Shown here: piece after piece, positions 1 to 64,000 of the stretch
Position numbering within the stretch: the first letter of the stretch is position 1
How the letters are laid out: every line of letters starts with the position of its first letter
DNA from: a phage
Reading direction: 5' to 3' (one strand)
DNA: 64,000 bases
NCBI GenBank assembly: GCA_036439915.1
Contig: GCA_036439915.1_3065.1
Position numbers and translations under genes: made by a program
The notes under the pieces: generated by a model
The model's database searches: none
Told to the model about the DNA's origin: nothing
The model's input: only the letters and a program-made list of their open reading frames with translations

Positions 1-18
1 AAAAAAAAAATTTAAACT

Positions 19-516
19 TTATGCACAGCGAGCTTTGCTGTAGTGTTTAATCCAACTTTCAGGAATGACTTTGTATGTTCCTAAAAATACCGCGTTGTAC
101 AGCTTAACACCGTCTTCTACCCATTGATCAGTAATGTATGCACACATAGCGCGAGTACGGTGTTTTTGAACAACCCCTTCCTCATCTTCAGTAAATTCGA
201 ATTCATAAGGAGCAACGAACTTAATAGCCTGACCGAGTTTCCACTTAAAGTCTACACCTACATGCGAAGTATCAATCGTTTCAATTCCTTTAGCGGGAAC
301 AGCTTTCAAAAACGCAGGCTCAAGAAATTTCCATCGAACATAACCAAACTGAGGTTTAGACTTTCCATCTTTAGGAATGATACGCACTTTTACTTCAGAA
401 TCTTCATCTTTAACGCCGTGTTTAAGCTGAATGCTTACAATTTCGACCAATTTTCCTGCTGCTTTAGAACGGGATTTATCAGATACACGAGCAATTTCAC
501 CAATATTAATAATCAT
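19..516 (-). CDS. hypothetical protein (motB-position); paralog of 595..1134
   Basis: 165-aa ORF; C-terminal block DQWVEDGVKLYNAV shared with neighbour (DQWIEDGVELLNVV); lies downstream of dexA as motB does in T4. Confidence 0.5.
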   Translation of the reverse strand: MIINIGEIARVSDKSRSKAAGKLVEIVSIQLKHGVKDEDSEVKVRIIPKDGKSKPQFGYVRWKFLEPAFLKAVPAKGIETIDTSHVGVDFKWKLGQAIKFVAPYEFEFTEDEEGVVQKHRTRAMCAYITDQWVEDGVKLYNAVFLGTYKVIPESWIKHYSKARCA

Positions 517-594
517 AGTTATCTCTCACTTGTTAAAAAGATATTTTATACTCCACAGGACCATTATACTCTGGTCCCAAGAGTTTGTAAACTA

Positions 595-1134
595 TTAATT
601 CAAAATAGCTACCACTGCACTACGAGGTACTACGCTAAAATCACCTGCATGAACAACGTTCAGAAGTTCAACACCATCTTCAATCCATTGGTCTGTTACC
701 CAACCACAAACCGAAATAAATGGGGTCTTGATAGCTACCGCATGAGTTAGAAGGTCAGTAGGATCGCATTCTTGAAAGAGGATGAACTCTGCTTCAAAAA
801 CTATAGTTTTAATTACTTCATCATTATCTAAACGGCGTACTCGAATCACGTAAGCTTTATTCTTATCATACCAGTTACTTTTTGAAAAGCTTTTAACCAC
901 AAACTCGCCTTCACCAAAAGCATTAGTCAACGCTTTATAACCCAAATTTAGTTCAGTAGTTTTAATTTCAGTTTCAACCAGTTTGTAGGTTTTGCCGATT
1001 TCAATAGCGGTAGTCATAGTAGGTTCCTTAATTTCCAGTGGTTTAACAGGGCATACATAAGTGCTTACAACATCAAAATCAATCAGTTTAGCTACCGGAT
1101 TTGGTATGTATTCAGGATTATAATTAAATTTCAT
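595..1134 (-). CDS. hypothetical protein, paralog of 19..516
   Basis: 179-aa ORF with the same C-terminal motif as 19..516; T4-like codon usage. Confidence 0.5.
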   Translation of the reverse strand: MKFNYNPEYIPNPVAKLIDFDVVSTYVCPVKPLEIKEPTMTTAIEIGKTYKLVETEIKTTELNLGYKALTNAFGEGEFVVKSFSKSNWYDKNKAYVIRVRRLDNDEVIKTIVFEAEFILFQECDPTDLLTHAVAIKTPFISVCGWVTDQWIEDGVELLNVVHAGDFSVVPRSAVVAILN

Positions 1135-1136
1135 AA

Positions 1137-1676
1137 TTATCTCATTTCAATAAAATCTACAAGTTCAGTATGGGATTTACGGAACATTACTTGATGCCCA
1201 CCAATGATAACTTGGTCATCTGGTACTTCGTATACAGCGAGATAAAATCCTTTAGAAGATAATTCTTCCCGCTCTTCTCGTGTGAACCATCTCATCATAT
1301 CATATTCGCTAGCGAAAGCAAAATGATAAAGAGCTATAAACCATCCTGGAATATGATATTCTACTCCAACATAATCTTTCTTGAACTTAGTATTAATTAC
1401 TATATTAGCGTTTTTAACTAATAGTTTATCTTCGTGTGGTAAAGGAATTCTTTTATTATTATCGCTATGATGCATAAAATTAGGTCTGTCATAACCTACG
1501 TGTAATAGCCACTCTTCGCTCCATGAATCTATTATACTCCTGTACGGCGTTATTTGAACACAAAGATTTCGACGTATTGTTATAGCATCTTCATAATCAA
1601 GAATACTAAACGATGATTCAACACGATAAATTTTCATTTTATTATCCTCAGTAGCTATGGTGTTATAATACCACAA
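1137..1676 (-). CDS. hypothetical protein
   Basis: 179-aa ORF tightly packed between neighbours, start 3 nt after downstream gene stop. Confidence 0.5.
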   Translation of the reverse strand: MWYYNTIATEDNKMKIYRVESSFSILDYEDAITIRRNLCVQITPYRSIIDSWSEEWLLHVGYDRPNFMHHSDNNKRIPLPHEDKLLVKNANIVINTKFKKDYVGVEYHIPGWFIALYHFAFASEYDMMRWFTREEREELSSKGFYLAVYEVPDDQVIIGGHQVMFRKSHTELVDFIEMR

Positions 1677-1700
1677 CTAACCGAGGAAGTAAACAACTTT

Positions 1701-2384
1701 TTATCGTTTTGTTGGAAGAGATAGAGGATCGCACTCTTCCTCTGATGGAGCGTCTTCAAAACCCATAGCATACCGCAAAGCATACTTCATCATCAGGATG
1801 TCTTTCGCACAGTCATGAATGGAATCATGTGCAACAAATCCATCTAAAGTTCCCTTTGGAAGAGGACATGTGGTCATATCACGAACAAGCAGAAGTGCTT
1901 CAATTCTGGTACGAATATCACGCTGATTCCAGAATTTACATGGTTCTAACTTAAATGTGTCAAGTTCATTCTCAGAAACGCCATTAAAACGTTGAATATC
2001 ACGAATGAGATCGACTAAAATTGGAAAATCAAACGACATTCCACGGCACCAACCCTGAGATTTCCAAGGATCGATATTATGCGCATTGATGTAATCATTG
2101 AATTTTGCAATACCATCAATAGTGCTTACATCTTCATCTGACGGTGCAATATTTTTTCGAGCTTCAGGGGATTGATTCTTCCACCATTCGATAGTGCTTT
2201 TAGTAAAAAGACGATGTCCTTTTTGGCTTTTTAAATCAAATTTGATTTTAATGCCACGTGAAACTAATTCATCGAATGTTTCAACGACTTCTGGATTAGG
2301 GTCAAAAGCAATTACAGCTAAATCAATAACAGCTGCCTTTTCGCCGCTTCCCATTGTTTCAAAATCTATAATAAAATCAAACAT
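1701..2384 (-). CDS. dexA: exonuclease A (DEDD 3'-5' exonuclease)
   Basis: 227 aa, N-terminal FDFIIDFETMG exo motif, same length as T4 DexA, located next to dda. Confidence 0.8.
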   Translation of the reverse strand: MFDFIIDFETMGSGEKAAVIDLAVIAFDPNPEVVETFDELVSRGIKIKFDLKSQKGHRLFTKSTIEWWKNQSPEARKNIAPSDEDVSTIDGIAKFNDYINAHNIDPWKSQGWCRGMSFDFPILVDLIRDIQRFNGVSENELDTFKLEPCKFWNQRDIRTRIEALLLVRDMTTCPLPKGTLDGFVAHDSIHDCAKDILMMKYALRYAMGFEDAPSEEECDPLSLPTKR

Positions 2385-2626
2385 TAAATTTTCCTTGCTA
2401 AATCGCGAATTTGACCTACAGTATAGTCTTGAATATAAACTTTATTAATAGGCTCATCAATAAATTTTGCCATAGATTCAATGTCTTTTTGTATCTCTTC
2501 AAGACTGTATACTATCTTTGAAGCTTTTTCGCGAATAGTAATATTTTCAGGACCCGGATTTTCTTCAATGACAGCTTTAACATTTGCCATAAGAGATTTA
2601 AACTGATACCAACTTAATTCAATCAT
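2384..2626 (-). CDS. hypothetical small protein (dexA.1-like position)
   Basis: 80-aa ORF, start overlaps dexA stop. Confidence 0.45.
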   Translation of the reverse strand: MIELSWYQFKSLMANVKAVIEENPGPENITIREKASKIVYSLEEIQKDIESMAKFIDEPINKVYIQDYTVGQIRDLARKI

Positions 2627-2879
2627 TAATAATCGCCTTATAAAGATGGCTAATTTCGCCTAAAACATAATCACTGATTGTAACAGTTTTCACTTCACCA
2701 CAAAAGAATTCTAACGCAATTAAATCTCGTTCAATTTCTTCTAATTGAAGCCTCAACTTACTAGATTCAATTTTTACATTTCTACGATTTTTACTATAAG
2801 CTATTTCATAAATTTCGCTCACTTTATCTTGAAGCAGATAAAACTGATCTTTAGTTATTTCCACGAATAGCTTCCTCAA
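2619..2879 (-). CDS. hypothetical small protein
   Basis: 86-aa ORF in tightly packed early region. Confidence 0.45.
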   Translation of the reverse strand: MRKLFVEITKDQFYLLQDKVSEIYEIAYSKNRRNVKIESSKLRLQLEEIERDLIALEFFCGEVKTVTISDYVLGEISHLYKAIIND

Positions 2880-3111
2880 ATTTAATTAGTAATTTACAGA
2901 CACTTTCATCTAGTGTAATTACCGTATCTGTATTACTGTGATATGATTGTTTTTCAATTCGTTTAATTGCTAATATAGTATCACTTATAAGATAAAGCTT
3001 ATGAAGGAGCTCAGCTCCTGTTACCATAACATCGAGATTATCTTGCTTATTAGTATGCTTCCTTATACCATCTATTAGACGATTTAAATATTTTGAATTG
3101 ATGTTAATCAT
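2851..3111 (-). CDS. hypothetical small protein
   Basis: 86-aa ORF immediately upstream of dda. Confidence 0.45.
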   Translation of the reverse strand: MININSKYLNRLIDGIRKHTNKQDNLDVMVTGAELLHKLYLISDTILAIKRIEKQSYHSNTDTVITLDESVCKLLIKFEEAIRGNN

Positions 3112-3117
3112 ATAGCC

Positions 3118-4437
3118 TCACACATAAAACACATCATAACGACCACGTGTTACACCAACGTAAAGAAGTTGTTGAGCTAATTCAGCATCTGCATAATGAA
3201 TACAAGGCGTATAAATGAAAGCACGGTCTACAGACATACCCTGAGCTTTATGGAATGTTGATGCAGGAAGTGCTTTCACTTTACTGAACTGTGATTTAGC
3301 ATCCCAAAAATCACTCCATGGAGCTTTTCCGCCTTTGTTCCAATTTTTATAAGTTTCTGCCGTTTTACCTAAAAATAGGTTAAACTTATATAGCTCTTCA
3401 TCAGATGAAATTATTTTAATCTTTTCACGATAATATTCATCATCGCCGTAAGTTTCTACTGTTAAGTCCCAATGACGAATTAGATATTCTCCAGGAACAC
3501 CACGAGCTTTAACAAATGTTGATGTATACTCTGCTTCTATAATACGAACTAATTGTCCATTATTAAAAATAATTTCTGATACAGGCTTTCCATCAATTTT
3601 ATATGTTTTAATTAATGGTTCCTGCATTACAATAATTTCACCAACAATAAAATCTTTATCAGTTTCAAAAATCTTTTTACGAATAATGCTATTTAACTTG
3701 TCAACAGATTTATTCGTAAATGCCATTACGCGATTTTCAAACAAATCATCTAGTGATTTGACGATTGAAAAATAATTTACCATAAAATCGCGTAAAGCGG
3801 TATCACCAGTAAATCCACGTACTCCATGCCCGTCAACAACTTTATCATAAATCCACTTACCGTTGCGAACATCAGTAGCTACATCAATAATAGGAGCATT
3901 ACTGCGTTTAACTTCAGTGAGTTCACACTGATAAAAATCTTTGTGTGTAAAAAATGGACTGATATAAGCAGTGTTTTCTCCTGGGTCAACAGGTCTAATT
4001 TGCTTATTATCACCTATTCCAATTATAGTACACCAAGGTGGAATAGTTGAAAGCAGAATTTTAAATAGCTTTCTATCATACATTGACACTTCGTCGCAGA
4101 TTAATACCCTGCATTTAGCTAAATCTGGTACTTCCTTCTGTTCAAAAAGAACGTTTTCTTCATATGTTACTGGGTTAATTTTAAGAATACTGTGAATAGT
4201 ACTCGCTTCTTTCCCCGACAGTTTTGAAAGAATCTTTTTAGCTGCATGTGTAGGAGCTGCCAAAATGATACCAGTTTCGCCCGTAGATATTAAAGCTTCA
4301 ATGATGAACTTAGTAAGAGTAGTCTTACCAGTACCAGCAGGTCCATTAATAGTTACATGATGTTTCTTTTCTTTAATAGCCCTCATAACGATGTTAAAGG
4401 CATTTTTCTGACCTTCGGTCAAATCATCAAATGTCAT
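3118..4437 (-). CDS. dda: Dda DNA helicase (SF1)
   Basis: 439 aa, Walker A GPAGTGKTT, same length as T4 Dda, synteny. Confidence 0.9.
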   Translation of the reverse strand: MTFDDLTEGQKNAFNIVMRAIKEKKHHVTINGPAGTGKTTLTKFIIEALISTGETGIILAAPTHAAKKILSKLSGKEASTIHSILKINPVTYEENVLFEQKEVPDLAKCRVLICDEVSMYDRKLFKILLSTIPPWCTIIGIGDNKQIRPVDPGENTAYISPFFTHKDFYQCELTEVKRSNAPIIDVATDVRNGKWIYDKVVDGHGVRGFTGDTALRDFMVNYFSIVKSLDDLFENRVMAFTNKSVDKLNSIIRKKIFETDKDFIVGEIIVMQEPLIKTYKIDGKPVSEIIFNNGQLVRIIEAEYTSTFVKARGVPGEYLIRHWDLTVETYGDDEYYREKIKIISSDEELYKFNLFLGKTAETYKNWNKGGKAPWSDFWDAKSQFSKVKALPASTFHKAQGMSVDRAFIYTPCIHYADAELAQQLLYVGVTRGRYDVFYV

Positions 4438-4745
4438 CGTAAATTCCCTGCAATTGGTATACTAACAATACGCCCAGTATCTAAAATTCGCCGATATAAT
4501 CTTTGTGTGTCTACATCAGGCTTAACGTGTTTAACTTCTATTTTATTAAACCAAAACTTGCGTGGAGTTTCAACTAATCTTGGAATTCCCATACCTAAAG
4601 CTAGTCGATACTGCTCTTTAAGAGTGGTAAATACTCTATCAGCAATCTCCCTTTCAAAAAATACAGCAGGACGATGTTCATCAAGAGGAACAGGCACCGC
4701 AAATCCATCTTTATCTCTATACACTATCGCATATACATAAACCAT
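4434..4745 (-). CDS. hypothetical protein (dda.1-like)
   Basis: 103-aa ORF, ATGA-type overlap with dda start region. Confidence 0.5.
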   Translation of the reverse strand: MVYVYAIVYRDKDGFAVPVPLDEHRPAVFFEREIADRVFTTLKEQYRLALGMGIPRLVETPRKFWFNKIEVKHVKPDVDTQRLYRRILDTGRIVSIPIAGNLR

Positions 4746-4746
4746 A

Positions 4747-5493
4747 TTATCCTCGGATAAGTTTAAAAATTGAACAATTTAGCGGGTATCCTCTTTTCAG
4801 TTTAAGTTTATCAATAAAAGACAAGTTTTGATACCGCTCTACACCTTGAATAATTTTATCACACATATCATATTGCATTTCTGCTTCTGACAACTTTTTC
4901 ACAATTTTCCAATCCGAGCCTTTAAGAAGAACGTTCAGTTTAACAACTTCAGCGCCTTCTGCTATGCGAGAACCATCAATACGAGCTTTAAGTGCTATAA
5001 TCGTTAGCTTAATGTCAGAGGTCTGTTTTGATTTAGAAAGCTGAGAAATGTGTTCAATTCGATTTTCACGTTTTTTCTGTATAGCTTTAATTTGATTATA
5101 AGTCTTTTTGATTTTAGCCCATTTCTTTTCATCTAAATTTAGTTTATGAACTTTTTTCGCAGATGAACGGCCAATTCGCAAAGCAAATAAATCACGCTTT
5201 TCAATCAACTCTTCTAAAGTATAATCAGAACGAAATGTATTATACTTTTTCTTTACTGCAATAACATTCCCTTTAATGTATCCAATGTTATTATCAAAAC
5301 GTTCTAATGATAATTTCTCTCCTTCAATACGATTATCAAAAGGTTCTCCTGAATAGGCACAAACTTTTTGATCTAAAATGTTCTTAATGTAATTGAAGTC
5401 TAAGTTAAAATCTTTAGAACGTCTTTTTGCAGATGCCTGAGTGTGCTCTAAACGACGTTTAATTTTACGAATTTGATTATTAGACAATTTCAT
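4747..5493 (-). CDS. srd: Srd-like protein (anti-sigma/sigma-like), assigned by position
   Basis: 248 aa between dda.1 and modA as in T4; preceded by early promoter. Confidence 0.5.
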   Translation of the reverse strand: MKLSNNQIRKIKRRLEHTQASAKRRSKDFNLDFNYIKNILDQKVCAYSGEPFDNRIEGEKLSLERFDNNIGYIKGNVIAVKKKYNTFRSDYTLEELIEKRDLFALRIGRSSAKKVHKLNLDEKKWAKIKKTYNQIKAIQKKRENRIEHISQLSKSKQTSDIKLTIIALKARIDGSRIAEGAEVVKLNVLLKGSDWKIVKKLSEAEMQYDMCDKIIQGVERYQNLSFIDKLKLKRGYPLNCSIFKLIRG

Positions 5494-5528
5494 ATTTTTC
5501 TCACATCTTACGGACGATTGACTACTAT

Positions 5529-5558
5529 ACTATAACATTTTTACCTTAGCTTGTAAAC
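5529..5558 (-). promoter_or_regulatory. sigma70-type early promoter (GTTTAC -35, 18 bp, TATAGT -10)
   Basis: minus-strand GTTTAC...TATAGT read directly; upstream of srd. Confidence 0.6.
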
Positions 5559-5615
5559 AACTTTATGTAAAAATGCTTTAAAACTTTCGTGGTATAATGA
5601 ATCTAAGTCCTTCCA

Positions 5616-6218
5616 TTATAGATTAAATCTTTCAAAATCAAGAGTATAGATAGTGTATGTTGAATACTTTTTATACTCATATCTATCTGCAATTCTAAAT
5701 ACACTTCCAGCTGGTATCATTACTTCTTGTTCATCTGAAACTAATTCCATATTACGATAACGATGACTATCCGGAAACTTAAAGTTTGGATTGTATTCTT
5801 TACAGCGTAGAGCTTTTATAGCATACTCCTGGAAATTGAATACCATAGGAGCTTTGAATTCAAAAATAACCTGTGTGTTATACTCTAAACCGGAAGCAAA
5901 ATGTAGAGCTATATTTTTATCATATGAAGCTGATACTACTTTATCAAATGTAATAATATCAATTCCTTGATTTAACACTTGCTTAGTCTCGACTGGAACA
6001 CCTCTCCAAAGAGGTTTATCGTTTGGTTCCAAACGAGATTTGATTATTTCATTTAACCAAGTATGGTCATCTGGTTTGTTGGTAATACAATGAATTAAAA
6101 GTTCAATTTCAGATAAATTAAACCCTTCAGAAAGTAATTCTTCACGAATAGAAGCACGCACCGATGCATCCATTGATTTTATTTTAAAATCTTTTAGTTG
6201 CATTACTGAGTATTTCAT
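5616..6218 (-). CDS. modA: ADP-ribosyltransferase ModA
   Basis: 200 aa, R (LWRGV), S-x-S and EQE-type ART motifs; same size as T4 ModA; adjacent paralog. Confidence 0.7.
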   Translation of the reverse strand: MKYSVMQLKDFKIKSMDASVRASIREELLSEGFNLSEIELLIHCITNKPDDHTWLNEIIKSRLEPNDKPLWRGVPVETKQVLNQGIDIITFDKVVSASYDKNIALHFASGLEYNTQVIFEFKAPMVFNFQEYAIKALRCKEYNPNFKFPDSHRYRNMELVSDEQEVMIPAGSVFRIADRYEYKKYSTYTIYTLDFERFNL

Positions 6219-6838
6219 TCAACTACCTCAATATCATAAACTTTAAATGTTCCAAATGAATCGTGTAATTTTTCTTTTGAAATAGAAGTTATTTTATACT
6301 TTCCAATTGGAATCATCCATTCTTGTTCACGTACAATCATCATTAAGTTATCAGTACGTTCTGAATCTAATCCATCAGTATCTTCATATGTATACTTAAA
6401 TTCAGTATTAGGAGAAGAAAGTATAATATCGCTGATATGGTCAGAATAATTAAAAGCTTTATCAGTTTTTAAGCGAAATATTATTTCAGTGAAATACTCA
6501 ACATAAGAAAAACCACATGCTGTGTGCAAACTAGTAGTAAATGAATCTACTCTGTTCGTTGAAAACACTTCTCCAACTTGTAAATCTTTAATGAGTTCTT
6601 TTGTCGATTTTGATATACCACGATATAGCTGATAAGGCGATTTAGTTAAATGCTTTTTAACGATTTTATTCAACTGCCGATGAAGAGCTTCATTCTTTTT
6701 GGCTTCCATACATTGCCAAAGAACAGACTGCTCAAAGTCAGTAAATTTTTCACAGACTTTTTTATACATATCATATTGAAAATCAACGCTTTCAGCTTTT
6801 ATAGATAACTGTTCAACATCTGCAAGATTAATAATCAT
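6215..6838 (-). CDS. modB: ADP-ribosyltransferase ModB
   Basis: 207 aa, YRGIS and EQEWMIP motifs; same size as T4 ModB; overlaps modA by ATGA. Confidence 0.7.
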   Translation of the reverse strand: MIINLADVEQLSIKAESVDFQYDMYKKVCEKFTDFEQSVLWQCMEAKKNEALHRQLNKIVKKHLTKSPYQLYRGISKSTKELIKDLQVGEVFSTNRVDSFTTSLHTACGFSYVEYFTEIIFRLKTDKAFNYSDHISDIILSSPNTEFKYTYEDTDGLDSERTDNLMMIVREQEWMIPIGKYKITSISKEKLHDSFGTFKVYDIEVVE

Positions 6839-6864
6839 GATAGCCTCCGTATACTTCAGAAGCT

Positions 6865-6894
6865 ATCATATCATTGTTAGAAAGGAAAGTAAAC
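6865..6894 (-). promoter_or_regulatory. sigma70-type early promoter
   Basis: GTTTAC, 18 bp, TATGAT on minus strand upstream of modB. Confidence 0.55.
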
Positions 6895-6905
6895 AACTTT
6901 TTGAA

Positions 6906-7088
6906 TTATTTTGCCCAGGGAGCCCAAGGCGGAGGGTCAAGATGGTATGAAGCTAGTTCTTCTAGAAGAGCATCTGGGGCTTCAATTCCATAATTCTGTA
7001 ATACTATACGGTATTCTTTCTTATAATCACTAGAATCATTCCGGATATTCGTAGAATGATTATCTTCTAACATCTCAAATAAATCCAT
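6906..7088 (-). CDS. hypothetical small protein
   Basis: 60-aa ORF. Confidence 0.4.
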   Translation of the reverse strand: MDLFEMLEDNHSTNIRNDSSDYKKEYRIVLQNYGIEAPDALLEELASYHLDPPPWAPWAK

Positions 7089-7096
7089 ACTAATTC

Positions 7097-7567
7097 CTAG
7101 CGATAAAAACCAAATTGACGATTAGCTTCAATAATCTTTCTTTCTTCTTCGGACATTCTCCAGCGTAGTCCAACATCAAAATGAGCCCAGACCATCTTAA
7201 CAAATGCATTTATATCTTTAATATCTTCAATAATGAATGTTTTACTTTTAGAAGGTTGGCTTGCTAATTTAACCTTATCATCTTCAAACAAATCAAAAAG
7301 GCTATATTCATGAGCTCTTTTATAACCTTTAATTATTAAAGCTTCAGAAGAAGAAAATGGAGAATCAGTATTATGTAGAATATCTTCAGTATGCTTTATC
7401 ATTAGAATAACATTTTCTGGATATTTTCTTTCTTTTATATCTTTAATTAAAAAATCCGGATTTTCTGCTAAAGGAATAATTAATGAGCATTTTTTATCAA
7501 GTGTATTTACTGATTTACCTTCTTTAGACATAAATTCTATTGAATAGAATTTTGCTACTTCAATCAT
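7097..7567 (-). CDS. hypothetical protein
   Basis: 156-aa ORF; a 50-aa coupled ORF lies just upstream (about 7565..7717). Confidence 0.5.
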
Positions 7568-7720
7568 GTGTTTTCCTCTTGCCTACTAATGGACCATCAG
7601 GAATTTTATTTTCCTGAATATACTTCTCATTTTCTTCCATCATTTTACTACCAATTTTAAGAAGCAAATCTAAGGCTTCATTTGCTTTAGCCTTGGCCTC
7701 TTCTAACGTCATATCTTTGT

Positions 7721-7924
7721 TCACGATTTATCACCATAAATATCTCTCATTAATTTAAGAGCTGAGCGCTCTAATTTCTTTTCTTGCTCAGCTTTAATCA
7801 TAGATTTCATCCACTCTTCTGATTCATTCTGCATTTCTTTATTTGCTTGTTCAACCCAGCCATCATCAATATACATTGAGTTTGGTCGATTAAACCATTC
7901 AAATATTTTCTTTAGGACTTTCAT
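7721..7924 (-). CDS. hypothetical small protein
   Basis: 67-aa ORF. Confidence 0.4.
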
Positions 7925-8405
7925 TCATTTTACCTAAAACAATAGTAGGAGCATCGTCAAATTTATGAATTTTTAGCAAATTTGGAGTTAATTTATTCCA
8001 TAAAGAAGTAATAAAATATGATAGCGCAATTTCTTCCGCAATTATGAATTTATTTCCCTTATCTCCCTTATCTATTTTCCAGTCATGTACTGAATCATAT
8101 GAATAGAAGGACAGCGGTTTATTGTTATAAAATGCTTCACCAACATCAATATAGTTAGATTTAGTAAATGCTTGAATTGACGTAAATGGAGAATTTTGTA
8201 CAGTTTCAATAATTCCGATCTTTTTAAGTTTTATTTCAACATCTTCTGGAACTGGCATTGAAATAAAATCTTCTACTAGATACATGCTATTGTCATATCT
8301 TTTGTCAATCATTACTGCTACAGTAATTGGAACATCCTTGACAAACGCCATACTAATACTATTAATAAACATTTCAAACAAAATTGCTTCCATAATTTTC
8401 CTCAA
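7899..8405 (-). CDS. hypothetical protein
   Basis: 168-aa ORF. Confidence 0.5.
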
Positions 8406-8734
8406 TCACAAGATGTAGATGAACAACTAGAATCACAAGAACTTCCGCATGAATCACTTGCCCATACGTGAACAGGAACATTTGTATCATATGAAGAATT
8501 AGAACTTTTAACTTCGTTAGAAGATGTAGGTACTGACCATCGCCAAGGATTTTTATAATATTCTTGGGCTTCTTCATAAGTCATAGTAACTGCTTCTACT
8601 GTTCCATCTCCCATATAAACATATTCAACTACAGTTAAAGGAAGATAGTCATTTGAAATAGGAACTACACCTTCTCCAGGAGTTGTAGAGAAAAAATCTG
8701 TAAAGAAATTTTTAAACCAATTAAAGATAAACAT
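8402..8734 (-). CDS. hypothetical protein with Cys/Ser-rich C-terminal tail
   Basis: 110 aa ending [18 protein letters not shown]; ATGA overlap with upstream gene. Confidence 0.5.
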
Positions 8735-8940
8735 TACAAAAAGCCTCTTTTGAATTCGACTTGCTTCTCACCATAATCATACCGAATCTCTGCATTAAAC
8801 TCAACAGAACCATCTGCGTACATCATAAATGAATGCACAACAACTTCTGTAGACCATGGTTGCAATTCATATTTCTTCATTACATGCCGTGAAATGATAA
8901 TATCTAAATCTTCATTTGGTTTAATCCAACGATTTAACAT
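8734..8940 (-). CDS. hypothetical small protein
   Basis: 68-aa ORF. Confidence 0.4.
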   Translation of the reverse strand: MLNRWIKPNEDLDIIISRHVMKKYELQPWSTEVVVHSFMMYADGSVEFNAEIRYDYGEKQVEFKRGFL

Positions 8941-9006
8941 AGTGCTCTCCTCTATAAGATAATTCTATTATACCATACTCATTTTGGAAAGTAAAACCAT
9001 TTAAAT

Positions 9007-9031
9007 GAAAAAAGGACTCCCGAAGGAGTCC
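9007..9031 (-). terminator. intrinsic terminator after soc
   Basis: GGACTCC-CGAA-GGAGTCC hairpin followed by T-run on minus strand. Confidence 0.6.
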
Positions 9032-9039
9032 TTGAATTA

Positions 9040-9276
9040 TTAACCGCCTATTTCTGTAGGTGTAAACATTGCAGCATTCTTAGTTTTCCAAGTTGCTGCA
9101 TCGGAAACTACATCAGAATAAGCTGCTTTTTCTGACGGAAAGATTTGATAATGAGAATCTGCAATACGGTGTTCATTTGAATATACATCAAATGCTACAG
9201 AAACTTCCATACCTTTAACTTCTTTGCCTTCACCTGCTGGATGAGTAAAGGTCTTGATGTTAACGAAACCACCCAT
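9040..9276 (-). CDS. soc: small outer capsid protein Soc
   Basis: 78 aa, VNIKTF...VSVAF...YQIFPSEKAAYS matches remembered T4 Soc. Confidence 0.85.
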   Translation of the reverse strand: MGGFVNIKTFTHPAGEGKEVKGMEVSVAFDVYSNEHRIADSHYQIFPSEKAAYSDVVSDAATWKTKNAAMFTPTEIGG

Positions 9277-9317
9277 AATAAACTCCTTTATTGTTTAATT
9301 ACAGGTGTATTTATAAC

Positions 9318-9458
9318 TTACAATTTAGCGGCTTTCCAGAGTTGTTCAATAATCTCTTGGTCTATTTCTTTAGTTATTTCATTACGTAATAAAGCAGTAA
9401 GGGCTTTCGCCCTTTTCTTATTCAACTTTTTGAGTTGACGTTTATTTAAACAAGCCAT
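9318..9458 (-). CDS. small ORF translationally coupled to gene 56 (TAATG)
   Basis: 46-codon ORF MACLNKRQL... read from sequence; below the ORF-track size cut-off. Confidence 0.3.
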   Translation of the reverse strand: MACLNKRQLKKLNKKRAKALTALLRNEITKEIDQEIIEQLWKAAKL

Positions 9459-9976
9459 TAATAACCTCGGTCTTGACGCGCGAAATTTTCAGCATTTTTC
9501 AGGTAATAAAGTTTAAAGATTTCTTCTGCTGTAAGACCAAGACCCTGGAACATATTCAGAACGAAATGAAGAATATCAATCATTTCAAATTTAATTTCTA
9601 ACTGGTCTTGCGGAGACAAATCAGTAATCAGAGTTTCACGACGTTCACCATGCTGCGACTTCCAAGGTTTCCATACAGCAGATGCGTCTTTTTCACCATT
9701 ACTCATACCACCAAGAGAAGTCAGAAGTTCACGGAATTCATCATCAATATAATCTTTCTGATTGCGTAGCCAATCAACAACTTCACCTGCAGTAGCCAAA
9801 TCATCAGGATGACGGTTATATTCAGGTTTATCTTTAGCTAAACGAACCTGTAAAGATTTCTGCATATCAAGCATAACCTGCAGTGGGTCTTTTTCATCAC
9901 CAAGAATATCCCAGTATTCATTTTGAGCTTTATCAGCGCCTTCGATCAGTTGACTACATTCATTAAAGTAAGCCAT
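9458..9976 (-). CDS. 56: dCTP pyrophosphatase gp56 (MazG-like)
   Basis: 172 aa from internal Met (MAYFNEC...); strong similarity to remembered T4 gp56; ORF-track N-terminal extension is promoter-region read-through. Confidence 0.85.
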   Translation of the reverse strand: MAYFNECSQLIEGADKAQNEYWDILGDEKDPLQVMLDMQKSLQVRLAKDKPEYNRHPDDLATAGEVVDWLRNQKDYIDDEFRELLTSLGGMSNGEKDASAVWKPWKSQHGERRETLITDLSPQDQLEIKFEMIDILHFVLNMFQGLGLTAEEIFKLYYLKNAENFARQDRGY

Positions 9977-10010
9977 TATTTTTCCTTTCAATTCATGGGT
10001 TAGTAGATTA

Positions 10011-10036
10011 ATTATACAATAAATATATAAAGCAAT
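10011..10036 (-). promoter_or_regulatory. middle-type promoter (MotA-box TGCTTTA, 11 bp, TATAAT) upstream of 56
   Basis: minus strand ...TTGCTTTAtatatttattgTATAAT... followed by AAAGGAAAAATA-ATG. Confidence 0.4.
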
Positions 10037-10047
10037 AAGGAGGACAT

Positions 10048-10248
10048 ATGGTACAAAAATTAATGGCACTTGTTAATGCCATCAAAGGTAATAAAAAACG
10101 TATAGCTTTTACTATTTCTGCTATGGTAGGAATTTTACTCTGGAACTTTATTTTATCACCAATTGCAATTGCGCATGGTGTTAATATTCCAGTAGTTACT
10201 CTCGATACATTCGTAGATTTAGCATTTGCTTTAGTTGGGTTGATTTAA
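10048..10248 (+). CDS. plus-strand small membrane protein candidate (convergent, at the T4 dam position)
   Basis: 66 aa, two hydrophobic segments; AAGGAGG 4-5 nt before ATG; stop overlaps gene 61 stop. Confidence 0.4.
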   Translation: MVQKLMALVNAIKGNKKRIAFTISAMVGILLWNFILSPIAIAHGVNIPVVTLDTFVDLAFALVGLI

Positions 10249-11273
10249 ATCTTAGCATATTTAGATAGCCGCATTTTAGCCATCAACCCCTGGGCAATAT
10301 TATTTTTCATATATTCCATAATTTGTTCAGGGGTTGCACCTTCCTTTCTAATCATATCATTGACATCTTTTGATTTCCAGGGAGATTTATCCCAAAACAT
10401 AACCCTTTCTCCTGCATCAACTAATTTAGTCATTCGCTTGATAGTGTCAGGGTGACGAGGTTCATTATCTAAAACCCACACTCGTCTATCTTTAAATGGA
10501 ACAACTTCTAGGTCTAATTGACCACCCGTAATAGCTATACCATTTTCAATAAAAAGCGAATCTATAGGTCCTTCTAGAACATATACATCGCCATCTTTAA
10601 CTCGTTCGACTCCATATATTTTTGTTGCCTCAGGATAAGCTTTAATGGTGATATATTTTTGAGGAGCATCTTTCTTTAATGCACGTCCTTGAAAAGACTC
10701 AGCTTTTCCATTAGCATTATAAATTGGAATAACAAGACGAGGCTCAGAAATTTCCTTTTTGTATGTTCCTGGTGCTATGCTATTAACTAATTTAGGCCAT
10801 TCGGTTGTAAACCAAAGATATTTCCATTTATCCTTTGGAATACAACGAGCTTTTACGTATTTTATAATTGGATGGTCTTCCGCCAGTTTATCTAATCTAA
10901 CACATGACGGAAGAGATTTAATTATTTTCTTCTCAGGTTGTTTAGGAAGTTCTTTAGGTTTTTCTACTGGACGACTTTTACCTTTTTCTTTTCTTATTTC
11001 AAAGATATACTCACGATATAAATCGGGTTCAAACTCCTTTAAATATATTCCGATTGGTGCGTGATAGTTACAGTTATAACAATGAATATTTCCTTCATTA
11101 TTATCACCATAATACCATCCACGAGCTTTATTCTGATCGGTTTTTGAATCTCCACAAACGGGGCATCTAAACCGCAATTTAAAAGTTGAACTATTATTTA
11201 CTTGTGTGAATTTAGGTAAATGAGCCAATGCACGATACGCAAACTCATTATCAATCCAAGGTATTGATGACAT
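10245..11273 (-). CDS. 61: DNA primase gp61
   Basis: 342 aa, zinc-finger CPVCGDS...CYNC, Toprim region, same size as T4 gp61. Confidence 0.9.
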   Translation of the reverse strand: MSSIPWIDNEFAYRALAHLPKFTQVNNSSTFKLRFRCPVCGDSKTDQNKARGWYYGDNNEGNIHCYNCNYHAPIGIYLKEFEPDLYREYIFEIRKEKGKSRPVEKPKELPKQPEKKIIKSLPSCVRLDKLAEDHPIIKYVKARCIPKDKWKYLWFTTEWPKLVNSIAPGTYKKEISEPRLVIPIYNANGKAESFQGRALKKDAPQKYITIKAYPEATKIYGVERVKDGDVYVLEGPIDSLFIENGIAITGGQLDLEVVPFKDRRVWVLDNEPRHPDTIKRMTKLVDAGERVMFWDKSPWKSKDVNDMIRKEGATPEQIMEYMKNNIAQGLMAKMRLSKYAKI

Positions 11274-11275
11274 TT

Positions 11276-11440
11276 TTACTCTTCTTTTTCTTTAGATTCC
11301 TCTTTTTTCTTTTTAGGAATCTGTTCAGGACCTTTATTTACTACAGCACCTGACGTTGTTCCAGTAGAGATATTTTCAGGATTACCACCTGAATCTCCAG
11401 CAACCATATCTTCTTTAATAAATTCTTTATATGTTTTCAT
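11276..11440 (-). CDS. small acidic peptide with capsid-targeting-like N-terminus (61.1 position)
   Basis: about 54 codons, MKTYKEFIKEDMVAGDSGGNPEN...; coordinates approximate (+/-1). Confidence 0.4.
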   Translation of the reverse strand: MKTYKEFIKEDMVAGDSGGNPENISTGTTSGAVVNKGPEQIPKKKKEESKEKEE

Positions 11441-11441
11441 A

Positions 11442-12083
11442 TTAACCTTTATTCATAAAAGCATTAAAAATTTGATCGTCAATAGAAACATTTACTTTAG
11501 ACTGTTTTTCTGATGGTAATTCATATCCACATATTACAATTTTGTGATCAATATCAAAATACACAGAAGCAATATGATTAATGATGTTTTCAGTAAAGTC
11601 TAAATCAACATCAATATCTTTTTGACCACAGCCCAAAGGATAAATAATGCGAGTAATTCGATTATCTTTAACAAATATTCCACCGACATACTCTGTGCTG
11701 CGTTTAAAGTTTACACGTTTCCTAAATGAAAAATATTCAGGTTCTTTATGGGCTCGACTCATAGGGCTTAAAGTGTATTCCGAATATGAAATATCAAATC
11801 CTACACCTTCAATATGAGCCAACGCGTCATGATTAAACCAATTATAATCATATGCCAAATCCATTATATTGTAATATGTGAAAGGCACCGGATTAACATC
11901 ATGTGTTGTACCTTTAAAATCTGCCCAGGCAACGATTTCGTTATCTTTAACAATTACAAAAATTGTGTCAATAAGATATCCACGGTTATTTTCATCAGGC
12001 GTTATATTATAACATTGTGCATCAGGAAATTTACCGTATTTAAACGGTGGATTTTTGTGCATATAATAAATCATATTATTCAC
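11442..12083 (-). CDS. hypothetical protein (61.2 position)
   Basis: 213-aa ORF; track start is GTG, an ATG lies 3 codons in. Confidence 0.55.
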   Translation of the reverse strand: MNNMIYYMHKNPPFKYGKFPDAQCYNITPDENNRGYLIDTIFVIVKDNEIVAWADFKGTTHDVNPVPFTYYNIMDLAYDYNWFNHDALAHIEGVGFDISYSEYTLSPMSRAHKEPEYFSFRKRVNFKRSTEYVGGIFVKDNRITRIIYPLGCGQKDIDVDLDFTENIINHIASVYFDIDHKIVICGYELPSEKQSKVNVSIDDQIFNAFMNKG

Positions 12084-12369
12084 CTGTGATTTCGGTTACG
12101 ATATTTTTGTTATTAAAGTTTTTATCGCAATACAGAACATAATTATACTGCATTACACCACCAGACTTAAGTTGTTTTTGCACTTCAGCTTTCATTTTAG
12201 GACGATCGCGCTCAACAATATTCATAATATCCGCTTCAATTTGAGTTTCAACTTCAGTCTGATCTGCAGTCATAGACCATTCACACAAGTCTTTATCATA
12301 TCCTGCCATAGCAGGCTGAGCAGCACAAGAAGCCAAAGTAAAAATTGTAGCAAAAATAAATTTTTTCAT
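12076..12369 (-). CDS. sp: periplasmic protein, Spackle-like (61.3 position)
   Basis: 97 aa, signal peptide MKKFIFATIFTLASCAAQPAMA, same size and position as T4 Sp. Confidence 0.6.
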   Translation of the reverse strand: MKKFIFATIFTLASCAAQPAMAGYDKDLCEWSMTADQTEVETQIEADIMNIVERDRPKMKAEVQKQLKSGGVMQYNYVLYCDKNFNNKNIVTEITGE

Positions 12370-12429
12370 GATAATCTCCTCAGTAGTTTATGTTTATATA
12401 GTATCTCAATTTCCAACAAAAGTAAACAG

Positions 12430-12687
12430 CTATTTTAAAACTTCTGCATAATCACATGTTACAAACTGTTTCTCTAGCTTAACGATCTTACGAAAGTATC
12501 TTTTGCATTGACGAATCTGCCGTTTCGTAGGACGTACAGCAAACTTAATAAATTCCACTCGACCAAATGGAGGGCTTTCTTCTGCCGGAATATCTAACAC
12601 CAATTCCCACGTATCCGCAATAAGTGCTTTGAATTGAGTATTTTTCCTGACGTTATACGGAGTAGGTTTAAATAAAACAATATGCAT
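12430..12687 (-). CDS. hypothetical protein (61.4 position)
   Basis: 85-aa ORF between sp and dmd. Confidence 0.5.
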   Translation of the reverse strand: MHIVLFKPTPYNVRKNTQFKALIADTWELVLDIPAEESPPFGRVEFIKFAVRPTKRQIRQCKRYFRKIVKLEKQFVTCDYAEVLK

Positions 12688-12688
12688 A

Positions 12689-12871
12689 TTATCCTCGGCA
12701 ATCTACTTCACATACTTTCTTGTCATCAATGAAAGCTTTAACTAATGCTTTATTAACTTCAGCATATTGAGTAGTAGCCCATTGAACGTCATCTTTCATC
12801 ATTGTGATTTCTTTAGTAAACATGCTTTCATTCTTAAACCACCCTATAAAAACTACCTTTACCAATTCCAT
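12689..12871 (-). CDS. dmd: Dmd-like antitoxin (61.5 position)
   Basis: 60 aa MELVKVVFIGWFKNESMF..., size and position as T4 Dmd; early promoter upstream. Confidence 0.65.
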   Translation of the reverse strand: MELVKVVFIGWFKNESMFTKEITMMKDDVQWATTQYAEVNKALVKAFIDDKKVCEVDCRG

Positions 12872-12900
12872 AACAATCTCCTCATTTAACCAACAAGACT

Positions 12901-12930
12901 ACTATACCATAGTCTTGTCAGTTTGTAAAC
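12901..12930 (-). promoter_or_regulatory. sigma70-type early promoter
   Basis: GTTTAC, 18 bp, TGGTATAGT on minus strand upstream of dmd. Confidence 0.6.
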
Positions 12931-14357
12931 TAAAATTTTAATTCATTTGCCAAAGCATCTAACTGAGCTCGAGTGGATTCATTTCTTTGATAGCGATTCT
13001 GTTCAGCCTGAATCTGTTGTGAACCTGCTACTTCACTCACTTCGATTGGAGTAGAATCTTGTTCAATTTCTACCCATTTTTGATTTCCTTTTTGAACACC
13101 CATCAAAAACTTATTCCACTTATTCTTATCACCATATCGTGATTTGATTTGCTTAATAAGTTGTTGTTCAGCAGCTGCTAGCTCCTCGGTTTCAATGACC
13201 GCAAGCATAAAATCAGCTGTTGCTGGAAGACCAGCAGATTCTGCAATATCGCTCATGTTAACATCGGAAGAGTCCCAAGCTTGTTTACCGACCTGTGCTG
13301 CAGTCCAAAGAACAGTTTCGGTTTCAACAGCCAGAGCACGCAATTCCTCTGCGATAGCTTTAACAGTTGTGTAACTATTTTCTGAATAAACTCTAATGCG
13401 GCAAGATTTACAAATACCTAGATAGTCGACAATAATGATTGTTGGAACAAAATTCTTTTTGAGCTTTAATTCATTTAAAAGCGATCGAAATGTATTAGCG
13501 TCTGCCCCACCAGTAGGATACTGTTTAACGATTAAACGACCAAGAGTAGATTTCTCACGCCATTTTTCCATTTTTCCTTTATACTCAGCGTAAGAAATAT
13601 GCCCATCATCAATGTCATCAAGAGAAACATCAAGCATATTAGCATCAATACGCTTAGCACAGACTTCTTCTGCCATTTCCATGGAAATGTAAAGAACATT
13701 ATGTCCGAGCTGCAAATAATCTGCTGCCAATGAACAAAGTCCTAATGATTTACCAACGTTAACGCCAGCCATTAAAACGTTCAATGTTCCTGTTTCAGCT
13801 CCGCCTTTAGTAATTTTGTTTAGAATTCTGAGTTTAAATGGAACTTTACGAGCTTTATTCATATAAGATAGCCAGCGTGCTTCGTAGTCATCCATCCAAT
13901 CATGACCAACGTAGCTATCAAATGAAATTGATAATGCTTGACGCATGATGTCAGGAATAGCACCAACATCCGGCATTTTCTTATTTCGTTTTTCCGGAGG
14001 AAGCTCAGCATTAGTTTGAATTTCGATTATTTTAGACGTAGCATTAAACATCGCCCTTTGCTGAACATATTTTTCTGTTTCTTTTACTAACCAACTGTGG
14101 TCTTCTGGAGAATCGGCTAGTTTTGAAATAAGTGTTTTTACACCAGAATATTCTGTTTCAGTAAATGAACTATTTTCTAATGCAACATTTAACGCATTAA
14201 TAGATGGAACGCTATGGTACTCATTAACGTGAGATTTAATTAATTTGAATGTATTTTTAGCTGGACCACTTTCAAAATATTCTGAATCCATATATGGCCA
14301 AACTTTTGAAAAATAAGCTTGATCAAATATGAGATGAGAAAGAATAATTTCTACCAC
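12930..14357 (-). CDS. 41: replicative DNA helicase gp41 (DnaB-like)
   Basis: 475 aa, Walker A GVNVGKS, same size as T4 gp41. Confidence 0.9.
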   Translation of the reverse strand: MVEIILSHLIFDQAYFSKVWPYMDSEYFESGPAKNTFKLIKSHVNEYHSVPSINALNVALENSSFTETEYSGVKTLISKLADSPEDHSWLVKETEKYVQQRAMFNATSKIIEIQTNAELPPEKRNKKMPDVGAIPDIMRQALSISFDSYVGHDWMDDYEARWLSYMNKARKVPFKLRILNKITKGGAETGTLNVLMAGVNVGKSLGLCSLAADYLQLGHNVLYISMEMAEEVCAKRIDANMLDVSLDDIDDGHISYAEYKGKMEKWREKSTLGRLIVKQYPTGGADANTFRSLLNELKLKKNFVPTIIIVDYLGICKSCRIRVYSENSYTTVKAIAEELRALAVETETVLWTAAQVGKQAWDSSDVNMSDIAESAGLPATADFMLAVIETEELAAAEQQLIKQIKSRYGDKNKWNKFLMGVQKGNQKWVEIEQDSTPIEVSEVAGSQQIQAEQNRYQRNESTRAQLDALANELKF

Positions 14358-14366
14358 ACTTACTCC

Positions 14367-14729
14367 TTAAAAGAATTTAAATTTTTTCTTTGACCTTTTA
14401 TTAAATGCATCTTGTAGTTGCATTGTAATACATTTTTCTACATGAGGAGCTAACTCAGCTTTTCTTTCTTGGTCAAGAACAGCAAAGTCCATTACGACTT
14501 TTCCATCAACCCAATCTAATTTTGTCACATACACAATGTGTGTAGAACCATCTTCTAGTTTAATGACAATCTCCTGGATAACATTTTCCATGGCAGATTT
14601 AATTATCTTAAGAGATTCATTAAAAAGACGTTCTTTTCTTTCTTCTTCCCCCTCCGAAGAGGGGGATTCATCGATAATTTCTAGATCTAAATCTAAATCA
14701 TCTTTATTCATTAAATTCTTCCATATCAC
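14367..14729 (-). CDS. 40: gp40-like protein (by position)
   Basis: 120-aa acidic ORF between uvsX and 41. Confidence 0.5.
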   Translation of the reverse strand: MIWKNLMNKDDLDLDLEIIDESPSSEGEEERKERLFNESLKIIKSAMENVIQEIVIKLEDGSTHIVYVTKLDWVDGKVVMDFAVLDQERKAELAPHVEKCITMQLQDAFNKRSKKKFKFF

Positions 14730-15885
14730 TTAACTGCTCGAGGTCAGTTTCTAAATCAGCAGCTGATTTACTTTTACTTTCTGGAGATTTAAATTTTTCA
14801 ACCTTTGAGTTAATTAATTCATCAACTTCAGCTTCAACAATTTCATTACTATCAATAGCACCTAATTGATAAGCACGTTTAATAGCATCTCGGAATGGCT
14901 GATGTTTAAATAAAGGACCCCAGAATGTAGTGCAATTGGTATCTTTTGCGCGCCAAGATTTTTCTTCGCGAATCATCTCGCCGGTTTCTTCATCAAGAAA
15001 TTCACGAGCATACCAGCCATTTTTAGGTTTTACTACAAATCCTAATTCAAGAGCCATATCTAACAATCCAGAATAAGGATCGATACCACCGTCAAATTTA
15101 ACATCAATAAAGAATTTACTTTTTTCTTTAACGGTACGAGATTTTTCTACATTTAGAACAAATTGATACCCTTGAAGATCAGAACCATCTTTAATCTGAC
15201 GCTTACCGATAATGAACACAGTATCAGCCGAATACATTACGCCTGTACCACCTGTCATCACGGTTTTACTAAACATTTCAATTGTTTCAATTGTATGGTT
15301 AACCGCAACGCATGGAATGTTTTTAATACTAAAATAAGGAGTAACAATACGGAATAATGACTTCAGTGATTTAGCACGAGTCATATCTGCCACAGATTTT
15401 TCATTCAAGGCATCTTCCGTTTCTTTCTTAGAAGCCATATTACCGATTGAGTCGATGAATACAATAACTTTTTCACCGCGCTCAATAGCTTCAAGCTGAT
15501 TCACCATATCAATTTTCAGTTGTTCAACTGACTGAATTGGCGTATGAATTACTCGTTCCGGGTCAACTCCCATGGATCGCAAATAAGCTGGAGTAATACC
15601 AAATTCGCTATCATAGAATAAACAAACTGCGTCAGGATATTTGTTCAAATACGCCGCAACCATAGTCAAAGACATATTTGATTTAAAGTGTTTAGAAGGA
15701 CCTGCGAAAATAGTTAAACCGGACTGCATTCCACCATCAATCGCACCGGAAATAGCGATATTAAGCATTGGAATTTTTGTACGAATTACATCCTTTTCAT
15801 TAAAGAATTTAGATGTAGTCAGTTCAGCAGTCATTTTAGAAGTGGAAGCTTTAATCAAACGGGATTTTAAATCTGCAATAGACAT
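14704..15885 (-). CDS. uvsX: UvsX recombinase (RecA-like)
   Basis: 393 aa, P-loop FAGPSKHFKS, RecA-like core, T4 synteny. Confidence 0.9.
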   Translation of the reverse strand: MSIADLKSRLIKASTSKMTAELTTSKFFNEKDVIRTKIPMLNIAISGAIDGGMQSGLTIFAGPSKHFKSNMSLTMVAAYLNKYPDAVCLFYDSEFGITPAYLRSMGVDPERVIHTPIQSVEQLKIDMVNQLEAIERGEKVIVFIDSIGNMASKKETEDALNEKSVADMTRAKSLKSLFRIVTPYFSIKNIPCVAVNHTIETIEMFSKTVMTGGTGVMYSADTVFIIGKRQIKDGSDLQGYQFVLNVEKSRTVKEKSKFFIDVKFDGGIDPYSGLLDMALELGFVVKPKNGWYAREFLDEETGEMIREEKSWRAKDTNCTTFWGPLFKHQPFRDAIKRAYQLGAIDSNEIVEAEVDELINSKVEKFKSPESKSKSAADLETDLEQLSDMEEFNE

Positions 15886-15962
15886 TCATTTTTTCCATAG
15901 GCATCATTATATTTTCCTCACTGGTTAAAGATAGGGTAATTATAACACAATAAATTTAGGCA

Positions 15963-16811
15963 TTAATCAACTGCTATTGGATGAATAGCATTAAACTTAT
16001 GAAACGCTTCTGATTTTTCTTTGCGCGAAACACACATGCGAAGAACCTTTAATGGCTCGTCTTCTTCACCTAATGATTTTCGTTTTTCAATATTCGATGT
16101 TTTCCAACGAGCTTGCTCTGGAAACTCTCTATTGATTTGCTCAAGCGCTCTATTATGTTTTGAATTACTACGAATTGAACTACATCCGCCAGGAGCTTGT
16201 GCTTTTCCGGATACAACCAGATATTTGAACAAGGCCAAATGCGGATAACCTTGATTAATTAAATTGAGAAATGCGTACATATCTTCGCATAAATCAATTT
16301 TTCCATACCCAATTTGTTCTGTTGTAAGTTTTCCAAGGTCATACCATGTATTCGTGAATCCATATGAATTTTCACGATAATTACCCCAAGATGAAGTAAT
16401 TTTAAAAATAGGTAGACGAGCATGGCCATGATAATACCCGCAATCCATGGCATCTTCAACGTATTGAATTAATTCATAGAACTGTTCACGGGTTAATTGA
16501 TTAATTTTATCTACGCAGCGACGATCATCTTTCTTTCGCATTGAACTCATACGAATAGTAGTATCATCATCGATCATCCAAATTCGCTGACCTGCATACA
16601 TATCAGTAATTGCTTTACGAGTTCCAGCAATTCCATTAACATCATCAGGAATAGTTATAATTTTAGCTCTAGACCCATAAGCGTCATAATAAGCTTTTTC
16701 TTCGTGTTTACGTACTACAATATGAGGTTCATAATCAGATGGAAACATATCAAGGGCAGAAACTGCCCCTACGCGTTGATAGCTTGGAATTACGAATTGA
16801 ATCATTTCCAC
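15963..16811 (-). CDS. glycosyltransferase, possibly T2/T6-type HMC glucosyltransferase
   Basis: 282 aa, DXD-like IWMIDDD; occupies the T4 beta-gt locus but is shorter than T4 beta-gt. Confidence 0.5.
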   Translation of the reverse strand: MEMIQFVIPSYQRVGAVSALDMFPSDYEPHIVVRKHEEKAYYDAYGSRAKIITIPDDVNGIAGTRKAITDMYAGQRIWMIDDDTTIRMSSMRKKDDRRCVDKINQLTREQFYELIQYVEDAMDCGYYHGHARLPIFKITSSWGNYRENSYGFTNTWYDLGKLTTEQIGYGKIDLCEDMYAFLNLINQGYPHLALFKYLVVSGKAQAPGGCSSIRSNSKHNRALEQINREFPEQARWKTSNIEKRKSLGEEDEPLKVLRMCVSRKEKSEAFHKFNAIHPIAVD

Positions 16812-17542
16812 TCACCGTTATAATCTTTTTTCGCAATATGAGTTTCGCCAGTTTTCCACCAATGGTCAACCAAGTAAAAATGACGGGAATACACATGAAG
16901 ACTTCCGACATTCCATATAATAGAACCCGCTTTATACTGGCGAGTTGAATCACCTGCATTCAAATCAGATACTAATTTATCTAGTACGTATTTTTGCCAC
17001 GCATAATCATTGCGGAATCCGAAGACCACGTCATTTGAGCGCATGTTAACTACTGCATTGACTTTCTTATCACGAATCAGATACTGTACTGTATTCGTAC
17101 ACATGAAATCTGACATACCATCTTTATTGTAGTCAAACTGCATGGATGGACGAGTATAAATCATGATACCACGTCGAGAATCAGGATTTTGACCAAGTTC
17201 AGCTAAACACATGTCATACTGAGCATAGTTATCTTCTGACCAGATGGCCCAACCATAATTCGAGTTAATTTCGCCTTTAGAAGATGCTACCTGCTGCCAA
17301 ATCTTTGGTGTTTCACCTGGAATATCTTTAACAAACAAGCTCTTAGATTTATACCATTCAAGTTCACGCTGAATGTATTCATCATTAAGAGCGCCAAAAA
17401 TAAACGGTTCATCTGCTACAAATGATGCGCCAATAATTTCAATAGTTTTAACACCGGTTTTATCAATTACGAAATCTTTTTCCTTTAACGCAATTCCCAA
17501 ATGAAGACGAGTTTCTTCAACTGTCAAAGAGTCATTAATCAT
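16802..17542 (-). CDS. 42: dCMP hydroxymethylase gp42
   Basis: 246 aa, thymidylate-synthase-like, close match to remembered T4 gp42. Confidence 0.9.
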   Translation of the reverse strand: MINDSLTVEETRLHLGIALKEKDFVIDKTGVKTIEIIGASFVADEPFIFGALNDEYIQRELEWYKSKSLFVKDIPGETPKIWQQVASSKGEINSNYGWAIWSEDNYAQYDMCLAELGQNPDSRRGIMIYTRPSMQFDYNKDGMSDFMCTNTVQYLIRDKKVNAVVNMRSNDVVFGFRNDYAWQKYVLDKLVSDLNAGDSTRQYKAGSIIWNVGSLHVYSRHFYLVDHWWKTGETHIAKKDYNGEWK

Positions 17543-17695
17543 TTAAACCTCAATTGATACATTCATATTTAACTTGTAACAGTAATAAACCCCAACCTAA
17601 AATAATAGTTGGAATCATAAGAGGAACCGTTACACTATAGTATATACTTATTATAATCATCAAGATTAAAAGCAACACTGCTATAATTTTGCTTT

Positions 17696-17947
17696 TCATT
17701 CCTTCTCTCTGATGATAATTACTTGATTTGGCTGTGCAGACTTTTTGGTTTCACCCGCAATTGACCAAATAAATGTAATAAACCAACCAATGATTGACCA
17801 GTTAAACAGTAAAGATGTAAAAAAGATTCCTACTGTCGATTTTGACCCACGCATCAAGGCGATGAACCATGGGAGCATGTATATAATAATAGCCAACACA
17901 CCTGAAACTAAAACCATAAAAATTGAACCTGCTACTAAAGTTTCCAT
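17696..17947 (-). CDS. imm: superinfection immunity protein Imm
   Basis: 83 aa, two TM segments, same size as T4 Imm. Confidence 0.8.
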   Translation of the reverse strand: METLVAGSIFMVLVSGVLAIIIYMLPWFIALMRGSKSTVGIFFTSLLFNWSIIGWFITFIWSIAGETKKSAQPNQVIIIREKE

Positions 17948-17954
17948 GTTTTCC

Positions 17955-18335
17955 TCACTTAGTCAAATTTTTTACGCATGAATTATAAGAATTTACTACA
18001 TACTCCATCGGAGCATTTTTACCAGTACGCCATTGATAATTATTAGCCCAATTAGCCCAAAGTTCGGCACAGTAACTTTCAATTTTTTCTTCACGTGTAA
18101 TCACATCTGAATTACGATATGCTTGAGCAGATTCATCTGGACGAATAGCTTCGTCAAAATTCGCCTGCATTTGTTCTACTGTCTGTTTTGGAGCTTCTTT
18201 ATAACACTTAACATTAGGATTATAAAATTTGCTTGAACAGTTTACAATTTTTCCTACATCAGATTGATTTACTACCGGTCCTTGAGCTACACAACCAGTA
18301 AGACCCAATGCAATAACCAAAATAGCGATTTTCAT
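17955..18335 (-). CDS. lipoprotein (imm.1 position)
   Basis: 126 aa from internal Met; lipobox LTGC; ORF-track N-terminus is read-through of the promoter leader. Confidence 0.6.
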   Translation of the reverse strand: MKIAILVIALGLTGCVAQGPVVNQSDVGKIVNCSSKFYNPNVKCYKEAPKQTVEQMQANFDEAIRPDESAQAYRNSDVITREEKIESYCAELWANWANNYQWRTGKNAPMEYVVNSYNSCVKNLTK

Positions 18336-18369
18336 TTCATTCTCCAAATCCGCATCAGTTGATAGTTGT

Positions 18370-18399
18370 ATAGTACCACGGAAGAACAGAGATGTAAAC
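18370..18399 (-). promoter_or_regulatory. sigma70-type early promoter with conserved leader
   Basis: GTTTAC, 18 bp, TGGTACTAT, then leader ACAACTATCAACTGA. Confidence 0.6.
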
Positions 18400-18482
18400 A
18401 GTTTTGTGAAAAAACTTTTAATGAATTCCAGAGGTCCAGAATCATCTATTTTTCCTAAGTATAGATTTATATTACTTGTATG

Positions 18483-18504
18483 AAAAAGGGACCCGGAGGT
18501 CCCT
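18483..18504 (-). terminator. intrinsic terminator after gene 43
   Basis: GGGACC-CGGA-GGTCCC hairpin plus T-run. Confidence 0.6.
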
Positions 18505-18516
18505 AGATTTATTCTA

Positions 18517-21213
18517 TCAGCCAAACAGGAAGTCTAACGAAGCTTTTTCTTCATAGTCCATACCCGCCGATTCACACATACCCGCAAGCGGTTTAACAAA
18601 CGATTTTTGGAACAAAGTTGAGTAGTCAATCCAAGACAGTACATCAGAACGAATTTCTTTTGGAAGTTCCGTACCCGATGGCCAAGCAATACACTTGTCA
18701 CCAAATGGATTTCCCTCACGTAATGGAAGAACCATTACTTTATTTCCATCCAAAATTGGAGCTACACCTAAACCGCTAACAGCTCGACGATAAGTTAGCA
18801 CCCCACGAATGTGGAACGGGCATTTAAATCCTGGCCAACCTTTATCGTCATATTTCGCTATATCGTTCGCGGTTTTTACTTCAGCAATAACTTTATAGTC
18901 AAGTTGACGATATTCTTTCTCAAAGTTCTTGTAGTATTCTTGGACAGACTCTTCACCTTCCTGAAGAATACGACGAATACTTTCTTCGAGAGCTTCTTGT
19001 ACTGCTTTTGGTGTTGAACTCTGCTGAGTTTCCATACCCATGATTTTTAGATGTGGTTCAGCAAATCGCTTATCTTCCATATCATAAACGTTCAGAGCAT
19101 AACGTTTTTTCGCTTTCCAAAATCCACCAACACCCTTTGAACCAAGCGGAGGACAAGAAATAGCTTCACGGTCCATATGCATCAGATGCTCGCGGTTATT
19201 CATATAATCACATAACTCACGATATGCAACATCAATCATAGGTTCCATCTTTTTCTTACCGAACTGATTCATGAATTCAACTAAATCATTTTGTTCTTTA
19301 AAGCGGTCAAGACCTACTTTTTCAATAACTTTATCTACACAAACATATACAGAATCAGTATCACCCGCTGCGATGAAATCTTCGCCATTAGTTCCACACA
19401 CCTTATTCAGGTATTCATTAATTTTACGAGCAATCCACTGAATACCAACTTGACCAAAAATTGTGATAGCAGTAGCATTTCGCAAATCATAGTAACGGAA
19501 ATGAATATTACCAAGAGCACCATAAAGACTGTTGATAAGAATTTTACGGTTTAGCTGATTTGTGTTAGCAAGTGTAGCTGCTTTTTCACATTCTTCGATC
19601 AGACTATTAAGAACAGATTCGGTGTAATTCGATAATTCATTTAAGAAATCATCATTGAACTTAACATATCGTTCAACTTCTGGTTTAGTTGAGCGAGACC
19701 CTGCACCTTTCATAATAATCTTTTTAATAGCTTCGGCATTCATTTCTTCGGCGAACATTTTCTTTTTCCAATCTTTACGTTGGAAAAATACTTTAGCGAT
19801 TTCCTTTGGAATGATACCTTCTTGATGCTTATCATACATCCATCCATTCGGAGAACAAGAATATTCATCACTTGGCTTAGGAGCTGTTCCTGCGATATAT
19901 TCATGAATTGGATGAACTTTAAACTGCCCACGAATAGTCTCAGGACTAATGTTAACCTGACGAATAATGCTAGGATACAGAGACGTCAAGTCAAAACTCA
20001 TAATGTATCGACGGGCAATCGCTTTAGGTTCAAACACAAATGCACCTGGAAAACTTTGTTTAACGTGCGAACCTTGTTGAGGAATAACCTTATGTTCACC
20101 TTTCAGTGAGTTAAAAATAATAGCATCCCAAGTTTTAATAGGACTCATTACACCAGAAAAAGGCATTTTAGCGTAATAAGACATACTTAAAACTAGATCG
20201 ATAAACCCACGAATTTTATCAATTGCTTGAACTGATTCTACGTCAATAATGTTATAACTAATGTATCGTTGATGATTAGTCTCACGAAGTTTATTAATAG
20301 GACCATCATATGGTAATTTACCTTTTTTGGTTTCATGTTGAGCAACTGATTCCAAAGAGAACGATGGCAAATTAGTAAATGCGAATTTCTTGTACAAATC
20401 TAAATAATCAAGAATAGATACGCCATCAATAGAATAAATTTCTTTGCTACCGTACATATTTTGAATTAGTTTAGATTTTACTCGACCGATTGGAGAGAAG
20501 CGTTTCATACTACGTTCGCCGAGAACCATTTTAACACGATTCATGATATACGGAACGTCAAATCCCTCAATATTCCAACCAGTAAAAATAGCAGGTCGTT
20601 TCTGTTCCCAGAGATTAATATATTCCATGAGCATATCACGCTCATTATCAAATGGCATATAAATTACTCGGTCAAGAATTTCTTGAGGAACTTCATCACC
20701 ACCTTCACAGTCAAGTTTAGCAGCTAACTTTGCATCCCATTTTGATACTGAACCGTACATTGAATTCAACAAATCAAAGACGTAAAAACGGTCGTCAATT
20801 GAATCATAATGAGTGATAGCATCAATTTCATATTCTGCTTTCATTGGGTCAGGAAATTTATCACCAGTAACCTCAATGTCACAGTTAGCTACACGAACAA
20901 ATTTTCGGTCATAAACAATTTCTGAACCATATGTATCACTGATATAAGCGAGTTTAAAATCGTTCATACCGAGAGCTTCGAGACCGATGTCTTCCATTCG
21001 TTTCATCCAATCTCGTGCATCTTTCATTGATGGAAATTTTTGAGGAGCGCAGTTTTTACCGTAAATGTCTTTGTATTTTGATTCTTCCTTACAATGACTA
21101 AACATAGTCGGAAGATATTCTACTTCGCGAGTACGTTCCTTTCCATTTTCATCAATATAACGTTCAACAATATTATTTCCGACTGTTTCGATAGAGATAT
21201 AAAATTCTTTCAT
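18517..21213 (-). CDS. 43: DNA polymerase gp43 (family B)
   Basis: 898 aa, exo and pol motifs, same length as T4 gp43. Confidence 0.95.
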   Translation of the reverse strand: MKEFYISIETVGNNIVERYIDENGKERTREVEYLPTMFSHCKEESKYKDIYGKNCAPQKFPSMKDARDWMKRMEDIGLEALGMNDFKLAYISDTYGSEIVYDRKFVRVANCDIEVTGDKFPDPMKAEYEIDAITHYDSIDDRFYVFDLLNSMYGSVSKWDAKLAAKLDCEGGDEVPQEILDRVIYMPFDNERDMLMEYINLWEQKRPAIFTGWNIEGFDVPYIMNRVKMVLGERSMKRFSPIGRVKSKLIQNMYGSKEIYSIDGVSILDYLDLYKKFAFTNLPSFSLESVAQHETKKGKLPYDGPINKLRETNHQRYISYNIIDVESVQAIDKIRGFIDLVLSMSYYAKMPFSGVMSPIKTWDAIIFNSLKGEHKVIPQQGSHVKQSFPGAFVFEPKAIARRYIMSFDLTSLYPSIIRQVNISPETIRGQFKVHPIHEYIAGTAPKPSDEYSCSPNGWMYDKHQEGIIPKEIAKVFFQRKDWKKKMFAEEMNAEAIKKIIMKGAGSRSTKPEVERYVKFNDDFLNELSNYTESVLNSLIEECEKAATLANTNQLNRKILINSLYGALGNIHFRYYDLRNATAITIFGQVGIQWIARKINEYLNKVCGTNGEDFIAAGDTDSVYVCVDKVIEKVGLDRFKEQNDLVEFMNQFGKKKMEPMIDVAYRELCDYMNNREHLMHMDREAISCPPLGSKGVGGFWKAKKRYALNVYDMEDKRFAEPHLKIMGMETQQSSTPKAVQEALEESIRRILQEGEESVQEYYKNFEKEYRQLDYKVIAEVKTANDIAKYDDKGWPGFKCPFHIRGVLTYRRAVSGLGVAPILDGNKVMVLPLREGNPFGDKCIAWPSGTELPKEIRSDVLSWIDYSTLFQKSFVKPLAGMCESAGMDYEEKASLDFLFG

Positions 21214-21267
21214 AGATATTCCTTAGTTTATAGCCCGAGTTATTAGGCTCTTGATATATTATACTCC

Positions 21268-21290
21268 AAATAAGGGGCCGAAGCCCCCTT
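21268..21290 (-). terminator. intrinsic terminator after regA
   Basis: GGGGGCTTCGGCCCC hairpin followed by TTATTT on minus strand. Confidence 0.6.
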
Positions 21291-21292
21291 GC

Positions 21293-21661
21293 TTAATTAC
21301 CAATCGTATATTTAGGAACGAGTTTCCATTCATGTTTTTGCTTAAAAGAAATAACTCGGAAGTTATTAGTTAAATCTTTCATAAAAGTTCTTTGACCGGG
21401 AGCGATTTCAATCAGTCCCCAATCTTCTAACAGCCATGCAATCGAATCACGACGAACTTCATCTTCTTCTGTCATTTCAACCTGGCGACCATCCATACGA
21501 AGCATTTCTTTAAAATGAACGATATAGTATAGTCCTTTTTTCTGGAGAATATGACAGGATTGATACAGAACTTTATCTTTATTATTAGCAATTCCCATAC
21601 GAGTCAAGGTTTCTTTAACTTTCAGAAAATCTTCAGGTTTTTTAAGAGTAATTTCAATCAT
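21293..21661 (-). CDS. regA: translational repressor RegA
   Basis: 122 aa, same size and position as T4 RegA. Confidence 0.9.
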   Translation of the reverse strand: MIEITLKKPEDFLKVKETLTRMGIANNKDKVLYQSCHILQKKGLYYIVHFKEMLRMDGRQVEMTEEDEVRRDSIAWLLEDWGLIEIAPGQRTFMKDLTNNFRVISFKQKHEWKLVPKYTIGN

Positions 21662-21662
21662 T

Positions 21663-22226
21663 TTACCATTCCAATGCTAGTTTTTTGAGTTGTTTCTGTT
21701 CTTTTACATTCTTAGTCACTTCTTTCAAAAAATCATCCGTGACTAAACCTTTTAGTTCTTTTAATACTAAAGGAAGTTTTCCATTTTTAGTAAGAATTGA
21801 TTTATAGTTAATTGCATCATTTGTATTAACTTGATACCGCTTAGCAAGTAACTTAATAATCAATACTTCGGTAGAATCTTCAACCAGTTTTGCCCATTTA
21901 CCATATCTTTTACCACGAGGAACAGCAGCCATCAGATAATTAAAATGGGCTTCATCACTTAAACCCGATCCAATTAAATTCATAGCATATACAGCTGGCA
22001 TGCACTCCGGAAATTGTGATAATGCATTCTCAACCATGTATTTTGAATAATCTTTTTGAGCAATAGAGCATTTAGTTTTATTATTGATCGCTCCAATTAT
22101 TTCAAAAAATTCATTTTCAGCTTTTTCCTTAAAAGAATCAGCAGCAGATTGGACAGCTGTCCAATCTTTTGAATACCAAGCAACTTGATGCTCGTTTAAT
22201 TGAATATCATCTTCAAATAAGCTCAT
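21663..22226 (-). CDS. 62: clamp loader small subunit gp62
   Basis: 187 aa, between regA and 44. Confidence 0.8.
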
Positions 22227-22227
22227 A

Positions 22228-23202
22228 TCACTTCCACTGCATTTCGCATGCCAATTGAATGAAAAGATATGCTAAATGTAATTCCGTATTAGCCGCAATT
22301 CCATGATACTGGTTATTTTCACCAACAATTTCATACATACGAATAATACTTTGCGGAGTTACACGTGAATAAATTTCTTCGGCAAGTTTACCTACGAACC
22401 ACGAATAATCAGCTGCATATTTTGGTGCTAAAGCTCTGAGCTGTTTAACATCTTTATTTTTGAGAGACTCAAGAACATCATCAATAGCACCACGATCGTT
22501 AGTAACCAGTGATAAAATACCAGCATCCAAAACACCTTTAGATGAATAACTATCGAGCTCACCAATAGTTTTACGAAAATCAGGAAAATTCTTTTTAACC
22601 AAAGCTGCTACAACTTTCATATCAGCTATAGCAATTCCTTCATGCTTACAGATTTCAGTCAATCGACGAATCATCTGCTTCATCATTTCAATTTTATCTT
22701 CATCGGTTGGTTGACCGAACGTAATAACTCGACAGCGTGACTGAAGTGGTTTAATAATACCATCAATATTGTTAGCAGTAATAATAATACTACAGTTTGA
22801 ACTATAAGCTTCCATAAAGGAACGAAGATGTCGCTGAGACTCTGCTAATCCTGAACGGTCAAATTCATCAATGACGATTACTTTTTGACGACCATCAAAT
22901 GAAGCTGCACTAGCAAAATTAGTCAAAGGACCGCGAACGAAATCAATTTTACAATCTGACCCATTCACAAACATCATATCAGCATTTACGTCATGACACA
23001 ATGCTTTTGCTACGGTTGTTTTACCTGTTCCTGGAGAAGGAGAATGAAGAATAATATGTGGAATCTTACCTTTACTTGTAATAGATTTAAAGGTTTCTTT
23101 ATCAAAGGCGGGAAGAATACATTCATCGATAGTAGATGGACGATATTTCTGTTCAAGAATGTGTTCTTTTTCATTTACAGTAATCATAATTTCCTCATTC
23201 AA
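22228..23202 (-). CDS. 44: clamp loader ATPase gp44 (AAA+)
   Basis: 324 aa, Walker [11 protein letters not shown]. Confidence 0.9.
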
Positions 23203-23215
23203 GTTTTAGTGTAAA

Positions 23216-23237
23216 TTATAAAGGGCCGAAGCCCTCT
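23216..23237 (-). terminator. intrinsic terminator after gene 45
   Basis: GGGCTTCGGCCC hairpin plus T-rich tail. Confidence 0.55.
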
Positions 23238-23238
23238 A

Positions 23239-23925
23239 TTAAAAATCGTGGGTAGAATCAGCTTCAAGAGCTACTACATAATTCGCATGTTCACCTTCGA
23301 ATTTAGCAGCGCCTTGCTTACCTTTTGCCCAGAGCAGAAGTTTATAATTTCCTGGTTGCATTTTCATATTTGCCATATTGATAATGAAATTAAATGTATT
23401 TTCACCATCATAATCACCAAGAGTCAAAGAATATTTAACACGGGTCAAAGCAGAATCTTCTACTTTATTAAAACCGTTAATTACGATTTTACCTTCTTTT
23501 ACTGTAATAGCAATTGTATCAATCTGCAGACCACGAGATACACGCAACAGCTGTTGAAGGTCTTCAGCTTTAATTTCAGTAACAACAGATGCTACCGGGA
23601 ATGGAATTGGTTTATTAGGAGCAACTACTGTACTCGGATCGGCTGCTGGCCAAAAAATTGTTGAACGGGCATCAGCAATTTTAATATTACCATCTTCTGA
23701 CTGGGAAATTTCTGCATCATCATTAACTAAAGACAGAATACCGAGAAAACCGTTCAAATCGTAAATTGCTACATCAAAATCAATAGTGTCAGAAATATTT
23801 GCTTCCGCATAAGTTGTACCATTAACTGCGCGAGTCATAATAAATTGACCGGATTTAAGCATAATACCGGAGTTAATAGTAGCGAAATTTTTGAGCAGAG
23901 CAGTAGTATCTTTAGACAGTTTCAT
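23239..23925 (-). CDS. 45: sliding clamp gp45
   Basis: 228 aa, same size as T4 gp45. Confidence 0.9.
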   Translation of the reverse strand: MKLSKDTTALLKNFATINSGIMLKSGQFIMTRAVNGTTYAEANISDTIDFDVAIYDLNGFLGILSLVNDDAEISQSEDGNIKIADARSTIFWPAADPSTVVAPNKPIPFPVASVVTEIKAEDLQQLLRVSRGLQIDTIAITVKEGKIVINGFNKVEDSALTRVKYSLTLGDYDGENTFNFIINMANMKMQPGNYKLLLWAKGKQGAAKFEGEHANYVVALEADSTHDF

Positions 23926-23980
23926 GTAATTTCCTTCAATTCAAATGAGATTTAATTTTATAACTAATTTAATAAAGCAA

Positions 23981-24370
23981 TTAACGATTAAAATCAGCAG
24001 CAATTGTTTCCGCAACAATTTGAGCAGCAACAATTAGACGTTCATCTGCATTACCGCAATAATCATCTTCAAGGCGCTCACCACATGAAGTCATAATAAA
24101 TTTAGCACCAGCATTTAGAGATTCTGTCGTATGTTTGCGCATTAGTTCAATCCATTTATCACTTACTTCACGATCGATAGCTTCATAATATGCATGACGA
24201 GCAGGTGCAGATTTAATTTTGTTCTGAATAACTTCCATTGCATTATCAGAAAGAGACAAAACCCATGCTCGACGAATTTTATTTTGGTTTTGCGGATTTG
24301 ATTCAGAACGCACGTGTTTTGGCTGAATATCTTTTACATCAACAGTATAATTCACAGTAATTTTAGTCAT
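23981..24370 (-). CDS. rpbA: RNA polymerase binding protein RpbA (by position and size)
   Basis: 129-aa ORF between 45 and 46. Confidence 0.6.
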
Positions 24371-24379
24371 AATACACCT

Positions 24380-24568
24380 TTAGTCATAATAATCAGTAAC
24401 AGTCCAAGCTTCATTTCTGTTGGACATTATTTTCGTATATTCTGCTTTAAATGCATTCTTAAGCATAGATTCAGTAACTATATGCTCTTCATTAGAAAAA
24501 TTATTTCTCAGAATATATCGTTTTATTTCAGGAATAGTTAATAGATGCTGTCCAGTTGAATATTCCAT
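24380..24568 (-). CDS. hypothetical small protein (45.2 position)
   Basis: 62-aa ORF. Confidence 0.45.
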   Translation of the reverse strand: MEYSTGQHLLTIPEIKRYILRNNFSNEEHIVTESMLKNAFKAEYTKIMSNRNEAWTVTDYYD

Positions 24569-24623
24569 GTTTTTCCTCCATAGAGATTATACTCTAATAA
24601 ATTAAAGCATAATCTCTTATAAA

Positions 24624-26306
24624 TTAAACCATTACAGTAAATCGACCAACTTTCTTCATTTGAAGATGCTGACCATATTCTTGTGGGTCATGGTCTTTAT
24701 GCGAAATTATAAAAACATTAGTGTTTTTCATTGAATTTATAATATTAGCTACACCTTTAATACCTTCGGCATCAAATGACCCATCAAACACTTCATCAAG
24801 AATTAATGTACTAATACTAACACCAGATACGATAGAAGCAATATCACGCCAAGTAAATAAAAGAGCAATATCGATTCGTGCTTTTTCACCTTCACTAAAT
24901 GAAGCATAACTAAAATCTTCACGACCACGGGATTTAATTGTCTCATTAAATTCTTCATCTAATGTAAACACATAATCCGCTTCCATTATTTTAAGATAAT
25001 GGTTAATCTGCTTATTAAATAATGGAATGTACTTTTTAATAATAGCACCTTTAATACCAGAATCTTTGAGCATATCAGTCAAAATTCCTCTATGGTATTT
25101 TTCCATTACTAAATTAGTTTTTGTCTTAACAATTTTATCAAGTTCTTCTTGAAGCAGTGCTATTTCATCAGCATGGTCAATAAACTCAGATGATGCTTTT
25201 TCTATAGCCGCTTTAACCTTTTTAGCTTTATCTACCGTCGTGATTAAGGATTGCTTTTTATTGCGAATATCATTTGCCAATGACTGTTGGGTTTTGATAT
25301 TATCTCGGTATTCATCAACAAGAACTTTTAAATTATCACGATGCGTTGAAAGCTGTTCAAACGAATGCGTGCATTCAGAAACTTTATCTTTAATTTTAGA
25401 AACAACTTTATCACCGGAACTTAACTGTGACAAACAAGTTGGACATAATCCACCTTCGTGATACATATTAATGACTTTATTATACGAGTCAATTTTTGAT
25501 TTAATTAAAAATGCTTCTTGACCGATTTTATTAAATGCATCAGTCGGGTCTTCATCCAAAACAATATTAACTAATCTTTCATTAGCTTCTTCTATTTCCG
25601 ATTTTAGCGTTCTAGCTTCCTTTGCCAAATCGTCATACATATTCTGCAGACGAGTAAGGTTTTCACCAGACAATTTTTTCTGGCGTTCAACATTATCATT
25701 ATATATTTTAATTTGTTGGATAATACTATCTTTTTTAACGTCAAGCACTTGGTTTTGTGAATTTAATTCACGTATTAGTGCTTTATTAAGCTTATCCATT
25801 TCAGCTAATGTTCCTACTTCGAGCAGGTCTTCGACAAGTTTTCTTCTTGCAGGAGTGGATAGGCCCATGAAAGGGGTATATCCAGCCGTGCCGAGTACGA
25901 CGATCTGCTTGAAACTGGCGTATGACATTCCGATAAGCTGTTCAAATTCTGCTTGGAAATCTTTACTGCTGGCAGATTCATTAAGACGTGTACCGTTAAC
26001 GGTGATTTCGAAAACATTTGGTTTTTGTCCTCTTTTGATATAGTACTTTTTCTCATCATATTCCATCCACAGTTCAACTAAAAGTTCTTTCTTATTTGTA
26101 CTGTTTATTAATTGGCCTTTCTTTACATCACGAAATGGCTTGCCAAAAAGCCCAAATGTGATGGCTTCTAACATAGTAGACTTACCGCCGCCATTTCGCC
26201 CAGTAATAAGAGTTTTTTGAACCTTATCTAATTGAATGTCAATAGGATTTCCACCTACTGACATTATATTTTGATACCTAACTCGGTTTAGTTTAAAATT
26301 CTTCAC
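24624..26306 (-). CDS. 46: recombination endonuclease subunit gp46 (Rad50/SbcC-like)
   Basis: 560 aa, Walker A GRNGGGKST, coiled-coil middle, zinc hook CPTC. Confidence 0.85.
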   Translation of the reverse strand: MKNFKLNRVRYQNIMSVGGNPIDIQLDKVQKTLITGRNGGGKSTMLEAITFGLFGKPFRDVKKGQLINSTNKKELLVELWMEYDEKKYYIKRGQKPNVFEITVNGTRLNESASSKDFQAEFEQLIGMSYASFKQIVVLGTAGYTPFMGLSTPARRKLVEDLLEVGTLAEMDKLNKALIRELNSQNQVLDVKKDSIIQQIKIYNDNVERQKKLSGENLTRLQNMYDDLAKEARTLKSEIEEANERLVNIVLDEDPTDAFNKIGQEAFLIKSKIDSYNKVINMYHEGGLCPTCLSQLSSGDKVVSKIKDKVSECTHSFEQLSTHRDNLKVLVDEYRDNIKTQQSLANDIRNKKQSLITTVDKAKKVKAAIEKASSEFIDHADEIALLQEELDKIVKTKTNLVMEKYHRGILTDMLKDSGIKGAIIKKYIPLFNKQINHYLKIMEADYVFTLDEEFNETIKSRGREDFSYASFSEGEKARIDIALLFTWRDIASIVSGVSISTLILDEVFDGSFDAEGIKGVANIINSMKNTNVFIISHKDHDPQEYGQHLQMKKVGRFTVMV

Positions 26307-26518
26307 AAAAGATTCCTTTTAATGTATCTTTTAGACCATTCTATCATATCATCATAATCTAAAAAGTATTCATCAAATTCAGCCATGCAAACAACGCCTT
26401 GTGCTGCTTTTGATGTGATATAAATTATTCCAACATATCTAGAATCTTCTTCGGTATAATCAATATTTGCTATGAATTCATCGTTAATGTCAAATGTCGA
26501 AAACTTCACAATATGCAT
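26303..26518 (-). CDS. hypothetical small protein (46.1 position)
   Basis: ORF 26303..26566 trimmed to internal Met to reduce overlap; start uncertain. Confidence 0.35.
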   Translation of the reverse strand: MHIVKFSTFDINDEFIANIDYTEEDSRYVGIIYITSKAAQGVVCMAEFDEYFLDYDDMIEWSKRYIKRNLL

Positions 26519-26753
26519 CCTTAATACAAGATACAGCCATATCTTGTAATGATTTAGGTGTGTCATTATCTAAAATGTTGAAGTTAAAAGATACAGCCCA
26601 GTCAGTGCAGACCGTGACCTTTTTAATACAATTATCTTCAACCTCTAGTGGTTCAAACCAGTATTCAATAATTTCTTTATGCCCAATATCATCTTTTACT
26701 TCGCATTCAAAATGCTGACTCATCATAACATTTTTAAATTCATCAAAAGTCAT
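26490..26753 (-). CDS. hypothetical small protein (46.2 position)
   Basis: 87-aa ORF, ATGA overlap with gene 47 stop. Confidence 0.45.
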   Translation of the reverse strand: MTFDEFKNVMMSQHFECEVKDDIGHKEIIEYWFEPLEVEDNCIKKVTVCTDWAVSFNFNILDNDTPKSLQDMAVSCIKDAYCEVFDI

Positions 26754-27769
26754 TGTGTTGCCTCTACATATAACTGATTTGCATATTGAATAAGTGCTTC
26801 GCGATCAGAATCAGTGATGTCTGGAATTGCATTAATGTATTCTTCCATCAACGTCTGAAGAGATTGAACTTCAACTTCTTCACTATCATCTGACTCGACA
26901 GAGTTATCAATCTTTGACACAACTCGCAATGAATGCACAACTTTTTCTAGTTCAGATTCGAACTTCGTTAGATTTTTGTCTACCTCAATTACTATAACAC
27001 GTACTGACAGATTTGTAAAATCTTTATAGTCAATTTTTCCCTTAAATGGATATTGAATTCGACGATGCCAGGTAGTGTTGTTTGGAATAAATTCCATTCG
27101 TTCTGTTTCTGTATCAAACATCCAGAACCCACGAGGGTCATTCTCGTCACCTGCAGTTAGTGTCCATGGTGTCCCAATATATTTGACGTTAGCAGCCTCA
27201 GAGATAGTATGGAAGTGACCAGACCACACTTCTTTATAAGTCTTAAGAAAATCGGGTTCAAGACCGTGAGATTTCATTCCTTTATAAAAATAAAATCCAT
27301 TCAGTTCCCAGTGACCAACGCAAAAGGAAGCAGATGAAGTTTTGATGTGTTCAAGAATTTCACCAGTATTTTCTTCACACATCCAAGGAATTAAATCAAT
27401 CAAACATCCGTCAAAATCTACCGTAGTAGGCTTATCATATACTTTAACATTAGGATATTTAGCCAAAAGCTCAGTAGAAGCATTTGGAGTTAAAGTATTT
27501 TTAAAGTGCATATCATGGTTTCCTACAACAGTATGTAGAGTAATACCAGCATCATCAAGCATTTGAACTATTTCACGGGCAAACTCCATAGTTTTATGTG
27601 TGATTGCTTTTCGCACATCAAAAATATCGCCGTATTGAATCCATGTAGTAATTCCGTTTTTCTTAGAATATTCTATCGCTTGCTTAATTCCATCTAATTG
27701 GATTGATTGAATCCACTCATCATCAGCTTTAACGCCTAAATGCCAATCACCTAAATTTAAAATTTTCAT
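26750..27769 (-). CDS. 47: recombination endonuclease subunit gp47 (Mre11/SbcD-like)
   Basis: 339 aa, calcineurin-like phosphoesterase motifs (GDWH, GNHD), same size as T4 gp47. Confidence 0.85.
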   Translation of the reverse strand: MKILNLGDWHLGVKADDEWIQSIQLDGIKQAIEYSKKNGITTWIQYGDIFDVRKAITHKTMEFAREIVQMLDDAGITLHTVVGNHDMHFKNTLTPNASTELLAKYPNVKVYDKPTTVDFDGCLIDLIPWMCEENTGEILEHIKTSSASFCVGHWELNGFYFYKGMKSHGLEPDFLKTYKEVWSGHFHTISEAANVKYIGTPWTLTAGDENDPRGFWMFDTETERMEFIPNNTTWHRRIQYPFKGKIDYKDFTNLSVRVIVIEVDKNLTKFESELEKVVHSLRVVSKIDNSVESDDSEEVEVQSLQTLMEEYINAIPDITDSDREALIQYANQLYVEATQ

Positions 27770-27906
27770 ATATCAAGAACCGTCATTGAAATGCAAAATA
27801 AAATTATTGAAATAAATCCATCTGGAGTACTAAAGAACCCAATCCAACATGCTCTAGCAAATAGATAAAATGCAAGAAAAAGTATCACATATCCAAGAAA
27901 TATCAT
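27766..27906 (-). CDS. small hydrophobic protein coupled to gene 47
   Basis: about 46 codons MIFLGYVILFLAFYLF... read from sequence; stop overlaps 47 start. Confidence 0.3.
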   Translation of the reverse strand: MIFLGYVILFLAFYLFARACWIGFFSTPDGFISIILFCISMTVLDI

Positions 27907-27928
27907 TATATCAAACTCCGTATAAAGC

Positions 27929-27949
27929 TAAAGGGCCGAAGCCCTTTAT
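27929..27949 (-). terminator. intrinsic terminator overlapping a-gt stop
   Basis: GGGCTTCGGCCC hairpin then TTTAGCTTTAT. Confidence 0.55.
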
Positions 27950-29148
27950 TTTGTAATAATGTCAAACTGCTCTTTAAAGCAGAAGCTTGAATCTTGGTGC
28001 TGATACAAAAATTCATAAGCTTTTTCACGTTCACGGTCATAAAGAACTCGGTCAGATGACAGTTCTTTAATACGTTCAAATGTTGATTCCATGTCATTTT
28101 CATCAAACCAAACGATACCGCTATCGTGTGAAATTAATGGAGTGTTATCAACACGGAATTTTAAATTTTCGCCAGTAGATTTCCAAAATACTGGAATTGT
28201 TCCGCATGCACCAAGCTCGAGATGAGTATATTCTAAAGAACGTTGTAGATATTTTTTATCTAATTTACTCAGCTGATAACCAAATCCGGATTTACTCATG
28301 CGTTCAAGCATTTCGCTATTTACATAACGGTCGAGAATTTGCGTTGGCAAATTAGGAGCAATTTTAATTTGGTCTACTTGATGAAGACGATAATACTCGT
28401 ATGGAATTCCTTTTTCTTTAATAGGAATGAACGCTGGAGAACGTTCCAGACCTTCCATAATAGTACTCAATCCCGCAGGTTTAAGATGTTTTTCATGAAA
28501 ATCAAACATCTGATAAAAGCCTTTCCATGTAGTAGTACGACCAATCCAACGGTTGATATTCATGTTAATTTCAGAAACATCTTTCCAGTAGGTTGATCGA
28601 ACCTTCGCAATATCCATAGGAGGCTGAAAGTTATATACGGTCGGCGCTTCTTCAATATCATCAAACAGAGAAACTGTTTCTGGATACCATTCTTTCATCA
28701 AAACTTTATTAAAATCGCCATTATCAGAATGACTAAAAATAACATCAGCTCGACGAACAGTTTCTTCTAATCCCAAATTTCGGCGTAAAGAAAGAGAAGA
28801 ATGGTCATGTTGATAAACTACAACACGAACCGAAGGTTTAATGTTATCAATAATTTTTTTATAGTTATTAATAGTGTCTTCTTCGACTGAAGTAGCAGGA
28901 ACTGAATTGATAATTAGAATATCACAATCATTTACCAGCTTAAGCGTTTTATCGTATTCTTTTGCCAATAAAACCGGAATTGAAAATGATTTATAATCAT
29001 GCGCGCAATTACGAGTAAATGATTTATCTTTAGCATAAACCAAAGTTACTTCATGACCATTTTTAATAAACCAATCACGCTGCTCAAGAGAAAATTTAGT
29101 TACACCGCAACCTTCAAGACCTCGAGCCATAAAAATGCATACTTTCAT
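27946..29148 (-). CDS. a-gt: HMC alpha-glucosyltransferase
   Basis: 400 aa, same size and strong resemblance to remembered T4 a-gt. Confidence 0.85.
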   Translation of the reverse strand: MKVCIFMARGLEGCGVTKFSLEQRDWFIKNGHEVTLVYAKDKSFTRNCAHDYKSFSIPVLLAKEYDKTLKLVNDCDILIINSVPATSVEEDTINNYKKIIDNIKPSVRVVVYQHDHSSLSLRRNLGLEETVRRADVIFSHSDNGDFNKVLMKEWYPETVSLFDDIEEAPTVYNFQPPMDIAKVRSTYWKDVSEINMNINRWIGRTTTWKGFYQMFDFHEKHLKPAGLSTIMEGLERSPAFIPIKEKGIPYEYYRLHQVDQIKIAPNLPTQILDRYVNSEMLERMSKSGFGYQLSKLDKKYLQRSLEYTHLELGACGTIPVFWKSTGENLKFRVDNTPLISHDSGIVWFDENDMESTFERIKELSSDRVLYDREREKAYEFLYQHQDSSFCFKEQFDIITK

Positions 29149-29195
29149 TTAATATCCTCATTGTTTTGGTTTATTTTACCAAAAATTTATAAAGC

Positions 29196-29218
29196 AATAT
29201 AGGAGCCGAAGCTCCTAT
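29196..29218 (-). terminator. intrinsic terminator upstream of a-gt
   Basis: GGAGCTTCGGCTCC hairpin; followed by TATAAAT-like late-promoter-like box. Confidence 0.45.
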
Positions 29219-29391
29219 CCGCACAATACGCCATACAAAGGCTCGTTAGAGCTTCTAAATTTTATACGCTTATATGTTATAGTTCCTTCTGCTTTAGCTT
29301 TATCGTGAGCCTCTTTAAAGCGTCTCATCATTTCTACTTTAGAGGAACGAATTTTATTATAATCTATTTCAGAAGTCTGGGTGTTCATCTT

Positions 29392-29598
29392 TCACAGTTG
29401 CCACCATTTTTTGACTTGATAGGAATCAACCCACACTTTCATATTAGGGTCTGCTCTTACAATAGGAGGATTAACTTCTTTAATTGAACTATCATGGTAT
29501 TCTTTTTCAGAAATTTTCACACAAAGATGACCGTTCAAAGATTCAGTAAATCCTGCATTAATTTTAAGACGCTTGAATTTTACGTGTGTAAGCATCAA
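29392..29598 (-). CDS. hypothetical small protein
   Basis: 68-aa ORF. Confidence 0.4.
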   Translation of the reverse strand: MMLTHVKFKRLKINAGFTESLNGHLCVKISEKEYHDSSIKEVNPPIVRADPNMKVWVDSYQVKKWWQL

Positions 29599-29881
29599 TC
29601 ATATCCTCAATCTGTGATCTAGTAGTCTTCCAAAGAATACTAATGAGTTCATCGTTATATGGCTGTTTTAGAATATCCCGACTTTTCTTGATAGCATATT
29701 CGTATTGAGCAAAATTATTGTTTTCAGCTGCAATCTGAGCGTGCTTATAAAGACGGTTCAGTTCGCGTTTGTTTTTAGACAATAACTTATTTGCTTTTCT
29801 TTCTGCTTCAAGACGGTTCTTTTCTTCAATAGAAGAAATAAGCTTTTCCACTTCATCATTAATTTCGGGTTTATCAGTCAT
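29564..29881 (-). CDS. hypothetical protein, predicted helical
   Basis: 105-aa ORF. Confidence 0.45.
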   Translation of the reverse strand: MTDKPEINDEVEKLISSIEEKNRLEAERKANKLLSKNKRELNRLYKHAQIAAENNNFAQYEYAIKKSRDILKQPYNDELISILWKTTRSQIEDMIDAYTRKIQAS

Positions 29882-29882
29882 A

Positions 29883-30101
29883 TTATTTCTCTAATATAAA
29901 ATAAAAATCATCATCTGTTAAATGATACCGATAGTTTAATTCTACACCATTAGATTTAAAAGCGGTATCATACGGATTTTCTGGATCAATATCAATGTCA
30001 AGAGCTAAAACTTCCCTGAGATACATTTTAAGTAAATAGGGAATAGCTTCAACTTCAGGTATTTCTTCCAAGAATCCGGAGAGGTTAATCGTTAGCCTCA
30101 T
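29883..30101 (-). CDS. hypothetical small protein
   Basis: 72-aa ORF. Confidence 0.4.
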
Positions 30102-30648
30102 ATAAAAAATCCAAACTAGGAGAATCGTCTACAACACTTTTCTTTTCAGCCCCCGGTGTTCTATAGGTTGATTCTTCGTAATGCGTCATTTTATCGTAGA
30201 TGTCTTGAATAAAAGTTTCATCTACTAACGCAACCATATCGTCGTCACGACTGTCATAGACATTGTGAACGAAGTAACTGTATTTCTTTGCAACTTCCTT
30301 ACGTTCTTTTTTAATACGTTGGACGAATGCATTAAAACAAGCTTGAGTTATATATGCATGTGGGTTTTTATATTTCGTTTCATCAAAATTATGAAGCCCC
30401 TTAATAGAAGCTTCTATACCATCTGCAATCATTTCTTGTTTCCAAGACTGGGTGTATCCTGAAAAGTTGAAACGTTTAGATAAGCCTTCTGCAATAAGCA
30501 TAATGGCTAATCCGATAGTATCATTCTGACGAACTACTTTATTTGGGTCTTTATTATTTGCTAATTCTGTTTTCCAATCAATAATAGCTTGTAAAAGCTC
30601 TTTATTGTTTACGTAATTATATTTAGGCTTAGTTTCTGACATTTTCAC
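30085..30648 (-). CDS. 55: late-transcription sigma factor gp55
   Basis: 187-aa ORF (185 aa from third codon Met), close match to remembered T4 gp55. Confidence 0.9.
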
Positions 30649-30724
30649 CTCTTAGCTCAATTCATAGATCTATTATATCATAATATTTGAAGATCTATCT
30701 TAAAGCATAGAGGATGAATCAATT

Positions 30725-30940
30725 TCACGCATTCATTAAGTTAGCAGCTTCGAGAGCTGCATCTAGTGAATCAAATTGATCGACATATTCAATTAATTCG
30801 CCATAATTAGCATATAACCACCATTGGCTAAATTCATACTCAAGGATAAATCCATTTCCTTCAATTTGAGTTAAACCAATACCGTTTGTATTTACTTCAT
30901 ATCCGGCAAGACGTAAATCGTTAATAAGAGCTTCATTCAT
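30725..30940 (-). CDS. hypothetical small protein
   Basis: 71-aa ORF. Confidence 0.4.
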   Translation of the reverse strand: MNEALINDLRLAGYEVNTNGIGLTQIEGNGFILEYEFSQWWLYANYGELIEYVDQFDSLDAALEAANLMNA

Positions 30941-30942
30941 AA

Positions 30943-31269
30943 TTATACCTTAGTAATTTTCAGGTCAGCAAATTTTTTCTTGCGTTGATTTTTCATACGA
31001 CGAATAGTTTTATCAGAAATTTCATGCTTCTGATAAGCTTTAGATTCTACACCAAAAGCTTTAACATCAAATTCTGACAAGATATATTGAACCAACAATT
31101 CACGGACAGTATTACGTCCAATCTTCTGATCATTCTGTTTCATCGTCTGATGAAGCTCTTTTTCCCATTTATCCAAAATTTGAGGAGTTACAATATCGCC
31201 TTTTTCTAGCAGAGAAACTACTTTATCATATGCGTAAGAATTGATGGCGTTTTTAATTTGAATAGTCAT
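30943..31269 (-). CDS. hypothetical protein
   Basis: 108-aa ORF. Confidence 0.45.
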   Translation of the reverse strand: MTIQIKNAINSYAYDKVVSLLEKGDIVTPQILDKWEKELHQTMKQNDQKIGRNTVRELLVQYILSEFDVKAFGVESKAYQKHEISDKTIRRMKNQRKKKFADLKITKV

Positions 31270-31304
31270 ACATTATCCTCAATTACGTTAAAATTTTATT
31301 ATCC

Positions 31305-31323
31305 AAAAAGGGCCGAAGCCCTT
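31305..31323 (-). terminator. intrinsic terminator
   Basis: GGGCTTCGGCCC hairpin plus TTTTTGG. Confidence 0.55.
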
Positions 31324-31522
31324 AGCTAAACTGTTTGGCACCCTTCCAGCCTTCATACATCATTGCGGCTGATATTAATATTGCCCCTGAACAGCTTGAA
31401 TATTTGTGATTCCAAAACCAGTTCAGAAAAACTTCGTCATCAATACCTTGGGCTATCATATTTTCAAAGAACTGACGACGAGCTTCGGCAATTCGTTGCG
31501 ATAATTTAGATTCAGGATTCAT
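31322..31522 (-). CDS. hypothetical small protein
   Basis: 66-aa ORF. Confidence 0.4.
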   Translation of the reverse strand: MNPESKLSQRIAEARRQFFENMIAQGIDDEVFLNWFWNHKYSSCSGAILISAAMMYEGWKGAKQFS

Positions 31523-31654
31523 TTAAATTTTCCAGTTACCGTTTTCATCAATGAATTTAATCCAGTCATTTACTGACCACTTGGTCGTATCGCCTTTTGG
31601 AGCAACATTTAAAGTGTATAATCCTTGTTTAAAAAGCATGCGTTTGATATTCAT
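31523..31654 (-). CDS. hypothetical small protein (start uncertain)
   Basis: ORF 31523..31738 trimmed to internal Met; the hydrophobic N-terminal extension looks like out-of-frame overlap. Confidence 0.3.
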   Translation of the reverse strand: MNIKRMLFKQGLYTLNVAPKGDTTKWSVNDWIKFIDENGNWKI

Positions 31655-31661
31655 ATTTTCC

Positions 31662-31955
31662 TCAGCTATAACGATAACACTCGTTTGATTTACGCTTAGC
31701 AACTCGTTGAGAAGTATTGTAATCAAAATCATCATCAATGTAAACTGATTTTTTCAACTTTCTTACTTCACCACGTAATTGACGATTTAGCTCATCTTTA
31801 ACTTCTGAATCAATGCCTTTCATTCTACGCCATTTATCTGAGCGAAAAATGTTTTCAACCATATCTTTATGACTTACACCATCAGGAGCTTTACGCTTTC
31901 CGAAATAGTCATAATCACGTACTTTTAAATCTTTACGACGATACGTTTTACCCAT
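31662..31955 (-). CDS. hypothetical basic protein
   Basis: 98 aa from internal Met MGKTYRRK; start overlaps an upstream 58-codon ORF (about 31948..32124). Confidence 0.4.
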   Translation of the reverse strand: MGKTYRRKDLKVRDYDYFGKRKAPDGVSHKDMVENIFRSDKWRRMKGIDSEVKDELNRQLRGEVRKLKKSVYIDDDFDYNTSQRVAKRKSNECYRYS

Positions 31956-32154
31956 GGAGTTTAATTTCCTTAGCAACTGAACTAAATACAGCACGGTCAC
32001 AAATCATGTGTTTGTTCCATTTAAGTACAGTATAATGAACATCTAGATCATCTACTGCTGTAACAATAACAATATGTCCGTTAACACGATAATACTGATC
32101 CCTTTTAATCTCTTTATCAACCATATCAAATCCTCAAAGGCAATTCATATGTTA

Positions 32155-32184
32155 ATAATACCACAGTTTGAACTTCTTGTAAAC
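32155..32184 (-). promoter_or_regulatory. sigma70-type early promoter
   Basis: GTTTAC, 18 bp, TGGTATTAT on minus strand. Confidence 0.55.
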
Positions 32185-32246
32185 AACTTTGTGAAAATTA
32201 TTTTAGGGAATGATAAGAAGGGAACGATAGCTTAACAGAATGTGAG

Positions 32247-32268
32247 AAAGAAAGGCCCAGAGGGCCCG
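32247..32268 (-). terminator. intrinsic terminator after nrdH
   Basis: GGGCCCTCTGGGCC hairpin plus TTTCTTTCTC. Confidence 0.5.
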
Positions 32269-32270
32269 TC

Positions 32271-32594
32271 TTAGTCTTCTATGATATCTCTATCATATCC
32301 AAGTGAAATGAGAGTTTCTTTGAAGTGTTTAATGTTCTTTTGTCTAGAATCATTAATGAAAATGACTGGATAACGAATGTTAAGAGATGTGAATCCAGCG
32401 CGTTTAGCAAGAGATACAATCAGCGGACGATCATACTCAATCTTACCATTATTTGTAAGAACTTTATAGAAAGTAAAAGGAGCATTGAGCTCCTTTAGAA
32501 GTTTTGTAACTGATTGACATCCAGGACAACGACCTACTTCATCTGGAATTCCATAGACTTCAATCTTATTCTTTAAGTTCGAGTTTTGTTCCAC
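32271..32594 (-). CDS. nrdH: glutaredoxin-like protein NrdH
   Basis: CPGC redox motif; start taken as GTG at 32594 (an ATG lies at 32642); start uncertain. Confidence 0.6.
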   Translation of the reverse strand: MEQNSNLKNKIEVYGIPDEVGRCPGCQSVTKLLKELNAPFTFYKVLTNNGKIEYDRPLIVSLAKRAGFTSLNIRYPVIFINDSRQKNIKHFKETLISLGYDRDIIED

Positions 32595-32877
32595 GAGAAA
32601 TAATTCCTTGATAAGCCCAGTATGGCGGGTTAACAGAATCATCGCCAGAATTTTCTTCAGGAAAATAAACCTGGATAACAAATCCAGATGCATCAAAGGT
32701 AAAATAAACCGTAGGTAATTCACCTAACAATTCAGCGCGGTTATTAATTTCTTCAAGTTCTCGTTCACGTCCAGCCCAAAAACTAGGATTTAGACTACAT
32801 TCATAAAAATAATAGTCATTACCGAACATATCAAAACCCTTCCAACTCTCTACCACATACCGCTCAAAACTAATCAT
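32566..32877 (-). CDS. hypothetical protein
   Basis: 103-aa ORF. Confidence 0.45.
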   Translation of the reverse strand: MISFERYVVESWKGFDMFGNDYYFYECSLNPSFWAGRERELEEINNRAELLGELPTVYFTFDASGFVIQVYFPEENSGDDSVNPPYWAYQGIISRGTKLELKE

Positions 32878-32879
32878 AA

Positions 32880-33095
32880 TTAAGCCTTTTTATCAAGAAC
32901 AGAATTCAGTTTGTTAGTAATTTTATCCAGACGCTCATTGAACTCGCTAGAAGATAAGCCTTTTTCTGGAGAAATCAAACTAATCACGAAAAATATAGCA
33001 ATAAAAGGAATAAGAAAAATAGCACCAACTGCCATAAACAAAAAGAATGTTACAGTTGTAAGAAAATCAGCTAAACCTTTACGAAATTTATACAT
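32880..33095 (-). CDS. small membrane protein
   Basis: 71 aa with one long hydrophobic segment. Confidence 0.45.
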   Translation of the reverse strand: MYKFRKGLADFLTTVTFFLFMAVGAIFLIPFIAIFFVISLISPEKGLSSSEFNERLDKITNKLNSVLDKKA

Positions 33096-33210
33096 ATTTT
33101 ACCCTTAATTGATTAACCAAGCATTGATAAGTACTAAACTATACTGCGAATAAAATTCTGGACCAAAATGAAAAACCATATCATTTATAGTATCAATAAT
33201 ATAATTCAGT

Positions 33211-33681
33211 TTAATCATGTTTCCACACCCCATCGGTATTTGACCAAAGTCGCTGATTATCTGAACCTCGCCACAGCTTTTTGGTCGGAAGATTTTTCTC
33301 ATACTTCCCATCAATAATAACATCAACATATTTAAGCATTTCTAGTTGTTTAATATCTTCAAACTTGTACCCTGTCCACAACCAAATGCTTTTATTTGGA
33401 TAAAGATTTTTTACTGTTTGAACAATGCAATGAACAACATCTCGGTTATCAGGATAAAGAGGGTCTCCTCCAGTTATAGTTAATCCTTCTATATAATCAT
33501 TATTCAAACATTCAATTAATTGTTCTAGTGTTTCACCAGTGAATGGAATGCCATTTCTAGCATTCCATGTTGATTTATTATAACACCCTTCACATTTATG
33601 CAAACACCCCGTAACGAAAAGAACGACCCTGCATCCAGGGCCATTTACAAAATCGCAGGGATAAAATCTATCGTAATTCAT
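33211..33681 (-). CDS. nrdG: anaerobic ribonucleotide reductase activase NrdG (radical SAM)
   Basis: 156 aa, CxxxCxxC cluster motif (CLHKCEGC), same size as T4 NrdG. Confidence 0.85.
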   Translation of the reverse strand: MNYDRFYPCDFVNGPGCRVVLFVTGCLHKCEGCYNKSTWNARNGIPFTGETLEQLIECLNNDYIEGLTITGGDPLYPDNRDVVHCIVQTVKNLYPNKSIWLWTGYKFEDIKQLEMLKYVDVIIDGKYEKNLPTKKLWRGSDNQRLWSNTDGVWKHD

Positions 33682-35009
33682 TGGTGTTTAACCCTATGCA
33701 TGATTTCTTTATTTTTGCCAAGATTAAATCCGCGCTCGTTCGGATTCCCCAAATAGCCGCATGTTCTTCTTATTGTATTCATCTTTTTAGGATCAGTTTC
33801 TCCACAAACAGAACAAACAAATCCGTTTTCGGTTGGAGTCATTTCATGGGTACTTCCACATGTAAAACATTTATCTACTGGCATATTAACACCAAAATAA
33901 TCTAAATGTTGTGCAGCATAATCCCATACAGCCTCAAGACCTTTTAGGTTATTTTTCATATCAGGAAGTTCAACATAAGAAATGTGACCGCCTGTTGCAA
34001 TGAAATGATATGGGGCTTCGCGAGAAATCTTTTCAAACGGAGTGATATTTTCTTCTACTGAAACATGGAAACTATTAGTGTACCATCCTTTATCAGTAAC
34101 ATCTTTTACACTTCCATATTTTTCTGTATCAAGTTTACAGAAGCGATAACAAAGGTTTTCAGCAGGAGTAGAATACAGACTAAAAGCAAAACCGGTTCTT
34201 TCAGTCCACTGCTTAAGACGAGCATTCATTTTAGTTAAAATTTCCTGTCCAATATCGCGACCGGCAAGAATATTCAATTCGTGAATACCAATGTATCCTA
34301 GGGACACTGAACTTCTACCGTTTTTAAATAACTCAATTATATCGTCATCAGGTTTAAGACGAACCCCGAATGCACCTTCTTGATAAAGAATAGGAGCAAC
34401 AGTCGCTTTAACTCCTTTTAAGGAACTAATTCTACACATCAAAGCTTCAAAACATAAATCCATTCGCTCATTGAACAATTCAGTAAATTTCTGTTCATTG
34501 AACTGTGTTCCAATATAAGAATCTAACGCAATACGAGGAAGATTTAATGTTACAACACCAAGATTATTACGTCCATCAAGAATTTCATTACCAGTCGAAT
34601 CTTTCCATACGCCCAAGAAACTACGACAACCCATTGGAGAAACAGGAATAGATGAACCAGTGATAGCTTTGTTATTCTTAGCTGAAATGATATCAGGATA
34701 CATTCTTTTGCTTGCACACTCTAAAGCAAGCTGCTTAATATCATAGTTCGGGTCATCTTTATAAAGATTAACACCTTCTTCAACGAACATAACAAGTTTA
34801 GGGAAAATAGGAGTTATCCCATCACGACCGAGACCTTTAATGCGATTTTTCAGAATTGCTTTCTGAATCATTCGTTCAGTCCAGTCAGTTCCCGTACCAA
34901 ATGTAATTGTTACAAAAGGCGTTTGTCCGTTTGAACTAAAGAGAGTATTTACTTCATCATTATATTCAGCATGAGTCGCAAATTCATGCCCGTTTATATG
35001 AAACAACAA
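33678..35009 (-). CDS. nrdD: anaerobic ribonucleotide reductase NrdD, exon 2 (3' splice junction approximate, probably near 34965)
   Basis: C-terminal glycyl radical motif RTCGYL and zinc ribbon CxxC...CxxC; ORF-track start is TTG and likely lies inside the intron. Confidence 0.8.
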   Translation of the reverse strand: MLFHINGHEFATHAEYNDEVNTLFSSNGQTPFVTITFGTGTDWTERMIQKAILKNRIKGLGRDGITPIFPKLVMFVEEGVNLYKDDPNYDIKQLALECASKRMYPDIISAKNNKAITGSSIPVSPMGCRSFLGVWKDSTGNEILDGRNNLGVVTLNLPRIALDSYIGTQFNEQKFTELFNERMDLCFEALMCRISSLKGVKATVAPILYQEGAFGVRLKPDDDIIELFKNGRSSVSLGYIGIHELNILAGRDIGQEILTKMNARLKQWTERTGFAFSLYSTPAENLCYRFCKLDTEKYGSVKDVTDKGWYTNSFHVSVEENITPFEKISREAPYHFIATGGHISYVELPDMKNNLKGLEAVWDYAAQHLDYFGVNMPVDKCFTCGSTHEMTPTENGFVCSVCGETDPKKMNTIRRTCGYLGNPNERGFNLGKNKEIMHRVKHQ

Positions 35010-36003
35010 AATTTGGATAGTCCATAGATATGCAACGTTCTTTTATAGTGCTAGGATGAAAATTTAGCGCTTTAGCTGCTTCTATATAAGACGTATACTT
35101 AATACCGTCAACAACCACATATTCAGGAACTTTATGAATAGTAGTCTTAATACTCAAAACAAGAGGATGAGTTTCGACTTCACTTTCAGTGCAATTTAAA
35201 TATTCCGCTGCTTTTTTAAAACTTCTAAAAGTTTTATTTTTAAGCTTTATCGATACTTGTTTTTTACTTTTTCGACTATTGATATTATTTTGCACATGTT
35301 CCGTAGATCTTCCGTTTTTAGCATAATATTCAGCTACAGAAGATTTTATATTGTTTTTATGAGATTCGGATAACACTTTACCCTTATGAGCATCTCTTAA
35401 TTTTTGAATATGTTCTTCAGTATCCGGATGCTTATAAAACTTTTTACCGCCTATGGATTTATTTAAACATTTTTTGCTATAAAAATATTTACGTATGACC
35501 TCTTCTTCATGTTTTAATGCATCTTTATAACTATCAAATGTTTTTAAAATTATCCATTTAGTAGGTGTATCAGTTTTTAAGCGTTCATTTATATACTTAG
35601 ATGACGTTGTGTAAGTTTTCCAGTTTGTGGGCTTGTTTTTAATTGTTCTAAATTTTTTATAACCGATATAAATGTCGCCATTAGAAAACTTAACTAAGTA
35701 TGTAAATGCGTCTTTATCTTTTATTTTAGTACAACGTCTTTTTATCCATTTCATTGTTTCACCTCGTATTCATAAGATAATCTTATTTATACAAGATGAC
35801 TGCTGCATGTCGCCATGCAGATTAGACTATATCTTCATCTTTCGATGCCGGCCGTTTCGAATAGCATTAGCTTCTATTCTACACCGCTACATTCATCACG
35901 GTTAGTCGTTAGGCATTTAGTTTTTCTAAAAACATTTAGCACGGGATTGTCTACTAGAGAGGTTCCCCGTTTAGACCGGTTTTACATGAGCCTGAATTAA
36001 ATT
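34966..36003 (-). other. group I intron in nrdD (sunY-type), boundaries approximate
   Basis: interrupts nrdD reading frame; contains CTAAACGGGGAACCTCTCTAGTAGACAATCCCGTGCTAAAT core as in the remembered T4 nrdD intron; about 1.04 kb. Confidence 0.75.
34984..35754 (-). mobile_element. intron-encoded GIY-YIG homing endonuclease (I-TevII-like)
   Basis: 256 aa; YLVKFSNGDIYIGY GIY-YIG-like motif, linker repeats, C-terminal HTH-like segment. Confidence 0.7.
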
Positions 36004-36542
36004 AACTCATACGCCTGAAACGCATCGTATACGTCTTTTTCTGTTTTAGATTGGGCATAATTCAACGCATCAGTGATTTGCCATTTTTCCGCGTCCTCAA
36101 TATGTTTCGCATAGGTACGTTTAACATAAGGAGAAAGTACTTTATCTACATTCGCAAAAGTCGTTCCGCCATATTGATGGGAAGCAACCTGTGCGGTAAT
36201 TTGTGCCATAATTGCAGTAGCAACGCCAATTGATTTAGGAGTTTCAATCTGTGCATTACCGAGCTTAAATCCGTTCTCAAGCATTCCTTTTAAATCTACT
36301 AAACAGCAATTAGTAAATGGAAGAGCAGGGGAATAATCAATATCATGGAAATGGATAATTCCGCTTTCATGTGCTTTCATAATAAAAGACGGGACCATAT
36401 TTTTGGCAATGTGTTTAGACACAATACCAGCCATAAGGTCCCGTTGAGTTGGAAAAACACGAGAATCTTTATTAGCATTCTCGTTTAAAAGGTCTTTATT
36501 AGTTTTATGAATCAATCCTTCAATTTCTTTTTCAATTGTCAT
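36004..36542 (-). CDS. nrdD: anaerobic ribonucleotide reductase NrdD, exon 1 (5' splice junction approximate)
   Basis: 181-aa ORF matching NrdD N-terminus; stops at intron start. Confidence 0.8.
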
Positions 36543-37012
36543 TTTAAACTCTTTCTAAGCTGCTTCTTAAATGAAGCTATTAATTGTGTTTTAGTGTCAG
36601 ATTCATTATATTCAAATCCTCTTTGAAGCATCTCAGCCATCATTTCCTCTTTTCCTAAACGAGAAAATTCCTTTGATTTATCTCCAACAAAGTTAGGGTG
36701 AATATTATTTTGGGTGTAATCGGATTTTAAATAAGTAAGTAAATTTTCTAACCATTCAAGATAATCAACACCTTGTCCCTTTAAGCCAGAACGATTAAAT
36801 TTGTGTTTCATTTGACCTTCTGCTGCATTACAGAGATTACAAAGCAATCCACGTACCTTTCCAGCTTTCGGTCCATTTAATTCATGGTCATGGTCAAGGT
36901 GATTAGCTTGAATATCAGGATTTAATTCTCGTTGGCAAATTAAGCATTTACCATTTTGTGCATTATAAAATTTTTGTTTTTCTTCTTTGTATAATTTGCC
37001 AGTCAATAACAT
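36539..37012 (-). CDS. 49: endonuclease VII (Holliday junction resolvase) gp49
   Basis: 157 aa, zinc-binding CxxC...CNLCN, same size as T4 gp49. Confidence 0.85.
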   Translation of the reverse strand: MLLTGKLYKEEKQKFYNAQNGKCLICQRELNPDIQANHLDHDHELNGPKAGKVRGLLCNLCNAAEGQMKHKFNRSGLKGQGVDYLEWLENLLTYLKSDYTQNNIHPNFVGDKSKEFSRLGKEEMMAEMLQRGFEYNESDTKTQLIASFKKQLRKSLK

Positions 37013-37045
37013 AATAAAACCCTTACCTTAAATAGATAAGGGTAT
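37013..37045 (-). terminator. intrinsic terminator upstream of gene 49
   Basis: ACCCTTA...TAAGGGT stem plus TTTTATT on minus strand. Confidence 0.45.
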
Positions 37046-37230
37046 TTATTATTTTCAAGTATTGTAAAACATTCGATGCAATCGCTTATATTGCCGAATC
37101 ATCTTTTTAGTAGGACGAGAATAAGTTCCTACACAAGTGGTCATATTAGGGTCTGTAGAATTTCCTTTAATAAAAAGTTTCCAAACCTTACCACCATTTA
37201 ACTTTTCAGTATAAATCAATTCAGTTTTCA

Positions 37231-37695
37231 TTAAAATGCTCGGTCAGAAAAAGAAATTTGAGTTTCAAGCCATTCAATATATTCTGCCGCAGCTTGCATC
37301 AAATTTCCTTCATAACCATCGTTATTTTCTTGCGCAGCTAATTTAGCTAATGCATATGAAATGCGTTCACCTTGAAAAGCGGCTTTAGGTTTATGAATAG
37401 CTTGATCAACTCGTTCTACGACTTCTTCAATTTCGCCATTTTCTACTGATTCAGTATTCCACAAGCACCAATACGTAATTGGCTTATCGTAAATGTTAAT
37501 AATCTTTCCATCAGAAAGTTCAATTTCAATAATTCCAGTATCAGGTTCTATATCATCTTCACATTCTTTTACAAGTTCACGAACTTTAAAGACAGTACCT
37601 GCACTAAGTTCAGGCCAGTAATTACACAGCCCTTTATCAGTACGATTAATTCTAAACCACTTATCTACTGTAATCATGTCCCATCTCCATATCAA
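37231..37695 (-). CDS. hypothetical protein (pin position)
   Basis: 154-aa ORF; a 58-codon coupled ORF (about 37056..37232) lies downstream. Confidence 0.4.
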   Translation of the reverse strand: MIWRWDMITVDKWFRINRTDKGLCNYWPELSAGTVFKVRELVKECEDDIEPDTGIIEIELSDGKIINIYDKPITYWCLWNTESVENGEIEEVVERVDQAIHKPKAAFQGERISYALAKLAAQENNDGYEGNLMQAAAEYIEWLETQISFSDRAF

Positions 37696-37800
37696 TTATG
37701 TCATTTATTGTAGGTTCATTATATACTGTTTCTTCATCAGTGTAAACCGGTTCTTCCGGCTCTGGCTCTACAGTTTCCCATCTAGCCGCCCACCAGGGTT

Positions 37801-38121
37801 TTATAGCGTAATCCATTCTCGTATTGTCTGAGTTACTACACGTTCACGGGGCTCGACTAATTCAACAGTCGGAACTGCATAATACCAGTCAGAATGGTAA
37901 GAACCTGAGCGAGATTCATTTACAGACACATGAATGTTATGTTTTGGACTAAAATAAACGCACTGCCGATATTGGCATTTGCCATCTTGTACCCAGTCTT
38001 CTATTTCGACAGGTTTAAGATAATCCGAAAAATCGAAATCATAGTTTTCTGAAAATGCATCATGGTCTTCGATGATTTCACTCAGAACTGCATCAACATC
38101 TAATTTATTTTCAATAGTCAT
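37801..38121 (-). CDS. hypothetical protein
   Basis: 106-aa ORF. Confidence 0.45.
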   Translation of the reverse strand: MTIENKLDVDAVLSEIIEDHDAFSENYDFDFSDYLKPVEIEDWVQDGKCQYRQCVYFSPKHNIHVSVNESRSGSYHSDWYYAVPTVELVEPRERVVTQTIREWITL

Positions 38122-38131
38122 TTGTCACCAC

Positions 38132-38341
38132 TTAATTTCGCAATTTATTAAGTTCTTCATAATCAATCCAGGATTCTAATCCTGATGGCAAATCAGATTC
38201 AATTTCCCAAAGAAGCTCTTCAATTTTCTGAAGACGATCTAATTCTTCAGCTGGAATAGTAACCATTGATGGAGTTCTTGATACACTAATATCGTAAATC
38301 ATATTTACCCCAGTTTGACCATACAATCGCCGTATTTCCAT
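38132..38341 (-). CDS. hypothetical small protein
   Basis: 69-aa ORF; true start may be the internal Met. Confidence 0.4.
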   Translation of the reverse strand: MEIRRLYGQTGVNMIYDISVSRTPSMVTIPAEELDRLQKIEELLWEIESDLPSGLESWIDYEELNKLRN

Positions 38342-38520
38342 TTAGAAATAGACTTTTCACCATTAGAATAATAAACTTCGAGTTTAGCACGGCCATTTTT
38401 AATTTGAATAACCTTTGCTGTCATCAAAGTTCCATACCCATAATAAACTGCAACCTCATCACCCACATATACCGCGCTTCCGCGGTAGTCATGGATATAA
38501 TCAGTTCCTTCAAGCATCAT
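38305..38520 (-). CDS. hypothetical small protein
   Basis: 71-aa ORF, ATGA overlap with nrdC. Confidence 0.45.
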   Translation of the reverse strand: MMLEGTDYIHDYRGSAVYVGDEVAVYYGYGTLMTAKVIQIKNGRAKLEVYYSNGEKSISKWKYGDCMVKLG

Positions 38521-38780
38521 TTAAAGTATTCCCGCAATTGGTCAAATCCACCAATATGACTTCCATCAGGAGCAAATACCTGAGGCATCGTCAATCCGAT
38601 TTGAGTATCACGACCCAGTTTAGTCAGAAGCTCAGCGATTTTCTCATCATCAAAAACACCTTTTTCCGGCATAATGTTGATAAATTCAAACGGCTGTTTC
38701 TTCACAGTCAAGAGACGTTTTGCATTATCGCAATACACACATTTATGGATGCTGCTATCATAACCATATACTTTAAACAT
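38517..38780 (-). CDS. nrdC: thioredoxin/glutaredoxin NrdC
   Basis: 87 aa, CVYC redox motif, same size as T4 NrdC. Confidence 0.8.
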   Translation of the reverse strand: MFKVYGYDSSIHKCVYCDNAKRLLTVKKQPFEFINIMPEKGVFDDEKIAELLTKLGRDTQIGLTMPQVFAPDGSHIGGFDQLREYFK

Positions 38781-38781
38781 A

Positions 38782-39024
38782 TTATTCCTTAATTCCTAGT
38801 ACTTGTTTAAAAGTCTCGTTATAATCAAGACTTTGGCCCGTTTGTTCTTTATGTTTGTATATAATATCACTTACTTCTGATAGCATATTTTTATATGAAC
38901 GAGTTAAAGCAGATTTAAGCACGCTGTATCTATCAGGAAATTTACCGTGTTCATTATAATACGCTATTGCTAATTCACGGACTGCCTTTTCAGCAATCTC
39001 CATATATTCTTTACGCTTGGTCAT
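38782..39024 (-). CDS. hypothetical protein (nrdC.1 position)
   Basis: 80-aa ORF. Confidence 0.45.
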
Positions 39025-39328
39025 TTTCTTCTCGGTTAAATCGGTGTTTGCAATGACGACATTTATAACGAAGATTACTAGTCTGCCAATGAATTAATTG
39101 AACCTGTTCAGTACCACATTTTGGGCAGTTCGGAACATTCTTAGAAGCCCTTTCGCGGCGTTCAACCATAACCATAATGGCATCCCAGGCTGGAGGTTTA
39201 AAGTCTAAATCATCGCAACCATGAATCTTTCCACGCATTTCCAGATCGTCTTCTTCACCAGCCATAATAATTTTAATTAGACTGGAATTACTTGAAGCTG
39301 CAATATCTTCTAATAGACGCTTTTTCAT
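39011..39328 (-). CDS. zinc-ribbon protein (nrdC.2 position)
   Basis: 105 aa, CPKCG...CRHC four-Cys ribbon. Confidence 0.5.
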
Positions 39329-40254
39329 TTCAATACCTCAATAGCATTGCGTAAACCATTTGCTTTTGCATTAAGAGCTTTTAACAATTTGGTATGTTCG
39401 GCAATCTGGGCTTCAACTTCAATCAAACGAGCATTGAGATATTCGCGTTCTTCGCTCAGGTTATCAACCTTTTCTACTTTAGGTTCTTTTACAACTGGCT
39501 TATATGTATTAGGGTTCTTCAGTTTAATTAGAATACGTGAACTGTATAACATTGAACCATTATTTTCGGTTTCGTCATACATTTCTACTACGTCCATGAT
39601 TTTTAACATCATGCGGAGTTTATAAGATAACGAACGAATAGTTTTGTTGTGCTTATTAATTTCTCTAGCTGTCATGGTGCCGAGATTACGTGAGTAATAA
39701 TAAGGAACCTGGATATTAATTAATACTGATGAACCACCTGGCTTGTGCGTTACTTCATCAGCAATAACCCAGTCCTTAACATGAACTGTATTTGTACGGT
39801 CATCGCCTGCGGTAAATAGTTTACGAGCATGCTTAAAAAGCATATTAACTTGGTCATTGAATTGACAAGCGAATTTATCAGCAAATTTAGTTTCAGGAAT
39901 GGTAGATAACCAATCAGCCAAATGGGTCTTTTTAACATCGTTAACAATAGTAAATTCAACCAAATCGGTTATAGATGTCGCAGATTTAATGAAGCTCGGC
40001 TTCATAAAGTTTTTAATGTTATCACTAGCTACAGTAGAAGATAACAGACGAGAACGTTTAAACCATTGAAGCAAATTGCCTAACGAATGAGAATAAGCGT
40101 TTTGAGTATCTTTACAGATATGATTTTCCTGGCCAACATATTGAAGGAAATCACGAAGAATATTATTGATTACTGCTCTGTGTCCTATCTGATAATTACG
40201 ATGTTTAGTAATAAGACTATCAAAATAATCAATATAATGTTTACGAGTTTTCAT
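39325..40254 (-). CDS. hypothetical protein with C-terminal coiled coil
   Basis: 309 aa, N-terminus MKTR..., C-terminal heptad-like [21 protein letters not shown]. Confidence 0.55.
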   Translation of the reverse strand: MKTRKHYIDYFDSLITKHRNYQIGHRAVINNILRDFLQYVGQENHICKDTQNAYSHSLGNLLQWFKRSRLLSSTVASDNIKNFMKPSFIKSATSITDLVEFTIVNDVKKTHLADWLSTIPETKFADKFACQFNDQVNMLFKHARKLFTAGDDRTNTVHVKDWVIADEVTHKPGGSSVLINIQVPYYYSRNLGTMTAREINKHNKTIRSLSYKLRMMLKIMDVVEMYDETENNGSMLYSSRILIKLKNPNTYKPVVKEPKVEKVDNLSEEREYLNARLIEVEAQIAEHTKLLKALNAKANGLRNAIEVLK

Positions 40255-40306
40255 ATTCTTCTCACTTGGTTAATGGTTTATACTCCGAGCCATCCTTGGC
40301 TTTAAA

Positions 40307-41308
40307 TTACTTAATTAACTGTAAAGCTTGTTCCAAACGATCAAGACGATTAACAGATTCTTCCCAAATCCTTTTAGCCTGCTCATATTCTTTCTGCGCT
40401 TTATTAGAAATTTCTAGAACTTCTTTATAAGCTTTTTCTAGTGCAATAACTTCTGGACGAATTTCTACCGGTTCAGGTGAATCGTCAAGACATTCCATTA
40501 GTTCCTCAAGGGTAGTTTCTTCTTTAGGAGTATTCACAATTTCATCACATTTTTGTTGGTAAATTTCTTTATTAGTCGGTGAGTACGCGCACTTTACTTC
40601 ACGAAGACTAATTACAATTTTATATCCTTCCCAGCCGCATATATTCTTAAAAGGATATGTATGAATATTTTCTACTGTTTCCATACAAAGTAATGCAGTC
40701 TCTAACTGACGAGTTATAGTGCTAGCAATTGAGAAAAATTTATTAATATTCTTTTGGTTAGCGTTTGGTGTAAAAAATCCATAATTCACAAAAATAGCTA
40801 CTTTATTTTCATCAAGCTCATATTCTTTTACGATAATCATATCAGAAGCCAAAGGATGAATTTGACGATAATCGCCATAACATAATTTAGAAGCTGATTT
40901 TAGAATTTGTCCTTTGAAAAGTCTGAAATTACTAATCCAACGACGAGTAAAAATATTCTCAGGGTCTTCTTTATTATTAAGATGATAAGAATTAACATCA
41001 CCGAACCAATTATATCCTACTACATCTTTGGTTCGTTTAATTTCTTTCCCAAAATTACCAAGAATATCCCGATTAACCAAATATGAAAGAAGACGAGACT
41101 CTTTAAAGGTTTTCTTGATAACATCTTTATCTACACGGCTAGAAATTTTACGAATTTCATGAATAAATTTAGTAGAAGAAACAATACTTGCATCAACACT
41201 ATTGAGCCATTGATTGATAATAGAAAGAACGATATTTTGACCAAACATCGGTATAGCTTTATCATCAATAACGCTATTGAATGATTTGATATATTCGTTA
41301 CGAGTCAT
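40307..41308 (-). CDS. hypothetical protein with C-terminal coiled coil
   Basis: 333 aa from Met downstream of own early promoter; GAGGAG SD; coiled-coil tail. Confidence 0.55.
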   Translation of the reverse strand: MTRNEYIKSFNSVIDDKAIPMFGQNIVLSIINQWLNSVDASIVSSTKFIHEIRKISSRVDKDVIKKTFKESRLLSYLVNRDILGNFGKEIKRTKDVVGYNWFGDVNSYHLNNKEDPENIFTRRWISNFRLFKGQILKSASKLCYGDYRQIHPLASDMIIVKEYELDENKVAIFVNYGFFTPNANQKNINKFFSIASTITRQLETALLCMETVENIHTYPFKNICGWEGYKIVISLREVKCAYSPTNKEIYQQKCDEIVNTPKEETTLEELMECLDDSPEPVEIRPEVIALEKAYKEVLEISNKAQKEYEQAKRIWEESVNRLDRLEQALQLIK

Positions 41309-41336
41309 AATAATCTCCTCAGTAGAAAGTAAGAAC

Positions 41337-41366
41337 ATTATACCACATCCTTGTGGTAAAGTAAAC
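41337..41366 (-). promoter_or_regulatory. sigma70-type early promoter
   Basis: GTTTAC, 18 bp, TGGTATAAT on minus strand. Confidence 0.6.
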
Positions 41367-42388
41367 TAGTTCAGTGCATTTAATGCATTGTTCAGTTTAG
41401 AACGTTGCTTCGTGAGATTTTTGACTTTTTCTTGTGCTTTTTCTAGCATCTTTTCAGCTTCTAACACTTCATTAGTTGCTTTAACGAGTTCATCATCTAC
41501 TGCCTTAAGGGACTTCTCAATCGCATCCGCGTGCCATTTTTCAACAGGTTTAAGACTCGGATTTTCAACAGGAAGAAAATTCACTTTATTGAATTTCCAT
41601 GCATCTTTATTACCTGAACTATACATCCAAAATTTAGGATCATTTGACGAGTAATTAGATAAATTTAAGGTATCTTGTACTTCCTGCTTTTTCTCTTGTG
41701 TAACTTCGTCCTTTCTCAAAAAATCGTATTTAAATGAAACGATCATATCAAGTTCATACGTTGTTGTATGTTCCCAATTTCGCTCAAAACGAGGTAAAAT
41801 CTTAGACTGAACAGCGGCAACAACATCCATATACTTAAATGCTTCTGTCAACTGCGATTTAAGGCATTCACAAATTGAAAGAGAATTTTTTGTATTAGGT
41901 TTAAAGCTAATTCGTGCGGTTCTATTATTTTCTTTTAATGGTCTTACTTCCATCTGAAGAGTATAACCATCAAATTTCAGGTTCTTTAAGTTAATATCAG
42001 AACCTTTTAATCGACTCGCAGTTGATAAAATTTGCTTTAACTGTCTACGGAACAGAGCAATAAATCTCCATTCAATACGATAATGATTTGGATTGAAAAA
42101 TCCAGATGATAAATCGACCTTACTTTGACCAACGCCTTGAACAAATAGAGGATTTTTATAATCAATAGTTTTACAGAAATCGGTGAGCTGCTCACGAGCC
42201 GTCATTTGTGTAATATACCCTGCTTTACTAAAATTACGCACCCATTCGCTGCTATTCAAATATTTAAAGTGATGAATAGCACGATTAACTTTATCAAGGT
42301 CTAAATTATTTTCGCACAAAAATGTCATAACATCACGAGTATCGCTGGCACTACGAACCATATCTTCAATTTGAGAACGAGTTTTCAT
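41366..42388 (-). CDS. hypothetical protein with C-terminal coiled coil
   Basis: 340 aa, N-terminus MKTR..., coiled-coil tail. Confidence 0.55.
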   Translation of the reverse strand: MKTRSQIEDMVRSASDTRDVMTFLCENNLDLDKVNRAIHHFKYLNSSEWVRNFSKAGYITQMTAREQLTDFCKTIDYKNPLFVQGVGQSKVDLSSGFFNPNHYRIEWRFIALFRRQLKQILSTASRLKGSDINLKNLKFDGYTLQMEVRPLKENNRTARISFKPNTKNSLSICECLKSQLTEAFKYMDVVAAVQSKILPRFERNWEHTTTYELDMIVSFKYDFLRKDEVTQEKKQEVQDTLNLSNYSSNDPKFWMYSSGNKDAWKFNKVNFLPVENPSLKPVEKWHADAIEKSLKAVDDELVKATNEVLEAEKMLEKAQEKVKNLTKQRSKLNNALNALN

Positions 42389-42396
42389 GGTATTCC

Positions 42397-43308
42397 TTAA
42401 GATTTAAGTAAATCAACAATTTTAATTAACTTTTCACGCTCAGATTTAGCTTTACTACTCAATCCAGATAGTCTGAAAATTTCATCGTCATACTGTTGAA
42501 TAGAAATATTCAGCTCTTCAATCTGTTTATTAAAATAATCAATTTGTTCAGAATGTTTTTCATTACTACGAACTGGTACAGGTTTCGTAGGCAATTTAGT
42601 TGAACTGGATTCATCCGGGCGATAAATTAAAATACAACTTGAACCAATCGGGCATTTTGCACCAGATGAATATTCCAGTGTTCCAGCTTCTTTTAAAATT
42701 TCAAAAGCTAAACAGAGATGATGTCCCATATTAACATAATCTGTAGAGCGAGCTCTGATGTAATAATCATCTCCGCGAATACTAAATTTAAAGCATTTAA
42801 GGTCTTCTGTATTATTGGTCTTAAAAATCATTTGTTTATCTAGACCTTTAGCTAATCGAGCGCCTAATGCTAATAATCGTCGTTGATTTTCCCACAAATC
42901 CGCAATCATTTGGTCAAATGATAATTTCGGCATTAATCGACCATAAAGGTCATATCCTTTATTATAATTACGAAGGATTTCACTCGCATTAATGCGAGAC
43001 AACGCTCCAATTTTATTAAGGGCTTTCATAATGCGATTAGATAAACTCATTCCAGATCCGCTTGTTCGCTGCAAATGTTTTTCTAATCCAAATCCAATAT
43101 CAACTTTAAACTTATCTAAAATTTCGGCATGAACATCTTTATCAATAACATTCAAATCCAAAGTTGGGTTAAATCTATGAAAAAATTTATCTGGCTCTCC
43201 ACGACGAAGTACAGTCCATTCATTCATCATTTTTTTATTAACTAAAGATTTAATTACTGCATTGACATTATTAATTACTACTGACATATTTTCCTCACTC
43301 AATTTCAA
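42397..43308 (-). CDS. hypothetical protein with C-terminal coiled coil
   Basis: 303 aa, coiled-coil tail KSEREKLIKIVDLLKS. Confidence 0.55.
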   Translation of the reverse strand: MKLSEENMSVVINNVNAVIKSLVNKKMMNEWTVLRRGEPDKFFHRFNPTLDLNVIDKDVHAEILDKFKVDIGFGLEKHLQRTSGSGMSLSNRIMKALNKIGALSRINASEILRNYNKGYDLYGRLMPKLSFDQMIADLWENQRRLLALGARLAKGLDKQMIFKTNNTEDLKCFKFSIRGDDYYIRARSTDYVNMGHHLCLAFEILKEAGTLEYSSGAKCPIGSSCILIYRPDESSSTKLPTKPVPVRSNEKHSEQIDYFNKQIEELNISIQQYDDEIFRLSGLSSKAKSEREKLIKIVDLLKS

Positions 43309-43711
43309 TTTTACTAAATATACAGAATATACAGAATATGATTGAACAGACTACATAAGCACCACACACGGATTGAACTAATACCATCCCAAAGAACCAA
43401 ACAATATTATCAAACAGTGTCTGTTTTACGTCGAAAGGACGTAAACTTACAGTAATATTATCACCTTTTTCTATTGAAGAATACATCTCTGGGGAAATAT
43501 ATTCACTAAATCTATAACCGTCTTTGAGTTCATATACGGCAATAAACGATAAACTAGACCCTTTTCCTTGTGTTCCTGTAATGGTATTAACTACAGTAAC
43601 ATCATAATCTTTATAATGCATATAATCATTAATTGCGTAATAACCATATGCAACTACTACACATAAACAACATATCAATAAATTCAATCTTTTAATTATC
43701 AACTGTTTCAT
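43295..43711 (-). CDS. membrane protein
   Basis: 138 aa with N- and C-terminal hydrophobic segments. Confidence 0.5.
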   Translation of the reverse strand: MKQLIIKRLNLLICCLCVVVAYGYYAINDYMHYKDYDVTVVNTITGTQGKGSSLSFIAVYELKDGYRFSEYISPEMYSSIEKGDNITVSLRPFDVKQTLFDNIVWFFGMVLVQSVCGAYVVCSIIFCIFCIFSKIEIE

Positions 43712-43766
43712 AATAATCTCAATTAAAAGGGCTTAGAACCATTATACCATCCTTGGTATAAAGCGG

Positions 43767-44294
43767 TTATGCGAGTACCGTCTTTAACCGTTCTTCAAAC
43801 TTCCGAAGAGTATTTTGGCGTTCAGCTCTTTGCTTTTTGTAAGTTTCAATACGCTCTGAAATGAGAGAGTATCGTTCATTTACTGATTCTTTCATAAAAT
43901 CAGGAATTTCACGAGAAGCTTTAATCTCGTCAAATTTATCAATAACAGCTTGCTCTTCAGCAATTAAGTTATCATACATTAAAATATCTTTCTTGATGAA
44001 CTCAATATCTTTTTGAGTTACACGAGATAATTTAGATGCTTTATCCTTTTTGTACTGTTCGTTAGTATCACGAGACCAATGTAATGTACGATTTTTATTC
44101 GTATTCTTGTAAATTTCTACAATACCGATCTCATCAATAATAACGATCCAATTCCAACGTGATTTATAAATTTGTCCTCCATCAACAGTGATTTCACCTC
44201 CGATTGAGATGTCGTTAAAGAACTTGCTTTGTGCTTCAGATTTAAATTTACCATCGTTGTAATTTACCAAGTTGAAAATATCTTTAGCGTTCAT
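43767..44294 (-). CDS. hypothetical protein
   Basis: 175-aa ORF directly downstream of early promoter. Confidence 0.5.
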   Translation of the reverse strand: MNAKDIFNLVNYNDGKFKSEAQSKFFNDISIGGEITVDGGQIYKSRWNWIVIIDEIGIVEIYKNTNKNRTLHWSRDTNEQYKKDKASKLSRVTQKDIEFIKKDILMYDNLIAEEQAVIDKFDEIKASREIPDFMKESVNERYSLISERIETYKKQRAERQNTLRKFEERLKTVLA

Positions 44295-44322
44295 TTTCTG
44301 TTCCTCCGTAGTTGATAGTTGT

Positions 44323-44352
44323 ATAGTACCACAGAGGAACAGTCTTGTAAAC
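44323..44352 (-). promoter_or_regulatory. sigma70-type early promoter
   Basis: GTTTAC, 18 bp, TGGTACTAT. Confidence 0.6.
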
Positions 44353-44354
44353 CA

Positions 44355-44669
44355 CTAAAAGAAACTTCTTTCACAATTTTTTCCACTGAACCATGCGCTT
44401 ACTGCTTTCTTAGTCTCAGGAGCAGTGTTATCCATAAACCATTCAAAGGCAGCCTTTTTATGATTCTGGAGGGCTTCTCGGGCTTTAATCTGCTCACGGT
44501 CTATTAACACTAACATATGAGCCTTTCTTGTCACCATGGGCTTCTTATGATTTTTTGAATACTCCCAGTCATTTGTCCATCGCATTGTCGTTGCGAACTG
44601 AAATACTGCTTCTTTAATTTTAGTTTCGTAAATTTCACGAGCCTTTGAGTATAACATCACTACCTCCAT
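44355..44669 (-). CDS. hypothetical protein
   Basis: 104-aa ORF. Confidence 0.45.
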   Translation of the reverse strand: MEVVMLYSKAREIYETKIKEAVFQFATTMRWTNDWEYSKNHKKPMVTRKAHMLVLIDREQIKAREALQNHKKAAFEWFMDNTAPETKKAVSAWFSGKNCERSFF

Positions 44670-44758
44670 TCACCAGTTTAATTCTAGTCATCTTTTTAAT
44701 GGCAGTCCATATAATCTATTTCTGAACTGCCTTTTTGTCATAGAAGTCCTCTTATGAA

Positions 44759-45727
44759 TTATTTCAGAAGAGTAACTTCAGCGATTTCTTCCCAACCGTT
44801 TTTGTCGGTCATAATAAAGTCAGCAAGATAAAGTGCAGTACGCAGTGAAACATTGCGTAAACGATTAACATTGACTTTCATCCATGATAATGCTTTATAA
44901 GTTTCTTCATCAGAAAGACCGCGCTTTTGCATCATGTCAGTTGAAAGAATAACATCTTCAACCCTGACCATAATTTCTTCATTAGTGTGAACACCCAAAT
45001 CCAAATAAACCGAGCGGGACACTAATGCTTGTAAATGTGGAGCAAGTTTAGTACCACGGTCTAATTCGCGGTCAATGTCAACGTTTGTGATAAAAACAAT
45101 CGTTCCTTTAAATTCAAACTCACGGTCAATGCCTTTTTCTTCTAAGTAAGAAGATGCGGTGCTCCAGCAGACTTTACGGGTCTCTCCAGTGTCCAGAGCA
45201 GCTTTTAGAAGATTAAGAATGTCCATATCAGAGAAAACATCCACATCATCAATCAAAAGGACAGAATTCTCTTCACGATTATTCCAAAGTTGTTCATAAA
45301 GACCGATACCGGAGATTTTACCATTAATGCTTTTATATTCAATGTATCCATTATCATTTGCTTTATTTAAAGCTTTATCTAAAGAATACGTTTTACCAAT
45401 ACCCGCCGCACCAGAGATAATTAATGAACGAATGTTTCCATTAATAATACCATTCGTCATCATTCCCATAACATTAAATCTTTTATTAATGCGGGTTTTC
45501 ATATCTTCATATGATTCTTTAACTTCTTCAACTTTTACACCATCATATGAAATGTCTGATTTGTAAACCCAAACACCACGACGTTTACCGTCAATTTCAA
45601 CAAAAACTTTACCATCTCCTTGTGCATCTACCGGAGCATTATCTGGGAACCATTCGCCTAAGAGCTCAAAAGTTCCAGAGATTTCTTTACCGAAGTAGAT
45701 ACCCTTATTGATAGTTACAGTTTTCAT
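44759..45727 (-). CDS. P-loop ATPase (AAA-like), nrdC.10 position
   Basis: 322 aa from internal Met after promoter leader; Walker A GAAGIGKT, Walker B VLLIDDVD. Confidence 0.6.
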   Translation of the reverse strand: MKTVTINKGIYFGKEISGTFELLGEWFPDNAPVDAQGDGKVFVEIDGKRRGVWVYKSDISYDGVKVEEVKESYEDMKTRINKRFNVMGMMTNGIINGNIRSLIISGAAGIGKTYSLDKALNKANDNGYIEYKSINGKISGIGLYEQLWNNREENSVLLIDDVDVFSDMDILNLLKAALDTGETRKVCWSTASSYLEEKGIDREFEFKGTIVFITNVDIDRELDRGTKLAPHLQALVSRSVYLDLGVHTNEEIMVRVEDVILSTDMMQKRGLSDEETYKALSWMKVNVNRLRNVSLRTALYLADFIMTDKNGWEEIAEVTLLK

Positions 45728-45761
45728 TTTATTCTCCAAATCCGTATCAGTTGATAGTTGT

Positions 45762-45791
45762 ATAGTACCATAAAGCTTTATGTTTGTAAAC
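45762..45791 (-). promoter_or_regulatory. sigma70-type early promoter with conserved leader
   Basis: GTTTAC, 18 bp, TGGTACTAT, leader ACAACTATCAACTGATACGGATTTGGAGAAT. Confidence 0.6.
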
Positions 45792-45811
45792 AACTTTGTG
45801 AAAAATTTTTG

Positions 45812-45841
45812 AAATAAAAAAGGGAGCCCGAAGGCTCCCTA
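45812..45841 (-). terminator. intrinsic terminator after nucleotidyltransferase gene
   Basis: GGGAGCC-TTCG-GGCTCCC hairpin plus T-run. Confidence 0.6.
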
Positions 45842-46855
45842 TCATTTATAATAACTTCGGTGGTTTTCAAGATAGACCTTCTCAAGGAAGTCATCCCAGA
45901 AACTCATGTCTACTTTTTGCTGCATACCGTTCTTAGAAGCTTCAGTAGATGCTTCTTCTACTTGATCGACCACATCTTCCAAAAACTCTTGAACTGTTTT
46001 AAATGGATGCTTACCCAACTTCACGTCGAGAATAAAGGGAGCATCTTGAAGTGGATAGACTAAGTCACCAGTTTTGTAAATTTCCAATAGTTGAAGTCCA
46101 CCACGACAAGCATGACTTAGTGCTTTCCAATCAATGCCTTCATTGGCTTCGGCCTTACGAGCACGTTCACCGTATTCAGCATCTAATTTGTTCAGTGACT
46201 GCTTAAGCTCAATAAGAGAAAGCGTTGTCTGATATTTACGACCCAACACAGTGTAGAACGTTTGTGGGCCTGTTTTCTCATGATTATGGAACACCCATTC
46301 ACAGAATTCGTTTTCTGGAAGACGATGCTTAATATCTTCAACTTTAGTGCGACGCTGCTTAATAGAACCATCTTCTTGGTAATCAACCCATTGCTCGGGG
46401 ATTTGATTAACTACTTTCAATACATCACGTAATGCAGCCAAACGAGAACCCTTGACACCGTATTTAGAAGCTTGCTTGCGGACATATCCTAAATAGGATT
46501 TCATGTTAGTCGTATAAAAACGAGAACGGTTGTCTTGAATAAACTTCCACACATCAGGCAAATCAGATTTAACCACTAGTTCAGGTGGAGTGTGAAGCAT
46601 ATCCAATGCTACAGTTTCACCATCTGCTGCTAATTTAAAGAAATATTTAAGACTGTATAGTTCATGGTCAATATCATCTTTGGTGTTTTTAGATGATGTG
46701 TTGTTAGTGTTTTTACTCATATGCTCTTTAACATTTCCAATAAGAATATCACGAGCAGGAGGAACAAAGATTTCTTTAAAATCTACATCAGATTCTGGAG
46801 TAGAAGTTCCATAAAGATGACTACCAAAATAGCTTTTCATTACTGTTTTCATCAT
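45842..46855 (-). CDS. Pol-beta superfamily nucleotidyltransferase (nrdC.11 position)
   Basis: 337 aa; N-terminal FGSHLYGTSTPESDVDF fits the GS...[DE]x[DE] NTase signature; function not assignable from sequence. Confidence 0.55.
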   Translation of the reverse strand: MMKTVMKSYFGSHLYGTSTPESDVDFKEIFVPPARDILIGNVKEHMSKNTNNTSSKNTKDDIDHELYSLKYFFKLAADGETVALDMLHTPPELVVKSDLPDVWKFIQDNRSRFYTTNMKSYLGYVRKQASKYGVKGSRLAALRDVLKVVNQIPEQWVDYQEDGSIKQRRTKVEDIKHRLPENEFCEWVFHNHEKTGPQTFYTVLGRKYQTTLSLIELKQSLNKLDAEYGERARKAEANEGIDWKALSHACRGGLQLLEIYKTGDLVYPLQDAPFILDVKLGKHPFKTVQEFLEDVVDQVEEASTEASKNGMQQKVDMSFWDDFLEKVYLENHRSYYK

Positions 46856-47313
46856 TCAGCCTTATATTCAATAACAGGACATACTTTAGCTTTACGAGCT
46901 TTTAAAAATTCAACGATAATCGATTTCTTGGGTTGAATAGGAGGTAAACCTTTATACGCTCTATCAATATTTTCTACGTGTAAAGCATAGTCCTTTTTCC
47001 ATTTATAATCTTTATATTTTTCACGCAAATGTGCAGGAATAACAAATGAACCGATAATAAGTAAAACAACCAAAAGCGCAAGTATAAATGCTGATGGAAG
47101 CAAAGTCCATAAACTACCGAAAATAAGCCAACGTTGTAGGCTTTCTGCACAAATAATTGTTAACCCTACGAGTATAGCACACCCAAAAATAGAAACGAAA
47201 AATGTAGGAATGGCAATAGACCAAAAATATGCGCATAATGTCTTAGGTCGTTTCCATTCATCATTAAACATTTTGAATAATTTATAGTGCCAAGAGCTTT
47301 CATTAATAATCAT
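46852..47313 (-). CDS. multi-pass membrane protein, translationally coupled to the nucleotidyltransferase
   Basis: 153 aa, 3-4 hydrophobic helices; ATGA overlap with downstream NTase start. Confidence 0.5.
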   Translation of the reverse strand: MIINESSWHYKLFKMFNDEWKRPKTLCAYFWSIAIPTFFVSIFGCAILVGLTIICAESLQRWLIFGSLWTLLPSAFILALLVVLLIIGSFVIPAHLREKYKDYKWKKDYALHVENIDRAYKGLPPIQPKKSIIVEFLKARKAKVCPVIEYKAE

Positions 47314-47315
47314 AA

Positions 47316-47837
47316 TTATCCTTTCATTGAAGGTGTAACAGTTGTTAAATACTTAATCATAGCTTCAGCTTCTGATTTTGATAATGAAATTTCTCCATTG
47401 TTTTGACGAATAGAAATAAAATCCGGATGACGGTCACCACCAGCTTTCAAAACACACATATAAGTATCAGTTTCATCTTCAATATTTGAAATGATTGAAG
47501 CAGTTCCACATGAATGGGGTTTTTGATAAATCAATACGGCTTTTCTTCCACCGTTTGACTGTTCATAAACTTTTAACACATCAAACAAATCACTTCTTTT
47601 ATCAATAGCTAAGATGTTATTTTCATCTTCAATGTTAAATCCTTCGGATACTTCATAAAGTGTCACCCATAAATCACCTATATCGATAGTAGCATTTACT
47701 TTTCCATGGCTTTCAAGAGCATGACAAATTTTCTTGATTTCGTCATAACTCATTTTAATAATATCATCTCCTTGAATAAGGAAGATGTCATTTTTAAATT
47801 CAACACGAATTAAACCACTTTCACTTGAAATAAACAT
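47316..47837 (-). CDS. hypothetical protein, paralog of 47844..48401
   Basis: 173 aa; C-terminus SKSEAEAMIKYLTTVTPSM resembles neighbour TKDEAIALKTYLDSVIPTM. Confidence 0.5.
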   Translation of the reverse strand: MFISSESGLIRVEFKNDIFLIQGDDIIKMSYDEIKKICHALESHGKVNATIDIGDLWVTLYEVSEGFNIEDENNILAIDKRSDLFDVLKVYEQSNGGRKAVLIYQKPHSCGTASIISNIEDETDTYMCVLKAGGDRHPDFISIRQNNGEISLSKSEAEAMIKYLTTVTPSMKG

Positions 47838-47843
47838 ATTTCC

Positions 47844-48401
47844 TCACTTTGAAATCATAGTTGGAATGACAGAATCAAGATAAGTCTTTAGCGCAATAGC
47901 TTCGTCTTTGGTAAATGTAACAATATGTGATCGAAAATCGTCAATTTGACGAATAGTTAAGACATCTCCCTCTTCATAACATTTTGATACATTTAAAAGA
48001 GTTTCATCATTCTGATTGCAAGCGTTAGTAATAATAGCATTGCAATTTTTAAGCCATTTTAAACTATGTTTTCTTTCATTAGAATAATAAAAATATTTAA
48101 TCTTAGCTATAAAACTATCCCAATGGATAACTGATAAACACATTGACTCACTGTTAATATTAAATCCTGGGCATGAAGAATAAAAATGAATTTTGTGCTC
48201 ATCATTGATGCTTACTATTTTATCAGTATAAGGATATTCAATTTGGGTTAAATGAATGATTTCACTAGGCGTAAAATATAGCATATCGTCTTCTTGTGTC
48301 AAACGATACATGTTATTTACTTTTTCTATAGCCAATTCACCAAAAAGCGGACTAACTTCTAATACTAATCGTTTCATATTGATTCTCTTCGACTCACCCA
48401 C
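47844..48401 (-). CDS. hypothetical protein, paralog of 47316..47837
   Basis: 185-aa ORF; shared C-terminal motif. Confidence 0.5.
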   Translation of the reverse strand: MGESKRINMKRLVLEVSPLFGELAIEKVNNMYRLTQEDDMLYFTPSEIIHLTQIEYPYTDKIVSINDEHKIHFYSSCPGFNINSESMCLSVIHWDSFIAKIKYFYYSNERKHSLKWLKNCNAIITNACNQNDETLLNVSKCYEEGDVLTIRQIDDFRSHIVTFTKDEAIALKTYLDSVIPTMISK

Positions 48402-48536
48402 AATTACATACTCCTTTGAATAATATCAATAATGTTGTTCACCAGATTATAAGTAAACATCGGGTAATTATATTGAATCATCACATACACAACAAACAAA
48501 ACTTTCATTCTCTTCTCCTTGACAGTTGACAAGATT

Positions 48537-48566
48537 ACTATACCATAACCTTGCCAACTTGTAAAC
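48537..48566 (-). promoter_or_regulatory. sigma70-type early promoter
   Basis: GTTTAC, 18 bp, TGGTATAGT; followed by a 34-codon hydrophobic ORF (about 48404..48508). Confidence 0.55.
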
Positions 48567-48731
48567 TGTTAAATGACGTTTTCAATAAAATTCTGAAGCT
48601 TTGTGTGAGCATCAACCATGATTTTCATTTCTTCCTTTGCGAAAGCTATACCTCTTTCACGAGAAGAATACTCATAGTCAGAAACTGCGTTAGCATATTC
48701 TTCAATTAGCTTCATTAAAAACATCTGCTTT

Positions 48732-48926
48732 TCAGTTTTCATTATTCCACCTAATCATTTCAAGATATTGAACTAACTTAGCTTTGGATTTATCCAAATC
48801 CTTTTTAGCTGCTTCTATACCGTCGTATGAATATCCTTCACAATGCTCAACTGCTAATTGATATGAATCTATTTCAATATCACGTGCTAATTTAATGATT
48901 TTTTCAAACTGTTCGCGTGTTAGCAT
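48732..48926 (-). CDS. hypothetical small protein
   Basis: 64-aa ORF. Confidence 0.4.
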   Translation of the reverse strand: MLTREQFEKIIKLARDIEIDSYQLAVEHCEGYSYDGIEAAKKDLDKSKAKLVQYLEMIRWNNEN

Positions 48927-49131
48927 ACTTAAACTCTCGTATTATGATCGATAATTTCATCAAGAAACATATCTAACGCTTCTAAAGCATTATCAACTTT
49001 AGCTTCAAGTTCATCAATACCTTTATTTGCAATGCCTGACGAAAACTAAGCAAAGTCACTAAGTTCCTCATCTGCTTTACGAATTGAAGCCACTAATTCC
49101 TTGATTTTATCTGCTTGCTCTATACTAATCA

Positions 49132-49320
49132 TTATTCCACCACATATGACAGAGAGAATATTGCACACGCCATGTGAGTTGCAACTTCATCACACATATT
49201 ATAACGTTTCTTAAGAAGTTCTACAAGTTCTTCACTAGTAACTTCATCCATGTCGACGAAAAAATCACCATTAATGATGACGTAGATATTTCCTTCTTGA
49301 TTAAGTGCTTCAATTTTCAT
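49132..49320 (-). CDS. hypothetical small protein
   Basis: 62-aa acidic ORF downstream of early promoter. Confidence 0.45.
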
Positions 49321-49348
49321 GATGTTCTCCTCTTTATCCGATGGTTGT

Positions 49349-49378
49349 ATAGTACCACGGCTCAGACGGAAAGTAAAC
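49349..49378 (-). promoter_or_regulatory. sigma70-type early promoter
   Basis: GTTTAC, 18 bp, TGGTACTAT. Confidence 0.6.
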
Positions 49379-49387
49379 CGGTAAAAT

Positions 49388-49412
49388 GAAAAAAGTCTCC
49401 CGAAGGAGACTA
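49388..49412 (-). terminator. intrinsic terminator after rI.-1
   Basis: AGTCTCC-TTCG-GGAGACT hairpin plus T-run. Confidence 0.6.
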
Positions 49413-49415
49413 ATG

Positions 49416-49802
49416 TTATTCGAGGGAAAGAAGATACTTACTCTGGTAAAACATTCCAGTAATATCATCTATCGTGCTTTGGATGGCTGGAGGCATTTCT
49501 TTATAAATGCTATTAGATTGGTCTAGTATGTGATCAATCATTTTAATTGTGTCGGTAGGAAGTTTACTAGCATCTGGAATTGAAGGTGTGTATTTTCTAC
49601 CAGAATACCCCAAATACTGCTCACCAAATTTGTCAATCAAATCTGGCAACTCGGAGAAAATAAAATCGTATGCTTTGTGTCTAGCATAACTTTTAGTTTC
49701 AAAATGTGCAGAATGAAAATAAGCTTGTGCAGCCATTAATAAACCTAAGTATTCATCTGCCTTTGAAGGTTTTCCACTTTGTGAAAAGTCGCTGAATTTC
49801 AT
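49416..49802 (-). CDS. hypothetical protein (rI.-1 position)
   Basis: 128-aa ORF. Confidence 0.5.
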
Positions 49803-50092
49803 TCAGTCTCCAATTTAATGTTCATAATTCTAGCGTATGATTGTGCCATCTCCACGCCTCGTTCTATACATTCAAAATCAGAAGAGCACGGGTAATTTTT
49901 ATAGGTCGTTCTCATAAAACTATAGAATTGTTCAGACGATTCTACGCTTTTATTTTCAAAAAGCATATAAACGTGCCTAATACCAGATTCCATAAATTTA
50001 TCAAAATGAGGATCGACATTCGCTTCAATCGATGGAGATAAAACAAATGACAATCCTAGCATGGCAAATAGTGCCGTTGCTTTTAAGGCCAT
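49799..50092 (-). CDS. rI: lysis inhibition regulator RI (periplasmic, signal-anchor)
   Basis: 97 aa, N-terminal hydrophobic anchor, same size as T4 RI. Confidence 0.7.
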   Translation of the reverse strand: MALKATALFAMLGLSFVLSPSIEANVDPHFDKFMESGIRHVYMLFENKSVESSEQFYSFMRTTYKNYPCSSDFECIERGVEMAQSYARIMNIKLETE

Positions 50093-50104
50093 AAAGGCCT
50101 CCTA

Positions 50105-50317
50105 TCATTTTTGTCCTGTATTTACTTTATGCCGATGCACGGCCTTAACTTTATCAAGGTATTTTTCAAAATTTCGCAATCTAGTATAGTCTGCCGGAGA
50201 TTGGTTGAGTGATACTTCTCGACGCAAAGCTGAAATGATATTTCCAACTTCCCTACGAATTTCATCTAATTGAAGCACAGTAAGATTGCGAAGTTGCTTT
50301 TCAGTTAATTGTAGCAT
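50105..50317 (-). CDS. hypothetical small protein (rI.1 position)
   Basis: 70-aa ORF. Confidence 0.45.
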
Positions 50318-50359
50318 ATATACCCCTTTAGTTAGATAAACCTATTTATAACTTTTGCA

Positions 50360-50941
50360 CTAACCGAGCTTTTTAGTTAATTCATTCCAATGTTTTCTAC
50401 ACAAAGAAACATAAATTTCATCACCAATACAGATTTGATTACCTTCTTTAACTGGTGTTCCATCTTCCATTAATCGAGCTGTCATAATCGCTTTTTTGCC
50501 GCAATGACAAACTGCCTTTAGTTCAATAAGTTTATCTGCAATCGCTAAAAGTTCTTTAGAACCTTCAAACAATTTTCCAGCGAAATCAGTCCTTAATCCA
50601 TAAGCCATAACAGGAACATTATATGTATCAACAATTCGGCTCAATTGATGTACTTGTTCAGTTTTTAAAAATTGGGCTTCATCTACAAATACGCAATGAA
50701 TATCTTTTTGTGCTTCAGCCCATTTATAGAACTCGAAAATATCCATATCATCTGTAATAATATTCGCTTCCTGTTTAATTCCAATGCGAGAAACGACTTC
50801 GCAGACAGAATCGCGAGTATCAATAGCAGGCTTAAGAACTAATACACTCATTCCACGTTCTTTATAATTATGTGCAGCAGTCAAAAGAGAAGCAGATTTT
50901 CCAGCATTCATTGCTGCATAAGTAAAAATTAAACTCGCCAT
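50360..50941 (-). CDS. tk: thymidine kinase
   Basis: 193 aa, P-loop NAGKSAS, zinc ribbon CHCG...C, same size as T4 Tk. Confidence 0.85.
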   Translation of the reverse strand: MASLIFTYAAMNAGKSASLLTAAHNYKERGMSVLVLKPAIDTRDSVCEVVSRIGIKQEANIITDDMDIFEFYKWAEAQKDIHCVFVDEAQFLKTEQVHQLSRIVDTYNVPVMAYGLRTDFAGKLFEGSKELLAIADKLIELKAVCHCGKKAIMTARLMEDGTPVKEGNQICIGDEIYVSLCRKHWNELTKKLG

Positions 50942-50950
50942 ATCACCTTC

Positions 50951-51136
50951 TTAAAGCGTATTCACATAAGCTATTAATTCATTTTCTTTCTTATCAAACC
51001 GATCAGCAAATTCTTCCTGCTGTTCGGGAGATAGCGGGCCGTATTCATCATAAAAGGTGTTTGCTTCTATATGCTCATCTAGAAGTTCATGGATAAGCTC
51101 AAACAATTTATCTTTTTGTTCTTTACTCAGACTCAT
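50951..51136 (-). CDS. hypothetical small protein
   Basis: 61-aa acidic ORF. Confidence 0.4.
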   Translation of the reverse strand: MSLSKEQKDKLFELIHELLDEHIEANTFYDEYGPLSPEQQEEFADRFDKKENELIAYVNTL

Positions 51137-51302
51137 ATATTAATTTCCAGGAGTTTTAAAATAATTCGCTTTTGCTTAAATATTTCCATAGTTAAATGAC
51201 CAGTATCTTTTTGACCGATTCCAATGGCAAAACCTTTATTAACAGCGAGTTCAATTAAATTATCAAGCTCACGTAACACTTCGTATTGTAACTCAAAATT
51301 AT

Positions 51303-51530
51303 TCATTTTGGTTTACCTTCTTTAACGAAATCAGGATAAGGATAAAATCCTGAATAAAATCCTTCACCTTTATGATTGATGCATCCTTTATTAGAACAAT
51401 AGCACCAATAATCGAAATCACAAGCCATTTCATCGTTGCATAAAGCAAAAACAACAGGCCACTTACACTTTTCACAGTGGGCATTTTTAAGAATACTAGT
51501 TTGGCTCATAACCATGTAACCTTTAAGCAA
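51303..51530 (-). CDS. Cys-rich small protein (putative zinc binding)
   Basis: 75 aa, CEKC...C...C...CYCSNKGC. Confidence 0.45.
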   Translation of the reverse strand: MLKGYMVMSQTSILKNAHCEKCKWPVVFALCNDEMACDFDYWCYCSNKGCINHKGEGFYSGFYPYPDFVKEGKPK

Positions 51531-51718
51531 TATTCTTCTACATGTTGTTTACGACCTTTCTTATCAATAAAGGTATATTCAACGAATGTTCCAATGTAGT
51601 CTTTATCTACATCATGTGGACTATTAATTGGACATTTAGTACGGCAAATGCGTTCCCATTGACGAATAATTACTGCTTTGTTTTTAGGATCAAACGGATG
51701 TGGGTAATGCACTTTCAT
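51506..51718 (-). CDS. hypothetical small protein
   Basis: 70-aa ORF. Confidence 0.4.
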   Translation of the reverse strand: MKVHYPHPFDPKNKAVIIRQWERICRTKCPINSPHDVDKDYIGTFVEYTFIDKKGRKQHVEEYCLKVTWL

Positions 51719-52169
51719 AATCCACCACTATTAAATCAATATCAGGAGTAAACATGTCGATTAATTTAGAAACCTTATCCCAATCGCCGCCAGCAATACC
51801 ACAACCTATGCGTGGAATGTAAATTACCGGTTTAAACAAAAGGGTTTCTGCCTGTAGATTTAATTCTATCATGCAGTTTACTAAAGCACCATAATCAAGA
51901 TTAGGACCTGGTTCGTATTGCGTATACAAGTTATAACATATGCCAAAACCATTAGGTTTATGTTTAAAAACAATAGACATATCGCCTAATTTATCACGAG
52001 AACCGTACTCAGTAGTGGTTTTATCTATTTCTAAAATTTTGGGATAGGCTCTTGCTAATTGACCAGCTACACCACTGCCCATTGTATGAAAACAGTTACA
52101 CCCATGCGCAATAATATTACCTTCAAGAAAGAGGGCGACAATATCGCCCTTGATATATTTTACAATCAT
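51690..52169 (-). CDS. macro-domain protein (ADP-ribose binding/processing)
   Basis: 159 aa; GCNCFHTMGSGVAG and IPRIGCGIAGG macro-domain signatures. Confidence 0.6.
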   Translation of the reverse strand: MIVKYIKGDIVALFLEGNIIAHGCNCFHTMGSGVAGQLARAYPKILEIDKTTTEYGSRDKLGDMSIVFKHKPNGFGICYNLYTQYEPGPNLDYGALVNCMIELNLQAETLLFKPVIYIPRIGCGIAGGDWDKVSKLIDMFTPDIDLIVVDYESALPTSV

Positions 52170-52507
52170 CTAGTACTCAATCCTCGATTATAAGAATCTA
52201 CCAAACGGTCAACCATTGAATGACAAGCGGCTTTATCTTTTTCCTCCGCAACTGAACATTCTAAGGTATTCCACTTTTTAGCATATCGTTTTAACAATGT
52301 ATCGTTTTTGTATCTGCTTGATTTATCTCTTTCTCCGTCTTTATATGCATATATTAATTTCTGCGCAAATTCAGCTTGGCATGCTTTATTTTTCCCGCAA
52401 TAATCCGCTGCAGTACGGTTTACATACTCTCTAATTTCAGTATATGATGTATCTGCTAACGCAGAAAATGAAATTAATCCTATACATAAAACCAAAATTT
52501 TAGTCAT
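52166..52507 (-). CDS. secreted Cys-containing protein (vs position)
   Basis: 113 aa with N-terminal signal peptide MTKILVLCIGLISFSALA. Confidence 0.45.
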   Translation of the reverse strand: MTKILVLCIGLISFSALADTSYTEIREYVNRTAADYCGKNKACQAEFAQKLIYAYKDGERDKSSRYKNDTLLKRYAKKWNTLECSVAEEKDKAACHSMVDRLVDSYNRGLSTR

Positions 52508-53045
52508 TTACTATTTCCAAAAGTTTATTATTTTTAAGGTAATTAGCCTTTTCTAGGACTTCAGAAGCATATTTAGAACCTGCTTTAACATTCCATCCCG
52601 AATTATAAGAGGATATTGCTTTTCTTATATCGCCCTTATGTATATTTAACCAATAAGAAAGTTCAATGTACGCCCAGGAAGCTGAATTGGACCGTTTATT
52701 CAACATTCTTTTTATTTCAGCATCGGTCATATTATAACCAAGTTCCTTAACTCTTGCTCGCATAGTAGGCAAATAATTTTGGAACATTCCATAAGCGTGA
52801 TGCTTTGGTTTAGATTTTAAATTAACTCCGCCAGAGCTTTCTTGCCATAAAATAGCAGCCATTATATGACCTAATCCGCTCTTGTGGATATTTTTGTGTG
52901 TTTTATATTTTCCATCCTTAGAAAACTGTTCCCCGAATTGATACGCGTAACGCATGTTATCGAGTTGGACATTACTGAAAGTATGCTCGGAGCTATGTGC
53001 CATCATTGAAATGGCCAATAGACCAGCGAGTAGTGCTTTTCTCAT
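52500..53045 (-). CDS. periplasmic lytic transglycosylase-like protein
   Basis: 181 aa; signal peptide; WQESSGG and YGMFQ SLT-like motifs. Confidence 0.5.
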   Translation of the reverse strand: MRKALLAGLLAISMMAHSSEHTFSNVQLDNMRYAYQFGEQFSKDGKYKTHKNIHKSGLGHIMAAILWQESSGGVNLKSKPKHHAYGMFQNYLPTMRARVKELGYNMTDAEIKRMLNKRSNSASWAYIELSYWLNIHKGDIRKAISSYNSGWNVKAGSKYASEVLEKANYLKNNKLLEIVND

Positions 53046-53052
53046 GCTTACC

Positions 53053-53514
53053 TCATTGAGTTTTAATTACTGCTTTAGAAGCCTTTCCTGGTAAACGACG
53101 ACTGTTAATAATTGCCATCCTGCATTGAAGCGACGGGTCTTTGAACTTCGCATTAGGTTTACAAACTGTAAACCCAAGCCAAAGATTTCCATCTGTGATT
53201 TCTAAACGTCCAGGACGATATTCAACCCCATCAATAAAATCCTCGTCAATGTCAGGACGCGGAGGCATACTCAGGAATTCATTAACTTCTAAAACATGGT
53301 CTTTTATTTTGTGGAATAATTCAAAAACATATGTCTCATCAATCTCCCGTTGAATTGCACGATCAAGAAGATGCTGAGAATATTTTAGATGAAACGATGA
53401 GACCCCTGCTGCTTTTGATGCCTCACGAATCTCATTGTTAATTTGACGAAACTCCGACTCAAAGTGACGACGAAGCTTATTTCGACGGATAAAAACTTCT
53501 GTGTTGATAGTCAT
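53053..53514 (-). CDS. regB: endoribonuclease RegB
   Basis: 153 aa, same size and position as T4 RegB; early promoter upstream. Confidence 0.7.
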   Translation of the reverse strand: MTINTEVFIRRNKLRRHFESEFRQINNEIREASKAAGVSSFHLKYSQHLLDRAIQREIDETYVFELFHKIKDHVLEVNEFLSMPPRPDIDEDFIDGVEYRPGRLEITDGNLWLGFTVCKPNAKFKDPSLQCRMAIINSRRLPGKASKAVIKTQ

Positions 53515-53541
53515 GTTATTCTCCTCTTAACTGATAGAAAA

Positions 53542-53571
53542 ATTATACCACAGTCAAGAGGAAAAGTAAAC
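53542..53571 (-). promoter_or_regulatory. sigma70-type early promoter
   Basis: GTTTAC, 18 bp, TGGTATAAT upstream of regB. Confidence 0.6.
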
Positions 53572-53573
53572 AG

Positions 53574-53852
53574 TTATTCTTTAAATCTAATCAATTTATT
53601 CATAGACTTTGAAACTTCTGCACGAACCTCATGTAAGTTTTTAAGCTGTTCAAGACGCTGCTCATAGTAAGCAATTTCATCTTCTTCGAGACAGTCCTGT
53701 GAATCTTCTTTAAGATAACGTGCATAGTCCTGAAAAGCTTTACGGACTACTTCCTGAAAGTCATCAAGACTTTGAATTTTCTTAGGAGCGGCAGATACAC
53801 GACGAGGTGCAGTATAATACTCATAACCAAACCCTGCACTTAATTGAGCCAT
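53574..53852 (-). CDS. hypothetical protein (vs.3 position)
   Basis: 92 aa from internal Met coupled to upstream stop. Confidence 0.45.
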
Positions 53853-54118
53853 TAGTATTTTTCCTCTGGTTGGAACACTGCACGACAAGCCCACATACTG
53901 GCTTCTTTGAGTTTCGTTTTAGCAATAGTTAACTGATCGAGGCTTTCGGCGTAATTCTTCGCGAGTTCATCATCTTCACAGCTATCAAATGCTTCCCAAA
54001 ATTCATCGTATAAAGCATCAAAGATAAGTCCTAAACGAACTTCAGCGTCTTTAATAGCATTTACTTTACCGATTTTTTCGTCAGTATGTGGCTTATAACC
54101 TTTAATATCTTCAATCAT
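53852..54118 (-). CDS. hypothetical protein (vs.4 position)
   Basis: 88 aa from internal Met; the T4 gene at this position is, from memory, the anti-CBASS sponge Acb2, so that is a possibility only. Confidence 0.4.
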
Positions 54119-54332
54119 ATTTGACTTCCTCACCAGTACATAAATCATATTCAACTAAACGAATAGGTTCATGAATGCCATATCCTTGAACAGAAATTTC
54201 TGTCGTAGGATAAATTCCATTAATATCACCCATATTCCATGCTTCATTAAATTGCTGTTCGCCTGAATTACTAAACCACTCGGCGAAAGCATTTAGCACA
54301 TCTTTAGAACCTTCAATAATTATCTTTGCCAT
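54111..54332 (-). CDS. hypothetical small protein
   Basis: 73-aa ORF. Confidence 0.4.
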   Translation of the reverse strand: MAKIIIEGSKDVLNAFAEWFSNSGEQQFNEAWNMGDINGIYPTTEISVQGYGIHEPIRLVEYDLCTGEEVKYD

Positions 54333-54694
54333 TACAAACTCTCAGTAAAGGTACGAGCGATAACATCGCGCTGCTGTTCCGGAGTCAGAGAGTTAAAGCG
54401 AACTGCATAACCTGATACACGGATGGTCAACTGCGGATATTTTTCCGGATGCTTAACTGCATCTTCCAGAGTTTCACGACGCAGAACGTTAACGTTCAGG
54501 TGTTGACCACCTTCAATTTTAACTGTAGGCTGTGGCTCAATTTCAATTTCACGGGCATGCAAACCGTAGAAAATTTCTGGGTCTACAAAAGAGTCCTCTT
54601 TAAAGGTTTTAGAGACAATAATTCGTGCTTGAATACCATCTTCAAAATAAATAGTACCTTTATGTGTGCCTTCAAGAATTTGATATGCTTTCAT
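54332..54694 (-). CDS. autonomous glycyl radical cofactor (GrcA/YfiD-like)
   Basis: 120 aa; C-terminal about 60 aa match my memory of E. coli GrcA including [12 protein letters not shown]. Confidence 0.8.
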
Positions 54695-54701
54695 ATAAAC
54701 C

Positions 54702-55028
54702 TCAATTAGAAAATAAATTTATCCAAGATTGTTCTTTAATTAAAAACGGCTCAGAATCATATGCCATTAAACTTTGGGTGATTAGTCCTTTAAAAGGACC
54801 ATCAATAAATTCCATGGTAAAATATGGAATTTTATTCATTAATCTTGCATTAGGAGCAGTACACAAAACTCTGCATCCTTTGAATACACCTTTTTGTAAT
54901 TTGTATTGCTTAGGATAAAATTCGCTCAAGACGTTGTTATTTGCCAAAATTTCAAAATGATTCACCAATTTATTTTTAATAGTTTTTGGCGAAAAATAAA
55001 GATATTCGAAAAGCTGTGTGTCTGTCAT
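54702..55028 (-). CDS. hypothetical protein
   Basis: 108 aa from internal Met coupled (TAATG) to upstream gene. Confidence 0.45.
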
Positions 55029-55615
55029 CATTGCATTCCGATTACGAAAAATTGCGGACGAGTAATACCACCAATGCAACATTTAATATTACAGCAGTAG
55101 TGTACAGTGTCAATATGGACGCTATAAATCTTATCCATATCAGGAGATTTAACAGGCTCATCGATTATATACAAAATTCGCGAAAGCGATAAACCTCTGA
55201 ACTTGCTTCCTTTATTACCGATAAAACTACGGACAGAATCAGTAAATAAGCGGAATCGAATATCATCACTAGAATAACGAGAAAATTCTTTTTTAATGTG
55301 GCCCGCAGAAATTTTAGCGTAAGCTGAAGTATTAGAAAGAACAATAACTGTTCCACCGTCATACAGCCAATTAGCAGCAAAGTTAGTCACAGCAGTTGAT
55401 TTACCAGATTGGCGTCCACCATCTAGTCGAAGTGTACAATATTGTTTAAGCAAGTCTTCAAATGGTGGGATATAATCGTTTTTACAAATTTCTTCTACTC
55501 TAGCATCAGAATGGTGTGTAAAAGCATTCATCAGGGATAGATAAGGACCAGTTAAAAATGTTCTCATTTTATTCTCTCTAGGTTTGGGCCATTCCGTGGC
55601 ACATGAATTGTCCAT
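55028..55615 (-). CDS. P-loop NTPase
   Basis: 195-aa ORF; Walker A GGRQSGKST, Walker B ILYIIDEP. Confidence 0.5.
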   Translation of the reverse strand: MDNSCATEWPKPRENKMRTFLTGPYLSLMNAFTHHSDARVEEICKNDYIPPFEDLLKQYCTLRLDGGRQSGKSTAVTNFAANWLYDGGTVIVLSNTSAYAKISAGHIKKEFSRYSSDDIRFRLFTDSVRSFIGNKGSKFRGLSLSRILYIIDEPVKSPDMDKIYSVHIDTVHYCCNIKCCIGGITRPQFFVIGMQ

Positions 55616-55720
55616 TTCTGTATTTACCCATTACCGCACTTGGGCTCGACCTTATTACAGGTTGGCGGGAATCCCTCATAGAATCATGAGGTCCAGCTTG
55701 TTCCCATATTTCTTATTTGC

Positions 55721-56194
55721 TTATTTGAATGATTTGACGTACTGAATAGAACCTTTACTATTCACAAAGGCAATTTTACCATTTTTATTATACATGGTAG
55801 CAGTACGTTGATAACCATAAGTTTGTTTACCAGATTGATAACCAACTAATGCGAAATTATCTTCGCCCATTTTATTCTGTTTAGCGCGAATGCGTTCATG
55901 ACCATGTGCCATAAGAACCTTAGCATCACCAGTTGCAATGGATCGACGAGTTTTTTCATCTTCGACTGTATTAACAAAGTCGTCAAATGAATCAAATTTA
56001 GCGTGAGATTTATTATACAGTTTTCCATCTACTGCATAATTATATCCCTGTACATCCATTTCAACTTCTGTACCATCATCCAATACAGCAGTAATTTTTT
56101 GACCTTTTTTAAATTTCAAAAGATCAGTAAAAGATTCAGCAATAATTTGAGAATTAATAGCTGCTTCAGTGATAAATTCTTGATATGTTTTCAT
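55721..56194 (-). CDS. internal-protein-like protein with capsid targeting sequence
   Basis: 157 aa starting MKTYQEFITEA, the T4 internal-protein CTS consensus. Confidence 0.6.
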   Translation of the reverse strand: MKTYQEFITEAAINSQIIAESFTDLLKFKKGQKITAVLDDGTEVEMDVQGYNYAVDGKLYNKSHAKFDSFDDFVNTVEDEKTRRSIATGDAKVLMAHGHERIRAKQNKMGEDNFALVGYQSGKQTYGYQRTATMYNKNGKIAFVNSKGSIQYVKSFK

Positions 56195-56203
56195 GGGTTT
56201 CCT

Positions 56204-56620
56204 TTAAATGTAAATATTTTTACCGTAATACTTGTACCAGTGTGGCTTCATTAAAATTTTTTCATCAAGTCGTTGTTGACTCAATTTAATAGCTGATTTG
56301 CATGGATTATAATCATTTTTCCATTCTGCTGGAATATCGCTGATGTCAGGAACTTCAGTATCTTTTATACTAAACCCGCGTTTTAAGCATTCCGTTATAA
56401 TGTCTGATTGACGCTTTCGCAAAAATTCTAACTTATCGTAAAAGAACGTAACATGACCAGAACCTAAAATAAACTCGGAAGATATTTTAAAATCTTTAAC
56501 CCGCTTACCATTTGCCACATGTTTACGAACTATACCAAAAACGCGTGGCAATTCACGGTATTCTGCGATTAAATGTTGATCAGCAAGTTCAGATACTAAA
56601 GTCAAATTAATACGAGTCAT
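56204..56620 (-). CDS. denV: endonuclease V (pyrimidine dimer DNA glycosylase)
   Basis: 138 aa [17 protein letters not shown]..., close match to remembered T4 DenV. Confidence 0.9.
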
Positions 56621-56644
56621 TTTATCCCTCCAAGTAACTGTGAA

Positions 56645-56674
56645 TATACTATCACAGTTTTAGGAGAAAGTAAA
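56645..56674 (-). promoter_or_regulatory. sigma70-type early promoter
   Basis: GTTTAC, 18 bp, TGATAGTAT upstream of denV. Confidence 0.55.
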
Positions 56675-56679
56675 CAACT

Positions 56680-57210
<531 letters not shown>

Positions 57211-57666
57211 TTAAAAGAGGCTGTTCATTATTCGGTAAAGTGAAGGACCCATCACATATTGCCACTGAGTACGAGGAATAAGAGCAAAAGCATCCATCTC
57301 TGGAATCATAACGCCATCTTTATTTTCAAAATAAGACTCGCAATGGCAATTTCTGAACATCTCATGCTCTACTGGAATCGTATAATAAAATAACTGTAAG
57401 TCTTTATTACTAGAATATTTAAATACACCTAGGTCTTCTAGAAGGTCTGGATTATAATTGCTAAAGCCAGTCTCTTCTAAACATTCTCTTTTTGCAGCTT
57501 CCAGTGCGCTTAAGTCAGAACTTTCTACACGGCCCTTTGGAATATCCCAGCGATGTGCCATCATTCCAGGCTTACGAGAACCAGTAACCCGACCCATAAA
57601 TAAATCTTTATCTTCTGTCATAAAGATAATACCAGCTGATAATGTTTTCATTTTAATTTCCTGCAT
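57211..57666 (-). CDS. nudE: Nudix hydrolase
   Basis: 151 aa, Nudix box GRVESSDLSALEAAKRECLEETGF. Confidence 0.8.
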   Translation of the reverse strand: MQEIKMKTLSAGIIFMTEDKDLFMGRVTGSRKPGMMAHRWDIPKGRVESSDLSALEAAKRECLEETGFSNYNPDLLEDLGVFKYSSNKDLQLFYYTIPVEHEMFRNCHCESYFENKDGVMIPEMDAFALIPRTQWQYVMGPSLYRIMNSLF

Positions 57667-58136
57667 TCAGTGATAAAGTTATTTAAATTTTGAGTATATT
57701 TCTTTTCATCAAAAATCTTTTGTTGTCTGCGTAGCCGCCATGGCATTTCAATGAACGTGTACCATATCCCAGATAATATTGCTGCAGTAAAAATATTAAC
57801 AAGTATGGTTAAAAGAATCCAATCTCCTATTCTGTCCATTGGATTTTTTATAAAAAAGTAAAATACGAATGATGTCACAGGAAGACTAATAATATACCAC
57901 AGAATCATAATTTTATCTGTGAACCAATCAGCGTTCGTTAACTTAGCGCGACCATTATGAATACACACGAATTTATCATCTGTTATAATAGATGGCTTAG
58001 CTGCTTGATATCCCATTCTAAACTCCCTAATCAACAAATTTTTCATATCTTCGGAACAACCATTCCAGTCAACTCTATCAACTGAAATGCCATCATCCCC
58101 ATCATCTAAATCATACCAGCGAGTTTTTAAAATCAT
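57648..58136 (-). CDS. membrane protein (e.2 position)
   Basis: 162 aa, 2-3 TM helices. Confidence 0.45.
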   Translation of the reverse strand: MILKTRWYDLDDGDDGISVDRVDWNGCSEDMKNLLIREFRMGYQAAKPSIITDDKFVCIHNGRAKLTNADWFTDKIMILWYIISLPVTSFVFYFFIKNPMDRIGDWILLTILVNIFTAAILSGIWYTFIEMPWRLRRQQKIFDEKKYTQNLNNFITECRKLK

Positions 58137-58507
58137 TTAATTTTCCTACAATCACTCACAAACTCTTCCATTGATTCTTTTTCAATATAAGACATGTAGC
58201 TATTATATTCCTTTAATTGTATTTTGTAATCCTTTTTTCTTTGCCAATTTATTTTAAAATTATCATAATGAAAATATAACATTGTACCAAAGAATGAAAA
58301 TAATGAAATCGCTATAGTATAATGAAGTTCACTCCAAACTTCTATTATATCTATTATACCGCTGACGTTACTACGGATGTTTAAAATAAGACAGTCAATT
58401 AACAATCCAAAAAGACTACCCGCAAGAGCTGCAGCCAACGCTACAGCAAAAATTAAAAATGACTCAGGAAGAGAATATTTGACTTTATTTAGTTTTGGCT
58501 TTTGCAT
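58133..58507 (-). CDS. membrane protein (e.3 position)
   Basis: 124 aa, 2 TM helices. Confidence 0.45.
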   Translation of the reverse strand: MQKPKLNKVKYSLPESFLIFAVALAAALAGSLFGLLIDCLILNIRSNVSGIIDIIEVWSELHYTIAISLFSFFGTMLYFHYDNFKINWQRKKDYKIQLKEYNSYMSYIEKESMEEFVSDCRKIK

Positions 58508-58902
58508 CGTGATTCCTTAACAAATTTCATAATTTCATCAAATTCATGCGCAGCAAGTTTAAGCTGATGTTCCTTTTTAATCTTTTTACACTGAGCTTTC
58601 CAATCACGTACACGTTTACGATAGTGTCTTCCTTGATACCAATATCCTATCCAATTTATAGGTACTAATAAAAGCGGAACTACCAACGGAAGAATTAGTG
58701 TTGCTCCAAATATTGCACCAGATTCAATATCAGTCATAACGTCTATAACCATTCCAGCAATCACCAGAATCACAAATGATACAACTACCACAGGACCTAT
58801 TAACACATCAGTAGAAATTATCTGACGCTTTAATTCATACTTCAACGGTTTACTTGGAAGGTATAGTGATGGTTTTGACATATTCTCTACATTCCTTAAC
58901 AA
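58489..58902 (-). CDS. membrane protein (e.4 position)
   Basis: 137 aa, 2 TM helices. Confidence 0.45.
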   Translation of the reverse strand: MLRNVENMSKPSLYLPSKPLKYELKRQIISTDVLIGPVVVVSFVILVIAGMVIDVMTDIESGAIFGATLILPLVVPLLLVPINWIGYWYQGRHYRKRVRDWKAQCKKIKKEHQLKLAAHEFDEIMKFVKESRCKSQN

Positions 58903-59458
58903 ATTTTTCTAATAATAAATCGCTTTCAAAATTGGGATTTTCTACGAATTTATCAAAAAGATCATCGACAATAGTTAAGATATTCTTTTTACTAAGAATA
59001 CGTTTATTTTCATGCTTCGTTTCAGAATCAACTATAAGAGTAAAGAAATATTTCTTGCCCTGAAATTTTACAGTAGTATCAATATAGAATAAATTTGACT
59101 TTTGTAAATTACGTTTAAACCATGCATCACTTAAACTATAAACGCCAAGATAATCATAATCGTCGTTTAAATAACAGACCGTCCATTCAGGAGAAACAAA
59201 ATCAGTAAATTCAACGTCAAAATCGCATGTTAATAAATGAATTGATTCAATACTGTTAATAAGTATTCCAGGACGTATTAAAGACTTTTTACCTCTAGAA
59301 AATCTTTCTGGAAGATTTTCAACAGTTTCATATGAAGAACCCCAATAATAATTACGTCCTTCTGCCATACGTTTAAGAGCATTTAATAATTGGTCTGGAA
59401 CATCAACCTGTCTTTGGAACTCTTCAAACATTGAATTGAAATCACTTTGCATTTTCAT
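58850..59458 (-). CDS. hypothetical protein (e.5 position)
   Basis: 202-aa ORF. Confidence 0.5.
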   Translation of the reverse strand: MKMQSDFNSMFEEFQRQVDVPDQLLNALKRMAEGRNYYWGSSYETVENLPERFSRGKKSLIRPGILINSIESIHLLTCDFDVEFTDFVSPEWTVCYLNDDYDYLGVYSLSDAWFKRNLQKSNLFYIDTTVKFQGKKYFFTLIVDSETKHENKRILSKKNILTIVDDLFDKFVENPNFESDLLLEKFVKECREYVKTITIPSK

Positions 59459-59475
59459 TCCTACTTACTCCAAGT

Positions 59476-59496
59476 AATAGGGGCCGAAGCCCCTTA
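59476..59496 (-). terminator. intrinsic terminator
   Basis: GGGGCTTCGGCCCC hairpin. Confidence 0.5.
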
Positions 59497-59499
59497 TCA

Positions 59500-60093
59500 T
59501 TATTTCAGAGAATTAATATATTCCTGAACATCGGCAGAGGTAGTTTCAACCCCAGAAATATTACCATTAAAGGTTTCAACTCGAGCAAGAGTATCTTCAA
59601 TATCAACCTTAGTCAGTGCTGCAATTTCAACTACATCATCAGCAGTACTAATTCCAAGGGCATTCGCGGCGCGAGTTTCACGGATATATTCCAATTTAAC
59701 TGCAAGTTCTTGGCGAGCATCATCTAACTCAACTACTTTCTTGGCGATTTCAATTCGCATTTCAGCATAACCATCAGCTTTAGTAGTCAACTGCTCAGCT
59801 GTTCGACGATATAGTAAACCGAGTTTAGCATGCATTGTTACATCTTGACCTTCAGAAAGGAGCTTGCGAATTTCACGCTCTTTTGATTCGGCCTGCTTAT
59901 TCTTTTCGACAATAAGTTCACGAATACGCTTTTCTTCATTAATAGATTTAACAGAAGCAGTTTTTAGATCTTTAATTTTATCAAGCAATTTTGCTGCTGC
60001 GGCAGTATACTGCTCTTCAACAGATAGATTTTTAGCCATAGCAGAACCAAGTTTAGTGCGAATAAACTCAACAATTTTCTTCAGTGTGTTCAT
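59500..60093 (-). CDS. coiled-coil protein (e.6 position)
   Basis: 197 aa, predicted long helices rich in K/E/R. Confidence 0.5.
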
Positions 60094-60136
60094 AGTATTT
60101 CCTTAGGTTGATTAGAAATTAAAATCTGCAGAAGAA

Positions 60137-60670
60137 TTATATCATGCTACTTAAGAGATGTAAACTATTTTTAATTTTACAAATTCGTTCAGCTTCTTCA
60201 ACAGCGGCAGTGATAATGCTTTTAGCTATAGGAGTACTAATACTAGTAGCTTTTACACTTAACACGATTTCTTTATCTTTACCAGGCCAACCCCACGATT
60301 TTTCACCATGGGTGCCTTTAATTACAGCAGACACCTCAAGTGAGCATCCATTATCGCATGTTTTTACATTAACAACCCAAGTGTCACTTTTCTCAACCGG
60401 TTTATCCCAGTAAATATTAAGAATACGTGGAACATCAAATTTAGCAGGGCAAATCTTAACCGTAAGACCTTCGCTTTCTAGCCAATTAATAAGAGGGCGT
60501 TCATACATGCGGCGATGTGGGCTTTGAACTCGACAAGCTTTGTACCCATTGCTTGCGGCTTCACTAAGCTCTTCTAATACCTGCTTTTGCATTATTGATA
60601 AGATACCATCAAAAGATTTTTCGGAAGTTTCATTCAGTTCGGTATAAAGAGACATAACAGTTTTCCTCAA
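60137..60670 (-). CDS. hypothetical protein (e.7 position)
   Basis: 177-aa ORF. Confidence 0.5.
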   Translation of the reverse strand: MRKTVMSLYTELNETSEKSFDGILSIMQKQVLEELSEAASNGYKACRVQSPHRRMYERPLINWLESEGLTVKICPAKFDVPRILNIYWDKPVEKSDTWVVNVKTCDNGCSLEVSAVIKGTHGEKSWGWPGKDKEIVLSVKATSISTPIAKSIITAAVEEAERICKIKNSLHLLSSMI

Positions 60671-60711
60671 ATTATAGGCTCATAATATCTCAATCATGAG
60701 CCTATGTAAAC

Positions 60712-60975
60712 TTATTTCATATTATTGAAATATTCTTCTGCGATTTCGTCGTTATCATGGTAAACTTTAGAAGACAGTTTAACATAACCTTCAGCAGTGA
60801 ACATGTTAATCACAACCTTTACAGTATACCACTGACCATCTTCATTACCCATTACTGCATAGGTTTCAAACATCGGATGATCAGGACCGATAACTTTAAT
60901 ATCATTCACCGTACGACCGAAATCTTCTGAAACACATTTCATAAAGAAGTTGAACAGTTCACCGTAATTATCCAT
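60712..60975 (-). CDS. hypothetical protein (e.8 position)
   Basis: 87 aa from Met after promoter leader (ORF-track extension is leader read-through). Confidence 0.5.
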   Translation of the reverse strand: MDNYGELFNFFMKCVSEDFGRTVNDIKVIGPDHPMFETYAVMGNEDGQWYTVKVVINMFTAEGYVKLSSKVYHDNDEIAEEYFNNMK

Positions 60976-61018
60976 TTCATTCTCCAAGTTGTTTTCTGTA
61001 TCAGTAGTTGATAGTTGT

Positions 61019-61048
61019 ATAGTACCATGGAAGGACAAGGATGTAAAC
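61019..61048 (-). promoter_or_regulatory. sigma70-type early promoter with conserved leader
   Basis: GTTTAC, 18 bp, TGGTACTAT. Confidence 0.6.
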
Positions 61049-61182
61049 AGTTTTGTGAAAAAATTTTTAAAAAGTTTTGGGGAATTCTAGGGCAGGGAGG
61101 GGAAATCAAAGGATAGGATAATATATTATAAAGGGTAGAAACTAAATGATGTCTAGAGAGGCCTGGAAAGGCCTAGATACCA

Positions 61183-61212
61183 AAAAGCCCCAACCTTTCG
61201 GCTAGGGCTAAG
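61183..61212 (-). terminator. intrinsic terminator after internal-protein-like gene
   Basis: GCCCTAGCC-GAAAGG-TTGGGGC hairpin plus TTTTTGG; near-duplicate of the hairpin at 61741. Confidence 0.55.
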
Positions 61213-61216
61213 AATG

Positions 61217-61690
61217 TTATTTGATTTGTTTAGCAGACCAAATGCGGTCTTTAATAATTTTTTGGATGTCTTCAACATACTCAAGAGAGTGAGCATGTGG
61301 GTTATCTTTGAAACTATAAGCACGAGCTAGTTTTTGGCCTTCAGTTTTGATTACTAAAAGCTCTTTAAGGATAGCTTCATATTTGGAGATAATTCCTTTA
61401 ACAATATTTTTCTCTTGTGCGACTTTAGGATCTGCTTTAGGAGCAGGTTTACCCGAAGCCTTTGCAAAAGCAGCGCCAGTAGCAACTAAACTTTTCCAGG
61501 CCATACTAACTGCATTTCCCGTAAATCCTTCCGCTTTCATGTCGCGTGCGAACTGAAATCGCGATTCATCAGAAGCATCTTTGTAAGAATATTTACCCGC
61601 TGCAATGGCTGCTTTTGCGACAGCTTGAATTTCGGTGCTAGATGCTTCATTTAACACCGCTTCATTTAAAAATTGAGTATATGATTTCAT
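61217..61690 (-). CDS. internal-protein-like protein with capsid targeting sequence
   Basis: 157 aa starting MKSYTQFLNEA; late promoter box upstream; flanked by two similar terminators. Confidence 0.6.
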   Translation of the reverse strand: MKSYTQFLNEAVLNEASSTEIQAVAKAAIAAGKYSYKDASDESRFQFARDMKAEGFTGNAVSMAWKSLVATGAAFAKASGKPAPKADPKVAQEKNIVKGIISKYEAILKELLVIKTEGQKLARAYSFKDNPHAHSLEYVEDIQKIIKDRIWSAKQIK

Positions 61691-61730
61691 CTTATTTCCT
61701 GTTTTAATTCGTGGATTTAATATACTACTA

Positions 61731-61738
61731 TATTTATA
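61731..61738 (-). promoter_or_regulatory. late promoter box TATAAATA
   Basis: exact TATAAATA on minus strand about 40 nt upstream of the 61690 start codon. Confidence 0.55.
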
Positions 61739-61740
61739 CC

Positions 61741-61772
61741 AAAAAGCCCCAACCTTTCGGTCGGGGCTAAGC
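61741..61772 (-). terminator. intrinsic terminator closing the tRNA-region transcript
   Basis: GCCCCGACC-GAAAGG-TTGGGGC hairpin plus CTTTTTGG. Confidence 0.6.
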
Positions 61773-61774
61773 CT

Positions 61775-62075
61775 TGCGGCAACCTTGTCGGGGTTCCACC
61801 TGCTAAGGCAAGTGTTTGTACGAAACGCCGGGATTCGAACCCGGTTATTAAGCAGTTGACGCTACTCAATATTTTTAAAAGGCCATATCTCGACCATATC
61901 CGAACGTTCCGTCAAAAACGCTACTCGGCTTACGGCAAAGATATTTCCTCGAATCGATAATTCTGTGCGCCGTTTCAGCTGTGATAGTAAAGAGCCAGAA
62001 CACAGTAAAACTGTGGGAGGAAACTATACTCCAGGGAACATCAGTCCGACGACTTACCGGTAGCGACCCGGTTTC
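61775..62075 (-). other. GC-enriched structured non-coding region with tRNA-like T-arm; possible small stable RNA or tRNA remnant
   Basis: no long ORF; CCGGGTTCGAATCCCGG T-arm-like element and several hairpins; no complete cloverleaf found. Confidence 0.3.
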
Positions 62076-62426
62076 TTAGTATTCTTTTAAAGAATCAATA
62101 TATTCACGGCGTTTACGCCACAAATCAATTGCTTCATACGCGGATTCAGCATTTCGAATTAGCCGGCATTTATGTAAAGACTTATGATTTTGATATTGTG
62201 TAGATAACGGAATTTTATCTAAAAGGTCTTTACGATCAAAATATTCGTAACCATCTAAACCAAATGAACGATTTTTGAGAAATTGCCAATGACCATATTC
62301 GTTTTCGACATAAACATAATCTGCATGCTGATAAAGCAAATTAATTACACGTTCAGAAATAACAGTATCATTATGATTAAAATAGAATGTTAAATCATGA
62401 ACTACTAAATAAACATTACCTTTCAT
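62076..62426 (-). CDS. hypothetical protein in tRNA region
   Basis: 116-aa ORF starting 19 nt after tRNA-Arg. Confidence 0.45.
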   Translation of the reverse strand: MKGNVYLVVHDLTFYFNHNDTVISERVINLLYQHADYVYVENEYGHWQFLKNRSFGLDGYEYFDRKDLLDKIPLSTQYQNHKSLHKCRLIRNAESAYEAIDLWRKRREYIDSLKEY

Positions 62427-62444
62427 GTTTTCCTCACTTATAAT

Positions 62445-62520
62445 TGGTCGAGGCAGTAGGGATCGAACCTACGACCTAGGACTTAGAAGGTCCTTGCTCT
62501 TCCTTCTGAGCTATGCCCCG
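62445..62520 (-). tRNA. tRNA-Arg (UCU)
   Basis: cloverleaf folded by hand; anticodon loop CUUCUAA; T-loop GGTTCGATCC; CCA encoded. Confidence 0.8.
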
Positions 62521-62524
62521 TAAT

Positions 62525-62600
62525 TGGGGTGACCGATGGGAGTCGAACCCATGACTACGAGAATCACAATCTCGAGTTCTACCAACTGAACTACGGCCAC
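62525..62600 (-). tRNA. tRNA-His (GUG) candidate
   Basis: cloverleaf with anticodon loop TTGTGAT, discriminator C, CCA encoded; no encoded G-1. Confidence 0.6.
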
Positions 62601-62715
62601 ATTAATACCTACTCCAACAATCAAGATGTCTTCACACGAAATTAAGAGAAGAGTGATCAGTTCAACCCCTATAATCGCGTCAAGTAGATATTAATGTGAC
62701 AGTTGTCACAAATTT

Positions 62716-62789
62716 GGCGGACGTGATAGGATTCGAACCTATAACCAATCGCTTAACAGGCGATCGCTCTGCCATTGAGCTACACATCC
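62716..62789 (-). tRNA. tRNA-Asn (GUU) candidate
   Basis: cloverleaf; anticodon stem ATCGC/GCGAT, loop CTGTTAA; T-loop TTCGAAT. Confidence 0.65.
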
Positions 62790-62793
62790 AAAT

Positions 62794-62880
62794 TGGTGGG
62801 GAGTGATGGAGTCGAACCACCCGAGTCGTAATGACAATGAATTTACAGTCCACACCGCTACCTCTACGGGATAACTCCCC
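62794..62880 (-). tRNA. tRNA-Tyr (GUA) candidate, type II with long variable arm
   Basis: 87 nt; acceptor GGGGAGT/ACTCCCC; loop CTGTAAA; variable stem GTC/GAC; D-arm imperfect. Confidence 0.5.
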
Positions 62881-62892
62881 TAATTCATAATT

Positions 62893-62967
62893 TGGTGGCC
62901 CTGGGTGGAATTGAACCACCATCTGGCGATTATGAGTCGCTTGCTTGAACCTTCCAGCTACAGGGCC
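62893..62967 (-). tRNA. tRNA-Ile/Met (CAU)
   Basis: acceptor GGCCCTG/CAGGGCC; anticodon loop CTCATAA. Confidence 0.7.
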
Positions 62968-62968
62968 T

Positions 62969-63044
62969 TGGTGCTGATTGACGGAATCGAACCGCCGACC
63001 TTCTCATTACAAGTGAGTTGCTCTACCTACTGAGCTAAATCAGC
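62969..63044 (-). tRNA. tRNA-Thr (UGU)
   Basis: canonical cloverleaf; anticodon loop CTTGTAA; T-loop TTCGATT. Confidence 0.8.
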
Positions 63045-63049
63045 AAAAC

Positions 63050-63139
63050 TGGCGGAGGTGATAGGATTCGAACCTATGAATCGCCGGAGCGACTGCCGGT
63101 TTTCAAGACCGGTGCATTCAACCACTCTGCCACACCTCC
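63050..63139 (-). tRNA. tRNA-Ser (UGA), type II
   Basis: 90 nt; anticodon stem CCGGT/ACCGG, loop CTTGAAA; long variable arm. Confidence 0.8.
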
Positions 63140-63141
63140 AG

Positions 63142-63215
63142 TCTCCATACAAGGATTTGAACCTTGGACCTCCTGATCCCAAATCAGGCGCTCTACCAAA
63201 CTGAGCTACACGGAG
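63142..63215 (-). tRNA. tRNA-Pro (UGG), CCA not encoded
   Basis: anticodon stem CCTGA/TCAGG, loop TTTGGGA; abuts tRNA-Ser as in the T4 Pro-Ser dimer. Confidence 0.75.
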
Positions 63216-63225
63216 TAAATTAAAT

Positions 63226-63299
<74 letters not shown>

Positions 63300-63304
63300 A
63301 AATT

Positions 63305-63391
63305 TGGTGCGAGAAGTGGGACTCGAACCCGCAAGGAAATCATTCCGCAGCATTTTAAGTGCTGTGCCTTTACCAATTTGACCATTCTCGC
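63305..63391 (-). tRNA. tRNA-Leu (UAA), type II
   Basis: 87 nt; anticodon stem CAGCA/TGCTG, loop CTTAAAA; long variable arm. Confidence 0.8.
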
Positions 63392-63392
63392 G

Positions 63393-63465
63393 CTGGGAAT
63401 AAAGGACTCGAACCTTTGCATCCTGGAATCAAAATCCAGTGCCTTACCAACTTGGCTAATTCCCA
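63393..63465 (-). tRNA. tRNA-Gln (UUG), CCA not encoded
   Basis: acceptor TGGGAAT/ATTCCCA; anticodon loop TTTTGAT; abuts tRNA-Leu as in the T4 Gln-Leu dimer. Confidence 0.75.
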
Positions 63466-63562
63466 ATTATTAACAAAGGCTCTCAAGCAAGAGCCCTTGA
63501 TGATAGAGGGTATTAATCAGTGCGGTATGAGTTAATAATAACAAATAATTCTTAAAGCATAT

Positions 63563-63850
63563 TTACCATTTATGATAATACATATTTACGATGCACTCAA
63601 GACCCAAAGGATTCTTGAAAATATCATATTCAAGAGGACCTTTTTCTGTTTCAATAAAGAAATCAAAATTTACTGTATTAAATTTATGGTCTTCCTTCAC
63701 TAATTTAACTTGAGAAGATGAACGGTCAATGTAAACTTTTTCAACTTCAAAACATGTTAAAATACCATAATCATCAATCAAGGCTTTAGCTGCTTCTTGA
63801 TCATATTTATATCCATTTTCAATGGATGATACTTTTGCATAAAGAATCAT
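63563..63850 (-). CDS. hypothetical protein (ipI position, no CTS)
   Basis: 95-aa ORF; lacks the MKTYQEFI capsid targeting sequence. Confidence 0.45.
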   Translation of the reverse strand: MILYAKVSSIENGYKYDQEAAKALIDDYGILTCFEVEKVYIDRSSSQVKLVKEDHKFNTVNFDFFIETEKGPLEYDIFKNPLGLECIVNMYYHKW

Positions 63851-63853
63851 TAT

Positions 63854-64000
63854 TTACCCTTCATCAACAATAGTATGAGTGTGGGCATTTACAATTTGCC
63901 ACCAATCAAAGCGATTAGAACCATACATTGGTTTGTTCTCATTTTCTTTGATAATGTCACGGAGTTCATCTTCGGTAGCGGCTTTCGCGATTAAATCAGC
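63854..64000 (-). CDS. partial CDS (C-terminal 48 codons; gene continues beyond window end)
   Basis: open frame reaching the window edge; ends ...NAHTHTIVDEG with H-x-T-x-like motif; sits at the T4 57B position. Confidence 0.4.
   Translation of the reverse strand, partial: ADLIAKAATEDELRDIIKENENKPMYGSNRFDWWQIVNAHTHTIVDEG

Follow-up and report, generated by a model that had tools for sequence, protein, structure and literature searches.

A 64,000-nucleotide stretch of phage DNA (hereafter, the window) encodes a Pol-beta nucleotidyltransferase (NTase) whose start codon overlaps the stop codon of a small membrane protein gene. The first-pass annotation of this locus considered the pair a possible minimal nucleotide-signalling module and placed the NTase near the cGAS/OAS/CD-NTase families. 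The locus thus raises the question of whether the two genes belong together, and of what the NTase is likely to do.

The predicted transcription unit

The window phage is a Tequatrovirus, and its nrdC.11 region shares 97.5% identity across 3 kb with phage AR1, where the corresponding gene is annotated as nrdC.11. The features of the locus are, in the direction of transcription:

48537..48565, minus strand: promoter-like site of the sigma-70/T4-early type (TTTACA, 17-nt spacer, TATAGT; consensus match only)
48404..48508, minus strand: mobD.2 orthologue, a 34-aa hydrophobic peptide and the first gene; 31/34 residues identical to T4 MobD.2
47844..48401, minus strand: MobD.1 orthologue of a 'putative transcription factor' family (y05I_N and y05I_C); 86% identity to T4 MobD.1
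47316..47837, minus strand: second, diverged y05I-family paralogue, 173 aa; T4 has no copy and carries mobD in that region
46852..47313, minus strand: predicted two-pass inner-membrane protein, 153 aa (phrog_944 'membrane protein', hydropathy, AF2)
45842..46855, minus strand: nrdC.11 orthologue, RlaP-family (PF10127) Pol-beta NTase, 337 aa (orthology, Pfam, phrog, AF2 model)
45811..45840, minus strand: intrinsic terminator directly 3' of the nrdC.11 stop (consensus match only)

The ORFs of 337, 153, 173 and 185 aa were all confirmed. They had been described as a four-gene early operon; its promoter-like site and terminator stand as consensus matches, while a fifth gene, mobD.2, had been missed. 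Five co-oriented genes lie between the early-type promoter-like site and the strong terminator, in the order mobD.2, mobD.1, y05I paralogue, membrane protein and nrdC.11. The promoter-like site, read from 48565 to 48537, has 10/12 consensus matches and a TG before the -10 hexamer, and AAGGAG precedes the ATG of the mobD.2 ORF. The terminator has an 8-bp stem (45840..45821, then TTTTTATTT) with 6 G-C pairs, a UUCG-type loop and a T-run after it.

The MobD.1 orthologue is 185 aa long when read from a GTG, or 177 aa from an ATG at 48377, which is the start annotated for its 177-aa counterpart in AR1. This protein and the 173-aa protein had been called paralogues, and both indeed match T4_y05I_N and T4_y05I_C (PF24449 and PF24448, with E=1e-38 and 7e-21 for the MobD.1 orthologue, and 9e-33 and 2e-23 for the 173-aa protein). 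The two are very diverged, however, given that the 173-aa protein has 25% identity to T4 MobD.1. In T4, the HNH homing endonuclease gene mobD replaces both this second paralogue and the membrane gene.

Family, catalytic residues and predicted fold of NrdC.11

The NTase gene is a known gene, the already catalogued T4 nrdC.11, and both the position and the conservation first suggested for it proved correct. Its product shares 99% identity with T2 NrdC.11 and 96-99% with about 490 phage records; its place between nrdC.10 and the mobD.x/rI genes is kept, in synteny with AR1 and T4. The T4 orthologue (SP:P39242 according to the KVP40 record; RefSeq product 'nucleotidyltransferase') is followed by the same downstream terminator, and across T-even phages the protein has 336-337 aa at 96-99% identity.

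NrdC.11 belongs to the RlaP family, within which it represents a distinct subfamily. The match to the Pfam RlaP profile (PF10127; gathering score 23) scored 45 bits (E=1.4e-11) and spans only profile positions 23-142 of 249, and PF10127 was precomputed on all 120 homologues among the matches listed. The protein also matches phrog_388 (E=4e-137). Comparison with 10 canonical RlaPs using hhalign (94.5%, E=8e-8) aligned residues 6-131, including the GS, DxD and D residues. The C-terminal ~200 residues gave no alignment with canonical RlaP by Pfam or hhalign, and homology was detected only in the N-terminal ~130. The residues involved are encoded as follows:

46778..46828, minus strand: catalytic signature FGSHLYGTSTPESDVDF, residues 10-26, with G11-S12 and the putative metal-binding D23 and D25; hhalign places it on the invariant GS...DxD found in canonical RlaP
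46667..46669, minus strand: codon of D63, the putative third catalytic aspartate; invariant, in strand 62-68 of the AF2 model

G11, S12, D23, D25 and D63 are invariant across 53 homologues with 33-54% identity. The Pol-beta signature recognised in the first-pass annotation is therefore real and FGSHLYGTSTPESDVDF is not a chance match, because its G11, S12, D23 and D25 never vary in this set. hhalign matched the stretch containing D63 to the conserved 'lD' in canonical RlaP, and in our reading of the alignment D63 may be the counterpart of the invariant D73 there.

The AF2 model of NrdC.11 (pLDDT 94.3) comprises an NTase core (residues 1-113), helical segments (119-150 and 214-336) forming a HEPN/KNT-C-like bundle, and a beta-rich insert (155-209). 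The best fold matches were HalB, 3c18, MNT-type NTases, LinB and KNT; a phmmer sequence search of the PDB and a search with the 53-sequence profile returned no relevant match. Pseudomonas RlaPs (PfRlaP and PaRlaP; PF10127) are comparable, as the window NTase stands above the same Pfam gathering score, its GS...DxD...D residues align with theirs, and its predicted NTase domain may be followed, as theirs is, by a helical domain. The PfRlaP crystal structure shows the N-terminal NTase and C-terminal helical domain forming a cleft (2025 preprint, PMC12776372). NrdC.11 is ~80 aa longer, with the insert being its own. The same study lists T4 NrdC.11 as an RlaP in SSN cluster 5 of PF10127, whereas the Pseudomonas proteins fall in cluster 1a.

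The proposed kinship with cGAS, OAS and CD-NTases was rejected by sequence, defence-system profiles and fold. NrdC.11 shares only the Pol-beta core motif hG[GS]...[DE]x[DE] with these enzymes. Pfam showed no SMODS (PF18144), Mab-21 or OAS1_C match at E<=1, PADLOC profiles including the CBASS CD-NTase showed none at E<=0.1, and the model lacks the bilobed cGAS/OAS-like fold.

MntA antitoxins AMPylate HEPN RNase toxins, and the MNT antitoxins, like kanamycin and lincosamide NTases, combine a minimal NTase core with a KNT-C/HEPN-like helical domain. That NrdC.11 is a protein or small-molecule NTase of the MntA or aminoglycoside/lincosamide type, neutralising a host abortive-infection toxin by nucleotidylylation, is nonetheless distinctly unlikely. 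Its family-level match is RlaP; the hit to the NCBIfam MntA profile reached 13 bits where the cut-off is 60, and NCBIfam otherwise gave sub-threshold noise only. HEPN genes neither flank nrdC.11 in the phage nor recur beside its cellular homologues, and E. coli proteins were not labelled by the RlaPs that have been characterised (PMC12776372). An MNT-HEPN toxin-antitoxin reading was accordingly rejected, with the score too low and the partner gene missing.

The membrane protein as a neighbour

The 153-aa protein had been assigned 3-4 transmembrane helices, but two long helices are more likely, based on its two hydrophobic blocks (27-56 and 63-95) and its AF2 model (pLDDT 88.7; helices 26-65 and 68-120). 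K and R residues number 5 in the N-terminal segment, 1 in the loop and 15 in the C-terminal segment, and both termini are predicted to be cytoplasmic, where the conserved motifs SWHYK...LCxYFW and KARKxKxCP would lie. S7, W8, H9, Y10, L26, C27, Y29 and C145 are invariant. Pfam and the fold search revealed no recognisable sensor domain, and no PDB chain, HalA included, matched the model.

The ATGA overlap of the NTase start with the membrane gene stop (gctgaATGAtgaaa) is present as first noted. Four-base overlaps occur at 15/111 same-strand junctions within the window, and in other phages the NTase start overlaps whichever gene stands upstream. Because the overlap is common in the window and independent of the identity of the upstream gene, it is not evidence of pairing and was rejected as a sign of it; the best explanation is compact T4-like gene packing, not a functional pair.

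The co-occurrence of the pair, which the first-pass annotation had proposed to check, did not favour a module either. The membrane gene and the NTase gene abut in 15-17 of 39 loci, other genes intervene in 12, and the membrane gene is missing near nrdC.11 in 10 (T4 and 9 others). Lambdoid prophages that have no NTase also carry the membrane family, and truncated copies of the gene occur in T2 and others. When we sought a conserved alternative upstream partner for the NTase, the neighbours proved to be singletons or members of four or more unrelated families, and the neighbours of cellular NrdC.11 homologues included no recurrent membrane partner. The membrane protein is a variable neighbour, and its pairing with the NTase is not conserved.

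These observations make a module for nucleotide signalling, or for mimicking a signal, very improbable at this locus, whether the target of the NTase product were the co-translated membrane protein or, in the manner of a Hailong-like anti-defence decoy, a host membrane channel. The similarity to HalB (PDB 9dbh/9dbj) is limited to a generic core of 121 superposed residues with 17% identity. Hailong is an obligate two-gene operon of the HalB NTase, which performs Tyr-primed oligo-dA synthesis, and the HalA channel, whereas the pairing in the window is not conserved and its upstream member is interchangeable. The NTase and the membrane protein fall outside the HalB and HalA families. PADLOC assigned no system to either of them and found nothing relevant across the five proteins, its sole listing being a chance-level one for the membrane protein (E=0.022). 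No signal-activated effector gene is linked to the NTase among its variable upstream neighbours. The NTase assignment of the first-pass annotation thus stood, and the signalling partnership did not.

Probable RNA-end repair and the genomic context of NrdC.11

T4 provided the first example of RNA repair, in which Pnkp and Rnl1 reverse the cleavage of tRNA-Lys by PrrC, and RloC-type nucleases have been proposed to defeat this repair because they cut out the wobble nucleotide as well. With some confidence, we regard NrdC.11 as the RlaP-type RNA-end repair NTase of the T-even phage. D23, D25 and D63 would bind two divalent metals, and the NMP of an NTP would be joined to the 3'-OH of broken RNA, which would gain one or two nucleotides. 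In the infected cell, this could rebuild the nucleotides trimmed from tRNAs cleaved by host RloC-type anticodon nucleases: Pnkp would clean the ends, NrdC.11 would add nucleotides, and RNA ligase 1 would seal. nrdC.11 would be supplied as the last gene of the putative five-gene early transcription unit, and Pnkp and Rnl1 from elsewhere in the genome. If NrdC.11 restores trimmed nucleotides, it would be a third T-even repair activity, one that answers trimming nucleases.

Its role is probably RNA-end repair. The RNA substrate, the anti-ribotoxin role and the addition of 1-2 nt are inferred, the last being carried over from the Pseudomonas RlaPs, members of another subfamily. PfRlaP and PaRlaP extend RNA 3'-OH ends by 1-2 NMPs and prefer nicked tRNA mimics, and DNA and protein are not substrates (PMC12776372). 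The repair idea had already been published, by Burroughs and Aravind in 2016 in the founding RlaP paper (quoted in PMC7824862 and PMC12776372) and by Carruthers et al. 2025, so no novel type of system is represented in the window. What this analysis adds is the rejection of the signalling-module reading, and the presence of the NrdC.11-type subfamily itself, not just canonical RlaP, in cellular RNA-repair neighbourhoods, often directly upstream of canonical RlaP. A caution comes with it: outside the catalytic domain, NrdC.11 could not be aligned with the characterised RlaPs.

The cellular neighbourhoods were profiled in 68 loci with full-length NrdC.11-like genes. Within two genes of the NrdC.11-like gene we detected canonical RlaP, PNKP_ligase, RtcA, RtcB, Hen1_L, RNA_lig_T4_1 and Ro60/TROVE. 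In at least 17/68 loci, one or more of canonical RlaP, TROVE and Pnkp stand within four genes, and canonical RlaP lies directly downstream in 10-12; ~75% of the loci are without an RNA-repair neighbour. In cellular genomes, genes for RNA ligases and end-healing enzymes accompany both types of RlaP. The frequent tandems of the NrdC.11 type with canonical RlaP suggest that their activities are non-redundant, and the transfer of function from canonical RlaP is therefore uncertain. The C-terminal half, the insert and the tandems could reflect another product or substrate, and the T-even product (e.g., a short oligonucleotide) could act on the membrane protein or on a host Hailong-type channel as an anti-defence decoy, which we consider highly unlikely.

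In T-even phages nrdC.11 is not adjacent to a ligase gene, unlike the cellular RlaP associations, and it has no RNA ligase or end-healing neighbour within the window. AR1, the closest relative, encodes pseT and rnlA ~80 kb from nrdC.11. Counts of NrdC.11, Rnl1 and Pnkp were 609/637/635 for Escherichia, 286/287/287 for Klebsiella, 83/83/83 for Shigella and 69/69/70 for Acinetobacter phages; this matching distribution fits repair but does not discriminate, since the three belong to the core of T4-like (Straboviridae) genomes. In jumbo phages, RlaP tracks RNA ligases (PMC7824862). The nrdC.11-mobD.3 region can be deleted from T4 with viability kept (PMC9825161), so no phenotype ties the region to repair.

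The same chemistry, extension of an RNA 3'-OH, could also serve tRNA 3'-end maintenance, with NrdC.11 topping up the acceptor (CCA) ends of phage or host tRNAs to supplement the host CCA-adding enzyme. We consider this unlikely, given that the cellular neighbours are ligases and end-healing enzymes, not CCA enzymes, and that in one tRNA mimic the Pseudomonas RlaPs favoured in vitro the 3' end at an anticodon-loop nick over the acceptor end (PMC12776372). They also showed little NTP specificity in that study, and RlaP is therefore a poor fit to CCA rebuilding. On the other side, the homologue in Rheinheimera phage Barba19A directly follows the genes for a CCA-adding tRNA nucleotidyltransferase and a hydrolase, and 11 tRNA genes are clustered at 62445-63465 of the window.

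The nrdC.11 gene and its predicted transcription unit

The 337-aa nucleotidyltransferase gene is nrdC.11, a known gene, at its customary position in the genome. Its product is 99% identical to T2 NrdC.11, and several hundred Tequatrovirus genomes, in which the gene carries this name (RefSeq product 'nucleotidyltransferase'), are 96–98% identical over the 3-kb region (phage AR1, 97.5%). The first-pass annotation had placed the gene at the T4 nrdC.11 position and allowed that it may be conserved but functionally uncharacterised rather than new; homologues were detected in 1,518 phage records across the T4-like family. A COG3541 nucleotidyltransferase match of nrdC.11 was already recorded in 2006 (PMC1524935), and laboratory growth of T4 does not need the region nrdC.11–mobD.3 (PMC9825161).

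Features of the predicted nrdC.11 transcription unit
48565..48537 (-): promoter-like site, TTTACA-17-TATAGT with TG upstream
48404..48508 (-): mobD.2-like ORF, 34-aa hydrophobic peptide, AAGGAG ribosome-binding site
47844..48401 (-): MobD.1 orthologue ORF, 185 aa counted from GTG
47316..47837 (-): y05I-family paralogue ORF, 173 aa
46852..47313 (-): membrane-protein ORF, 153 aa
45842..46855 (-): nucleotidyltransferase ORF, 337 aa
45840..45821 (-): G+C-rich hairpin then T-run, directly 3' of the 337-aa stop

The four ORFs listed in the first-pass annotation (337, 153, 173 and 185 aa) are real and lie on the minus strand where it had put them, but it overlooked a fifth gene, located between the promoter-like site and the 185-aa ORF, whose 34-aa product matches T4 MobD.2 at 31 residues. 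Both the proposed terminator and the ATGA in which the 337-aa ORF starts and the 153-aa ORF stops are present in the sequence, and the promoter proposed at 48537..48566 was recovered as a consensus match. The 185-aa protein is 86% identical to T4 MobD.1 and the 173-aa protein is a paralogue (25% identical to T4 MobD.1); each has matches to two Pfam domains, y05I_N and y05I_C, described as 'putative transcription factor'. A second, near-consensus promoter-like site inside the mobD.1 coding sequence (48275..48302(-); TTGACA, 16-nt spacer, TATATT, TG; 11/12 matches) outscores the proposed operon promoter; it may act as a promoter within the operon or have arisen by chance.

Wrong annotations of NrdC.11 and MobD proteins are propagating in public records. 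Many GenBank/UniRef records call NrdC.11 'thioredoxin', apparently taken over from nrdC, and one labels it 'HNH homing endonuclease', while MobD.1, MobD.4 or MobD.5 appear in RefSeq as 'molybdopterin-guanine dinucleotide biosynthesis protein MobD', a name that seems to derive solely from the gene symbol. Beyond the terminator, nrdC.10 (44759..45793(-); present in 26/39 loci compared) encodes a P-loop ATPase whose AAA/STAND-type matches are weak and below the Pfam threshold; it also resembles clamp-loader PHROGs weakly. The window also has a cluster of 11 tRNA genes at 62445..63465(-) (Arg, His, Asn, Tyr, Met/Ile-CAT, Thr, Ser, Pro, Gly, Leu and Gln); T4 has eight.

Family assignment of NrdC.11

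In Pfam the 337-aa protein scored 45 bits against RlaP (PF10127, 'RNA repair pathway DNA polymerase beta family'), whose gathering score is 23; generic NTP_transf_2 and all other families stayed sub-threshold, and PHROGs placed it in phrog_388 ('nucleotidyltransferase'). At E ≤ 1e-3 an exhaustive HMMER search recovered 3,468 representative clusters, mostly of full-length proteins (310–350 aa). Across an alignment of 53 homologues (33–54% identical to the query), G11, S12, D23, D25 and the third acid, D63, were invariant, and the GS...DVD signature noticed earlier is genuine and conserved. NrdC.11 has the family membership, fold class and catalytic residues of a Pol-beta nucleotidyltransferase, as had been proposed, but the cGAS/OAS-type affiliation suggested with it was unsupported: SMODS, Mab-21 and OAS1_C gave no Pfam match even at E ≤ 1, and no PADLOC defence-system profile matched. 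The only NCBIfam hit was MntA, at 13 bits against a cut-off of 60.

Two Pseudomonas RlaPs are reported to extend the 3'-OH of RNA by one or two NMPs, for which any NTP or dATP can serve as donor, with Mn2+ as the best metal; DNA and protein are not substrates, and the 3' end at the anticodon-loop nick of a tRNA mimic is favoured (PMC12776372, December 2025 preprint). Through RlaP, a tRNA short of one nucleotide before ligation partly regained aminoacylation, and the authors proposed that RlaP opposes ribotoxins like RloC, which trim cleaved tRNA (PMC12776372). Those characterised enzymes belong to PF10127 sequence-similarity cluster 1a and T4 NrdC.11 to cluster 5 (PMC12776372).

When a profile of NrdC.11-like proteins was compared with one of ten canonical RlaPs (255 aa), the match had 94.5% probability (E = 8e-8) and was confined to residues 6–131. 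This stretch includes GS, DxD and the third Asp in alignment, whereas the C-terminal ~200 residues of NrdC.11, segment 155–209 included, had no aligned counterpart. In the AF2 model that segment (window 46227..46391) is beta-rich, with five strands and one helix between helical parts, and could be a substrate-binding insert.

RNA-repair context and proposed function

To test the RNA-repair association on the NrdC.11-type subfamily itself, we took 80 cellular loci with full-length NrdC.11-like proteins; neighbour counts are out of 68 loci. The commonest neighbour was a canonical RlaP gene that followed immediately in the same orientation (10–12/68), with a gap of −20 to +44 bp in 10 of 11 such cases and sometimes a 4-bp overlap. 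At these tandem loci (L042, L058, L064, L070, L073, L091, L093, L094, L096, L107 and L110) the NrdC.11-like gene, at about 5001–5980, is followed by a 255-aa RlaP (PF10127 E down to 6e-81). Genes for PNKP_ligase, AAA_33/Metallophos (Pnkp-type domains), RtcA, RtcB, Hen1_L, T4-type RNA ligase, Ro60/TROVE, and HD and S1 domains also occurred within two genes, and at least 17/68 loci had a gene for canonical RlaP, TROVE or Pnkp no more than four genes away, placing the subfamily in an RNA-repair context. The tandem arrangement suggests two non-redundant paralogues acting together, and hints that NrdC.11-type and canonical RlaPs do different jobs.

In jumbo phages, the RlaP distribution mirrors that of RNA ligase (PMC7824862). 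T4-like phages have the NrdC.11 type only, canonical RlaPs being found instead in jumbo Pseudomonas phages and actinophages. NrdC.11, Rnl1 and Pnkp have near-identical record counts per host group, which agrees with a repair model, although such matching counts would be expected of every core gene in these phages; in AR1, the closest sequenced relative, pseT (Pnkp) and rnlA (Rnl1) lie about 80 kb away. Outside T4-like phages, Rheinheimera phage Barba19A (L038:2247-4900) has its RlaP homologue as the third gene of a run, after genes for a CCA-adding tRNA nucleotidyltransferase and a 'hydrolase', an arrangement that resembles a cassette for maintaining RNA 3' ends.

The best-supported reading is that NrdC.11 would extend RNA 3'-OH ends by one or two nucleotides in a metal-dependent reaction, as part of phage tRNA repair against host anticodon nucleases; substrate, product and biological role are here carried over by analogy from a different RlaP subfamily. 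Two features leave some uncertainty about this function: the C-terminal half is divergent, and cells carry NrdC.11-type and canonical genes in tandem.

The membrane protein and its linkage to nrdC.11

The first-pass annotation had suggested that the nucleotidyltransferase and the adjoining membrane protein form a minimal nucleotide-signalling module, or that the enzyme could be a nucleotide-modifying counter-defence enzyme. In 39 loci (nucleotidyltransferase identity, 27–99%), a membrane homologue lay within 4 kb upstream in 29 and was absent from this interval in 10; it abutted the nucleotidyltransferase gene in only 15–17, the closest genera, and was 344–1676 bp off with other genes between in 12. 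The linkage is weak, and phage records number 904 for the membrane family versus 1,518 for the nucleotidyltransferase. At least four unrelated families occupy the immediately upstream position, with the 4-bp overlap kept regardless of the gene; such overlaps occur at 15/111 same-strand junctions in the window. Endonuclease-driven turnover of the neighbourhood is clear in T4 (L002, NC_000866 56429-57208) and in an IMG/VR relative (L009:3201-4004), both of which have the HNH homing endonuclease gene mobD directly upstream of nrdC.11. In T4 it takes the place of the second y05I paralogue together with the membrane gene; in the relative it separates the membrane gene from the nucleotidyltransferase gene. 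A y05I-like ORF precedes the membrane gene in about 25/29 T4-like loci (including L006–L027; window 46852..47837), though short (roughly 65–95 aa) in more distant genera, and in T4-like phages these two look like a stabler unit than membrane gene and nucleotidyltransferase.

Homologues of the membrane protein in lambdoid/P22-like prophages (L119:5001-5474, L120:5001-5429, L121:1307-1735) keep the SWHYR...LCxYFW...KAxxxKxCP motifs and lie in early regions beside Cro/CI-like repressors, NinB/NinG, integrase and P22-type portal genes, with no nucleotidyltransferase or y05I gene nearby. Nor did the cellular neighbour survey find a recurrent membrane protein near NrdC.11-like genes. A conserved pair, and with it the signalling module, is unsupported by these distributions.

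Three to four transmembrane helices had been predicted for the 153-aa protein. It has two hydrophobic blocks (27–56 and 63–95), and Lys+Arg number 5 in the N-terminal segment, 15 in the C-terminal segment and one in the connecting loop; in the AF2 model (pLDDT 88.7) it forms two long helices, and its extreme N- and C-terminal strands are paired. The protein is therefore predicted to cross the membrane twice, so that its two ends face the same side, probably the cytoplasmic one. Neither Pfam nor PDB fold comparison, HalA included, gave a match. The sole invariant residues of the family (S7, W8, H9, Y10, L26, C27, Y29 and C145, with K143 nearly so) sit in the two terminal segments, which the model brings together on one membrane side and which might bind a metal or other ligand in a small site. 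Truncated copies of the membrane gene occur in T2 and other phages.

What the first reader, a model, noticed from the sequence alone, without database searches (positions are those of the whole stretch)
51690..52169. Macro-domain protein in a phage that also encodes ADP-ribosyltransferases
ORF 51690..52169 has the macro-domain signatures GCNCFHTMGSGVAG and RIGCGIAGG (ADP-ribose binding or hydrolysis). Together with ModA/ModB (5616..6838) the phage encodes both writers and a potential eraser or reader of ADP-ribosylation. A macro domain could also counter host ADP-ribosylating defences or degrade ADP-ribose-derived signals.
Basis: partly seen in the sequence, partly recalled or inferred. Interest (0 to 1): 0.45.

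Follow-up and report, generated by a model that had tools for sequence, protein, structure and literature searches.

The report
T4-type phage macrodomain gene tk.4 (AdfM)
This ORF is the T4-family gene tk.4, a small macrodomain enzyme that a 2025 preprint showed protects phage T4 from the bacterial DarTG2 defence (which ADP-ribosylates phage DNA), so the finding is real but already known.

Summary

An A1pp/macro domain in tk.4 was reported in 2006. In November 2025 a transposon screen named T4 tk.4 adfM, because its knock-out sensitises T4 to DarTG2. The headline idea of a writer/eraser pair with ModA/ModB is not supported.

Three points go beyond the literature I read:
- The family has an invariant Gln where DarG and TARG1 have the catalytic Lys. 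This matches SCO6735, a proven thymidine-ADP-ribose DNA hydrolase. PhiKZ AdfM is Lys-type.
- It fails every DarG membership test.
- This allele is only 58% identical to the tested T4/T2/T6 allele. It sits as a sharply bounded cassette between flanks 96-100% identical to T4, and it has not been tested.

Verdict: already known, low interest.

The parts
51690..52169 (-). tk.4 / adfM-type CDS, 159 aa, a stand-alone macrodomain
52181..52185 (-). Shine-Dalgarno GAGGA, 11 nt upstream of the ATG and inside the 3' end of vs. The tk.4 start and the vs stop overlap as ATGA (52166..52169).
   Evidence: Read directly from the sequence. Translational coupling is an inference.
52062..52103 (-). Motif GCNCFHTMGSGVAG (residues 23-36). 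It holds Asn25 (distal-ribose contact, codon 52095..52097) and the first Gly-rich loop, G31-S32-G33. His22 lies immediately upstream.
   Evidence: Translation. H22, G23, N25, C26, G33 and A35 are invariant in 103 family members. N25 aligns with the DarG/SCO6735 Asn. By eye it also matches the position mutated in PhiKZ AdfM N23A. The N-terminal half of gp104 is left unaligned, so that last equivalence is by inspection.
51918..51920 (-). Codon CAA for Gln84, at the position of the catalytic Lys of TARG1 (K84) and DarG (K80) and of Gln85 in SCO6735
   Evidence: hmmalign to the family profile. Profile-to-PDB alignments. Gln in 103 of 103 family members. SCO6735 Q85A is inactive (PMC9411070).
51786..51812 (-). 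Motif RIGCGIAGG (residues 120-128), the second, diphosphate-binding Gly-rich loop. Ala126 occupies the position of TARG1 Asp125.
   Evidence: Translation. The loop is nearly identical to SCO6735 RIGCGLAGG and BT1257 RIGCGLAGG. It is the family consensus, whereas T4 has RIGAGIGKG.
51690..52050 (.). Diverged cassette. The C-terminal three quarters of tk.4 is 45-65% identical to T4 DNA, between flanks that are 96-100% identical.
   Evidence: Sliding identity of a MAFFT alignment of the window against T4 NC_000866. Protein identity to T4/T2 is 58% and to T6 57%.
5616..6838 (-). modA (5616..6218) and modB (6215..6838), ADP-ribosyltransferases.
   Evidence: ORFs of 200 and 207 aa. PHROG 832 at E=9e-34 and 9e-42.

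Best explanation
The ORF is this phage's copy of the T4-family gene tk.4 (named adfM in T4). It is a 159-aa stand-alone macrodomain of the TARG1/ALC1-like class. It is expressed with the other prereplicative genes of the regB-vs.1-vs-tk.4 block. The most likely mechanism runs as follows. When the host carries a DarTG2 toxin-antitoxin defence, the DarT2 toxin ADP-ribosylates thymidines in single-stranded phage DNA and blocks replication. Tk.4 binds the ADP-ribose through Asn25 and its two glycine-rich loops and hydrolyses the ribose-thymine bond, restoring the DNA. The chemistry is probably SCO6735-like: Gln84 positions the distal ribose and a water-mediated step does the cleavage. It is probably not the Lys-dependent chemistry of DarG/TARG1. 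Shown here: domain identity, fold, conserved residues and orthology. Shown by others for the T4 allele: genetic protection from DarTG2. Inferred: hydrolase activity of any Tk.4 protein, its mechanism, and the transfer of function to this 58%-identical allele.
For: Orthology: same slot between tk.3 and vs as T4 tk.4. 58% identity over the full length with no gaps.
T4 genetics: tk.4 was the only significant hit in a T4 transposon library on DarTG2 cells, and the knock-out is DarTG2-sensitive (preprint). T2 and T4 stay DarTG2-resistant without adfN and adfA (PMC11825919).
Active site: H22, N25, N80, Q84, G122, G124 and W130 are invariant in 103 homologues spanning 37-96% identity. Q84 aligns with SCO6735 Q85.
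SCO6735 precedent: it removes DarT-placed ADP-ribose from thymidine faster than DarG, rescues E. coli from DarT, and is killed by Q85A (PMC9411070).
Biochemical precedent for a phage macrodomain against DarT2: PhiKZ AdfM (PMC13309987).
The window's diphosphate loop, RIGCGIAGGDW, is the family consensus and nearly identical to that of SCO6735.
Against: - No Tk.4-family protein has been assayed biochemically in anything I could find. The T4 evidence is a preprint with a knock-out phenotype only. I saw no complementation and no catalytic mutant in the text I read.
- The tested allele (T4; identical in T2, 98.7% in T6) is only 58% identical to this one and differs in the diphosphate loop.
- Gln at the catalytic position also occurs in the ALC1 macrodomain lineage. 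From my own knowledge that lineage binds poly-ADP-ribose without hydrolysing it, so Gln84 alone does not prove catalysis.
- Tk.4 lacks the extended 'mobile loop' that the SCO6735 authors link to its high DNA activity.
Confidence: 0.7

Rival explanations
1. Tk.4 neutralises DarT2 mainly without catalysis. It would either bind the toxin directly ('interaction-inhibition') or bind and shield ADP-ribosylated DNA. On this view the two divergent alleles track different DarT2 variants.
For: Catalytically dead SCO6735 Q85A, DarG K80A and TARG1 K84A all still inhibit DarT in vitro, SCO6735 most strongly (PMC9411070). The catalytic Lys and Asp of TARG1 are absent here. The gene shows a sharply bounded, strongly diverged allele inside near-identical flanks. 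That pattern would be expected if a protein-protein interface were under diversifying pressure.
Against: Every residue that lines the ADP-ribose site is invariant across homologues down to 37% identity, including Q84, which is essential for SCO6735 catalysis. Tk.4 lacks the C-terminal DarT-binding domain of DarG: it matches only positions 2-138 of the 338-position DarG model. Cassette-like replacement is common in this part of T4-like genomes; the neighbouring tk.1-tk.2 region is also replaced. The divergence therefore needs no arms race.
Confidence: 0.1
2. Tk.4 works on small ADP-ribose derivatives rather than on DNA. Examples are a Poa1p-like ADP-ribose-1''-phosphate phosphatase (the RefSeq T4 annotation), an O-acetyl-ADP-ribose deacetylase, or a degrader of ADP-ribose-derived immune signals.
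Against: The only phenotype reported for a tk.4 mutant is sensitivity to DarTG2, which acts on DNA. The 'phosphatase' labels are name transfers from the A1pp domain, not tests. The C-terminal half aligns far better with SCO6735/BT1257/TARG1 than with Poa1p. This activity could co-exist with DNA de-ADP-ribosylation and so is not exclusive.
Confidence: 0.1
3. One reading: Tk.4 is the eraser or reader that partners the phage's own ADP-ribosyltransferases (Alt, ModA, ModB). It would reverse or read their marks on RNA polymerase, ribosomal proteins or RNAylated proteins.
For: The same genome encodes ModA and ModB. Macrodomains with arginine specificity exist; Legionella MavL is cited in PMC13036486. 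TARG1-class enzymes, SCO6735 included, also cleave some protein-linked ADP-ribose on Glu/Asp.
Against: ModA and Alt modify arginine (PMC8120803). No member of the TARG1/DarG/SCO6735 class is reported to cleave Arg-ADP-ribose in the papers read. The genes are 45 kb apart and not co-organised. Tk.4 homologues occur in more than 2,700 phage records from many genera; I did not check whether those phages carry Mod/Alt homologues. In T4, tk.4 insertions were depleted specifically when DarTG2 was present.
Confidence: 0.05

Closest known systems
T4 Tk.4 = AdfM (anti-DarT factor Macrodomain), bioRxiv 10.1101/2025.11.20.689424
   Same: Same gene slot between tk.3 and vs. Same length class (155 vs 159 aa). 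58% identity with no gaps. The first 36 residues are nearly identical. All family-invariant residues are shared (H22, N25, D49, N80, Y82, Q84, G122, G124, W130).
   Different: The C-terminal three quarters is a diverged cassette at 45-65% DNA identity. The diphosphate loop is RIGCGIAGGDW here and RIGAGIGKGNW in T4; the window form is the family consensus and T4 is the outlier. There is a four-residue C-terminal extension that overlaps tk.3 by 29 nt. Only the T4 allele has been tested.
Streptomyces coelicolor SCO6735 (PDB 5E3B) and Bacteroides BT1257 (PDB 2FG1/2AFC): orphan ALC1/TARG1-like macrodomains
   Different: About 25-29% identity. Tk.4 lacks the 5-6-residue longer 'mobile loop' of SCO6735/BT1257. 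It has family-specific invariant residues (C26, D49, Y82) that are absent from them. It is viral rather than cellular.
DarG antitoxin of DarTG2 (PDB 5M3I, 5M31, 7OMU)
   Different: Catalytic Lys80 is replaced by Gln84. There is no C-terminal DarT-binding domain. NCBIfam DarG scores 27.7 bits against a cut-off of 250. There is no adjacent darT. Identity is 19-23%.
PhiKZ gp104 AdfM (Cell Rep 2026, PMC13309987)
   Same: A phage-encoded stand-alone macrodomain that counters DarTG2. Removal of DarT2-placed ADP-ribose from DNA was shown in vitro.
   Different: PhiKZ AdfM carries the DarG motifs FPTKDNW (Lys-type) and PPLGCANGGL. It therefore belongs to the DarG subclade, while Tk.4 is Gln-type. The shared name covers two different lineages. 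PhiKZ AdfM is imported into the phage nucleus, and T4-like phages have none.
Human TARG1/OARD1 (PDB 4J5R) and yeast Poa1p (PDB 6LFQ)
   Same: Top Foldseek hits (E=2.5e-10 and 1.1e-9). Shared His22 equivalent, Thr83 and the PRIGCG loop.
   Different: The TARG1 catalytic dyad K84/D125 is Q84/A126 here. Poa1p is a small-molecule phosphatase with a longer C-terminal half that aligns poorly.

Membership tests
Macro domain superfamily (Pfam PF01661) | Profile score above Pfam's gathering threshold over the full domain | tested here: met
   33.1 bits against a cut-off of 22; profile positions 2-117 of 118.
Macro domain superfamily (Pfam PF01661) | Three-layer alpha/beta/alpha fold with a central mixed sheet | tested here: met
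Macro domain superfamily (Pfam PF01661) | ADP-ribose-binding residues: N-terminal Asn, GxG loop 1 and Gly-rich loop 2 | tested here: met
   N25, G31-S32-G33 and G122-C-G124-I-A-G-G are present and invariant or nearly so in 103 homologues.
ALC1/TARG1-like macrodomain class | Closest structural and sequence neighbours are TARG1, DarG, Poa1p and SCO6735/BT1257 rather than MacroD-, PARG- or macroH2A-type domains | tested here: met
DarG antitoxin (NCBIfam NF048014, equivalog) | Score at or above the curated cut-off | tested here: not met
   27.7 bits against 250.
DarG antitoxin (NCBIfam NF048014, equivalog) | C-terminal DarT-binding domain | tested here: not met
   The protein is 159 aa and matches only model positions 2-138 of 338.
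DarG antitoxin (NCBIfam NF048014, equivalog) | Catalytic lysine (Lys80) | tested here: not met
   Gln84 occupies the aligned column, in 103 of 103 family members.
DarG antitoxin (NCBIfam NF048014, equivalog) | Encoded next to a darT toxin gene | tested here: not met
   The neighbours are vs and tk.3.
SCO6735/BT1257 subclass of ALC1-like macrodomains | Gln at the position of the TARG1/DarG catalytic Lys | tested here: met
   Q84 aligns with SCO6735 Q85 and the BT1257 Gln.
SCO6735/BT1257 subclass of ALC1-like macrodomains | Mobile loop about five residues longer than in TARG1/DarG (PMC9411070) | tested here: not met
   BT1257 and SCO6735 carry a 5-6-residue insertion after the Gln relative to the Tk.4 profile. 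Tk.4 has the short loop, as in TARG1/DarG.
SCO6735/BT1257 subclass of ALC1-like macrodomains | Hydrolysis of thymidine-linked ADP-ribose on ssDNA | not testable with these tools
   Needs an enzyme assay.
Tk.4/AdfM of T4-like phages (anti-DarTG2 factor) | Orthologous position and full-length homology to T4 Tk.4 | tested here: met
   Between tk.3 and vs. 58% identity over 155 aa without gaps, E=4e-70. Flanks are 96-100% identical to T4.
Tk.4/AdfM of T4-like phages (anti-DarTG2 factor) | Required for phage growth on DarTG2-expressing hosts | not testable with these tools
   Shown only for the T4 allele. No report was found for this allele.
Poa1p-type ADP-ribose-1''-phosphate phosphatase | Residues probed in Poa1p structures (H23, S30, F152) | tested here: inconclusive
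   H22 and T29 correspond to H23 and S30 by inspection of the alignment. The mutant names come only from PDB titles. The C-terminal half aligns weakly, and I did not read the Poa1p paper.

The most novel reading that the evidence does not exclude
The two deeply diverged tk.4 alleles that circulate among otherwise near-identical Tequatroviruses may not be functionally equivalent. The window type was found in 319 phage records at >=90% identity and the T4 type in 224. The cassette swap could reflect selection for a different target range. That range might be different DarT2 variants reached through direct toxin binding, or other base-linked ADP-ribose marks such as uracil-ADP-ribose on RNA. If so, the Gln-type Tk.4 family would be a mechanistically distinct, independently recruited anti-DarT lineage alongside the Lys-type PhiKZ AdfM.
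Probability: 0.15. Interest if true: 0.5.

Novelty: already known. Interest (0 to 1): 0.2.

Why it matters
Phage-encoded ADP-ribose erasers are part of the arms race with bacterial toxin-antitoxin defences that ADP-ribosylate DNA. The gene and its role are already described for T4, so this finding mainly confirms an annotation.

Two small points may be useful to specialists:
- Tk.4 is a Gln-type (SCO6735-like) macrodomain, not a DarG-like Lys-type one. The two proteins now called AdfM, from T4 and PhiKZ, are therefore different lineages and probably use different chemistry.
- The most common allele in sequenced Tequatroviruses, the one in this window, is not the one that was tested.

Tried and rejected
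- **DarG co-option.** I considered filing the protein as a co-opted DarG antitoxin, as the preprint's wording suggests. I rejected this. The NCBIfam DarG score is a tenth of the cut-off. There is no DarT-binding domain, no catalytic Lys and no darT neighbour. A bacterial homologue I looked up is an orphan gene.
- **MAFFT alignment.** MAFFT alone placed a two-residue gap that hid the Gln/Lys equivalence. hmmalign to the family profile and the HMMER profile-to-PDB alignments resolved it. PhiKZ gp104 stayed misaligned by two residues around FPTK, and I read that region by eye.
- **CmdTAC.** I looked for a link to CmdTAC mRNA ADP-ribosylation. The Nature paper mentions macrodomains only in its reference list.
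- **Companion anti-DarT genes.** adfN is T4 gene 30.3, which in the T4 map lies far outside this window (plus my own knowledge of the map). I did not confirm adfA (61.2).
- **Promoter and terminator scan.** It found no more promoter-like sites than shuffled sequence (25 against 26.1), so it gives no evidence on expression.
- **Not done.** I did not run the large representative-protein search or a metagenome scan, because the answer did not depend on them.

Full report
**Observation.** The ORF exists exactly as described. It spans 51690..52169 on the minus strand, starts with ATG and encodes 159 aa. Both quoted motifs are there: GCNCFHTMGSGVAG is residues 23-36 and RIGCGIAGG is residues 120-128. 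The start codon overlaps the stop codon of the upstream gene as ATGA. A GAGGA Shine-Dalgarno lies 11 nt upstream. Pfam Macro (PF01661) matches over nearly the whole model at 33.1 bits against a gathering score of 22. PHROG 335 matches at E=1.8e-71. ModA and ModB at 5616..6838 are also real; both match PHROG 832, 'RNA polymerase ADP-ribosylase'.

**Where the window comes from.** The region is 99.6% identical to Escherichia phage JLBYU24, a Tequatrovirus. More than 400 T4-like phages match at 95% or better. In JLBYU24 the ORF is annotated 'putative macro domain protein' and lies between a tk.3-like gene and vs. In T4 itself the same slot holds tk.4, annotated 'phosphatase; contains A1pp phosphatase motif'. 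The neighbours are confirmed: RegB (PF10715, E=1e-68), Vs.1 (SLT domain), Vs (PHROG 1256) and Tk.3 (DUF7202).

**What is already published.**
- An A1pp/macro domain in tk.4 orthologues was reported in 2006 (PMC1524935).
- In November 2025 the HIDEN-SEQ preprint reported tk.4 as the single significant hit when a T4 transposon library was grown on DarTG2-expressing E. coli. A clean knock-out sensitised T4 to DarTG2. The authors renamed the gene adfM and proposed, without biochemistry, that it removes ADP-ribose from DNA.
- Earlier work had shown that T2 and T4 stay DarTG2-resistant without adfN and adfA, and predicted a further factor (PMC11825919).
- A separate 2026 paper used the same name, AdfM, for PhiKZ gp104. 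It showed in vitro removal of DarT2-placed ADP-ribose from DNA (PMC13309987).
- The Tk.4 protein has been detected in the T2 proteome.

**Catalytic residues.**
- The ADP-ribose-binding elements are all present and invariant or nearly so across the family: Asn25, G31-x-G33 and G122-x-G124-x-A-G-G.
- The catalytic Lys of TARG1 (K84) and DarG (K80) is replaced by Gln84 in all 103 family members. TARG1 Asp125 is replaced by Ala126.
- This is exactly the pattern of Streptomyces SCO6735 (Gln85) and Bacteroides BT1257. I recovered the 5E3B sequence and checked that its numbering reproduces the published V25, K34, Q85 and K89.
- SCO6735 hydrolyses DarT-placed thymidine-ADP-ribose faster than DarG or TARG1. 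It rescues E. coli from DarT and is inactivated by Q85A. Its authors propose a water-mediated mechanism in which the Gln positions the distal ribose (PMC9411070).
- The missing Lys therefore does not argue against hydrolase activity. It places Tk.4 in the Gln-type branch.
- PhiKZ AdfM, by contrast, has the DarG motifs FPTKDNW and PPLGCANGGL. The two 'AdfM' proteins belong to different subclades. None of the papers I read discusses this, though the searches were not exhaustive.
- Tk.4 lacks the longer mobile loop of SCO6735/BT1257.

**Not a DarG.** The NCBIfam DarG equivalog scores 27.7 bits against a cut-off of 250 and covers only the macrodomain part of the model. There is no DarT-binding domain, no Lys80 and no darT neighbour. 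A bacterial homologue (Pelagimonas, 40% identity) is an orphan gene with unrelated neighbours. This fits an origin from orphan SCO6735-like genes better than from an antitoxin, but I did not test that with a phylogeny.

**This allele is not the tested one.**
- The window protein is 58% identical to T4 Tk.4. T2 is identical to T4 and T6 is 98.7% identical to it.
- A sliding-window DNA comparison with T4 shows 96-100% identity in tk, tk.3, vs, vs.1 and regB. Identity falls to 45-65% across 51690..52050 and rises to 84-93% over the first ~40 codons. This is a sharply bounded cassette replacement inside the gene.
- In the phage collection, 319 records carry the window-type allele at 90% identity or more. 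The T4 type appears in 224 records at 90% or more, and a further 159 sit at 80-90%.
- The window's diphosphate loop, GCGIAGGDW, is the family consensus. T4's GAGIGKGNW is the outlier.
- Functional transfer to this allele rests on orthology and on retention of every invariant residue. It has not been tested.

**Mechanism and rivals.**
- My best explanation (confidence about 0.7) is an early-expressed, stand-alone hydrolase. It removes DarT2-placed ADP-ribose from thymidines in single-stranded phage DNA, using SCO6735-like chemistry.
- Toxin neutralisation by binding is possible, because catalytically dead class members still inhibit DarT in vitro. The strict conservation of the active site and the lack of a DarT-binding domain argue against it as the main mode.
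- A small-molecule role (Poa1p-like phosphatase, or degradation of immune signals) rests on transferred names and on a general argument. It does not explain the DarTG2 phenotype.
Those enzymes modify arginine. No member of this macrodomain class is reported to cleave that linkage in the papers I read. The genes are 45 kb apart.

**Verdict.** The feature is already known, so interest is low. The residual points are the Gln-type active site, the two lineages that share the name AdfM, and the untested majority allele.

Noticed in passing
window 50950..51500: The stretch between tk and tk.3 is replaced relative to T4, at 23-48% identity with many gaps. It encodes a DUF7438 protein (50951..51136), a 57-aa ORF with no family (51133..51306) and a 'Phage zinc binding domain' protein (PF23895, 51303..51515). 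T2 and T6 have ORFs of similar sizes here. It is a second variable cassette right next to the tk.4 one.
   Followed up: partly
window 52131..52151 (inside tk.4, codons 7-13): An 8-bp G+C-rich inverted repeat (AGGGCGATATTGTCGCCCT) followed by a T-rich run was flagged as terminator-like on both strands. It lies in the conserved 5' part of the coding sequence and may be chance.
   Followed up: no
window 51690..51718: This tk.4 allele has a four-residue C-terminal extension, so its 3' end overlaps the start of tk.3 by 29 nt. In T4 the overlap is 4 nt. This fits a recombination boundary at the tk.3/tk.4 junction.
   Followed up: partly
L001/L003 (JLBYU24 annotation of the matching region): Many product names in the closest GenBank record look like spurious name transfers. 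Examples: tk.3 as 'ABC transporter ATP-binding protein', a run of nrdC-region genes all called 'putative thioredoxin', and small mobD-region ORFs called 'molybdopterin-guanine dinucleotide biosynthesis protein MobD'. They should not be used as evidence.
   Followed up: no
window 52166..52507 (vs): The gene immediately upstream, vs, appears translationally coupled to tk.4. The HIDEN-SEQ preprint reports it as the T4 gene most strongly depleted in minimal medium. The two neighbours are thus both conditionally important, under different conditions.
   Followed up: no
literature, not sequence: The name AdfM has been given independently to T4 Tk.4 (Gln-type) and to PhiKZ gp104 (Lys-type, DarG-like). 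The text of the 2026 PhiKZ paper held no mention of T4, of the HIDEN-SEQ preprint or of SCO6735. A separate 2026 preprint describes T2 tk.4 as a 'putative thymidine kinase', which is a mislabel taken from the gene name.
   Followed up: partly

Follow-up and report, generated by a model that had tools for sequence, protein, structure and literature searches.

The ip4 gene of T-even phages: a conserved internal protein cassette and a candidate injected inhibitor of modification-dependent restriction

Which protein is encoded by the small gene that adjoins denV in this T-even phage, and what would that protein do in the host? The question arises because the ORF begins with the peptide that targets the internal proteins of T4 to the capsid. 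Few phage products enter the host cytoplasm earlier than the internal proteins, and all those with a known target disarm restriction enzymes that attack modified T-even DNA. A preliminary description of the DNA analysed here (the window, a stretch of 64 kb) had read the gene as a hypervariable member of this class, relocated with respect to its place in T4 and encoding a candidate injected anti-defence protein. Our results indicate that the gene belongs to the class, is strongly conserved and lies where it lies in most related phages; its function is considered after the gene, its targeting peptide and its surroundings.

Identity and conservation of ip4

The ORF occupies 55721..56194 on the - strand and encodes a precursor of 157 aa that starts MKTYQEFITEAAINS. 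By its database matches it is ip4, a gene that has already been named and that has Pfam and PHROG families of its own. The product matches PF24183 (DUF7412) with 319.4 bits against a cut-off of 27 (E 5.7e-96), the alignment running end to end (residues 1-157 on profile positions 1-158), and it matches phrog_3155, described as 'internal virion protein', over its full length (E 6e-102). The proteins of T2, RB18 and RB33 are 100% identical to it, and those named 'Ip4' in RB51 and K3 are 99% identical. The 'Ip4' label is present in the annotations of RB51 (RB51ORF129), ime09 and K3, and the text of the RB51 entry reads 'similar to T2, RB70 Ip4'. Among viral proteins, the sole significant structural neighbour is UniProt Q38388, 'Ip4 [Enterobacteria phage K3]', with 99% identity and a TM score of 0.94. 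The nearest database genomes have about 97% DNA identity to the window in this region, and their changes within ip4 are synonymous only. The nomenclature goes back to Repoila et al. 1994, cited as reference 27 in PMC12373910. Our literature search found no paper that names Ip4 in its main text, nor one that mentions DUF7412 or Ip4 peptides, and the literature searched gave no virion-proteomics or injection data on Ip4.

Searches with tblastn found Ip4 in 471 phage records, in 291 of them at an identity of at least 99%, compared with 261 records for IPIII, and Ip4 is the most widespread ip gene product at the e...vs.8 locus. The DUF7412 family is narrow, with 14 clusters at 61% identity or more among 5.8 billion proteins. 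Three more distant phage members, at 34-37% identity, came from a profile search among 1.84 billion representatives, whose other matches were one repeat-protein artefact and two fragments. The close family has been seen only in T4-like phages. Within it, about 290 Tequatrovirus genomes encode a near-invariant Ip4, whereas conservation is 61-71% in the T4-like phages of Klebsiella, Salmonella and Serratia.

In the family alignment, residues 26-150 are highly conserved, and residues 11-25 form a variable linker. The hypervariability expected from the preliminary description is not seen in ip4, since within Tequatrovirus 11-19 synonymous differences stand against 0-1 non-synonymous ones. The dN/dS ratio lies at 0-0.02 among Tequatrovirus members and reaches about 0.1 when genera are compared, with lower values for the core than for the first 26 codons. 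Judged by these substitution patterns, ip4 is a real, selected gene under strong purifying selection.

Targeting peptide and predicted processing sites

The capsid targeting sequence (CTS), MKTYQEFITE, is encoded by codons 1-10 (56165..56194, -) and is followed by a predicted cut of the prohead protease gp21 after E10 (I-T-E/A). When MKTYQEF is back-translated with full degeneracy, the 64-kb window has a single exact match, at 56174-56194 (-), and two matches are found with up to two mismatches, against 0.02 expected by chance. T4 IPII and IPIII start with MKTYQEFIAEA, from which the first 11 residues of Ip4 differ only by A9T. Mutational work on IPIII has assigned targeting mainly to residues 4 and 7 and processing to residues 8 and 10, and the gp21 cleavage motif is L/I-X-E, in which position 9 is the free 'X' (PMC9026906). 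Ip4 retains Y4, F7, I8 and E10, which is the complete residue set of a T4-type CTS, and the reading of the 157-aa ORF as one with the T4 internal-protein start was correct in this respect. E10 does not vary across the family, and all sequences of the close-family alignment have I, L or M at residue 8.

A second predicted gp21 site, I-A-E, lies at codons 18-20 (56135..56143, -), and cleavage there is suggested by its conservation in the family alignment. The pattern (I/L/M)-x-E at residues 18-20 is kept in 12 of 12 close members, in all of which E20 is present, and two of the three distant members have L-N-E at this position. The propeptides of T4 have 10-19 residues (PMC9026906), and hhalign puts the I-A-E20 site of Ip4 onto the I-T-E19/A site of T4 IPI. 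The conserved site, the I-T-E19 layout of IPI and this superposition together point to a probable propeptide of 20 residues, which would leave a mature protein of 137 aa with S21 at its N-terminus and a pI of 9.3. Mature Ip4 proteins have a pI of 9.1-9.3, compared with 9.0-9.7 for IPI*, IPII* and IPIII* of T4.

The distant homologues carry another N-terminal peptide, MNF(E/K)(Q/D)FLNE. In the 34%-identical homologue, which is encoded on a viral contig of 381 kb, MNFEQFLNE replaces the T4-type N-terminus. The N-terminal peptide tracks the phage and the core domain is common, and this gives independent support for a functional address label; the N-terminus of Ip4 behaves as a label specific to each lineage. 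On that contig, IMGVR_UViG_3300011242_000001, positions 2822-4468 contain a cluster of three genes with the variant peptide, twice as MNFEQFLNE and once as MSFTNFLNE, and one of the three encodes the Ip4 homologue. The cluster suggests that both the core domain of Ip4 and the CTS system reach much larger, distantly related phages.

CTS-like starts also occur elsewhere in the window. A second ORF of 157 aa, at 61217-61690 (-), starts with MKSYTQFLNE/AVLNE/ASS, with Y4, F7, L8, E10 and two L-N-E sites. It has an exact late promoter, TATAAATA, at 61731-61738, 41 nt upstream, and is flanked by direct repeats of 36 nt (61177-61212 and 61736-61771, 92% identical), each of which resembles a terminator of the GC-hairpin-plus-T-run type on the - strand. 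This ORF belongs to PHROG 2280, equals RB32ORF132c and is found in 512 phage records, being a 'hypothetical protein' in every record sampled; possibly it is a cassette for an internal protein that has so far gone unrecognised. A shorter ORF of 54 aa at 11276-11440 (-), from PHROG 1823, starts with MKTYKEFIKE/DMVAG, which contains an I-K-E site and is close to a perfect CTS. Its position is remote from the ip loci, directly 5' of the primase gene in the coding direction.

The interval between e and vs.8

The order of genes on the - strand is nudE (57211-57666), e (56680-57174), denV (56204-56620), ip4 and vs.8 (55028-~55567). The T4-type lysozyme gene e has 94% nucleotide identity to that of T4, and the vs.8 homologue (phrog_1488) is the right-hand conserved flank of the cassette interval. 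The spacer between e and denV has 59 nt (56621-56679), in agreement with the roughly 60 nt given in the preliminary description. That description also stated correctly that ipII and ipIII lie between denV and e in T4, where the order is e-ipIII-ipII-denV-vs.8 and ip4 is missing. Its placing of the CTS gene 'upstream' of denV holds in + coordinates only, and on the - coding strand ip4 is 3' of denV. The gene is found in one of the two variable ip loci, the e...vs.8 interval, which is home to ipII and ipIII in T4. No homologue of T4 IPI, IPII or IPIII is encoded anywhere in the 64-kb window.

Both flanks of the interval are 93-94% identical to T4, on one side e down to 56631 and on the other vs.8 with its upstream region from 55709. 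Homology to T4 resumes at that position, 12 nt past the ip4 stop codon, and extends into vs.8 with 93% identity; the DNA found here after the stop codon of ip4 is found in T4 after that of denV. At the other end, ip4 is preceded by an ip-type 5' leader (AAAAATATTTACATTTAAAGGAAAC plus ATG; 56195..56222, -), which is common to T4 ipII and overlaps the last codons of denV. The stretch 56222..56163 comprises the last denV codons, a Shine-Dalgarno sequence and the codons of the CTS, and its 60 nt match the leader and CTS of T4 ipII with 92% identity; for T4 ipIII the match covers 47 nt, 56209..56163, with 89% identity. Given the ipII-like leader at one end and the post-denV sequence of T4 at the other, alignment to T4 delimits ip4 as a cassette of roughly 0.5 kb (~56222..55710) between denV and the conserved downstream region.

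Comparison across phages indicates that this interval is a cassette array, for which at least five arrangements of ip genes and denV are seen. Among the records that cover at least 80% of the query, the window order e-denV-ip4-vs.8 is found in 417 and the T4 order in 31. The gene order of T4 is a minority arrangement, and to call the CTS gene relocated is misleading; the difference is better seen as alternative cassettes occupying a variable ip locus that was already known. In the commonest arrangement ip4 is the only ip gene of the interval. PinkRuby has e-denV-ipX-ip4-vs.8, where ipX encodes 105 aa starting with MKTYKEFIAE; ESh24 has e-ipIII-ip4-vs.8 and is missing denV; Klebsiella Jiaodavirus has e-ip4-vs.8, and Salmonella phage Melville e-ip4-ipY. 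Other CTS genes adjoin ip4 in PinkRuby and Melville, and ipIII adjoins it in ESh24 and in Klebsiella phage Shinkou.

The neighbouring genes have features of their own. The denV gene (endonuclease V) is a divergent allele, with 77% nucleotide identity to T4 in the first 294 nt, beyond which blastn returned no alignment. It is missing from ESh24, Melville and the Klebsiella relatives, and its patchy presence suggests that denV also behaves as a cassette. The annotation of vs.8 in T4 carries an N-terminal extension of 42 codons (MRDSRQPV...). The homologous DNA of the window (55568-55709, -) is 93% identical and has in-frame stops, and vs.8 of RB51 is annotated with a shorter start, MRTFLTG. On both grounds the long T4 start is probably an over-extension, and 55568-55709 probably a conserved non-coding stretch.

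With regard to expression, no exact late promoter is located directly upstream of ip4. The motif TAAAAATA at 56215-56222, 21 nt before the ip4 ATG, is one mismatch away from the late-promoter consensus. It is at most a possible late promoter dedicated to ip4: such motifs occur at a background of 1.66/kb, and PinkRuby does not keep this one ahead of its ip4. The nearest exact late promoter for a possible e-denV-ip4 transcript is the canonical T4 sequence TATAAATA upstream of e (57201..57208, -), which could drive ip4 by read-through.

The spacer between e and denV (56621..56679, -) contains an early-type promoter-like element, GTTTAC...TATATT, inside a strong predicted RNA hairpin, as judged by sequence comparison and folding (dG -23.7 kcal/mol, z -5.3, with none of 200 shuffles as stable). 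The hairpin pairs the denV Shine-Dalgarno sequence GGAGGG, which suggests a promoter-dependent translational control of denV. A like element precedes both ipIII and ipII in T4, which suggests that the repeated spacer element could mediate cassette exchange. After ip4 there is a small hairpin, CCTCAT-GATTCT-ATGAGG (55674..55691, -), whose sequence lies directly 3' of denV in T4. It was rejected as a terminator, being devoid of a T-run and no more stable than shuffled sequences (z -0.6). An Rfam scan of 55000-57300 returned only sub-threshold snoRNA noise.

Possible function and relation to known internal proteins

The preliminary description had proposed a homology search of the mature part. 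The search found no ortholog among IPI, IPII and IPIII, and convincing similarity to them ends at the propeptide. BLASTP of Ip4 against T4 IPIII gave nothing beyond residue ~13, and there is no Pfam match of Ip4 to PF11634 (IPI). A weak gapped BLASTP alignment to IPII that reaches residue 70 (31% identity, 9 gaps) is not evidence of relatedness. The 75% probability that hhalign gave to IPI with full-length alignments came from the propeptide, and it fell to 1.2% over 16 columns once the propeptides were trimmed; homology to IPI* was rejected. Sequence matches in the PDB were weak and spurious, the best being a designed protein (E 5.8e-4) with no stretch that passes alone, and the PADLOC models gave no meaningful match. 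AlphaFold2 predicts a beta-hairpin, three helices and a four-stranded sheet, with moderate confidence (pLDDT 75.7, pTM 0.69). Foldseek of this model against the PDB gave no match, and no informative fold relative was found in the PDB and BFVD libraries.

Recent work bears directly on the class to which Ip4 belongs. According to a study of 2025, Ip1, Ip2 and Ip3 of T4 each inhibit one specific type IV enzyme of the GmrSD family, with no cross-protection, and ip2 and ip3 are missing from T2 and T6 (PMC12373910). Its authors proposed GmrSD variants as the targets of every gene in both Ip loci; when they expressed ip4-10 against a panel of GmrSD enzymes, no reproducible inhibition was observed (PMC12373910, section 10, Suppl. 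Fig. 9). We take the 'ip4' of that study to be the window protein by the shared name. In a phage related to T4, Bas37_0260 shows that the CTS class can target type IV systems beyond GmrSD (bioRxiv 10.1101/2025.11.20.689424). The literature also indicates that IPIII works in the host cytoplasm when its CTS is absent.

By analogy with these proteins, Ip4, the product of one of the interchangeable cassettes of T-even phages, may be packaged, injected and inhibit a modification-dependent restriction nuclease, a proposal that we consider evenly poised between right and wrong. The precursor would be made late and would bind the scaffolding core of the prohead through its N-terminal peptide. The protease gp21 would then trim it after E10 and probably again after E20, and the basic product of ~15.5 kDa would stay in the head with the DNA and be injected with it. 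In the host cytoplasm, Ip4 would most likely bind and block one modification-dependent (type IV) nuclease that cuts glucosyl-hmC DNA. An anti-defence role is the best guess given that Ip1, Ip2 and Ip3 block GmrSD-type enzymes and the Bas37 CTS protein blocks McrBC. The points that favour the proposal are the CTS with its four mapped residues, the ip locus, the ipII leader, the pI and the analogy with Ip1-3. Against it stand the negative GmrSD panel, the lack of homology to IPI*, IPII and IPIII, the lack of an informative fold and of an exact late promoter directly upstream. Purifying selection and near-identity in about 290 phages are not obviously expected of a rapidly co-evolving inhibitor, but IPIII is also well conserved. 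The earlier suggestion of an injected anti-defence protein thus survives as the best guess by class; it is not a new candidate, as the gene is the named ip4 and has given a negative result on the GmrSD panel.

Ip4 could instead be mainly structural or morphogenetic, an abundant basic component of the core that aids prohead assembly or neutralises the charge of the DNA. It would then fill the role that IPIII has in T4 in phages that, like T2, have neither IPII nor IPIII, and any anti-defence role would be absent or secondary. The basic pI, the strong conservation with very low dN/dS and the negative GmrSD panel (PMC12373910) would all fit such a role, as would the fact that the most frequent arrangement has no other ip gene between e and vs.8 and that the window encodes no IPI, IPII or IPIII homologue. 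Nevertheless, some T4-like genomes, including that of T4, have no ip4, and the protein is thus not needed for head assembly as such; ip4 co-occurs with ipIII in ESh24 and Shinkou and is no simple substitute for it; and IPIII, on which this role is modelled, has itself proved to inhibit a GmrSD enzyme (PMC12373910). We regard a mainly structural role as a serious rival, albeit a rather unlikely one. It is more doubtful still that Ip4 is injected and acts on a target outside the type IV systems, such as another early-acting defence or a step of host takeover, since all CTS proteins with a known target (Ip1, Ip2, Ip3 and Bas37_0260) block type IV systems, and the fold matches are too weak to point to any specific alternative.

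The CTS-like start itself might be a by-product of recombination through the ip leader, in a protein that is made late or early, stays in the cytoplasm and is never packaged. Leader and CTS DNA do form a block of 60 nt common to ip genes, which could travel passively. However, E10 and the I, L or M at residue 8 persist even at 61-71% identity, where the DNA block is lost, the CTS of each distant homologue is the variant that belongs to its phage, and the first 10 residues alone are enough to package foreign proteins in T4 (PMC9026906). These observations make a passive origin of the start highly improbable.

Returning to injected inhibition, another form of the proposal is that Ip4 inhibits a defence that has not yet been paired with any internal protein. 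This we put forward tentatively, as a reasonable possibility that falls short of an even one. The targets could include a type IV variant outside the tested GmrSD panel, an McrBC-like enzyme or a non-nuclease early defence. The near-invariance of Ip4 in about 290 Tequatrovirus genomes and its 61-71% conservation elsewhere suggest a widespread and conserved host target rather than a fast-evolving one. If this form of the proposal is true, the fold of Ip4, which has no detectable relative, would represent a new inhibitor architecture. Ip4 is carried by T2 and by many phages that are candidates for therapy, and finding its target would help to explain their host range. The gene and its likely class were already recognised, targeted experiments have been published and the window brings no new kind of object; what is new here are the probable second processing site, the purifying selection, the boundaries of the cassette with respect to T4 and the minority standing of the T4 order.

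Taken together, these data place Ip4 beside several known systems. It is closest to the Ip4 proteins of other T-even phages (Q38388, RB51ORF129, ime09 and T2), with 99-100% identity over the full length and nothing of substance different, and in RB51 the gene is located between denV and vs.8 as in the window. IPII and IPIII of T4 resemble Ip4 in the CTS, which is the same save for A9T, in being small and basic and in their place in the e...vs.8 interval, and ipII shares the 5' leader. They differ in lying on the other side of denV and in having known targets, Ip2 being an inhibitor of GmrSD(ECOR21) and Ip3 of GmrSD(ECOR17). IPI of T4 (PF11634), the inhibitor of GmrSD(CT596), has, like that predicted for Ip4, a long propeptide that ends in a cleavage site around residue 19-20, and both proteins have a short hairpin-like motif, K-G-x-K...L-x-DG-x-E-[VI], just past the propeptide site; unlike IPI, Ip4 is encoded at a different locus and is about twice the size. 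Bas37_0260, from a T4-related phage, is like Ip4 a protein of the CTS type with a sequence unrelated to IPI-III, whereas it is encoded at the ipI locus and inhibits McrBC (bioRxiv 10.1101/2025.11.20.689424).

What the first reader, a model, noticed from the sequence alone, without database searches (positions are those of the whole stretch)
61183..61772. Second CTS-bearing internal-protein-like gene as an insulated late-promoter cassette
ORF 61217..61690 starts MKSYTQFLNEA (CTS-like). It has an exact TATAAATA late promoter box about 40 nt upstream and is bracketed by two near-identical terminator hairpins (61183..61212 and 61741..61772), forming a self-contained cassette between the e.8-like gene and the tRNA cluster. 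The duplicated flanking hairpins could mark a recombination-mobilised cassette.
Basis: seen in the sequence. Interest (0 to 1): 0.5.

Follow-up and report, generated by a model that had tools for sequence, protein, structure and literature searches.

The report
Terminator-flanked late gene for a probable phage internal protein
A T4-like phage carries a small late gene, boxed in by two copies of the same terminator hairpin, whose product looks like a protein packed into the phage head and injected with the DNA; relatives such as T4 have lost or swapped exactly this box at the hairpins, so it is a plausible but untested new anti-defence candidate of a known kind.

Summary
The window is a Tequatrovirus close to RB51, RB32 and wV7. 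ORF 61690..61217 (-), 157 aa, is the "hypothetical" RB32ORF132c family (PHROG 2280).

It sits between the stable-RNA gene rnaC and e.8. An exact TATAAATA box lies 40 nt upstream and directly abuts a strong intrinsic terminator. A second copy of that terminator follows the stop codon (36-nt direct repeat, 33/36 identical).

The N-terminus MKSYTQFLNE keeps all four positions shown experimentally to matter in the T4 capsid targeting sequence. The mature protein is basic (pI 9.5), like IPI-III. dN/dS of 0.03-0.15 shows a real gene.

T4, T2, T6, PST and RB9 have an empty site with one hairpin. RB69 differs from PhAPEC2 by the same precise loss. JK1 carries a Dhakavirus-type allele whose left breakpoint lies in the hairpin/promoter junction.

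So this is a monocistronic late cassette for a probable, unannotated internal protein. It is lost and exchanged in place by recombination at a terminator-late-promoter composite, a late-promoter analogue of PeSL elements. It has not been seen at any other locus. Packaging and function are untested. This is a new member of a known kind, of moderate interest.

The parts
61819..61957 (-). rnaC (species 1 stable RNA), the last gene of the tRNA/rnaD/rnaC unit. It is upstream context and a conserved left homology arm.
   Evidence: Local alignment to the annotated rnaC of RB68. The left flank is 92-98% identical among the Tequatrovirus genomes compared and Mosigvirus PhAPEC2. Rfam has no model for it.
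61740..61768 (-). Upstream intrinsic terminator: stem AGCCCCGACC / GGTTGGGGCT, GAAA loop, TTTTT tail. It ends the tRNA/rnaC transcripts. T4 has this hairpin as a single copy.
   Evidence: Terminator scan. dG -21.5 kcal/mol, z -3.7. Single copy at the same place in T4. Across 10 variants 93% of cells pair, with 1 compensatory change.
61736..61771 (-). Upstream copy of the 36-nt imperfect direct repeat (hairpin plus T tract plus GGTAT).
   Evidence: 33/36 identical to 61177..61212, and the 3' 25 nt are identical. The RB51 GenBank note reads 'flanked by 34 bp imperfect direct repeat'.
61731..61738 (-). T4-type late promoter box TATAAATA. Its first 3 nt are the last 3 nt of the repeat, and it lies 40 nt before the ATG.
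   Evidence: The junction T-tract-(G/A)GTATAAATA is conserved in RB51, JK1, ESCO10 (Dhakavirus) and phiKp_22 (Jiaodavirus); PhAPEC2 has AATAAATA. It is the only one of six boxes in the window that abuts a strong hairpin.
61695..61700 (-). Shine-Dalgarno AGGAAA, 4 nt before the ATG.
   Evidence: Read directly from the sequence. The same AGGAAA is present in the homologous cassettes.
61217..61690 (-). Cassette gene, 157 aa: RB32ORF132c family, PHROG 2280. It is a probable internal (head-packaged, injected) protein. The predicted mature form is 142-147 aa, 15.5-16 kDa, pI 9.5, all-helical.
   Evidence: ORF. PHROG 2280, E 2.9e-60. 512 phage records, one copy each. dN/dS 0.03-0.15. pI. AF2 model with mean pLDDT 74 and six helices. 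No Pfam, PADLOC, PDB or Foldseek relatives.
61646..61690 (-). Codons 1-15, MKSYTQFLNE|AVLNE|A: a capsid-targeting-sequence-like propeptide with two L-x-E gp21-type cleavage motifs (after E10 and E15). The second motif arises from a 15-bp imperfect tandem duplication.
   Evidence: Critical positions 4, 7, 8 and 10 are taken from PMC9026906. Alleles in JK1, ESCO10 and PhAPEC2 have a single site.
61181..61209 (-). Downstream intrinsic terminator: stem AGCCCTAGCC / GGTTGGGGCT, GAAA loop, TTTTT tail. The stem starts 7 nt after the stop codon and ends the cassette transcript.
   Evidence: dG -18.3 kcal/mol, z -3.2. The three changes relative to the upstream copy keep pairing through G.U.
61177..61212 (-). 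Downstream copy of the 36-nt direct repeat.
61019..61047 (-). Early-type promoter (TTTACA-17-TACTAT with TG) serving e.8. It shows that the next unit is separately driven.
   Evidence: Promoter scan. The same sequence is conserved in T4 downstream of the single hairpin.
60712..60975 (-). e.8, the downstream neighbour and conserved right homology arm.
   Evidence: PHROG 2678. Alignment to annotated e.8. The right flank is 90-98% identical among the Tequatrovirus and Dhakavirus genomes compared.

Best explanation
This is a self-contained, monocistronic late transcription unit. It encodes a previously unannotated internal protein (Ip) candidate and sits at a third Ip-type locus, between rnaC and e.8.

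How it most likely works:

(i) Transcription. Transcripts of the tRNA/rnaD/rnaC unit stop at the upstream hairpin. Immediately after its U-tract, a gp55/gp33-type late promoter (TATAAATA) starts an mRNA of about 0.53 kb. That mRNA ends at the second copy of the hairpin, before the early promoter of e.8. This is shown at the sequence level only.

(ii) Protein. The product carries a capsid targeting sequence (MKSYTQFLNE) that takes it into the scaffolding core of the prohead. The prohead protease gp21 removes 10 or 15 residues after L-N-E. The basic 15.5-16 kDa helical protein then stays in the head and is injected with the DNA. This step is inferred. By analogy with Ip1, Ip2, Ip3 and Bas37_0260, its likeliest role is to neutralise an early-acting host defence such as a type IV restriction enzyme. 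This step is inference by analogy only.

(iii) Evolution. The 36-nt direct repeat formed by the two terminators, plus the adjoining late-promoter box, acts as a recombination substrate. Crossing over between the copies deletes exactly the cassette and leaves one chimeric hairpin, as in T4, T2, T6, PST and RB9, and as in RB69 relative to PhAPEC2. Recombination at the same composite or in the conserved flanks exchanges alleles between lineages, as in JK1. The outcomes are shown comparatively; the molecular pathway is inferred.
For: Anatomy:
- Exact late box, Shine-Dalgarno sequence and ORF.
- Two strongest terminator-like sites of the region.
- Only two copies of the hairpin in 64 kb.
- An independent early promoter serves e.8.

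Conservation of the design:
- Terminator/T-tract/TATAAATA/CTS-ORF/terminator is found in Tequatrovirus, Dhakavirus and Jiaodavirus. Mosigvirus has AATAAATA.
- The hairpin sequence in Jiaodavirus is different, so it is the architecture that is kept.

Real gene:
- 512 phage records, one copy each.
- dN/dS 0.03-0.15.

Ip character:
- Y4, F7, L8, E10 match the experimentally critical CTS positions. The N-terminus aligns with T4 ipII/ipIII MKTYQEFIAE.
- Mature pI is 9.5, against 9.0-9.65 for T4 IPI-III.
- One source names the Klebsiella homologue 'Internal head protein'.
- All four characterised CTS proteins are type IV restriction inhibitors (PMC12373910; bioRxiv 10.1101/2025.11.20.689424; PMC9391042).

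Recombination:
- T4 differs from the window by a 559-bp indel whose ends lie in the repeat.
- Empty sites with one hairpin occur in PST, T6, T2, RB9 and SHFML-26.
- RB69 equals PhAPEC2 minus cassette A, with the junction again inside the hairpin.
- The JK1 cassette is 93% identical to Dhakavirus ESCO10 but 78% to the window, while its flanks are 92-96% identical to the window. The switch occurs within the hairpin/TATAAATA segment.
- T4 is known to delete DNA between repeats as short as 2-10 bp (PMC9391042). Promoter-stem-loop composites form excised mini-circles in RB49 and phi1 (PMC2839356).
Against: - No virion proteomics, N-terminal processing data or transcript mapping exist for this gene. 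The only proteome checked (SH7) was too shallow: it lists no internal protein at all, so it is uninformative.
- A CTS-like N-terminus also occurs on the 61.1-like early ORF next to primase. The motif alone therefore does not prove packaging.
- Unlike the classical picture of hypervariable Ips, this protein is strongly conserved, especially its C-terminal half. Known T4 ip genes have early-type promoters with palindromes, not a terminator plus late box.
- The gene was never seen at another locus, so there is no evidence of true mobility.
- With conserved flanks on both sides, ordinary homologous recombination in mixed infections could explain gain and exchange without any role for the hairpins.
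- Covariation support for the hairpin is weak statistically (one compensatory pair; 52/500 shuffles reach the observed score).
- The direction of change (ancestral presence with repeated loss, or insertion) is not proven.
Confidence: 0.62

Rival explanations
1. This is an ordinary conserved late accessory gene that is not packaged. The MK(S/T)Y..F(L/I).E start reflects a shared, efficient translation-initiation region or common ancestry of 5' ends spread by recombination among small T-even genes. The protein would then act inside the infected cell late in infection.
For: The 61.1-like ORF (11276..11440), in an early replication-gene context, has the same kind of N-terminus. The protein is strongly conserved rather than hypervariable. 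Nearly all databases call it hypothetical. It has no homology to any annotated Ip PHROG.
Against: All four experimentally critical CTS positions are kept across three genera despite dS of about 1-1.9. The L-x-E cleavage motif is even duplicated. Late timing, small size and basic pI all fit Ips. In PhAPEC2 and RB69 the neighbouring cassette at the same locus also begins MKTYAEFLTEA.
Confidence: 0.22
2. The two hairpins are similar only because both are terminators derived by a local duplication. They play no special part in the polymorphism. Presence, absence and allele swaps arise by ordinary homologous recombination in the long conserved flanks (rnaC on one side, the e.8 region on the other) during mixed infections.
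For: Flanks are 90-98% identical among most of the genomes compared. T-even phages recombine very actively. The right-hand breakpoint of the JK1 swap cannot be resolved because the 3' end of the gene is conserved in all alleles. The hairpin is not a dispersed genome-wide element.
Against: Flank recombination can move an existing empty or filled allele but cannot create the empty allele. The empty sites in two genera have junctions exactly within the repeat, leaving a single hairpin with the left flank of copy 1 and the right flank of copy 2. The left breakpoint of the JK1 mosaic maps to the roughly 40-nt hairpin/promoter segment.
Confidence: 0.3
3. The cassette is a genuinely mobile element that inserts at terminators through a dedicated enzyme, for example with help from a neighbouring homing endonuclease such as SegB.
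For: T4, PST, T6 and SHFML-26 have segB next to tRNA-Arg and an empty site.
Against: T2 and RB9 are empty without segB. Several segB-positive genomes are filled (Pu-Krd-SF2, a48, vB_EcoM_112, PaulHMueller). The cassette encodes only one small helical protein with no nuclease or recombinase signature. The gene is never found at a second locus.
Confidence: 0.03

Closest known systems
T4-type internal proteins (IPI, IPII, IPIII; Ip5/IpV-VI of T6/PST; Bas37_0260)
   Same: It has an N-terminal capsid-targeting-sequence pattern with the critical residues 4, 7, 8 and 10, and an L/I-x-E gp21 site. It is a small, basic, non-essential-looking accessory protein. Its presence varies among T-even phages. 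The expected fate is packaging, processing and injection.
   Different: It lies at a third locus (rnaC-e.8), not the ipI or ipII/ipIII loci. It has no sequence similarity to any annotated Ip beyond the leader. It is driven by a late box abutting a terminator, rather than the early-type promoter with palindrome seen upstream of T4 ipI/II/III and PST ipV/VI. It is much more conserved (dN/dS about 0.1). Packaging is untested.
PeSL / PmSL elements (promoter-early or promoter-middle stem-loops; Arbiol et al. 2010 PMC2839356; Comeau et al. 2014 PMC4122927)
   Same: It is a composite of a stem-loop/terminator placed directly upstream of a promoter, Shine-Dalgarno sequence and ATG. It flanks a single small accessory ORF on both sides. 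Related genomes carry one element where the ORF is missing. Allele exchange breakpoints lie inside the element.
   Different: The promoter is the T4 late type (TATAAATA), a class not described for these elements in the two papers read. The downstream copy lacks the promoter half. The element is not dispersed: it occurs only twice in 64 kb, whereas PeSLs occur many times per genome. Mini-circles have not been looked for.
RB32ORF132c / RB51ORF140 / PHROG 2280 (the gene's own family)
   Same: The window protein is 97-100% identical to these. The RB51 record already notes the '34 bp imperfect direct repeat'.
   Different: These records give no function. The Ip reading, the late-promoter/terminator composite, the empty-site comparison and the mosaic breakpoints are not in the annotations or in the papers searched.
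Short-repeat (microhomology) deletions in T4 (rII, genes 16-18, Srikant et al. 2022 PMC9391042)
   Same: The interval between two direct repeats is lost and one repeat copy remains. Accessory anti-defence genes, including ipIII, are typical casualties.
   Different: Here the repeat is much longer (36 nt, 25 of them identical) and is itself a functional terminator, so the deletion leaves transcription control intact.

Membership tests
T4-type internal protein (CTS-bearing Ip) | N-terminal capsid targeting sequence of about 10 residues. Residues 4 and 7 are needed for targeting; residues 8 and 10 (L/I-x-E) are needed for gp21 processing. | tested here: met
   MKSYTQFLNE has Y4, F7, L8 and E10, against MKTYQEFIAE in IPII/IPIII. 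The critical positions are taken from PMC9026906. The pattern is conserved in homologues from other genera.
T4-type internal protein (CTS-bearing Ip) | Synthesis at the time of prohead assembly | tested here: met
   Exact TATAAATA 40 nt upstream, conserved in four genera. This is sequence-level evidence only; no transcript data were available.
T4-type internal protein (CTS-bearing Ip) | Small basic mature protein | tested here: met
   15.5-16 kDa and pI 9.5, against pI 9.0-9.65 for T4 IPI*, IPII* and IPIII*.
T4-type internal protein (CTS-bearing Ip) | Physical presence in the head, cleavage by gp21, injection with the DNA | not testable with these tools
   No proteomic data were found. The SH7 virion proteome lists 13 structural proteins plus an ADP-ribosylase and no Ip at all, so it is uninformative.
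T4-type internal protein (CTS-bearing Ip) | Membership of an annotated Ip sequence family or location in one of the two described ip loci | tested here: not met
   It belongs to PHROG 2280 'unknown function', not to PHROG 4363, 7857, 5341 or 3155. The locus is rnaC-e.8. Known Ips are not homologous to one another either, so this does not exclude the functional class.
PeSL/PmSL recombination cassettes | Stem-loop directly upstream of a promoter + SD + ATG, flanking a variable ORF | tested here: met
   Hairpin, T-tract, TATAAATA, AGGAAA and ATG lie within 80 nt. The ORF is flanked on both sides by the stem-loop.
PeSL/PmSL recombination cassettes | Promoter of early (sigma-70-like) or middle (Mot box) type | tested here: not met
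   The promoter half is the late box TATAAATA. No -35/-10 pair was reported at the junction.
PeSL/PmSL recombination cassettes | Many dispersed copies concentrated in hyperplastic regions | tested here: not met
   Only the two flanking copies occur in 64 kb, allowing up to 3 mismatches. None of the other five TATAAATA boxes abuts a strong hairpin.
PeSL/PmSL recombination cassettes | Related genomes show a single element at the empty site and breakpoints inside the element | tested here: met
   T4, PST, T2, T6, RB9 and SHFML-26, and RB69 versus PhAPEC2. JK1 mosaic.
PeSL/PmSL recombination cassettes | Excised mini-circles detectable in infected cells | not testable with these tools
   This needs inverse PCR on infected cultures.
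Intrinsic (rho-independent) terminator | G+C-rich stem, short loop, following U-tract | tested here: met
   10-bp stems with 6-7 G-C pairs, GAAA loop, TTTTT tail. dG -21.5 and -18.3 kcal/mol. 93% of pair cells are kept across 10 variants. Termination in vivo was not tested.
T4 late promoter | TATAAATA at -10 on the coding strand, upstream of a late gene | tested here: met
   Exact match at 61738..61731. It is conserved at the same place in other genera. Dependence on gp55/gp33/gp45 is not testable here.

The most novel reading that the evidence does not exclude
Tevenvirinae have a third, overlooked internal-protein locus between the tRNA/rnaC unit and e.8. Its cargo is missing from T4, T2 and T6, which would explain why classical genetics never found it. 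That cargo would be a packaged, injected inhibitor of a host defence not covered by Ip1-3. The terminator-late-promoter composite would be a 'late' counterpart of PeSL elements (a 'PlSL'). It would allow single Ip genes to be excised, stacked in tandem (as in PhAPEC2) and exchanged between genera without disturbing neighbouring transcription.
Probability: 0.3. Interest if true: 0.6.

Novelty: new member of a known kind. Interest (0 to 1): 0.42.

Why it matters
Every CTS-bearing internal protein characterised so far (Ip1, Ip2, Ip3, Bas37_0260) turned out to be a specific inhibitor of a type IV restriction system. Such proteins therefore help determine host range in the T-even phages used for therapy and biocontrol.

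This gene is present in roughly two thirds of sequenced Tequatrovirus genomes. It also occurs in some Mosigvirus, in Dhakavirus and in Klebsiella Jiaodavirus. It is called 'hypothetical' almost everywhere and is absent from the model phages T4, T2 and T6.

If it is packaged, it adds a ready-made candidate to the list of injected counter-defence proteins. The test is simple: knock it out, plate on wild strains, and complement T4.

The flanking terminator/late-promoter repeat is also a clean natural example of how a regulatory composite lets a phage drop or swap one gene precisely. That makes it a convenient neutral insertion site and CTS delivery cassette for engineering.

Tried and rejected
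- Function by homology. Pfam gave only sub-threshold noise. PADLOC gave nothing. A PDB profile search gave one spurious low-complexity hit with no passing stretch. The AF2 model is all-helical, and Foldseek against PDB and BFVD returned only its own family. An exhaustive HMMER search of 1.84 billion representatives returned 13 small phage proteins and no remote relatives.
- Homology to the window's other Ip (55721..56194), or to cassette B of PhAPEC2, beyond the leader: none by BLASTP. PHROG 2280 nevertheless lumps cassettes A and B.
- Hairpin as a dispersed repeat element: rejected, since there are only two copies.
- Terminator plus late box as a recurrent design in the window: rejected, since this is the only case among six boxes.
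- Link between the empty site and the homing endonuclease segB: suggested by four genomes but rejected, because there are empty genomes without segB and filled genomes with segB.
- An exact-pattern scan of IMG/VR for the composite gave only 3 loci and was not pursued.
- Proteomic support: the SH7 paper is too shallow. A search for the AR1 paper failed on syntax.
- Repoila et al. 1994 and Bair et al. 2007 are not held. I therefore could not check whether this ORF is among the '>30 IP variants' cited from Comeau et al. 2007.
- Rfam has no rnaC/rnaD family.
- Exact counts of empty versus filled sites could not be obtained, because the search tool joins the two halves in some filled genomes. Only a rough estimate is given.
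Full report
**What the window is**

The 1.4 kb around the finding matches 773 phage records, mostly from E. coli, Shigella and Yersinia hosts. The best matches are 97-98% identical: EC121, wV7, RB51 and RB68. All genes in the region run on the minus strand.

The order from high to low coordinates is as follows:
- eleven tRNA genes (62445..63465);
- a 116-aa ORF (62076..62426, RB69ORF150c-like);
- rnaD (about 61965..62078);
- rnaC (61819..61957);
- the finding;
- e.8 (60712..60975).

**Check of the observation**

- The ORF 61690..61217 (-) encodes 157 aa and begins MKSYTQFLNEA.
- TATAAATA lies on the coding strand at 61738..61731, 40 nt before the ATG. An AGGAAA Shine-Dalgarno sequence lies at 61700..61695.
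- The two best terminator-like sites in 58-64 kb are 61768..61745 and 61209..61186 (-). Each has a 10-bp stem, a GAAA loop and a TTTTT tail. Predicted dG is -21.5 and -18.3 kcal/mol.

The two hairpins are copies of one sequence.
- The 36-nt direct repeat (61771..61736 and 61212..61177) is 33/36 identical, and the 3' 25 nt are identical.
- The motif occurs only twice in the window and never in shuffles.
- The three differences lie in the 5' arm (CGA versus TAG) and all keep pairing through G.U.
- Across ten hairpin variants from eleven phages, 93% of pair cells are standard pairs, and one pair shows a compensatory C-G to G-C change. Statistically this covariation is weak.

The octamer TATAAATA is not rare by chance: there are 6 in the window against 11.3 expected. 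However, all six are on the coding strand and five precede an ATG. This one is also conserved in other genera (see the section on conserved architecture).

**What the gene is**

The protein is the RB32ORF132c/RB51ORF140 family, PHROG 2280 'unknown function' (E 2.9e-60).
- tblastn finds it in 512 phage records, always once per record. Of these, 387 are at least 80% identical, 98 are 60-80% identical and 27 are below 60%.
- Carriers include Tequatrovirus, some Mosigvirus, Dhakavirus ESCO10 and Klebsiella Jiaodavirus.
- The annotation was 'hypothetical' (or 'protein of unknown function') in nearly all sampled rows. Among cluster members, a single UniRef entry for a Klebsiella phage calls it 'Internal head protein'.
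- It is a real gene under purifying selection. Pairwise dN/dS is 0.03-0.15, and the C-terminal half is almost invariant across three genera.
- It has no relatives with known function. Pfam, PADLOC, PDB sequence search and an exhaustive profile search of 1.84 billion proteins (13 hits, all small phage proteins) gave nothing informative.
- The AlphaFold model (mean pLDDT 74) is six helices in two parts joined by a K/P-rich linker. It has no significant Foldseek match outside its own family.

**Is it an internal protein?**

Mullaney and Black showed that in the 10-residue CTS of IPIII (MKTYQEFIAE), residues 4 and 7 govern targeting and residues 8 and 10 govern gp21 processing. This comes from the review PMC9026906.
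- The ORF has Y4, F7, L8 and E10. The same pattern is kept in the homologues from other genera.
- In the window-type allele, a 15-bp imperfect tandem duplication provides a second L-N-E site, after E15.
- The predicted mature protein is 15.5-16 kDa with pI 9.5, within the range of T4 IPI*, IPII* and IPIII* (pI 9.0-9.65).
- Late timing fits prohead assembly.

This is good circumstantial evidence, but packaging itself is untested. There is also a clear warning in the window. The 54-aa 61.1-like ORF next to the primase gene also starts MKTYKEFIKE, so the motif alone is not proof.

The first CTS gene of the window (55721..56194) is an annotated Ip family (PHROG 3155). It is unrelated to the finding beyond the leader.

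**The architecture is conserved**

The order terminator, T-tract, (G/A)GTATAAATA, Shine-Dalgarno, CTS-ORF, terminator is found in:
- RB51, G4507, JK1 and AdolfPortmann (Tequatrovirus);
- ESCO10 (Dhakavirus);
- phiKp_22 (Jiaodavirus), where the hairpins have a different sequence.

PhAPEC2 (Mosigvirus) has AATAAATA instead.

By contrast, T4 ipI, ipII and ipIII and PST ipV/ipVI are preceded by early-type promoters (GTTTACA...TAnTAT) with embedded palindromes. This is how Arbiol et al. describe the IP-associated elements (PMC2839356). Of the six late boxes in the window, only this one abuts a strong hairpin. Downstream, e.8 has its own early-type promoter.

**The hairpins mark recombination end points**

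T4 differs from the window by a 559-bp indel. T4 has one hairpin carrying the left flank of the upstream copy and the right flank of the downstream copy. The same empty site with one hairpin is seen in PST, T6, T2, RB9 and SHFML-26.

In Mosigvirus, PhAPEC2 has two tandem CTS cassettes:
- cassette A, the homologue of the finding;
- cassette B, which is RB69ORF149c-like, begins MKTYAEFLTEA and also falls in PHROG 2280.

Together these are separated by three terminators. RB69 is exactly PhAPEC2 minus cassette A, with the junction again inside the hairpin. That makes two precise indels in two genera.

There is also evidence of exchange. The cassette of Tequatrovirus JK1 is 93% identical to that of Dhakavirus ESCO10 but only 78% identical to the window. 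Its flanks, however, are 92-96% identical to the window. In a 40-column scan, the switch from window-like to ESCO10-like sequence happens within the hairpin/TATAAATA segment. The right-hand breakpoint cannot be resolved, because the 3' end of the gene is conserved in all alleles.

A junction-specific query found 562 records with the site. At most 140 have an uninterrupted empty site. A sample suggests that about 60% of those 140 are truly empty; the rest are filled sites that the search tool joined. Since 387 records carry the protein at 80% identity or more, roughly two thirds of T4-type genomes are filled and about 15% are empty. These figures are rough.

**Mechanism**

- T4 deletes DNA between repeats as short as 2-10 bp within a few rounds of laboratory evolution, and ipIII is a typical casualty (PMC9391042).
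- In RB49 and phi1, promoter-stem-loop composites (PeSLs) flanking single ORFs recombine to give excised mini-circles and leave one element behind (PMC2839356). Middle-promoter versions (PmSLs) are also described (PMC4122927).
- A 36-nt repeat with 25 identical bases is a better substrate than microhomology.
- Because each copy is a complete terminator, the deletion leaves regulation intact. Such deletions should therefore be nearly neutral wherever the protein is not needed.
- The wide distribution of the gene at one locus across several genera makes ancestral presence with repeated loss the simplest history. This direction is inferred, not shown.

Nothing suggests movement to other loci. The gene was seen once per genome, at the same locus in every genome inspected, with no enzyme in the cassette. 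A suspected link with the homing endonuclease segB did not hold.

**Likely function**

All four characterised CTS-bearing proteins inhibit type IV restriction enzymes:
- Ip1, Ip2 and Ip3 each block a different GmrSD (PMC12373910; PMC9391042);
- Bas37_0260 blocks McrBC (bioRxiv 10.1101/2025.11.20.689424).

By analogy, the best guess is an injected inhibitor of an early-acting, DNA-targeting defence. This is inference only. The strong sequence conservation is unlike the usual picture of fast-diversifying Ips. It could instead point to a conserved target or a more structural role inside the head.

**Comparison with what is known, and novelty**

- The gene family and its flanking repeat are already in GenBank. 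The RB51 note reads 'flanked by 34 bp imperfect direct repeat'.
- Silas et al. state that T4's ip genes lie in two loci and that at least 10 further Ips are reported. Arbiol et al. cite more than 30 variants. I could not read Repoila 1994 or Comeau 2007 to see whether this ORF is among them.
- None of the papers searched mentions this ORF, or this locus as an ip locus.

I therefore rate it a new member of a known kind: a probable Ip at a third locus, bounded by a late-promoter analogue of PeSL elements.
- It fails two PeSL criteria, namely promoter class and dispersed copies, so it should be called PeSL-like rather than a PeSL.
- It meets all sequence-level Ip criteria, but the defining physical one (presence in the head) is untested.

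**Verdict**

- Observation: confirmed.
- Interpretation: supported at the sequence and comparative level, with 'mobilised' limited to in-place loss, gain and exchange.
- Interest: moderate. The kind is known, but the gene is widespread, unannotated and absent from the classical model phages, and it can be tested directly as a counter-defence factor.

Noticed in passing
window 55721..56194 (-): This is the window's other CTS gene (MKTYQEFITEA, 157 aa, PHROG 3155 'internal virion protein'). It lies after denV (order e > denV > ip), whereas T4 has e > ipIII > ipII > denV. Its 5' leader (AAAAATATTTACATTTAAAGGAAAC) is the same as that of T4 ipII, which suggests that Ip genes are swapped at a shared leader.
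   Followed up: partly
window 11276..11440 (-): A 54-aa ORF just upstream of the primase gene (61.1-like, PHROG 1823) starts MKTYKEFIKED. That is a CTS-like N-terminus on a gene in an early replication cluster. Either it is an overlooked packaged peptide, or the motif alone does not predict packaging.
   Followed up: partly
window 61646..61669 (-), codons 8-15 of the cassette gene: An imperfect 15-bp tandem duplication (TTAAATGAAGCGGTG / TTAAATGAAGCATCT) duplicates the L-N-E protease site. Alleles in JK1, ESCO10 and PhAPEC2 have a single site.
   Followed up: partly
L005 (PhAPEC2) 2425..3685; L009 (RB69) 5429..6110: Mosigvirus PhAPEC2 carries two tandem CTS cassettes separated by three terminators. 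The second is RB69ORF149c-like, begins MKTYAEFLTEA and falls in the same PHROG 2280. RB69 keeps only the second, apparently split into ORF148c and ORF149c. The third terminator has a different stem but the same T-tract and right flank as in Tequatrovirus.
   Followed up: partly
L011 (VR7, Gaprivervirus) 1838..2400: The same rnaC-type hairpin is followed by different cargo: a cytidine/deoxycytidylate-deaminase-like ORF and two small ORFs. The site after this terminator therefore accepts unrelated genes.
   Followed up: no
L007 (Klebsiella phage phiKp_22) 2495..3028; proteins P0009, P0010: The Klebsiella and Yersinia homologues share only the leader and the N-terminal domain (about residues 16-80, AGKYSYKD..SDESRFQFARDMK..GF) with the coliphage protein. 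Their C-terminal half is different, which points to domain shuffling within the family.
   Followed up: partly
window 62076..62426 (-) and tRNA cluster 62445..63465: The window has 11 tRNA genes (including His, Asn, Tyr and a CAU-anticodon tRNA) against 8 in T4, and no segB. A 116-aa ORF (RB69ORF150c-like, PHROG 3355) lies between rnaD and tRNA-Arg, beside the tRNA-Arg gene that segB adjoins (on its other side) in T4. segB presence does not track the empty cassette site strictly.
   Followed up: yes
L002 (G4507) 3117..3210; L012 (ESCO10) 2039..2302; L017 (T6) 566..1231: Public annotations around this locus contain evident errors. In G4507 a 'tRNA-Lys' is called over rnaC. In ESCO10, e.8 is labelled 'RNA ligase 2'. 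In T6, segB is labelled 'serine recombinase'.
   Followed up: no
L010 (AdolfPortmann/Bas44) 2375..2936: This phage has the cassette, but a 560-bp stretch without an annotated gene follows it where e.8 normally lies. The locus may carry a further rearrangement.
   Followed up: no
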